The position numbers and the translations under genes were made by a program. DNA of 19,142 nucleotides from Candidatus Cryosericum sp. (GTDB lineage: Bacteria; Caldisericota; Caldisericia; Cryosericales; Cryosericaceae): assembly GCA_049699855.1 (NCBI GenBank), contig JBNAWM010000015.1, positions 1 through 19,142 of the forward strand. Reading direction: 5' to 3'. Under the pieces are notes generated by a model, which did not search any database, was not told where the DNA came from, and worked only from the letters and a program-made list of their open reading frames with translations. Positions 1 to 19,142 of the stretch are shown here, piece after piece. How positions within the stretch are numbered: the stretch's first letter is position 1; each line of letters opens with the position of its first letter.

Positions 1-306
1 CATGTCCAGTGACCAGTCCTTGTCGATCGGAATGCCAACGGTCAGGATGAACGTTGTCACATCCTTCGGCAGAGCATCAAAGTGGTCGGTAACCGTAAGG
101 CTTCCGTTCGCCAGACAAGTCCGCAGGACTTCGTTGACCGGAACACCATCGAAGTCCTCGCGCATGCCGAGCGTCGCCGCATTGATGGAGTCGATACGAT
201 TGGGGTCGATGTCCACACCCGACACGCGAAATCCATCCAGTGCGTAGGTCAGGGCCAGCGGCAGTCCGACGTAGCCCAGCCCTATGATTGCCAGTTTCTT
301 TTCCAT
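1..306 (-). CDS. Nucleotide-sugar dehydrogenase (UDP-glucose/GDP-mannose dehydrogenase family, WecC/WbpA/TuaD-like), N-terminal part, truncated by window edge
   Basis: Not in the ORF track. My translation from ATG at 306: MEKKLAIIGLGYVGLPLALTYALDGFRVSGVDIDPNRIDSIN...TFILTVGIPIDKDWSLDM, with the GLGYVGLP Rossmann motif and the GVDID acidic NAD-binding strand. G-rich RBS upstream; an alternative in-frame ATG at 324 overlaps the upstream stop. Confidence 0.9.
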   Translation of the reverse strand, partial: MEKKLAIIGLGYVGLPLALTYALDGFRVSGVDIDPNRIDSINAATLGMREDFDGVPVNEVLRTCLANGSLTVTDHFDALPKDVTTFILTVGIPIDKDWSLDM

Positions 307-320
307 AGTTCCCCCCACAT

Positions 321-1469
321 TCATGTATGTACGCCCACGAGCGCATCAAGCACGCGATCAAACTCGTTCAGGCGAAAAGCCCAGTCAAACCGTTGCGACA
401 CCTGGATGCGATGTCGTCGAAGATTGATAGAATCAGTTGCGACAGCCTGTTGAATAGCTGTCACAAAGTCCTGCTGAGAAGACGCGATCCTGACCATCTC
501 TTCGTCATAAGCGCCAAGAGCGTTGATCCTCGAAGAAACGACAGGCAGGCCTGCTGACGCATATTCATAGAACTTCAGGGGATCGACGCCGAAGGTAAGC
601 GGAGATTCACGAAAGGGGATCAGAGCAACGTCATAGCGCGCAGCCTCCTTCGCAACTTCTGACTGCGGCCACACTCCCTTGAGTGTGATATTGTGCTGGG
701 TGGACAACTCTCCGCGTACACTTGGGACGGCTTCGCCGAAGCAGTCGATCTGATCTTCCGGGAATGCTCTTGCAACAGACAGGAGCAGTGATGTATCGAA
801 CCACTCGCGCATCGCACCCACGTAGAGAAATCTGTGCTGGCGCGGAAGCACATCGCCCAGCGTGCCCAGCCATGCACTTGCTGGGCCCGCAAACAGCTCG
901 TGGTCTACGCCGTTCTGAATCAAGCTGACCTTGCTGGCAAAACCTCCGAACTTGGCGGCAATCGTTTCGTTTGTCACAACAATGGCAGATGCCGCCCGGG
1001 CCGAACGGTTTTCGAGACGGTCTACAACGTTCCTGTCAATCAGCCCGGGGTAGGCGCCATGATCGTCGACGCAGTCATAAACGACCGGCACTTTCAGGAG
1101 TTCAAGCGCTCGAGGAACGAATGGAAGGTAGGTCAGTACAAGGCCAAGATCTCGAGTCCAGTCGCCTGGAAGGTGCTGAAGCCACCTGTAGTAGATCAGC
1201 GCGTCGCGGTCCGCCACTGCCTCGCTCTTCTTGAAAAATGGCAGCCAGGGCCGCGGAGACGCCGTGTACAGTCCGTTATCCTGTCGATGCAGCCCAGAGC
1301 GCCATGCATTCAGCTTAGGCCACATTTTCGGGCGTGCCGCTGCAAGAAGTGTTACTGGAGCTTCGACATAGAGCACTTCGTAGCCGCAACCTGCGAGGTG
1401 GCGCGCAAAACGTTGCTTTCGGCTGGGAAAAGAGCGATAGTTGTTGGTGCTGAGGACGAGCGCTCTCAC
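321..1469 (-). CDS. GT-B fold glycosyltransferase (GT4-like, TuaH-like)
   Basis: Motifs VVYDCVDDH, YVGAMREWFD and DPLKFYEYASAGLPVVSS. Probable GTG start at 1469 overlaps the TGA of the upstream gene (GTGA), rather than the 1532 start in the ORF track. Confidence 0.85.
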   Translation of the reverse strand: MRALVLSTNNYRSFPSRKQRFARHLAGCGYEVLYVEAPVTLLAAARPKMWPKLNAWRSGLHRQDNGLYTASPRPWLPFFKKSEAVADRDALIYYRWLQHLPGDWTRDLGLVLTYLPFVPRALELLKVPVVYDCVDDHGAYPGLIDRNVVDRLENRSARAASAIVVTNETIAAKFGGFASKVSLIQNGVDHELFAGPASAWLGTLGDVLPRQHRFLYVGAMREWFDTSLLLSVARAFPEDQIDCFGEAVPSVRGELSTQHNITLKGVWPQSEVAKEAARYDVALIPFRESPLTFGVDPLKFYEYASAGLPVVSSRINALGAYDEEMVRIASSQQDFVTAIQQAVATDSINLRRHRIQVSQRFDWAFRLNEFDRVLDALVGVHT

Positions 1470-2689
1470 TCTCCAGCCTCCGGAACGGCAGCAAGACCAA
1501 ATAGACTCCACATGATCAGGGTGATAGCCCATGAATCGAGAAGATTGTCGGTGAAAAGGTTGATCAGCAGTGCAAGAAGACCAACGGCTGCAAAGAGCCA
1601 GATTCTGTCCCTGGAGCGGAAGAACCGGGTAGCGACGCTAGCGAAAGCGCTTGCCATCCAGCTGGTATATGCAGCAAAACCGAGGATGCCCGTTTCCGTC
1701 AGCACCCTAATCCAAACCGAGTCCATCGAGATGCCGGTGAAGTAGCCGTATTTCTGAGCGGCTGATCCTCCAAAGGTCCCCAATCCACTGCCAAGAATCG
1801 GATGGTCGGTCAGGTTGAGAAACGCTTCGCGCCATCGAAACAGACGCCCGAGATTATTGCTCTTGTCGACGTAGGCTGAGCTGAGCAGGGTGGTCATGCG
1901 CAGCCGGAATGTTGGTACGATAATGAGGACCCCTGCACCTGCAACGGCAAACACCGCGGCCAGTCCGGGACTCAGGATGAGAAGTCCGACAAAATAGGAC
2001 CCCGCCGCCGAGAGCCACGCGGCACGCGTCAGTGTCAGCAGGAATCCGGCGCCCATCACGAGAACAGAACCAATGGCGAGGGTGCGCTCATACCACTTTG
2101 TCCAAACGATTGCAAGATATGCCCCAAGCGGAATGATCATCTCCAGGTAACCCGCCAGGACGTTGGGACTGCCAAAGAGTGAGAACGCCCGCGTGCTGAT
2201 GATTCCGCTTTCCGTGTCCTTGTCCAGCCATTGAGCGGGAACTGGGACCTTTCGTACATATTGATAGACTCCGATGAGTGCAACCACACAGGCGGCTGCG
2301 ACCACGTGCGGAATGACTTGGCGCAGAAGATCTGAAGCGTTATCGTCAATCAGGAGCCAAAGAATGACGAATGCCATGAATGGCTCAAAAGCGAGGCGGG
2401 CCTCCTGGATGTACGCACCCACATAGTAGGTGTTGCCAGCGAAACTCAGCAGACTGACTGACAGGAAAAGCAGGCTTGTGAGAACGACAGGCGCCGCCAA
2501 CAGCCGACCAAGTTTCCTCCAGCTGCTCCCAAGCGCAATAAACAGAAAAGTCAGGAGCATCACTTCCTCCCAGAGATTGGCCAAAGGCAGATGCGCCTTT
2601 CGAATGGCCCAGTTCAACAGAGGATAGTAGGCAACTATGAGGAGAAATATCTGTGCAGCTGTTCTTCTCCTCTTCGAGCTGACGTTCAT
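1466..2689 (-). CDS. O-antigen ligase / Wzy_C-family multi-pass membrane protein (polymerase or ligase)
   Basis: Many hydrophobic segments; motifs RAFSLFGSPNVLAGYL, LLTLTRAAWL, GR...W...DHPILGSGLGTF, DSVWIRVLTETGILG. Confidence 0.85.
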   Translation of the reverse strand: MNVSSKRRRTAAQIFLLIVAYYPLLNWAIRKAHLPLANLWEEVMLLTFLFIALGSSWRKLGRLLAAPVVLTSLLFLSVSLLSFAGNTYYVGAYIQEARLAFEPFMAFVILWLLIDDNASDLLRQVIPHVVAAACVVALIGVYQYVRKVPVPAQWLDKDTESGIISTRAFSLFGSPNVLAGYLEMIIPLGAYLAIVWTKWYERTLAIGSVLVMGAGFLLTLTRAAWLSAAGSYFVGLLILSPGLAAVFAVAGAGVLIIVPTFRLRMTTLLSSAYVDKSNNLGRLFRWREAFLNLTDHPILGSGLGTFGGSAAQKYGYFTGISMDSVWIRVLTETGILGFAAYTSWMASAFASVATRFFRSRDRIWLFAAVGLLALLINLFTDNLLDSWAITLIMWSLFGLAAVPEAGE

Positions 2690-2696
2690 CCGGCGC

Positions 2697-3155
2697 CTAG
2701 GGGAGATCGTGCACCGTCAGCACACGAGTCCAGACTTTCCAGAAGTCACCGTAGATGGCCACGTTTGCTCCCGCGAGAATCTTGTCCGTACCATACATAT
2801 AAGCCCACGCGACCTTTGGGCCGATGGAGTCTGCGGTAATGACGACATCCTTGAGGAAGGGATGAGTCGCTGCATGAAGGACACCATTACTGTCGGTTCC
2901 GACCTCCTGAGCTGGCGCCGTCGTCACCTTCGTGATCGTGAAACAGGCCTTGCCTGTCTGGTCGTAGATCGTCGAGCCTTCCTTGATCTGTGCCGCTGTT
3001 GCCGGCTGGATCTCATAGGCCAGGAAGGTCGCTTCGATACGGCTTCCACTCAGTTCCTTCGGTCCCGAAGATGGACGCGTCAGTTTGTACGCTGCTGCAA
3101 CTCCCGCCACAATGACCAATGCCAGGACAATGCCAACAACCCATTTGTTCTTCAT
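2697..3155 (-). CDS. Membrane-anchored extracytoplasmic protein, DUF4330-like
   Basis: MKNKW followed by a hydrophobic N-terminal anchor. Pattern IKEGSTIYD...HPFLKDVVIT...ILAG resembles DUF4330 proteins found in wall-polysaccharide loci. RBS AAAGGGGG precedes ATG 3155. Confidence 0.6.
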   Translation of the reverse strand: MKNKWVVGIVLALVIVAGVAAAYKLTRPSSGPKELSGSRIEATFLAYEIQPATAAQIKEGSTIYDQTGKACFTITKVTTAPAQEVGTDSNGVLHAATHPFLKDVVITADSIGPKVAWAYMYGTDKILAGANVAIYGDFWKVWTRVLTVHDLP

Positions 3156-3156
3156 T

Positions 3157-4077
3157 TCATAAACCCCCTTTTGCGAGCTCTCCCGTCTTTCCACGCATGC
3201 CGTCTAGAACTCCCCTGGCAAAACTGTGGAGAAACGCACGACGATTATTGTAAAGAAGCACGATGGAAATGAAACGTCTCACTGCGAAGAGAGGAAGAAA
3301 CAAACCAAAGAAACGGCTGCGAGTCAGGAAACGGCGCTGAGCAACAATGGCGTTGCGCGTGCCATAGTACAAGCGCGCAGGCTGGTCGGCAAGAACCGCC
3401 AGCGATCTGCCAAGAACTCGAAGCTGCCTGCGATTGGCGGATGGATGCAGCAGACGGCTGCCAGGAACCGCATAGCCTTGGAATCCTTTGAGCGTGGCGC
3501 GCAGTGTGAACTCTGTATCGTCATACCATCCGAACAGCGACGCATCGAACAGCCCGGCCTGGCGGAGCAGAGCCGAAGGAAGGAACAGCCCGGCCATAGA
3601 ACAGGCATCAAAGGCGAACTGAGTGTCGCCGTAACGCTCTCGTGGAACAGGCCGCAGGATACCCGTGTGGCGATTGTAGGTGAACGAGTTAAAGAACGGG
3701 AGGTCCGGCTGCGACAGGTCATAACAGACCGAGCGGAAATACGAATTGGGCGGAGAGAACGAGATCCTCTGCACAAGTTGTGACAGAGTGTCTGACTCAG
3801 CCAAGGCATCGTCGTCGACCATCCATACCCAATCAGCGCCGAGCTCCAAGGCTTGCCTCTGTCCAGTGGCAGCTCCTCCAGCGGGACCGGTGTTGTGCTC
3901 CAGCCGAACCACCATTGTGCGCTCTCGAAGTTTCGCCGGAGGAAGGTATGGAACTGAGGAGCCGTTGTCGACAACGACGGCCAGATCCGGAGTGACCGAA
4001 CTCGCGAAGATCGAGGCAAGGCATTGCGACGCCTCTTCGGCACGATTAAGTGTAATGACAACGGCGACGATCTTCAT
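3157..4077 (-). CDS. Glycosyltransferase family 2 (GT-A fold, rhamnosyl/galactofuranosyl-transferase-like)
   Basis: AVVITLNR, VVVDNGS, NTGPAGG, WMVDDDA (DxD), GLFD..LFGWYDDTEF, YYGTRN. Confidence 0.9.
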   Translation of the reverse strand: MKIVAVVITLNRAEEASQCLASIFASSVTPDLAVVVDNGSSVPYLPPAKLRERTMVVRLEHNTGPAGGAATGQRQALELGADWVWMVDDDALAESDTLSQLVQRISFSPPNSYFRSVCYDLSQPDLPFFNSFTYNRHTGILRPVPRERYGDTQFAFDACSMAGLFLPSALLRQAGLFDASLFGWYDDTEFTLRATLKGFQGYAVPGSRLLHPSANRRQLRVLGRSLAVLADQPARLYYGTRNAIVAQRRFLTRSRFFGLFLPLFAVRRFISIVLLYNNRRAFLHSFARGVLDGMRGKTGELAKGGL

Positions 4078-4179
4078 GGTCGCCAGGCAGTACCATAATG
4101 CCCCATGGCGCAGTTGCCCTTCAGTGCCGGTACCGTCGCACCAATCCTCACGAAGGTGCTCTGCATTTCCATGGTCACC

Positions 4180-5166
4180 CTAATTGGCTGGAAGGGCTGG
4201 AGCAAAGAGCGGGGCCACCTTCGATTGAAGCGCGGCAGTGTCCGGAAGCACGTAGGAGATGCCATCAACGTAGCCCGGTACTCCCGGAAATGGAACCGTG
4301 GTGACTTCTTTGTCGGTCGTGTTCTTGAAGGCAAGGCCAATGCGCAGCATGTCATTGGGAAGCAGGTCCGTCGAAACGGCCTTCTCCACCGCCTGGATGA
4401 CGGGGGGAAGCTTCCACACATTTCGAAGGGCAGTCGTCTGAGCCACGATGGCTTTCAGGAGTTCCTTCTGGCGCACGACGCGTCCATATTCCTGTCCATC
4501 CCAGGAGCCAAAATCGCCAACCGCATCATGCCGGAATCTTGCATACTCGAGGGCCGTCTTTCCGTCCATGTGCTGAACGCCGGCCTTAAGATTGATGAGG
4601 GTGTCCGCGGATTTGTAGTACATGGGCTTTTCGACGTTGATGGTCACGCCGCCAAGAGCATCGATAACCTTCTCGAAGCCCGCGAAGTCGGTTTTCACGT
4701 AGTAATTGATCTTGATGCCAGGGATGATGGACTCAATGCTCTTTTCCAGAAGGGCCATGCCGCCATCAGAATAGACATCCGGATTCGAAGTTGCATTGAT
4801 CTTGTCGTATCCGTGCCCGGGTACATTGAGGCGGGTGTCGCGAGGGATTGAAATTGCCGTGACCGTACCCGCAATGGGGTCCAGGCCAACGAGAATGATG
4901 CTGTCGGCGCGTCCAGGATCGGTAGGCGCACGCGAATCGACGCCCACCACAAGCACATTGATTCGTTCCCGCATGTTGAGAACGGACCTTGTGCTGGCGG
5001 AGGCCGGATTGATCGATCGCAGAGATCGATAGAGACTGATCACGGTGTATCCGGCGATACCGATCGCAAGAACAAGAATGGACACAAGTGCTGTCAGAAT
5101 AGTTTTACGGACTCTGCCAGAGCGAGGCGGCCGTCCAGATCCAATGGTTGTGGGTGTCATGGTCAC
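4180..5166 (-). CDS. LCP (LytR-CpsA-Psr) family glycopolymer-peptidoglycan transferase
   Basis: Short basic N-terminus and one TM helix, then NVLVVGVD, GRADSI, SIPRDT, IDALGGVTI, YARFRH, GRVVRQ (conserved LCP arginines). Start is 5166 (GTG) or 5160 (ATG). Confidence 0.92.
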   Translation of the reverse strand: MTMTPTTIGSGRPPRSGRVRKTILTALVSILVLAIGIAGYTVISLYRSLRSINPASASTRSVLNMRERINVLVVGVDSRAPTDPGRADSIILVGLDPIAGTVTAISIPRDTRLNVPGHGYDKINATSNPDVYSDGGMALLEKSIESIIPGIKINYYVKTDFAGFEKVIDALGGVTINVEKPMYYKSADTLINLKAGVQHMDGKTALEYARFRHDAVGDFGSWDGQEYGRVVRQKELLKAIVAQTTALRNVWKLPPVIQAVEKAVSTDLLPNDMLRIGLAFKNTTDKEVTTVPFPGVPGYVDGISYVLPDTAALQSKVAPLFAPALPAN

Positions 5167-5208
5167 GTTCCTTTACCGAAAGCGCAGATTTTCAAGCTTC
5201 AGCAGTAC

Positions 5209-5237
5209 AGGATATACAAACCAGGGCATTGCGGCAA
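5209..5237 (-). promoter_or_regulatory. Putative sigma70-type promoter for the LCP/glycopolymer cluster
   Basis: Minus strand TTGCCG-17 bp-TATCCT, about 45 bp upstream of the LCP start. Confidence 0.4.
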
Positions 5238-5285
5238 GATGTGAATGCTGAAGAAATCAGCGACTAACCCGTGAGCCCTGCTGAA

Positions 5286-7319
5286 CTATCTCAGGAACAG
5301 CGGCAGGAAACTGAGCGAAATCACGGAGATGAGTTTGATGAGGATGTTAAGCGAAGGGCCTGCGGTATCTTTCAAGGGATCGCCGACGGTATCACCCACG
5401 ACGCTTGCCTGATGCTCCAAGCTGCCCTTGCCGCCGAGAGTCTTCTCGATCAGCTTCTTGGCGTTGTCCCATGCTCCCCCGGCATTGGCCATATAGAGGC
5501 CGAGCAGGGTACCGCTGACGGTTGCTCCCAGGAGGAGTCCCCCCACCGCTGCCTTTCCAAGGAGGAAGTACGTTACAAAAGGTGCGGCAATACCGATCAA
5601 GGCAGGTGGCACCATGTACTTCAGTGCGCCCTTGGTGCTGATGGCAATGCAAGCATTCGGATCTGAGGGAGCAAGTCCCTGCAAGAGACCCGGGATCTCA
5701 CGGAACTGACGTCGCACTTCCGTCACCATGAGCATTGCGGTTGAATCCACTGCCTCGATAAGAAGAGACGAGAACCAGAACGGCAGTGAAGCTCCCAGAA
5801 AGATGCCCGCAACCACACCGGGGTCCAGGATGTTGAGTACCGATAGATTGACAGCCTGTGCAAAACTGCTGAAGAGGGCCAGCGAGGTGAGAGCAGCTGA
5901 ACCGACTGCAAACCCCTTGCCCATCGCGGCCGTCGTGTTGCCCAGCGCGTCCAGCTGGTCCGTGCGCTCCCGGACAATGTCCGCCTGACCAGTCAGTTCT
6001 GCTATGCCCCCGGCATTGTCGGCAATGGGACCGTACGCGTCAACCGACAGAGAGATGCCAAGTGTCCCCAGCATGCCGACACCGGCCAGCGCAATGCCGT
6101 ACATGCCCAGACTGGCATAGGCTCCCAGCAGCGCTGCTGCAATAACAAAGACAGGAATGACCACGCTGCGCATGCCCGCCGACATACCGCTGAGTATGTT
6201 TGTAGCCGCTCCACTCTTGGACGCCAATGCAATCTGAGCGACTGGACGAGAGGACGTGAAGTACTCGGATGCAAGCCCGATCAAAACACCGGATCCAACG
6301 CCAATGGCAACGGCAATCGCACCCCGGAGACTTCCAAACATGCCTGTGGAAAGCGGCACCGAAAAGATCACCAAGCCAGTTGCAGCTCCTATGGAGCCAT
6401 ACCTCAACAAAGACTGCGGCGAAAAGCGGTCGATCCGCGACAGCAGCTTGACCGCCAGGACAGCCAGCAATGAAAGAGCAAGGCCCAGACCGGCCACATA
6501 GTAGACATATCGGATCCCCAGGAGGACATCGACCAGACCCTGCTGCCGCGCAAACCAGTAGCCCAGGATATCAGCTGCCAGGACTGCTCCCACATACGAT
6601 TCATAGAGGTCTGCACCCATTCCAGCGACGTCTCCCACGTTGTCTCCCACGTTGTCAGCAATGGATGCAGGATTCCGCGGGTCATCCTCTGGGATGCCTG
6701 CCTCCACCTTGCCAACGAGGTCCGCTCCGACATCTGCTGCCTTGGTGTAGATGCCACCGCCGACACGGGCAAACAGGGCAACGAGCGAAGCCCCCATGGA
6801 ATAGCCTGTCGCCGCGACCAGAGCCTTCTCGGGACTCTGCAGAAGGGCGAGAGTGACGAAGACAGACAGGAAGGACCCAAGCACGCCGAGGCTGGTGACG
6901 ACAATGCCCATCACCGATCCACCGGTAAAAGCCATGTTCAGGGCAGCTCCAAGCGAATGTCGGGCCGCAAGAGTGGTTCGCCCATTGGCCACGGTCGCGA
7001 TTCTCATCCCAATGTAGCCAGCAAGAACCGAGAACCCTGCCCCGGCAAGGAACGCACAGCCCGCTATGAACCCGTTGCCGAGTCCCAGCAGCACGCCGAC
7101 CACGACAAGAATGGGAAAGAGAATGGCATACTCGCGAGTCAGGAATGTGACCGCTCCCTCATGAATAGTGAGGGTGATTCGAAGAATGGCTTCATCTTCG
7201 AGGGGGTGTTTGATGATCGACCGCGCTAGAAAAGCAACAACCACAAGACCTACGACAGCAAGAATGGGGACAAGGATGAGAGGATATGAGCTACCTGCCT
7301 GCAGTGCACTCGTTGTCAC
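5286..7319 (-). CDS. hppA: Membrane-integral pyrophosphatase, K+-dependent, probably Na+-translocating
   Basis: GGGIYTKAADVGADLVGKVE, EDDPRNP, DNVGDNVGD, DAYGPIADNAGGIAE, GNTTAA, GGAWDNAKK, GDTVGDPLKDTAGPS. Likely GTG start at 7319 behind SD AGGGAGG (ORF track extends to 7364). Confidence 0.96.
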   Translation of the reverse strand: MTTSALQAGSSYPLILVPILAVVGLVVVAFLARSIIKHPLEDEAILRITLTIHEGAVTFLTREYAILFPILVVVGVLLGLGNGFIAGCAFLAGAGFSVLAGYIGMRIATVANGRTTLAARHSLGAALNMAFTGGSVMGIVVTSLGVLGSFLSVFVTLALLQSPEKALVAATGYSMGASLVALFARVGGGIYTKAADVGADLVGKVEAGIPEDDPRNPASIADNVGDNVGDVAGMGADLYESYVGAVLAADILGYWFARQQGLVDVLLGIRYVYYVAGLGLALSLLAVLAVKLLSRIDRFSPQSLLRYGSIGAATGLVIFSVPLSTGMFGSLRGAIAVAIGVGSGVLIGLASEYFTSSRPVAQIALASKSGAATNILSGMSAGMRSVVIPVFVIAAALLGAYASLGMYGIALAGVGMLGTLGISLSVDAYGPIADNAGGIAELTGQADIVRERTDQLDALGNTTAAMGKGFAVGSAALTSLALFSSFAQAVNLSVLNILDPGVVAGIFLGASLPFWFSSLLIEAVDSTAMLMVTEVRRQFREIPGLLQGLAPSDPNACIAISTKGALKYMVPPALIGIAAPFVTYFLLGKAAVGGLLLGATVSGTLLGLYMANAGGAWDNAKKLIEKTLGGKGSLEHQASVVGDTVGDPLKDTAGPSLNILIKLISVISLSFLPLFLR

Positions 7320-7368
7320 AAGACCCCTCCCTATTGGCCATCGCGTAGTGCGAACAAAAACCAAACAG

Positions 7369-7444
7369 TGGAGCCGGCGATCTGATTTGAACAGACGACC
7401 TGCTGATTACGGATCAGCTGCTCTACCAACTGAGCTACGCCGGC
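7369..7444 (-). tRNA. tRNA-Thr(CGT), atypical C33
   Basis: GCCGGCGTAGCTCAGTTGGTAGAGCA-GCTGA-TCCGTAA-TCAGC-AGGTC-GTCTG-TTCAAAT-CAGAT-CGCCGGC-TCCA; full cloverleaf, CCA encoded. Confidence 0.9.
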
Positions 7445-7479
7445 CAACAACTAGCCAAGTGGCCAGGACAAAACAAAAA

Positions 7480-7554
7480 TGGAGCGGAAGACGGGATTCG
7501 GACCCGCGACAACTGCCTTGGCAAGGCAGCGCTCTACCCCTGAGCTACTCCCGC
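7480..7554 (-). tRNA. tRNA-Gly(GCC), atypical C55
   Basis: GCGGGAG...CTGCC-TTGCCAA-GGCAG...GCGGG-TCCGAAT-CCCGT-CTTCCGC-TCCA. Confidence 0.95.
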
Positions 7555-7556
7555 TC

Positions 7557-7634
7557 TGGCGGGATCGACGGGATTTGAACCCGTGGTCTCCGGCGTGACA
7601 GGCCAGCGTGTTGGACCAGCTACACCACGACCCC
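7557..7634 (-). tRNA. tRNA-Asp(GTC)
   Basis: GGGGTCG...CTGGC-CTGTCAC-GCCGG...ACGGG-TTCAAAT-CCCGT-CGATCCC-GCCA. Confidence 0.96.
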
Positions 7635-7645
7635 GTACAACATTT

Positions 7646-7672
7646 AGTATAGATGATTCTGCAATAAGTCAA
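7646..7672 (-). promoter_or_regulatory. Putative promoter of the tRNA Asp-Gly-Thr(-hppA) transcript
   Basis: TTGACT-15 bp-TATACT, 11 bp upstream of tRNA-Asp; good hexamers but a short spacer. Confidence 0.55.
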
Positions 7673-7738
7673 GTGACCATCCAGTGTCTGGGTCGCACCA
7701 AACGCACACACCTGTCACGATGAGCACTTCAAAAAACC

Positions 7739-7813
7739 TGGTGGGCGGAACAGGGTTCGAACCTGCGACCCCCTCCGTGTGAGGGAGGTGCTCTACCGCT
7801 GAGCCATCCGCCC
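7739..7813 (-). tRNA. tRNA-Val(CAC)
   Basis: GGGCGGA...CCTCC-CTCACAC-GGAGG...GCAGG-TTCGAAC-CCTGT-TCCGCCC-ACCA. Confidence 0.96.
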
Positions 7814-7820
7814 GGAAAAA

Positions 7821-7895
7821 TGGTGCCCTCGAGGAGAATCGGACTCCTATCGCAGCCTTGAAAGGGCCGTGTCCTGACCATTAGACTACGAGGGC
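7821..7895 (-). tRNA. tRNA-Glu(TTC), atypical C55
   Basis: GCCCTCG...CGGCC-CTTTCAA-GGCTG...AGGAG-TCCGATT-CTCCT-CGAGGGC-ACCA. Confidence 0.95.
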
Positions 7896-7897
7896 AT

Positions 7898-7973
7898 TGG
7901 TGAGCCGTACAGGACTCGGACCTGTGACCCTCTGCTTAAAAGGCAGATGCTCTGCCAGCTGAGCTAACGGCCC
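7898..7973 (-). tRNA. tRNA-Lys(TTT), atypical C55
   Basis: GGGCCGT...TCTGC-CTTTTAA-GCAGA...ACAGG-TCCGAGT-CCTGT-ACGGCTC-ACCA. Confidence 0.95.
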
Positions 7974-7985
7974 GCGCACCAGTTC

Positions 7986-8013
7986 ATTCTATTGAAAACC
8001 GGCTGCTCGTCAA
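7986..8013 (-). promoter_or_regulatory. Promoter of the tRNA Lys-Glu-Val transcript
   Basis: TTGACG-16 bp-TAGAAT, 12 bp upstream of tRNA-Lys. Confidence 0.7.
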
Positions 8014-8037
8014 TACGCGTGCTTTCAGGAGGGCGCC

Positions 8038-9441
8038 TCAATCCTCCGAGGTGGTGTCGAGCGATTCGAATCGTGTGTATCGCTTGTCGAACATGAGCTT
8101 GACATTGCCCTGCTTCCCGTTGCGGTGCTTGGCAATCAGCGCGTTGGTGGGCGTGCGGGTATTGACCTCCGATGTGTCGATCGACTCATCGGTGTAGAGG
8201 AAGATGACAATGTCGGCATCCTGTTCGATAGCTCCGCTTTCGCGCAAGTCCGACAGCTGAGGCTTCTTGCGGTCACGTTTCTCGATATCCCGTGACAATT
8301 GTGATACAACAATCACGGGGACGTTCAGCTCACGCGCCAGGTTCTTGAGCATACGGGTAATCTGCGCCACCTCCAGTACCCGGCTCTCGACCTTCTCTCC
8401 TGAAGCAGCCAACTGAAGGTAGTCCACAATGAGAAGTTCAACCTTACCAGTGACGGCAAGCCGCTTGGCTTTAGCGCGGATCTCCAGTGCAGTCAGTCCT
8501 GCAGTGTCGTCAATGTACAGCGGTGCCTCGGAGAGTTTGTTGCTGATCTGGGTAAGTGCCTGCCAGTCTTCCTGGGACAGGTATCCCGAACGCAGTTTGT
8601 CCGCCTCGATCATGGCCTCAGAGGAAATGACCCTCTCGGCCAGCTGCTCGCGCGACATCTCCAAGCTGAAGATGCCTACGGGCTTCTTGAGCCGCACAGC
8701 ATTGTAGGCTGCGATGTTCAATGCCAGTGACGTCTTGCCCACGCTGGGGCGGGCTGCCAGAACAACAAGCTCCTGTGGTTGAAAGCCCCCGATCTGAAGG
8801 TCCATGTTTTTGATCCCCGTTCCGATCCCTCGAATGGACCCCCGGTGGTCGTAGCGGTCCTCAAGCAGCTGCAACGTCTTTGGAAGAATGTGCTCGAGTG
8901 ACTGAAAGTCTCCCCGGACCATGCCCTGGGATGCCTCGTAAACAAGCTTCTCTGTTCGATCGATCAGCTGCATTGCAGTAACCGCCGGCGAGAACCCCAG
9001 TTCGTAGATGTCCCTGCCTGCCCTGATGATACTGCGCTTCACTGAACACTCTTTGATGATTTCAGCGTAGTACTTGACGTTTTCGGTGGTTGGCACGAGC
9101 TCCGCGAGCTTCGCCAGATATGCCACCCCGCCAATGCGATCGAGATCCCCATGGCTCTTGATGTCATTACTCAGGACGACAATATCCACAGGCCTGTTGG
9201 AACTTCGCAGGCGGAAGATCGATTCGCAGATGGTGACATGCTCGTCAAAGTAAAAGTCGTCCGGTTTCAGAAAATCCATGACCTCGTCGACCGTGTTGTT
9301 GGAAACAATGAAGGAGCCAAGCAGCGACTGCTCGGCTCCCATATCGTACGGCGGAATGACGTTTCCGGCTGCAGGAGAAGACTCCCCTCTTCCGTCCTGA
9401 CGGCGGACCTCGGCTATCTGGCTTCCGGTATCGTCAGCCAT
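8038..9441 (-). CDS. dnaB: Replicative DNA helicase
   Basis: PPYDMGAEQSLLG N-domain, Walker A ARPSVGKT, FSLEMS, VDYLQL, SQLSR, DLRESGAIEQDAD, AKHRNG; normal length, no intein. Confidence 0.98.
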   Translation of the reverse strand: MADDTGSQIAEVRRQDGRGESSPAAGNVIPPYDMGAEQSLLGSFIVSNNTVDEVMDFLKPDDFYFDEHVTICESIFRLRSSNRPVDIVVLSNDIKSHGDLDRIGGVAYLAKLAELVPTTENVKYYAEIIKECSVKRSIIRAGRDIYELGFSPAVTAMQLIDRTEKLVYEASQGMVRGDFQSLEHILPKTLQLLEDRYDHRGSIRGIGTGIKNMDLQIGGFQPQELVVLAARPSVGKTSLALNIAAYNAVRLKKPVGIFSLEMSREQLAERVISSEAMIEADKLRSGYLSQEDWQALTQISNKLSEAPLYIDDTAGLTALEIRAKAKRLAVTGKVELLIVDYLQLAASGEKVESRVLEVAQITRMLKNLARELNVPVIVVSQLSRDIEKRDRKKPQLSDLRESGAIEQDADIVIFLYTDESIDTSEVNTRTPTNALIAKHRNGKQGNVKLMFDKRYTRFESLDTTSED

Positions 9442-9443
9442 CC

Positions 9444-9899
9444 TCAGACAGCTTCTGTAACAGTGACAGAGATGATCGCAGTGACCTTCGGATTCAGCTT
9501 GAGGGAGATGGCGTAGAGACCCAGCGCCTTGATGGGCTCGTCTGTACTCACCACCTTCTTGTCAAGCGTGATACCCAGCTGTCGGTCGATTGCCTCGACG
9601 ATCTCCTCGGGAGTGATGGCACCGTACAGCCTTCCCTGCGGTGTTGCCTTCGCCGCAACAGTGATGGTCTGCCCGGACAGCCTCGCCGCCAGTTCCTGTG
9701 CTCGAGAAAGAGCAACATCCTTTTCCTGGGACAGTGCCATTTTGCGTTTGGTGAGAGCGGCTACTTTCTCAGGCGTTGCATCGATGGCCAGATGCTGAGG
9801 GAGAAGGTAATTGGCTGCATAGCCAACAGAAACGCTTACCACGTCATTCTTGTGGCCCACTCCCTTGACGTCGGCAAGTAAGATTACCTTCCTGTTCAT
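9444..9899 (-). CDS. rplI: 50S ribosomal protein L9
   Basis: KVILLADVKGVG...V..GYAANYLLP, GRLYGAIT, PIKALG. Confidence 0.97.
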   Translation of the reverse strand: MNRKVILLADVKGVGHKNDVVSVSVGYAANYLLPQHLAIDATPEKVAALTKRKMALSQEKDVALSRAQELAARLSGQTITVAAKATPQGRLYGAITPEEIVEAIDRQLGITLDKKVVSTDEPIKALGLYAISLKLNPKVTAIISVTVTEAV

Positions 9900-9912
9900 G
9901 TCTGCCTGGAGT

Positions 9913-10182
9913 CTATCTGTTCACGAAGGGCAGGAGAGCCATGACGCGTGCTCTCTTGATAGCAACAGCAAGCGCGCGCTGGTGCTTGGCGCACACGCCC
10001 GTTGCCCTGCGAGGAAGAATCTTGCCCTTGTCGCTGATGAACCGGCGCAGGCGTGAGGCATCCTTGTAGTCGATGACCTCAGTCTTGTCTGCGCAGAATG
10101 GGCAGAATTTCTTGCGCCCGCGGAAGAAGAACGACTTCTTTTTTCCTGTCTTGCTCGGCTTCTTGAATGGTGCGTTTGGCAT
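9913..10182 (-). CDS. rpsR: 30S ribosomal protein S18 (zinc-binding C+ type)
   Basis: CPFC...IDYKD...[17 protein letters not shown]...[12 protein letters not shown]. Confidence 0.98.
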
Positions 10183-10201
10183 GGTAGTTTACTCCTTCAT
10201 C

Positions 10202-10675
10202 TCAATTAAATGGCACGTCACGGTCTTCAGAACCGGCACCTTGCTGCAGCGATCCCTCGGGAACATCAAAGTCCCGAAGCAGGTCATCCTCGCCCGGGCC
10301 TTCTGCAGGTTCTCCGGCGACCTGCCGGCCCTGTGGGGCTCCAATGACCTCAAAGGTAGTTGCAACAATCTCGGTGGCACGTTTCTTGGTTCCGTCGTTG
10401 GCAGTGTAGTCCCTGATGGAGAGACGTCCGGTGACCAGAACGCGAAGGCCCTTCTCCGCCGACTTCTCGATTTTGTCGGCAACGAAGGTCCACGCAGTGA
10501 TGTCGACAAAGAACGCTTCTTCTTTCCAATCTCTCACAGAAGGATCCTTCGACGCGTTCCAGCTGCGGTTGACCGCAATCGACACCCGCGCCGTCTTCTT
10601 GCCGGACGGAGTGTAGCGAATGTCGGGATCCCTCGTGATCCTGCCGGTCAGGACGACCTGATTGAGGTCGTTCAT
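10202..10675 (-). CDS. ssb: Single-stranded DNA-binding protein
   Basis: NQVVLTGRITRDPDIRYTPSG OB-fold start, KGLRVLVTGRL, acidic tail ending DVPFN; located between rpsF and rpsR. Confidence 0.97.
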   Translation of the reverse strand: MNDLNQVVLTGRITRDPDIRYTPSGKKTARVSIAVNRSWNASKDPSVRDWKEEAFFVDITAWTFVADKIEKSAEKGLRVLVTGRLSIRDYTANDGTKKRATEIVATTFEVIGAPQGRQVAGEPAEGPGEDDLLRDFDVPEGSLQQGAGSEDRDVPFN

Positions 10676-10677
10676 CT

Positions 10678-11106
10678 TCAGGCCTCTGGCGCGGAGCTGG
10701 CTTCTGGTTCGGGCGCAGTGGCAGGAGATGTTTCAGCCGACATGGTCGTGGCTGGAGCGGCTGGCACGGGCTCAGCAGTGGTTTCCTCCGAAGGAACAGC
10801 TTCAACCGAAGCCGCTGTCTTCTTCCCCTCGGGGCGGGTCACCATCCACCGAATGACACTTTCGTTGACGCGCAGGTTCTGCTTGAGTGCATCGACCTCA
10901 CCAGGTTCACATTCGAAGGAAACCACCCAGTAATATCCATCCTGCTTCTTGTTGATAAGGTAGGCCATCCGCCGGCGGCCCCAAGCATCCACCTTCAGGA
11001 TCCGACCCTTCGACGAAATGAAGGACTGAACCCCGGCAGCCACTGCCGCAGCGTCTTCCTCCGGCATGGTTCCATCCACGATAAACATTAATTCAAACTC
11101 TCTCAA
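10678..11106 (-). CDS. rpsF: 30S ribosomal protein S6 with long Ala/Pro/Glu/Thr-rich C-terminal tail
   Basis: MREFELMFIVD, WGRRRMAYLINK..DGYY, VIRWMV; TTG start behind SD GGGAGG. Confidence 0.96.
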   Translation of the reverse strand: MREFELMFIVDGTMPEEDAAAVAAGVQSFISSKGRILKVDAWGRRRMAYLINKKQDGYYWVVSFECEPGEVDALKQNLRVNESVIRWMVTRPEGKKTAASVEAVPSEETTAEPVPAAPATTMSAETSPATAPEPEASSAPEA

Positions 11107-11110
11107 GACT

Positions 11111-11160
11111 TCCTCCCTTTGGACTTAGATTTCGGCCGTCATGCGACGGCAGAGAGCGGG
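11111..11160 (-). ncRNA. S6:S18 ribosomal protein leader (translational autoregulation)
   Basis: Minus strand CTCTCT-GCCGTC-GCAT-GACGGC-CGAAATCTAAGTCC-AAAGGGAGG: inner 6-bp hairpin, adjacent CCG, and a 5' pyrimidine tract able to pair with the SD. This matches the architecture of the known S6:S18 leader. Confidence 0.75.
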
Positions 11161-11163
11161 TAT

Positions 11164-11191
11164 AGTATATGCAGGACGCTGCCGGATGCAA
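11164..11191 (-). promoter_or_regulatory. Promoter of the rpsF-ssb-rpsR-rplI-dnaB operon
   Basis: TTGCAT-16 bp-TATACT immediately 5' of the leader. Confidence 0.65.
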
Positions 11192-11244
11192 CCTGCATGG
11201 CTCTTCACGAGCCCAGCACTTTTCACCCGGCAGCGAACGTCTGT

Positions 11245-12639
11245 CTAGCGAGCCTTCTCGAGAAATGCGCGATATGCGAGATAGCAGGAATACAGATCGG
11301 CCTTGCTGGCAAGCTCCTGAGGAGCATGCATGGACAGAAGAGCGGGCCCTGTATCAAGCGTCTCAATGCCACGCTTGGAGAGGAACTTGGCAATGGTTCC
11401 ACCTCCGCCCACGTCGACCTTGCCCATCTCAGCAACCTGCCACGGGACACGACTGTCGTCAAGCAGGTCAAGAACTTTGTGCAGGGTCTCGGCAGACGCA
11501 TCATGAGCCGACGACTTGCCACGCGATCCCGTGAACTTGGTAACCACGATGCCATTTCCCACCGTAGCTGCGTTGGACGGCTCGAAGACATCCAGGTAAT
11601 TCGGATCCATGCCGGCTCCGACATCAGCACTGAGCGCCATCGAGTTCCAGAAAATCCTGGCTCCGGTGGTCTTCTCGCCCGTCATCTCGATGAGACGCTC
11701 CATCACGAGCTCCAGGAACTCACTCTGCATCCCCGTATCGCCGTCACTGCCGATCTCCTCTTTATCGACAAGGAAGACAACCTGGGTGCGCTCGGGGTCT
11801 TTCTTTTGATCCAGCAAGCCGCGCAGTGCCGTATAGCCGCAGATTCTGTCGTCCTGTCCATAGGCAAGAATCAGTCCTCGGTCAAAGCCGACTTCGCGTG
11901 GCTTCATGGCGGGCACCAACTCCAGTTCGGAAGCGGCAAATGCTTTCTCGTCGATATTCAGCTGTTCGGCCAGGATCTGCAGGGCATGCGTTCGTACAGG
12001 AGTCTTGTCTCCCGCAGCAGCATCGGGGATATGGCCGACTATTGCATCCAATGCCTCGCCCGTAATCCCCTCGCTCATTTTCTTCTCAGCTTGTGCCTGA
12101 CCCAGGTGCGGCAGAATGTCTGATATATTGAAGACGGGGTCGCCCGGTTCCTCGCCGATGCGCAGCTGGAGCTTCTTGCCATTCTTGTCATAGATAACTC
12201 CATGCAGAGCGAGCGGGATGGTGACCCACTGGTATTTCTTGATGCCACCGTAGTAGTGCGTCTGGAAGAGACTCAATCCAGTGCTCTCGAACAGAGGATT
12301 CTGCTTGACATCGATGCGCGGAGCATCAACGTGTGCAGCCACCATATTGAAACCCTCGCTCAGGGGACGCTGCCCCATACGCACCAGGACGGCGTTCTTG
12401 CCCCTATTGACAAACAGAAGCTTCCGAGCCTTTGGCAGTGGCTTTGGAGACAACGCGTCAACAGTCTTATAGCCAGCAGCCTCGGCCATGACAACTGCTG
12501 CCTCGACAAATTCGCGCTCGGTCTTGGCATCGGCCAGCACTGACATGTACTCGACCGCCAGCCGCTCTGTTTCTTTGCGATCGACTGTTTTCCACGCCGA
12601 ACTCTTGTTCAACCCGGTTTCCTGGGACTTTGGCATCAT
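11245..12639 (-). CDS. M18-family aminopeptidase (ApeA/aspartyl aminopeptidase-like)
   Basis: AAHVDAPR, HYYGGIKKYQW, GQDDRIC, DKEEIGS, SADV, SMHAP metal-ligand motifs; SD AGGAGG. Confidence 0.93.
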   Translation of the reverse strand: MMPKSQETGLNKSSAWKTVDRKETERLAVEYMSVLADAKTEREFVEAAVVMAEAAGYKTVDALSPKPLPKARKLLFVNRGKNAVLVRMGQRPLSEGFNMVAAHVDAPRIDVKQNPLFESTGLSLFQTHYYGGIKKYQWVTIPLALHGVIYDKNGKKLQLRIGEEPGDPVFNISDILPHLGQAQAEKKMSEGITGEALDAIVGHIPDAAAGDKTPVRTHALQILAEQLNIDEKAFAASELELVPAMKPREVGFDRGLILAYGQDDRICGYTALRGLLDQKKDPERTQVVFLVDKEEIGSDGDTGMQSEFLELVMERLIEMTGEKTTGARIFWNSMALSADVGAGMDPNYLDVFEPSNAATVGNGIVVTKFTGSRGKSSAHDASAETLHKVLDLLDDSRVPWQVAEMGKVDVGGGGTIAKFLSKRGIETLDTGPALLSMHAPQELASKADLYSCYLAYRAFLEKAR

Positions 12640-12664
12640 CTACCTCCTGATATGTGGTGAGATG

Positions 12665-12700
12665 AGCATACCTTGAAATTGTACCAAAATCAAATAGGAT
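12665..12700. promoter_or_regulatory. Overlapping divergent promoters (aminopeptidase and mgl operon)
   Basis: Plus strand: TTGAAA(12673)-16 bp-TAGGAT(12695). Minus strand: TTGATT(12693)-17 bp-TATGCT(12670), plus a TG-n-TACAAT extended -10 candidate at 12686-12678. The intergenic region is an AT-rich 88 bp. Confidence 0.5.
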
Positions 12701-12727
12701 GCTAGCACAGGACGAAAGAGGTGTGGT

Positions 12728-13270
12728 ATGGAATTGCGTGGCGATCTGCAAAGCTTTTCTCTGGCTCAGCTCATCCAGACCCTGGATGGTGCACAGAGAA
12801 CTGGGAAGCTGGTTATTGAGGGGCACTTGGGGAATTTTGCCATCTTTTTCCAGAAAGGCCGGGTTATCCATGCCCAATCTCCGTACAGCAGTGGATTACC
12901 GGCGTTTTTTGATGCTTTCCTGGAACGCGAGGGCAGTTTCAACTTTGTGTCCAACGTGATCATGCCCCCGCCTCGTATCAGCCAGAGCACCACGAGTCTG
13001 CTCATAGAGGCTACGAGGCTTGGTGCTGAATATGCAAGCTCGGGCCGTCAGGTTGAGCCTCCGAAGCTTGAGGTACGCCCACTGGAGAACGATTCAGCAA
13101 CTCTGGTGACGCTGACCTCGGACGAGTTTCTCCTGCTTCAGAGGGTGGACGAACCTGGTTCGTTCGACAGGATTCTGAAAGATGCCGAGTTTGGTTTCTT
13201 CCGCGGCTGGGCTGCTCTCAATGGCCTGGCCAGCAAAGGGATGATTACGTTGTCGCAACTGGAGGCATAG
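12728..13270 (+). CDS. DUF4388 (PatA_N/PATAN) domain protein with C-terminal wHTH-like region
   Basis: LRGDLQSFSLAQLIQTL...TGKLVI...IFFQKGRVIHA...GSFNF...TTSLLIEATRL is the DUF4388 pattern; LTSDEFLLL...LNGLASKGMI resembles a wHTH. SD AGAGGTG. Confidence 0.82.
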   Translation: MELRGDLQSFSLAQLIQTLDGAQRTGKLVIEGHLGNFAIFFQKGRVIHAQSPYSSGLPAFFDAFLEREGSFNFVSNVIMPPPRISQSTTSLLIEATRLGAEYASSGRQVEPPKLEVRPLENDSATLVTLTSDEFLLLQRVDEPGSFDRILKDAEFGFFRGWAALNGLASKGMITLSQLEA

Positions 13271-13750
13271 ATGGAAGGTCAACTTTCTTCGCTGGTCATT
13301 ACCAAGGAGGATATCGGGGCGATTGATGAGCTGTTTTCTCAATATCTCATCGACTCGCAGGCAAAAGACATCATCCTGCTCAACAAGAGCGGTGAACTGC
13401 TGGCTAAGAGTGGTACTGTGACGCGTGAGTCTGCTGTGGCAGTTTCAGCTCTTGCGGCAGGTGTCTTCTCGGCAACCAACGAATTGGCTAAACTACTGGG
13501 CGAACGCGAATTCACCCTCACATTTCATCAGGGCAAGGAAACCAATATCCACATTTCGCTCGTGGACCCGCTGATTTTGCTGGCTGTGATCTTTGACAAC
13601 AAGGCGCCAATTGGCGCCATCAGATTCTGGGCGAAAAAAATCGCTGGATCGATCAAGCCGGTTCTGGATAAAATGGCGTCTCAACCCCATGAAGAGCCGA
13701 CCCAGGAGTTCAAAAAGGGCTTGCAGGATGAGATCGACAATCTCTTCTAA
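13271..13750 (+). CDS. mglB: Roadblock/LC7 protein, MglB-type GTPase regulator
   Basis: LLNKSGELLA, SALAAGVFSATNELAKLLGEREFTLTFHQG, LAVIFD..APIGAIR and the C-terminal DEIDNLF; directly upstream of mglA. Confidence 0.88.
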   Translation: MEGQLSSLVITKEDIGAIDELFSQYLIDSQAKDIILLNKSGELLAKSGTVTRESAVAVSALAAGVFSATNELAKLLGEREFTLTFHQGKETNIHISLVDPLILLAVIFDNKAPIGAIRFWAKKIAGSIKPVLDKMASQPHEEPTQEFKKGLQDEIDNLF

Positions 13751-13770
13751 GCGCTGCTGAGAGCTGTCTG

Positions 13771-14340
13771 ATGTCGTTGATCGATTTCTCGAAGTCCGAG
13801 ATCACCTTCAAGGTGGTCTACTACGGACCTGCAATGAGTGGCAAGACCACCAATCTCAGCTGGATCTTCCGCACGATCCCCGAAAAGGTGAAGGGGCAGT
13901 TCACCTCGATCGCCACCGAGACCGAACGTACCCTCTTCTTCGACTTCCTGCCGGTCGAGCTTGGCACCGTGAAGGGCTTCAAAATCCGCCTGAGTCTTTA
14001 CACTGTTCCCGGACAGGAGCTGTACAAGTTGACACGCAAGTCGGTGCTCAAGTCGGTCGACGGCATTGTGTTCGTGGCAGACTCAAACCGAAATCGACGC
14101 GACGATAATGTCAGGAACCTCGAGGACATGTTCAAGAACCTGCAGGACTACGGTCTGCCTGACACGCCGGTCATCTATCAGCTGAACAAACGTGACATGC
14201 CCGACATCATGCCTGTCTCGGACCTCGTGCGTGATTTGAACCTGATGGGAAAGCCTGTCTTCCTTGGCATTGCAAGCAGCGGCGTCGCGGTGATGGATTC
14301 ACTCAAGAGCATTACAAGGGAAGTTGTCAGCAAGATCTGA
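13771..14340 (+). CDS. mglA: MglA-family small Ras-like GTPase
   Basis: KVVYYGPAMSGKTTNL (G1), TERTLFFDFLP (switch I Arg-Thr), LYTVPGQ (G3), DGIVFVADS, NKRD (G4). Confidence 0.93.
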   Translation: MSLIDFSKSEITFKVVYYGPAMSGKTTNLSWIFRTIPEKVKGQFTSIATETERTLFFDFLPVELGTVKGFKIRLSLYTVPGQELYKLTRKSVLKSVDGIVFVADSNRNRRDDNVRNLEDMFKNLQDYGLPDTPVIYQLNKRDMPDIMPVSDLVRDLNLMGKPVFLGIASSGVAVMDSLKSITREVVSKI

Positions 14341-14385
14341 CGCGGCACACGGAGTGGCCTGACAGCCCACTGCCGCAGGGAAAAC

Positions 14386-15384
14386 TCAGGCTCCCCCTTC
14401 TTCGTCCATATCCTGTACCCAGCCGTGGAGCAGGCCTGATCGGGACCACTCCTCCATCACCTCGTCGAACTCAGCTTCGTTGATCTTCCGGTTGATTCCC
14501 AGAACAGGATCGAGCGCTCTGTATGCAGCAAAGTACTGCGTCATGACACTCACATAAGTCTCCGGTGAGAGTTGGCGGGCAACAAAACTGAACACGTCGC
14601 GTGCCATTCGCGCATAACCGGGCAGGATCAGGTATCGCACAATGATGCCATGCGGGATGTACCGCCCGCTCTGGTCCATCTTGATGTCGCCCACCTGGCT
14701 ATGCATTTCCACCAGGGCTGCTTTGGCATTGCGCACGTAGTCGCTGACTCCCGACAACCGCAGGCCCACCTGTTCATCGGTGTAGCGAAGGTCTGCCAGA
14801 TAGACATCGACGATCCCATCCAGCAGTTTGAGCGCTGACACCTCATCATAGCTGCTGGTGTTGTACACCAGCGGAATGTGCAGTCCCCCCTGGCGGGCAG
14901 CGTACACGGACGCAAGCACCTGGGGGACCTGGTGCGAAGGGGTGACAAGGTTGATGTTGTGGGCTCCCTTCCGCTGGAGTTCCAGAAAAGCCGATGCCAG
15001 CGAGCGCACCTCCATGTCGGTTCCGTGGTTCAGTTGACTCAAGGGATAGTTCTGGCAGTAGCTGCATCTCAGATTACAGCCACTGAAGAACACTGCACCC
15101 GATCCTCTTGTGCCACTGACAGGCGGTTCTTCGCCATGGTGCAAGTTCCACACGAACACTCTCGGCCTGATGCCTGCTCCGCAGGCTCCGACTTCTCCCG
15201 AGAGCCGGTCTGCCCCGCACCGCCGTGGACAGAGGTCACACGCGGAGAGTCGACGGTAGGCCGAGCGAATCCTGTCCCGAAAGTCGGCATCCGAGAGCGA
15301 GAGATACGACCCGTCGGTGTCGACCACCACGCCAGGCAGGTCCGACACAGAGTCCTCGGAGGCCAATGGCTCTAACGGGTCCAC
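14386..15384 (-). CDS. Radical SAM protein, PflX-like (COG1313), function unknown
   Basis: Auxiliary CDLCPRRC...GAC motif, HHGEEPPVSG..GSGAVFFSGCNLRCSYCQN (CX3CX2C), NINLVTPSH, PLVYNTSSY. The GTG start overlaps the trmFO 3' end. Confidence 0.88.
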   Translation of the reverse strand: MDPLEPLASEDSVSDLPGVVVDTDGSYLSLSDADFRDRIRSAYRRLSACDLCPRRCGADRLSGEVGACGAGIRPRVFVWNLHHGEEPPVSGTRGSGAVFFSGCNLRCSYCQNYPLSQLNHGTDMEVRSLASAFLELQRKGAHNINLVTPSHQVPQVLASVYAARQGGLHIPLVYNTSSYDEVSALKLLDGIVDVYLADLRYTDEQVGLRLSGVSDYVRNAKAALVEMHSQVGDIKMDQSGRYIPHGIIVRYLILPGYARMARDVFSFVARQLSPETYVSVMTQYFAAYRALDPVLGINRKINEAEFDEVMEEWSRSGLLHGWVQDMDEEGGA

Positions 15385-16679
15385 TTCTCGAGTCCTTCCG
15401 CGATACCTCCGATCTGCGCAAGAGCCTCGGCCGCAAAAGCCTCGCGATCGATACCCCTCTGCCTGGAACTGGGTTCCATCGGAAGGAGTCCATAGTTGGC
15501 ATTCGTCGGCTGAAAACTCTCCCGCTCCGTGACCACGTAGTCACTGAGAAGTCCCATCATCGTTCGAGTGGTGAAGAGTGGTCGTGAAATGCCGCGGAGA
15601 AGTGACGCCGCATTCAGCGCCGCAATCATTCCCATGGCAGTTGATTCCATATAACCGTCGACACCGCACAGCTGGCCGGCGATCCAGATTCCCGGGAAGG
15701 CCCTCAGCTGCAGGTCAGGCAGAAGAACTGAAGGACCCCGCAGAAACGCGTTCCTGTGGATGAGACCATAGCGGACAAAGGACGCATGCCGAAGCGCCGG
15801 CACCATGCCAAGCACTCTTTGCTGTTCACTGATCGCCAGCGAGGTCTGGAACCCGACGAGTCCAAGGACAGTTCCTGCACGATTCTCCTTGCGCAGTTGA
15901 ATCACAGCAAAACAATCTGCAGGGCGCTCTTTCAAACCAACGGGCCGCATCGGCCCAAATCGCAGAGCGTCGTCTCCCCGCCGTGCAATCTCCTCAACGG
16001 GCAGGCATGCCTCGAAGTACTGCTGTTCGCCGGGCGTCTCGGGCAAGTGCTGCCTCGCATGCTGGAGCTCGTGGACAAATGCATAGTACTCATCTCTCGT
16101 GAGTGGACAATTCACGTAATCCGCAGCATCACCGCCCCGAGAACTCAAAAACGACAGACTGCTGTCCACGGAATCTGCCCAGACAGAAGGAGCAATGGCG
16201 TCGTAGAAGAAGAGATTGTCCTCACCCAGACGGCTTCGAAGTTCTTCAAGCAAAACCGGGCTCGTCAGCGGTCCTGTAGCAATGATGGTCGGCATCGACG
16301 GGTCCAGGTGAGCATACTCCTCTCTGCGAATGGTGATGAGCGGCTCATTCTGGATGCGTTCAGTCACAAGAGAACTGAACTGCTCCTTGTCGACAGCAAA
16401 CGCTTTGCCCGCAGGGAGACGGCTCGCGTCGGCACATTCAACAACAGCCGACCGAAGAAGCCGCAGTTCTGCCTTGAGCAGTCCCCTCGCATCACGCAGG
16501 GCGTCTGATCCAAGGGAATTGCTGCAGACAAGTTCGCCAAACCGATCCGTCTCATGGATCCCAGTGGAGCGCATGGGGCGCATTTCCCACAGTTCCACAG
16601 AAAAACCAAGTCTCGAGAGTGTCAGGGCCGCTTCGCTGCCTGCGAGACCACCGCCTGCAACCCGGATTTCACTCGGCAT
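15372..16679 (-). CDS. trmFO: Folate/FAD-dependent tRNA m5U54 methyltransferase
   Basis: GGGLAGSEAA FAD motif, ELVCSNSLG and YFEACLPVE (both catalytic Cys), IIATGPLTS, FFYDAIAP, LRFGPMRPVGL, VGFQT, AGQLCGVDGY.ES. Confidence 0.95.
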   Translation of the reverse strand: MPSEIRVAGGGLAGSEAALTLSRLGFSVELWEMRPMRSTGIHETDRFGELVCSNSLGSDALRDARGLLKAELRLLRSAVVECADASRLPAGKAFAVDKEQFSSLVTERIQNEPLITIRREEYAHLDPSMPTIIATGPLTSPVLLEELRSRLGEDNLFFYDAIAPSVWADSVDSSLSFLSSRGGDAADYVNCPLTRDEYYAFVHELQHARQHLPETPGEQQYFEACLPVEEIARRGDDALRFGPMRPVGLKERPADCFAVIQLRKENRAGTVLGLVGFQTSLAISEQQRVLGMVPALRHASFVRYGLIHRNAFLRGPSVLLPDLQLRAFPGIWIAGQLCGVDGYMESTAMGMIAALNAASLLRGISRPLFTTRTMMGLLSDYVVTERESFQPTNANYGLLPMEPSSRQRGIDREAFAAEALAQIGGIAEGLEKWTR

Positions 16680-16680
16680 G

Positions 16681-17793
16681 TCAGCAGTGTGCTTCCACCA
16701 GAGCGAACGTGTCCGGACCCTGGCGGAGAACCAGACCTCTCAGCTCGAGACCTGTCAGAATACTGAGAACCTGAGGGGCACTGAGGCCCAGGTGTTCACA
16801 CATGAGGTCGATAGAAGCATACCCATCCTGAATACACGCAATGACCTCTTGCTCCTGGGGCAACAGCGGAATATCGGAGGGCCTATTGCCCGCTCTCAGC
16901 ACCGCCAGCCCGGGGAGTTCGTCAAGAATGTCCTGAAGAGACTGAACGAGTTTGGCGCCCATCTTGATGAGGGCGTTCGTTCCCACATGCAGAGGCGCAT
17001 AGATCGAACCTGGAATGGCGAAGACCTCTCGATTCTGTTCCAGCGCAAAATTGGCTGTCAACAGCGAGCCGCTTTCTTTGGCTGCTTCTACCACGAGAAC
17101 CCCTGCCGAAAGGCCGGAAATGACCCTGTTTCGCTGTGGAAACGTATAGAGCGTCGGCTGGGTGTGGAGGTGAAATTCCGAGATGACTGCCCCGTTGGCT
17201 GCGATGCTCAGCGCCAGGGATGAGTGGGTCGTCGGGTAGATTTCATCGATGCTGGACCCGAGAACCGCGATGGTTTTACCATGTACGTTCAAGCATCCGA
17301 GGTGAGCCGCCTTGTCAATGCCGTAGGCCAGTCCACTTACAACGACAAGACCGGATTCGGCAAGCTGTCCCGCAAACTCCGACGCAGTCCTGACTCCCTC
17401 GGGGGTGGGCTTGCGGCTCCCAACAATGGCAAGGCACTCTTGCAGGAGAACGGAAGGGTCTCCAAGGATTTCAAGGAACAGCGGCGGACGGTAGCATTCA
17501 GACAGTCGCCTTGGATAGCTCTCAGGGCCATCGAAAACGGTGACGAGCGAAGCTCCCAGCTTCTGAAGCTCGCTGATCTCAGCATCGGCCTTCTGAAGGG
17601 CAAGGTCGCGGCTGCTTACAGTGACCCGCCGCTCACCTATGCCGGAGACATGCGAAACAAGCTGGTCGAGCCTCTCTTGAGAAGCGGCCTCGATCTCCTG
17701 CGGCGTCTCGAGGAGACCGGCAAGGTCCCACTTGTGCACGCCAAGGGAAAGGAGATCGAGGGTCAGAGCTGCTCGACCAAGAGCTGAGATCAT
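16681..17793 (-). CDS. dprA: DNA-processing protein DprA (Smf)
   Basis: YPRRL..C..PP, AIVGSRKPT, VVSGLAYGID..AH, FPQRNRVISGLS, VVEAAKESGSLLTA..ALEQNREVFAIPG, C-terminal wHTH (LTGLELRGLV). Confidence 0.96.
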   Translation of the reverse strand: MISALGRAALTLDLLSLGVHKWDLAGLLETPQEIEAASQERLDQLVSHVSGIGERRVTVSSRDLALQKADAEISELQKLGASLVTVFDGPESYPRRLSECYRPPLFLEILGDPSVLLQECLAIVGSRKPTPEGVRTASEFAGQLAESGLVVVSGLAYGIDKAAHLGCLNVHGKTIAVLGSSIDEIYPTTHSSLALSIAANGAVISEFHLHTQPTLYTFPQRNRVISGLSAGVLVVEAAKESGSLLTANFALEQNREVFAIPGSIYAPLHVGTNALIKMGAKLVQSLQDILDELPGLAVLRAGNRPSDIPLLPQEQEVIACIQDGYASIDLMCEHLGLSAPQVLSILTGLELRGLVLRQGPDTFALVEAHC

Positions 17794-17800
17794 GAACTGA

Positions 17801-18160
17801 TCAAGCTGTCAGCTGCTTCTTCGCCTCGGCGACGAGCGTGGCGAATGTCTCCTTGTCATGGACCGCCATATCGGCGAGGACCTTTCGATCCAGCTTGACG
17901 CCCGCCTTCTTCAGACTTCCCACAAACTGTGAGTAGCTGATGCCATTCGAACGGCAGAGTGCATTGATGCGGACGATCCAAAGTGCCCTGTACTCGCGCT
18001 TCTTTTCCTTGCGATTGAAGTAAGCATGACGCTCTGCCTGCTGGACAGCCTCGCGCGCTGCTCTGTAGCGGATAGAGCGTGCTCCGACGTAGCCCTTGCT
18101 GAGCTTGAGTATCTTCTTGTGCCTTCTGCGAATCGAACTTCCACCTTTAACTCTGGACAT
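17801..18160 (-). CDS. rplT: 50S ribosomal protein L20
   Basis: MSRVKGG..RRRHKKILKLSKGY, KKREYRALWIVRINA, LDRKVLADMAV. Confidence 0.98.
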   Translation of the reverse strand: MSRVKGGSSIRRRHKKILKLSKGYVGARSIRYRAAREAVQQAERHAYFNRKEKKREYRALWIVRINALCRSNGISYSQFVGSLKKAGVKLDRKVLADMAVHDKETFATLVAEAKKQLTA

Positions 18161-18172
18161 AGTGAGCCTCCA

Positions 18173-18394
18173 TTACCCCTTGAGATACGGCACAAGTTTC
18201 TTCATGTTGCGAGCGTCAGCGCCCTGAAGAACGCGCTTCTTCAGCATCAGTTTCTTCTTGCCCATGGTCTTCTTGCCGAGTTTGTGTCCATGGTTGGCGC
18301 CATATGCCTGCAGCTTGCCCGTACCGGTCACCTTGAATCTCTTGGCTGCTCCCCTGCACGTCCTGATCTTGGTTACTTTGTTCTTGATAGCCAT
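18173..18394 (-). CDS. rpmI: 50S ribosomal protein L35
   Basis: KIRT.RGAAKRFKVTGTGK...H...K, ending KKLVPY; located between infC and rplT; short N-terminal extension. Confidence 0.95.
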   Translation of the reverse strand: MAIKNKVTKIRTCRGAAKRFKVTGTGKLQAYGANHGHKLGKKTMGKKKLMLKKRVLQGADARNMKKLVPYLKG

Positions 18395-18397
18395 GTC

Positions 18398-18949
18398 CTA
18401 CTCCTTTCCAGGTGCTTTCATTTTGGCGAGTACTTCCTTCGAGGGTTCCATCATCATCGACATGTTGCGGCCCTGCATCTTCGGTTCCTGAGTCACAGTC
18501 CCGTACTCAGCGAGGTCGGCAGCCACCTTCTTGAGCAGTGCGCGCCCCTGGTCCGGGAAAGCCATCTCCCGTCCACGAAACATGATCGTCACTCGAACAC
18601 GGTTCCCGTTGGACAGGAACTCCTTCAGATGCTGGTTCTTCACAGCCAGGTCGCCGACATCAATGCGAAGCCGGTATTTCATTTCCTTCATCTCAACGGT
18701 AACCTGCTTCTTCTTGGCTTCCTTCTGGCGCTTCATCTGCTCGTACTGGTATTTTCCCAGGTCCATGATCTTGCAAACGGGTGGAGTGGCGTTGGGTGCC
18801 ACGACGATCAGGTCCAAGCCCTTCGAGTAAGCAAGCTCAAGCGCAGACTCCGAACTCATAAGCCCAAGCTGACCGTTGTTCTCATCGATAACCCGTACTT
18901 CTTTCCAGCGCACTCTCTCGTTGTAAATCAGATCTGAATCCTTATTGAT
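18398..18949 (-). CDS. infC: Translation initiation factor IF-3, non-canonical ATC start
   Basis: NERVRWKEVRVID..GQLG, GLDLIVVAP.A.PPVCKIMD.GKY.YE, MFRGRE, PKMQGRNM. Strong SD GGAGGTG is followed by an in-frame ATC at 18949; the 19009 start in the ORF track lies inside the leader. Confidence 0.95.
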   Translation of the reverse strand: MNKDSDLIYNERVRWKEVRVIDENNGQLGLMSSESALELAYSKGLDLIVVAPNATPPVCKIMDLGKYQYEQMKRQKEAKKKQVTVEMKEMKYRLRIDVGDLAVKNQHLKEFLSNGNRVRVTIMFRGREMAFPDQGRALLKKVAADLAEYGTVTQEPKMQGRNMSMMMEPSKEVLAKMKAPGKE

Positions 18950-18962
18950 TCCACACCTCCAT

Positions 18963-18998
18963 AACGAAAAATGGCGGCCGCTGTAAAACGGCCGCCAT
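18963..18998 (-). terminator. Intrinsic terminator/attenuator hairpin in the infC leader
   Basis: ATGGCGGCCG-TTTTACAG-CGGCCGCCAT (perfect 10-bp stem) followed by TTTTCGTT, just upstream of the infC SD. Confidence 0.75.
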
Positions 18999-19103
18999 AG
19001 AGTGAACACATGTCATAGGCGAACACAAGGACCTCTTTGCCTGCAGCTTGAGGTAGAAGCCGTAACGGCTTCGTTTTACAGTGGCTCTGCTCTCTCGAGC
19101 CAT
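18963..19103 (-). ncRNA. Structured 5' leader of infC-rpmI-rplT, L20-leader-like attenuator
   Basis: Hairpins TGGCTC/GAGCCA and GAAGCCG-TTA-CGGCTTC, a terminator, and a 13/14-nt segment complementary to the terminator. Its position matches the known L20 leader of Firmicutes. Confidence 0.6.
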
Positions 19104-19107
19104 CCAG

Positions 19108-19135
19108 AGTATACGCGAGTTTAAACGTAAATCAA
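19108..19135 (-). promoter_or_regulatory. Promoter of the infC operon
   Basis: TTGATT-16 bp-TATACT. Confidence 0.65.
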
Positions 19136-19142
19136 CTATGGG

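Follow-up and report, generated by a model that had tools for sequence, protein, structure and literature searches.

Gene-encoded C33 in the tRNA-Thr(CGU) of Candidatus Cryosericum, an inherited and recurrent exception to U33 in prokaryotic tRNAs

Introduction

How can a bacterial threonine tRNA carry a cytidine at position 33 of its anticodon loop, where a uridine is expected? U33 is called near-invariant in elongator tRNAs, and the exceptions named in the accessible text of PMC5041475 are eukaryotic only. In the canonical loop its 2'-OH contacts R35, its O2 contacts Y36 and its N3 contacts the phosphate of residue 36 (PMC5041475). The question is raised by an array of tRNA genes in the window, by which the whole analysed stretch of 19,142 nucleotides is meant (contig JBNAWM010000015.1 of a Candidatus Cryosericum assembly). 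A first-pass annotation of this DNA had placed C33 beside three T-loops with C55, all in a UCCG context, and had proposed a single loop-recognising deaminase that restores both kinds of uridine or, alternatively, a dispensable ACG decoder with altered properties.

The tRNA array and its threonine tRNA

The features under consideration are the following.

7369..7444, minus strand: tRNA-Thr(CGU), last gene of the six-tRNA array, predicted by ARAGORN, CCA encoded
7402..7418, minus strand: anticodon arm of tRNA-Thr(CGU), 5-bp stem and loop U32-C33-C34-G35-U36-A37-A38
7412, minus strand: C33 replacing U33 in tRNA-Thr(CGU), the sole non-U33 among the 45 tRNAs of the genome
7480..7554, minus strand: tRNA-Gly(GCC), C55 at 7501 in a UCCG T-loop, a phenomenon separate from C33
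7557..7634, minus strand: tRNA-Asp(GUC), U55 in a UUCA T-loop
7739..7813, minus strand: tRNA-Val(CAC), UUCG T-loop retaining U55, a counter-example within the array
7821..7895, minus strand: tRNA-Glu(UUC), C55 at 7842 in a UCCG T-loop
7898..7973, minus strand: tRNA-Lys(UUU), C55 at 7919 in a UCCG T-loop, first gene of the array
7986..8013, minus strand: sigma-70-like promoter match (10/12) directly upstream of the array, a consensus match only

The genes are arranged on the minus strand in the order Lys-Glu-Val-Asp-Gly-Thr, between a dnaB-like gene and a membrane-pyrophosphatase-like gene (names read from the translations). A second promoter-like site, TTGACT and TATACT with a 15-base spacer, was read by eye at 7646-7672 on the minus strand, just upstream of tRNA-Asp, and lies outside the list of the promoter scan, which allowed spacers of 16-18; it could transcribe Asp-Gly-Thr separately. 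The window also encodes TrmFO, the m5U54 methyltransferase, at 15372-16679 on the minus strand, with scores above the family cut-offs.

Apart from position 33, tRNA-Thr(CGU) has the build of an ordinary tRNA. It matches Rfam RF00005 with 65.7 bits and has a normal cloverleaf (folding, MFE z=-4.2), a 7-nt anticodon loop, a CGU anticodon and a CCA end; among these sequence features of the family, it departs only from the near-invariant U33. The gene is present in one copy, as blastn of the genome returned one full-length match. Rereading of the anticodon arm agreed with the first-pass annotation: GCTGA-TCCGTAA-TCAGC occupies 7418-7402, with U32 at 7413, C33 at 7412 and the anticodon at 7411-7409. 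When window positions 7300-8050 were compared with four sequencing runs, three from RNA libraries and one probably from DNA, the aligned contigs all came from related species. RNA-library contigs of these relatives, in which DNA carry-over is possible, span the array; 7412 is not among the 40 of 75 rows listed, and one 78-base RNA contig has a single difference to the window.

Inheritance of C33 in the genus and the phylum

C33 is real and inherited, not an assembly error. It is shared by 16 of the 19 genus genomes having a Thr(CGU) match and by 22 of 22 metagenome contigs, which were collected with a search pattern that permitted C or T at position 33, and it is thus not private to this assembly. 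Fourteen genus orthologues were compared. Twelve are identical to the window gene while the spacers diverge between the genomes; one of the other two differs at position 33 only and the second at position 33 and five T-arm positions. The alleles of this genome and of G021 differ at position 33 only. An N-gap accounts for the seeming absence of the gene from G003. The gene is therefore a natural C33 tRNA in the sense that C33 is encoded and lineage-conserved within an otherwise conserved gene. A Thr(CGU) gene with a different anticodon stem (C32-U33) was seen in one genus member (G022:C271:1174-1213); it matches two genomes of family f3 and lies on a 2.3-kb contig, so that contamination or transfer is possible.

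A survey of 93 genomes of the phylum gave a Thr(CGU) match in 82, with C33 in 22 and U33 in 60. By genus, C33 was found in 16/19 (g1), 5/5 (g9) and 1/2 (g16), and all these C33 genes have U32-C33 (UCCG). In a tree of 43 HppA sequences, g9 and g16 are joined (support 92) and U33 lineages stand between them and g1, which indicates that C33 arose at least twice in the phylum; this was a quick single-gene tree with no bootstrap, and G006, G022, G002 and G010 were left out. The near-fixation of C33 in the genus exceeds what free toggling would suggest.

Recurrence and isoacceptor bias across prokaryotes

A scan of GTDB for C33 in Thr(CGU) returned at least 119 loci, at least 100 of them real tRNAs as judged by stem and T-loop. 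The 100 real genes listed have anticodon loops beginning with CCCG (63) or UCCG (37), and 96 have a normal T-loop. The 80 titled matches listed include Bacilli, Clostridia, Bacteroidales, Campylobacterota, Patescibacteria, Proteobacteria and archaea, with cultured strains of Sulfurospirillum, Tolumonas and Iodobacter among the carriers. C33 is nevertheless not common everywhere in Thr(CGU), a notion ruled out by three unbiased samples. Among 400 genomes from the phylum of a Clostridia record, one narrow pattern found C33 in six tRNAs, none of them Thr(CGU); beyond the search-centre genomes, no Thr(CGU) with C33 turned up among 200 genomes of Patescibacteria or among 150 of an archaeal phylum. 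The occurrence of C33 in Thr(CGU) of the genus is thus far above background.

Where U33 is replaced, the same tRNAs recur. Thr(CGU) accounts for 24 of the 33 non-U33 rows in Caldisericota, the others being Pro(GGG) three times, Pro(CGG), Arg(UCG), Thr(UGU) and three doubtful rows. The Pro(GGG) genes belong to three genomes of family f7 (G492:C135:8224-8264, G496:C83:8465-8505 and G497:C82:12090-12130) and the Pro(CGG) gene, with a UCCG anticodon loop, to one genome of f3 (G464:C6:8348-8388). In one Bacilli order, selected because it contained a C33 match, 21 of 39 Thr(CGU) genes carry C33 and are interspersed with U33 relatives; Thr(CGU) makes up 21 of the 26 non-U33 rows of this survey, and was matched in 38 of 106 genomes. 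The phylum of Sulfurospirillum (Campylobacterota) gave 13 non-U33 rows: seven Val(GAC), five Thr(CGU), two of which are in the centre genome, and one that is not a tRNA. Val(GAC) supplied 12 of 24 non-U33 rows in Patescibacteria, and with C33 it is the commonest non-U33 tRNA in the Patescibacteria and Campylobacterota samples (for example L198, G044:C50:22456-22495).

C33 is thus rare overall, and its occurrences gather in the isoacceptors Thr(CGU) and Val(GAC) as far as the survey patterns reach, which cover 14 to 17 of the 45 tRNAs of this genome; long-arm tRNAs and several others are outside. Both anticodons are of the type R35-Y36. This enrichment is weak evidence, since 11 of the 17 pattern-covered tRNAs of this genome are already R35-Y36. 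Other tRNAs of this type, Ala(CGC), Val(CAC), Ala(UGC), Thr(GGU) and Thr(UGU), appear in only one to three rows per search.

Position 33 varies together with its neighbours. The Val(GAC) genes of Patescibacteria with C33 have U32 and C38 in 12 of 12 cases, and C38 occurs in none of the 19 listed with U33 (150 of 313 rows were listed). Among viral Thr(CGU) genes, C32 accompanies C33 in 9/12 vs U33 in 33/120. In the Bacilli order the association between 32 and 33 has the same direction as in the viral genes and is not significant (19/30 vs 2/8, p=0.11). The genomes behind these counts are not independent of one another. Variation of 32 and 38 with 33 suggests that C33 persists in the finished RNA and is seen there by selection.

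C33, C55 and the UCCG context

The three C55 T-loops of the array, in Gly(GCC), Glu(UUC) and Lys(UUU), are real and all read UCCG, and the T-loops of Thr and Asp read UUCA, as the first-pass annotation had it. The context rule implied there did not hold: the Val(CAC) gene of the same array, which it omitted, has a UUCG T-loop with U55. The T-loops of the 45 tRNAs of the genome are TTCG (20), TTCA (19), TCCG (5) and TCCA (1), so that C55 occurs in six tRNAs, five with UCCG and one with UCCA. The expectation that C33 and C55 occur only before CG is contradicted by this UCCA loop, and C55 before CG (5/25) vs before CA (1/20) gives no significant bias (Fisher p=0.20). The anticodon loop of tRNA-Pro(CGG), U32-U33-C-G, also retains its U. 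A shared UCCG context of edited sites was therefore rejected on the basis of UUCG loops that keep U, a C55 loop with UCCA and C33 genes with CCCG. Avoidance of words at the DNA level was tried as well and gave no signal (observed/expected TTCG 0.84, TCGA 1.13, TTCGAA 1.00, TCCG 0.81).

Across species the two substitutions segregate apart and are separate phenomena. G021 and G006 have C55 in other tRNAs of the array, yet U33 in Thr(CGU); G032, of genus g9, has C33 with U55 in all six T-loops of its array; and six genomes of family f4 have a Thr(CGU) with C55 and U33. With no significant context bias, C33 and C55 uncoupled and CCCG common elsewhere, the proposal of one deaminase acting on UCCG at both positions is not borne out.

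C55 is a relaxation separate from C33 and may be related to a variant of TruB. In 13 of 13 genus genomes examined, TruB has Phe for the His of the GHxGxLD motif and keeps the catalytic Asp (L055:1078-2040, on G000:C38; L057-L064; L069-L072), and most relatives have His. The genus proteins score 110-124 bits against the TruB family vs 136-181 in other class members, that of this genome falling just below the family cut-off, and two f4 genomes have Tyr at the motif position. His43 of TruB is described as stacking under U54:A58 (PMC12710931). The putative link is loose, since two TruB sequences from f4 genera with C55 retain His.

Editing enzymes, decoding genes and codon use

A profile search of the genome, whose assembly is 97.9% complete, found a single gene with the CDA fold. 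It encodes a TadA-like protein of 169 aa (145.2 bits vs a cut-off of 150) and lies between tRNA-Ser(CGA) and tRNA-Arg(ACG), its expected substrate (L056, G000:C9:8116-8748). The genome contains tRNA-Leu(AAG) (G000:C14:19080-19164) and, among its 45 tRNAs, no Leu(GAG), which suggests that inosine formation by the TadA-like enzyme may extend to a leucine tRNA. A single PF00383 match is present in 19 of 23 genus genomes, most other members of the class having at least two, and, from these sequence matches, ordinary genes for a cytidine or dCMP deaminase seem to be missing from the genus. An editor of the CDAT8 type was sought through THUMP and PF08211, and neither has a match in the genome. No fusion of the TrcP type (deaminase, helical domains and RluA-type synthase) was found; the single PF00849 gene encodes 236 aa vs about 570. 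One gene of the TruA family is present (at most 274 aa).

The genome carries the t6A genes TsaD, a second TsaD-family gene and Sua5/TsaC. For the enzymes of xo5U34, no match to the TrhP or TrhO families was found in the genome, and a weak CmoB-family match is a generic methyltransferase. As cmo5U helps to read G-ending codons (PMC4737166), the genome probably leans on Thr(CGU) for ACG. This codon is not avoided: 1,330 predicted genes contain 27,471 Thr codons, and 35.6% of them are ACG; the underlying gene prediction recovered 19 of the 20 window genes that were used as its training set. No clear shift in ACG use accompanies C33 in eight genomes, seven of which were sampled in part: the G-ending share of Thr minus the mean of Ala, Pro and Ser was +0.08, +0.03, -0.01 and +0.14 in U33 genomes and -0.02, +0.03, -0.05 and +0.05 in C33 genomes. 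The alternative of a dispensable ACG decoder with altered properties is thus accepted in part. A decoder with altered properties comes close to the reading preferred below; that it should be dispensable is doubtful, given the frequency of ACG, a gene conserved letter for letter and the lack of xo5U34 enzyme matches.

Explanations for C33

Starting from the observed sequence, inheritance, recurrence, isoacceptor bias and uncoupling from C55, we infer that C33 goes unedited and that charging and decoding are normal. On sequence evidence, the odds lean slightly towards a gene-encoded C33 that is kept as C in the mature tRNA, with the tRNA working as an ACG reader whose U-turn tolerates C. Position 33 of Thr(CGU) and Val(GAC) would then be a permitted pyrimidine, drifting or weakly selected, in a Thr(CGU) gene whose remainder appears to be under strong purifying selection. 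C33 could keep the contacts of the U33 ribose 2'-OH and O2 to R35 and Y36, and the lost bond between N3-H and phosphate might be restored by a protonated C, as in a riboswitch U-turn in which protonated C substitutes for U (PMC6061696). Any loss of affinity, possibly including that from reduced t6A37, may be absorbed by the two codon pairs that are G-C and by a second isoacceptor. E. coli TsaBCDE failed to form t6A37 on an initiator tRNA with U33C (PMC8887486), so that C33 is possibly not neutral in a tRNA that reads ANN codons. The natural C33 of yeast tRNA-Leu(GAG) has a minimal functional effect (bioRxiv 10.64898/2026.02.20.707122). The prominence of Thr(CGU) and Val(GAC) is not explained by tolerance alone, and no reading accounts for the preference for these two over equally redundant R35-Y36 neighbours.

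The main rival also leaves C33 unedited and takes it as positively selected, serving Thr(CGU) and Val(GAC) as an anti-determinant or as a means of detuning; we consider this rival possible, if rather unlikely. C33 might weaken A-site binding, perhaps by preventing t6A37, and so cut misreading of AUG through G35.U; it might reduce mischarging of Thr(CGU), a look-alike of CAU, by methionyl-tRNA synthetase; or it might prevent collapse of the loop through a U33-A37 pair. Repeated origin in the same two isoacceptors speaks for such a role, as does the covariation of 33 with 32 and 38, positions described as tuning ribosome binding (PMC11231383, PMC5041475). In E. coli, tRNA-Thr(CGU) is mischarged with methionine by MetRS, and U33 counts among the minor identity elements for Met (PMC9976931); this argument does not extend to Val(GAC). 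The block of E. coli t6A synthesis by C33 (PMC8887486) is relevant to a genome with its own TsaD, second TsaD-family and Sua5/TsaC genes, and folding predicts a 33-37 pairing probability of 0.67 with the natural U33 allele and 0 with C33. Yet U33 is still the rule in the phylum (60/82), the samples of 400, 200 and 150 genomes are empty beyond their search centres, and C33 and U33 are interspersed among close relatives. Nor does selection sit easily with ACG use, which shows no clear shift in the eight genomes (seven partial), or with four other tRNAs of the genome that have U32, A37 and A38 and keep U33. Editing of C33 to U, with or without C55, by the TadA-like protein or by a deaminase invisible to sequence search is improbable. 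If true, it would be editing at the U-turn position and might act as a regulated switch that governs t6A37 and the reading of ACG; the full-text literature search found no description of editing at the anticodon U-turn position in bacteria. In its favour, C33 and several C55 co-occur in the genus, every Thr C33 of the phylum lies in UCCG, and one further UCCG anticodon loop exists in Pro(CGG) of G464. The deaminase domain of TrcP was recognised by structure only, trypanosome ADAT2/3 edits C to U in tRNAs (PMC9553926), and an editor gene could be missing from an assembly that is 97.9% complete. However, C33 affects just one of 45 tRNAs, context bias is lacking, and C33 and C55 uncouple; C33 is scattered over many phyla and mixed with U33 among kin, which would demand the enzyme in all of them; if the C were erased, position 33 would not be expected to covary with 38 and 32; and the gene content offers one TadA-like CDA-fold protein of 169 aa, no THUMP domain and an RluA-type protein of 236 aa where about 570 would be needed for TrcP.

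Escape from parasites, in which C33 would hide the loop from an anticodon nuclease or spoil the overlap of an integrase with the anticodon loop, is comparably doubtful. Integrases cross over in the anticodon loop, Thr(CGU) genes on viral contigs are often near the contig ends, as attachment sites would be, and C33 is patchy among kin in the Bacilli order. Against this, 4 of 12 viral genes with C33 likewise lie no more than about 500 bases from the end of their contig, no viral contig with the 3' half of this tRNA was found, and no nuclease was identified. The genome holds no second copy or convincing fragment, a 16-base match (contig C133) lying inside a gene, and apparent Thr(CGU) duplicates in relatives are at contig ends or gaps. 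Least credible is a decaying or non-functional copy, or an assembly error at 7412. In the Bacilli order Thr(CGU) was matched in just 38 genomes out of 106, so that the gene may be dispensable in some lineages; here, 12 of 14 genus orthologues are identical amid diverging spacers, all 22 metagenome contigs have C, and a single copy stands in an array with a promoter-like site in a genome where ACG is common.

Comparison with known systems

The nearest likeness to the preferred reading, an unedited and working C33 tRNA, is yeast tRNA-Leu(GAG), a single-copy elongator of a four-codon box with gene-encoded C33, in which C33U mattered little (bioRxiv 10.64898/2026.02.20.707122). It differs in being eukaryotic, non-essential and no ANN reader, and the prokaryotic C33 recurs in Thr(CGU) and Val(GAC). 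C33 is also natural in the initiator tRNA-Met of multicellular eukaryotes and in tRNA-Cys(GCA) of Sulfolobales (PMC8887486, PMC5041475, PMC7668247). In both it is gene-encoded and lineage-fixed, as here, and the initiator shares the R35-Y36 anticodon and the same question of t6A37; in contrast to both, this Thr(CGU) belongs to a bacterium and serves elongation, and C33 is not accepted by the t6A machinery of E. coli. The neomycin riboswitch keeps its fold after a U-to-C change at the U-turn via N3 protonation (PMC6061696). That is an engineered variant, comparable to the anticodon loop by analogy only.

CDAT8 is a cytidine deaminase fused to THUMP and restores U8 in most Methanopyrus tRNAs. 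All 45 tRNAs of this genome have T8, and no THUMP domain was found in it. Like CDAT8, TrcP of Vibrio cholerae (C32 to pseudouridine) and ADAT2/3 act on a gene-encoded C where a uridine-type base could be needed (PMC9553926). TrcP acts at 32, not 33, and no CDA-RluA fusion of 570 aa was found here. Gene-encoded bacterial C55 has a parallel in tRNA-Gly of Lactiplantibacillus plantarum, in which C55U left glycylation unchanged (PMC10464925); it concerns the T-loop only, and is a precedent for the C55 of the window and not for C33.

A full-text search, in which Val(GAC) was not named and which left most subscription papers and supplements outside, found no paper that treats C33 in the Thr(CGU) or Val(GAC) of bacteria, and the accessible text of PMC11464382 has no passage on position 33; supplementary tRNA tables could list these C33 genes already. 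At present the finding does not point to a new editing enzyme, and the proposed UCCG deaminase is unlikely.

Implications

The tRNA-Thr(CGU) of this bacterium is part of a recurrent prokaryotic exception to U33 that is near-fixed in its whole genus. The natural pairs of alleles that differ at position 33 only, such as those of this genome and G021, offer a clean test of the role of U33. Such C33/U33 pairs also bear on the acceptance of C33 by t6A enzymes and on the tuning of anticodon loops in bacteria.
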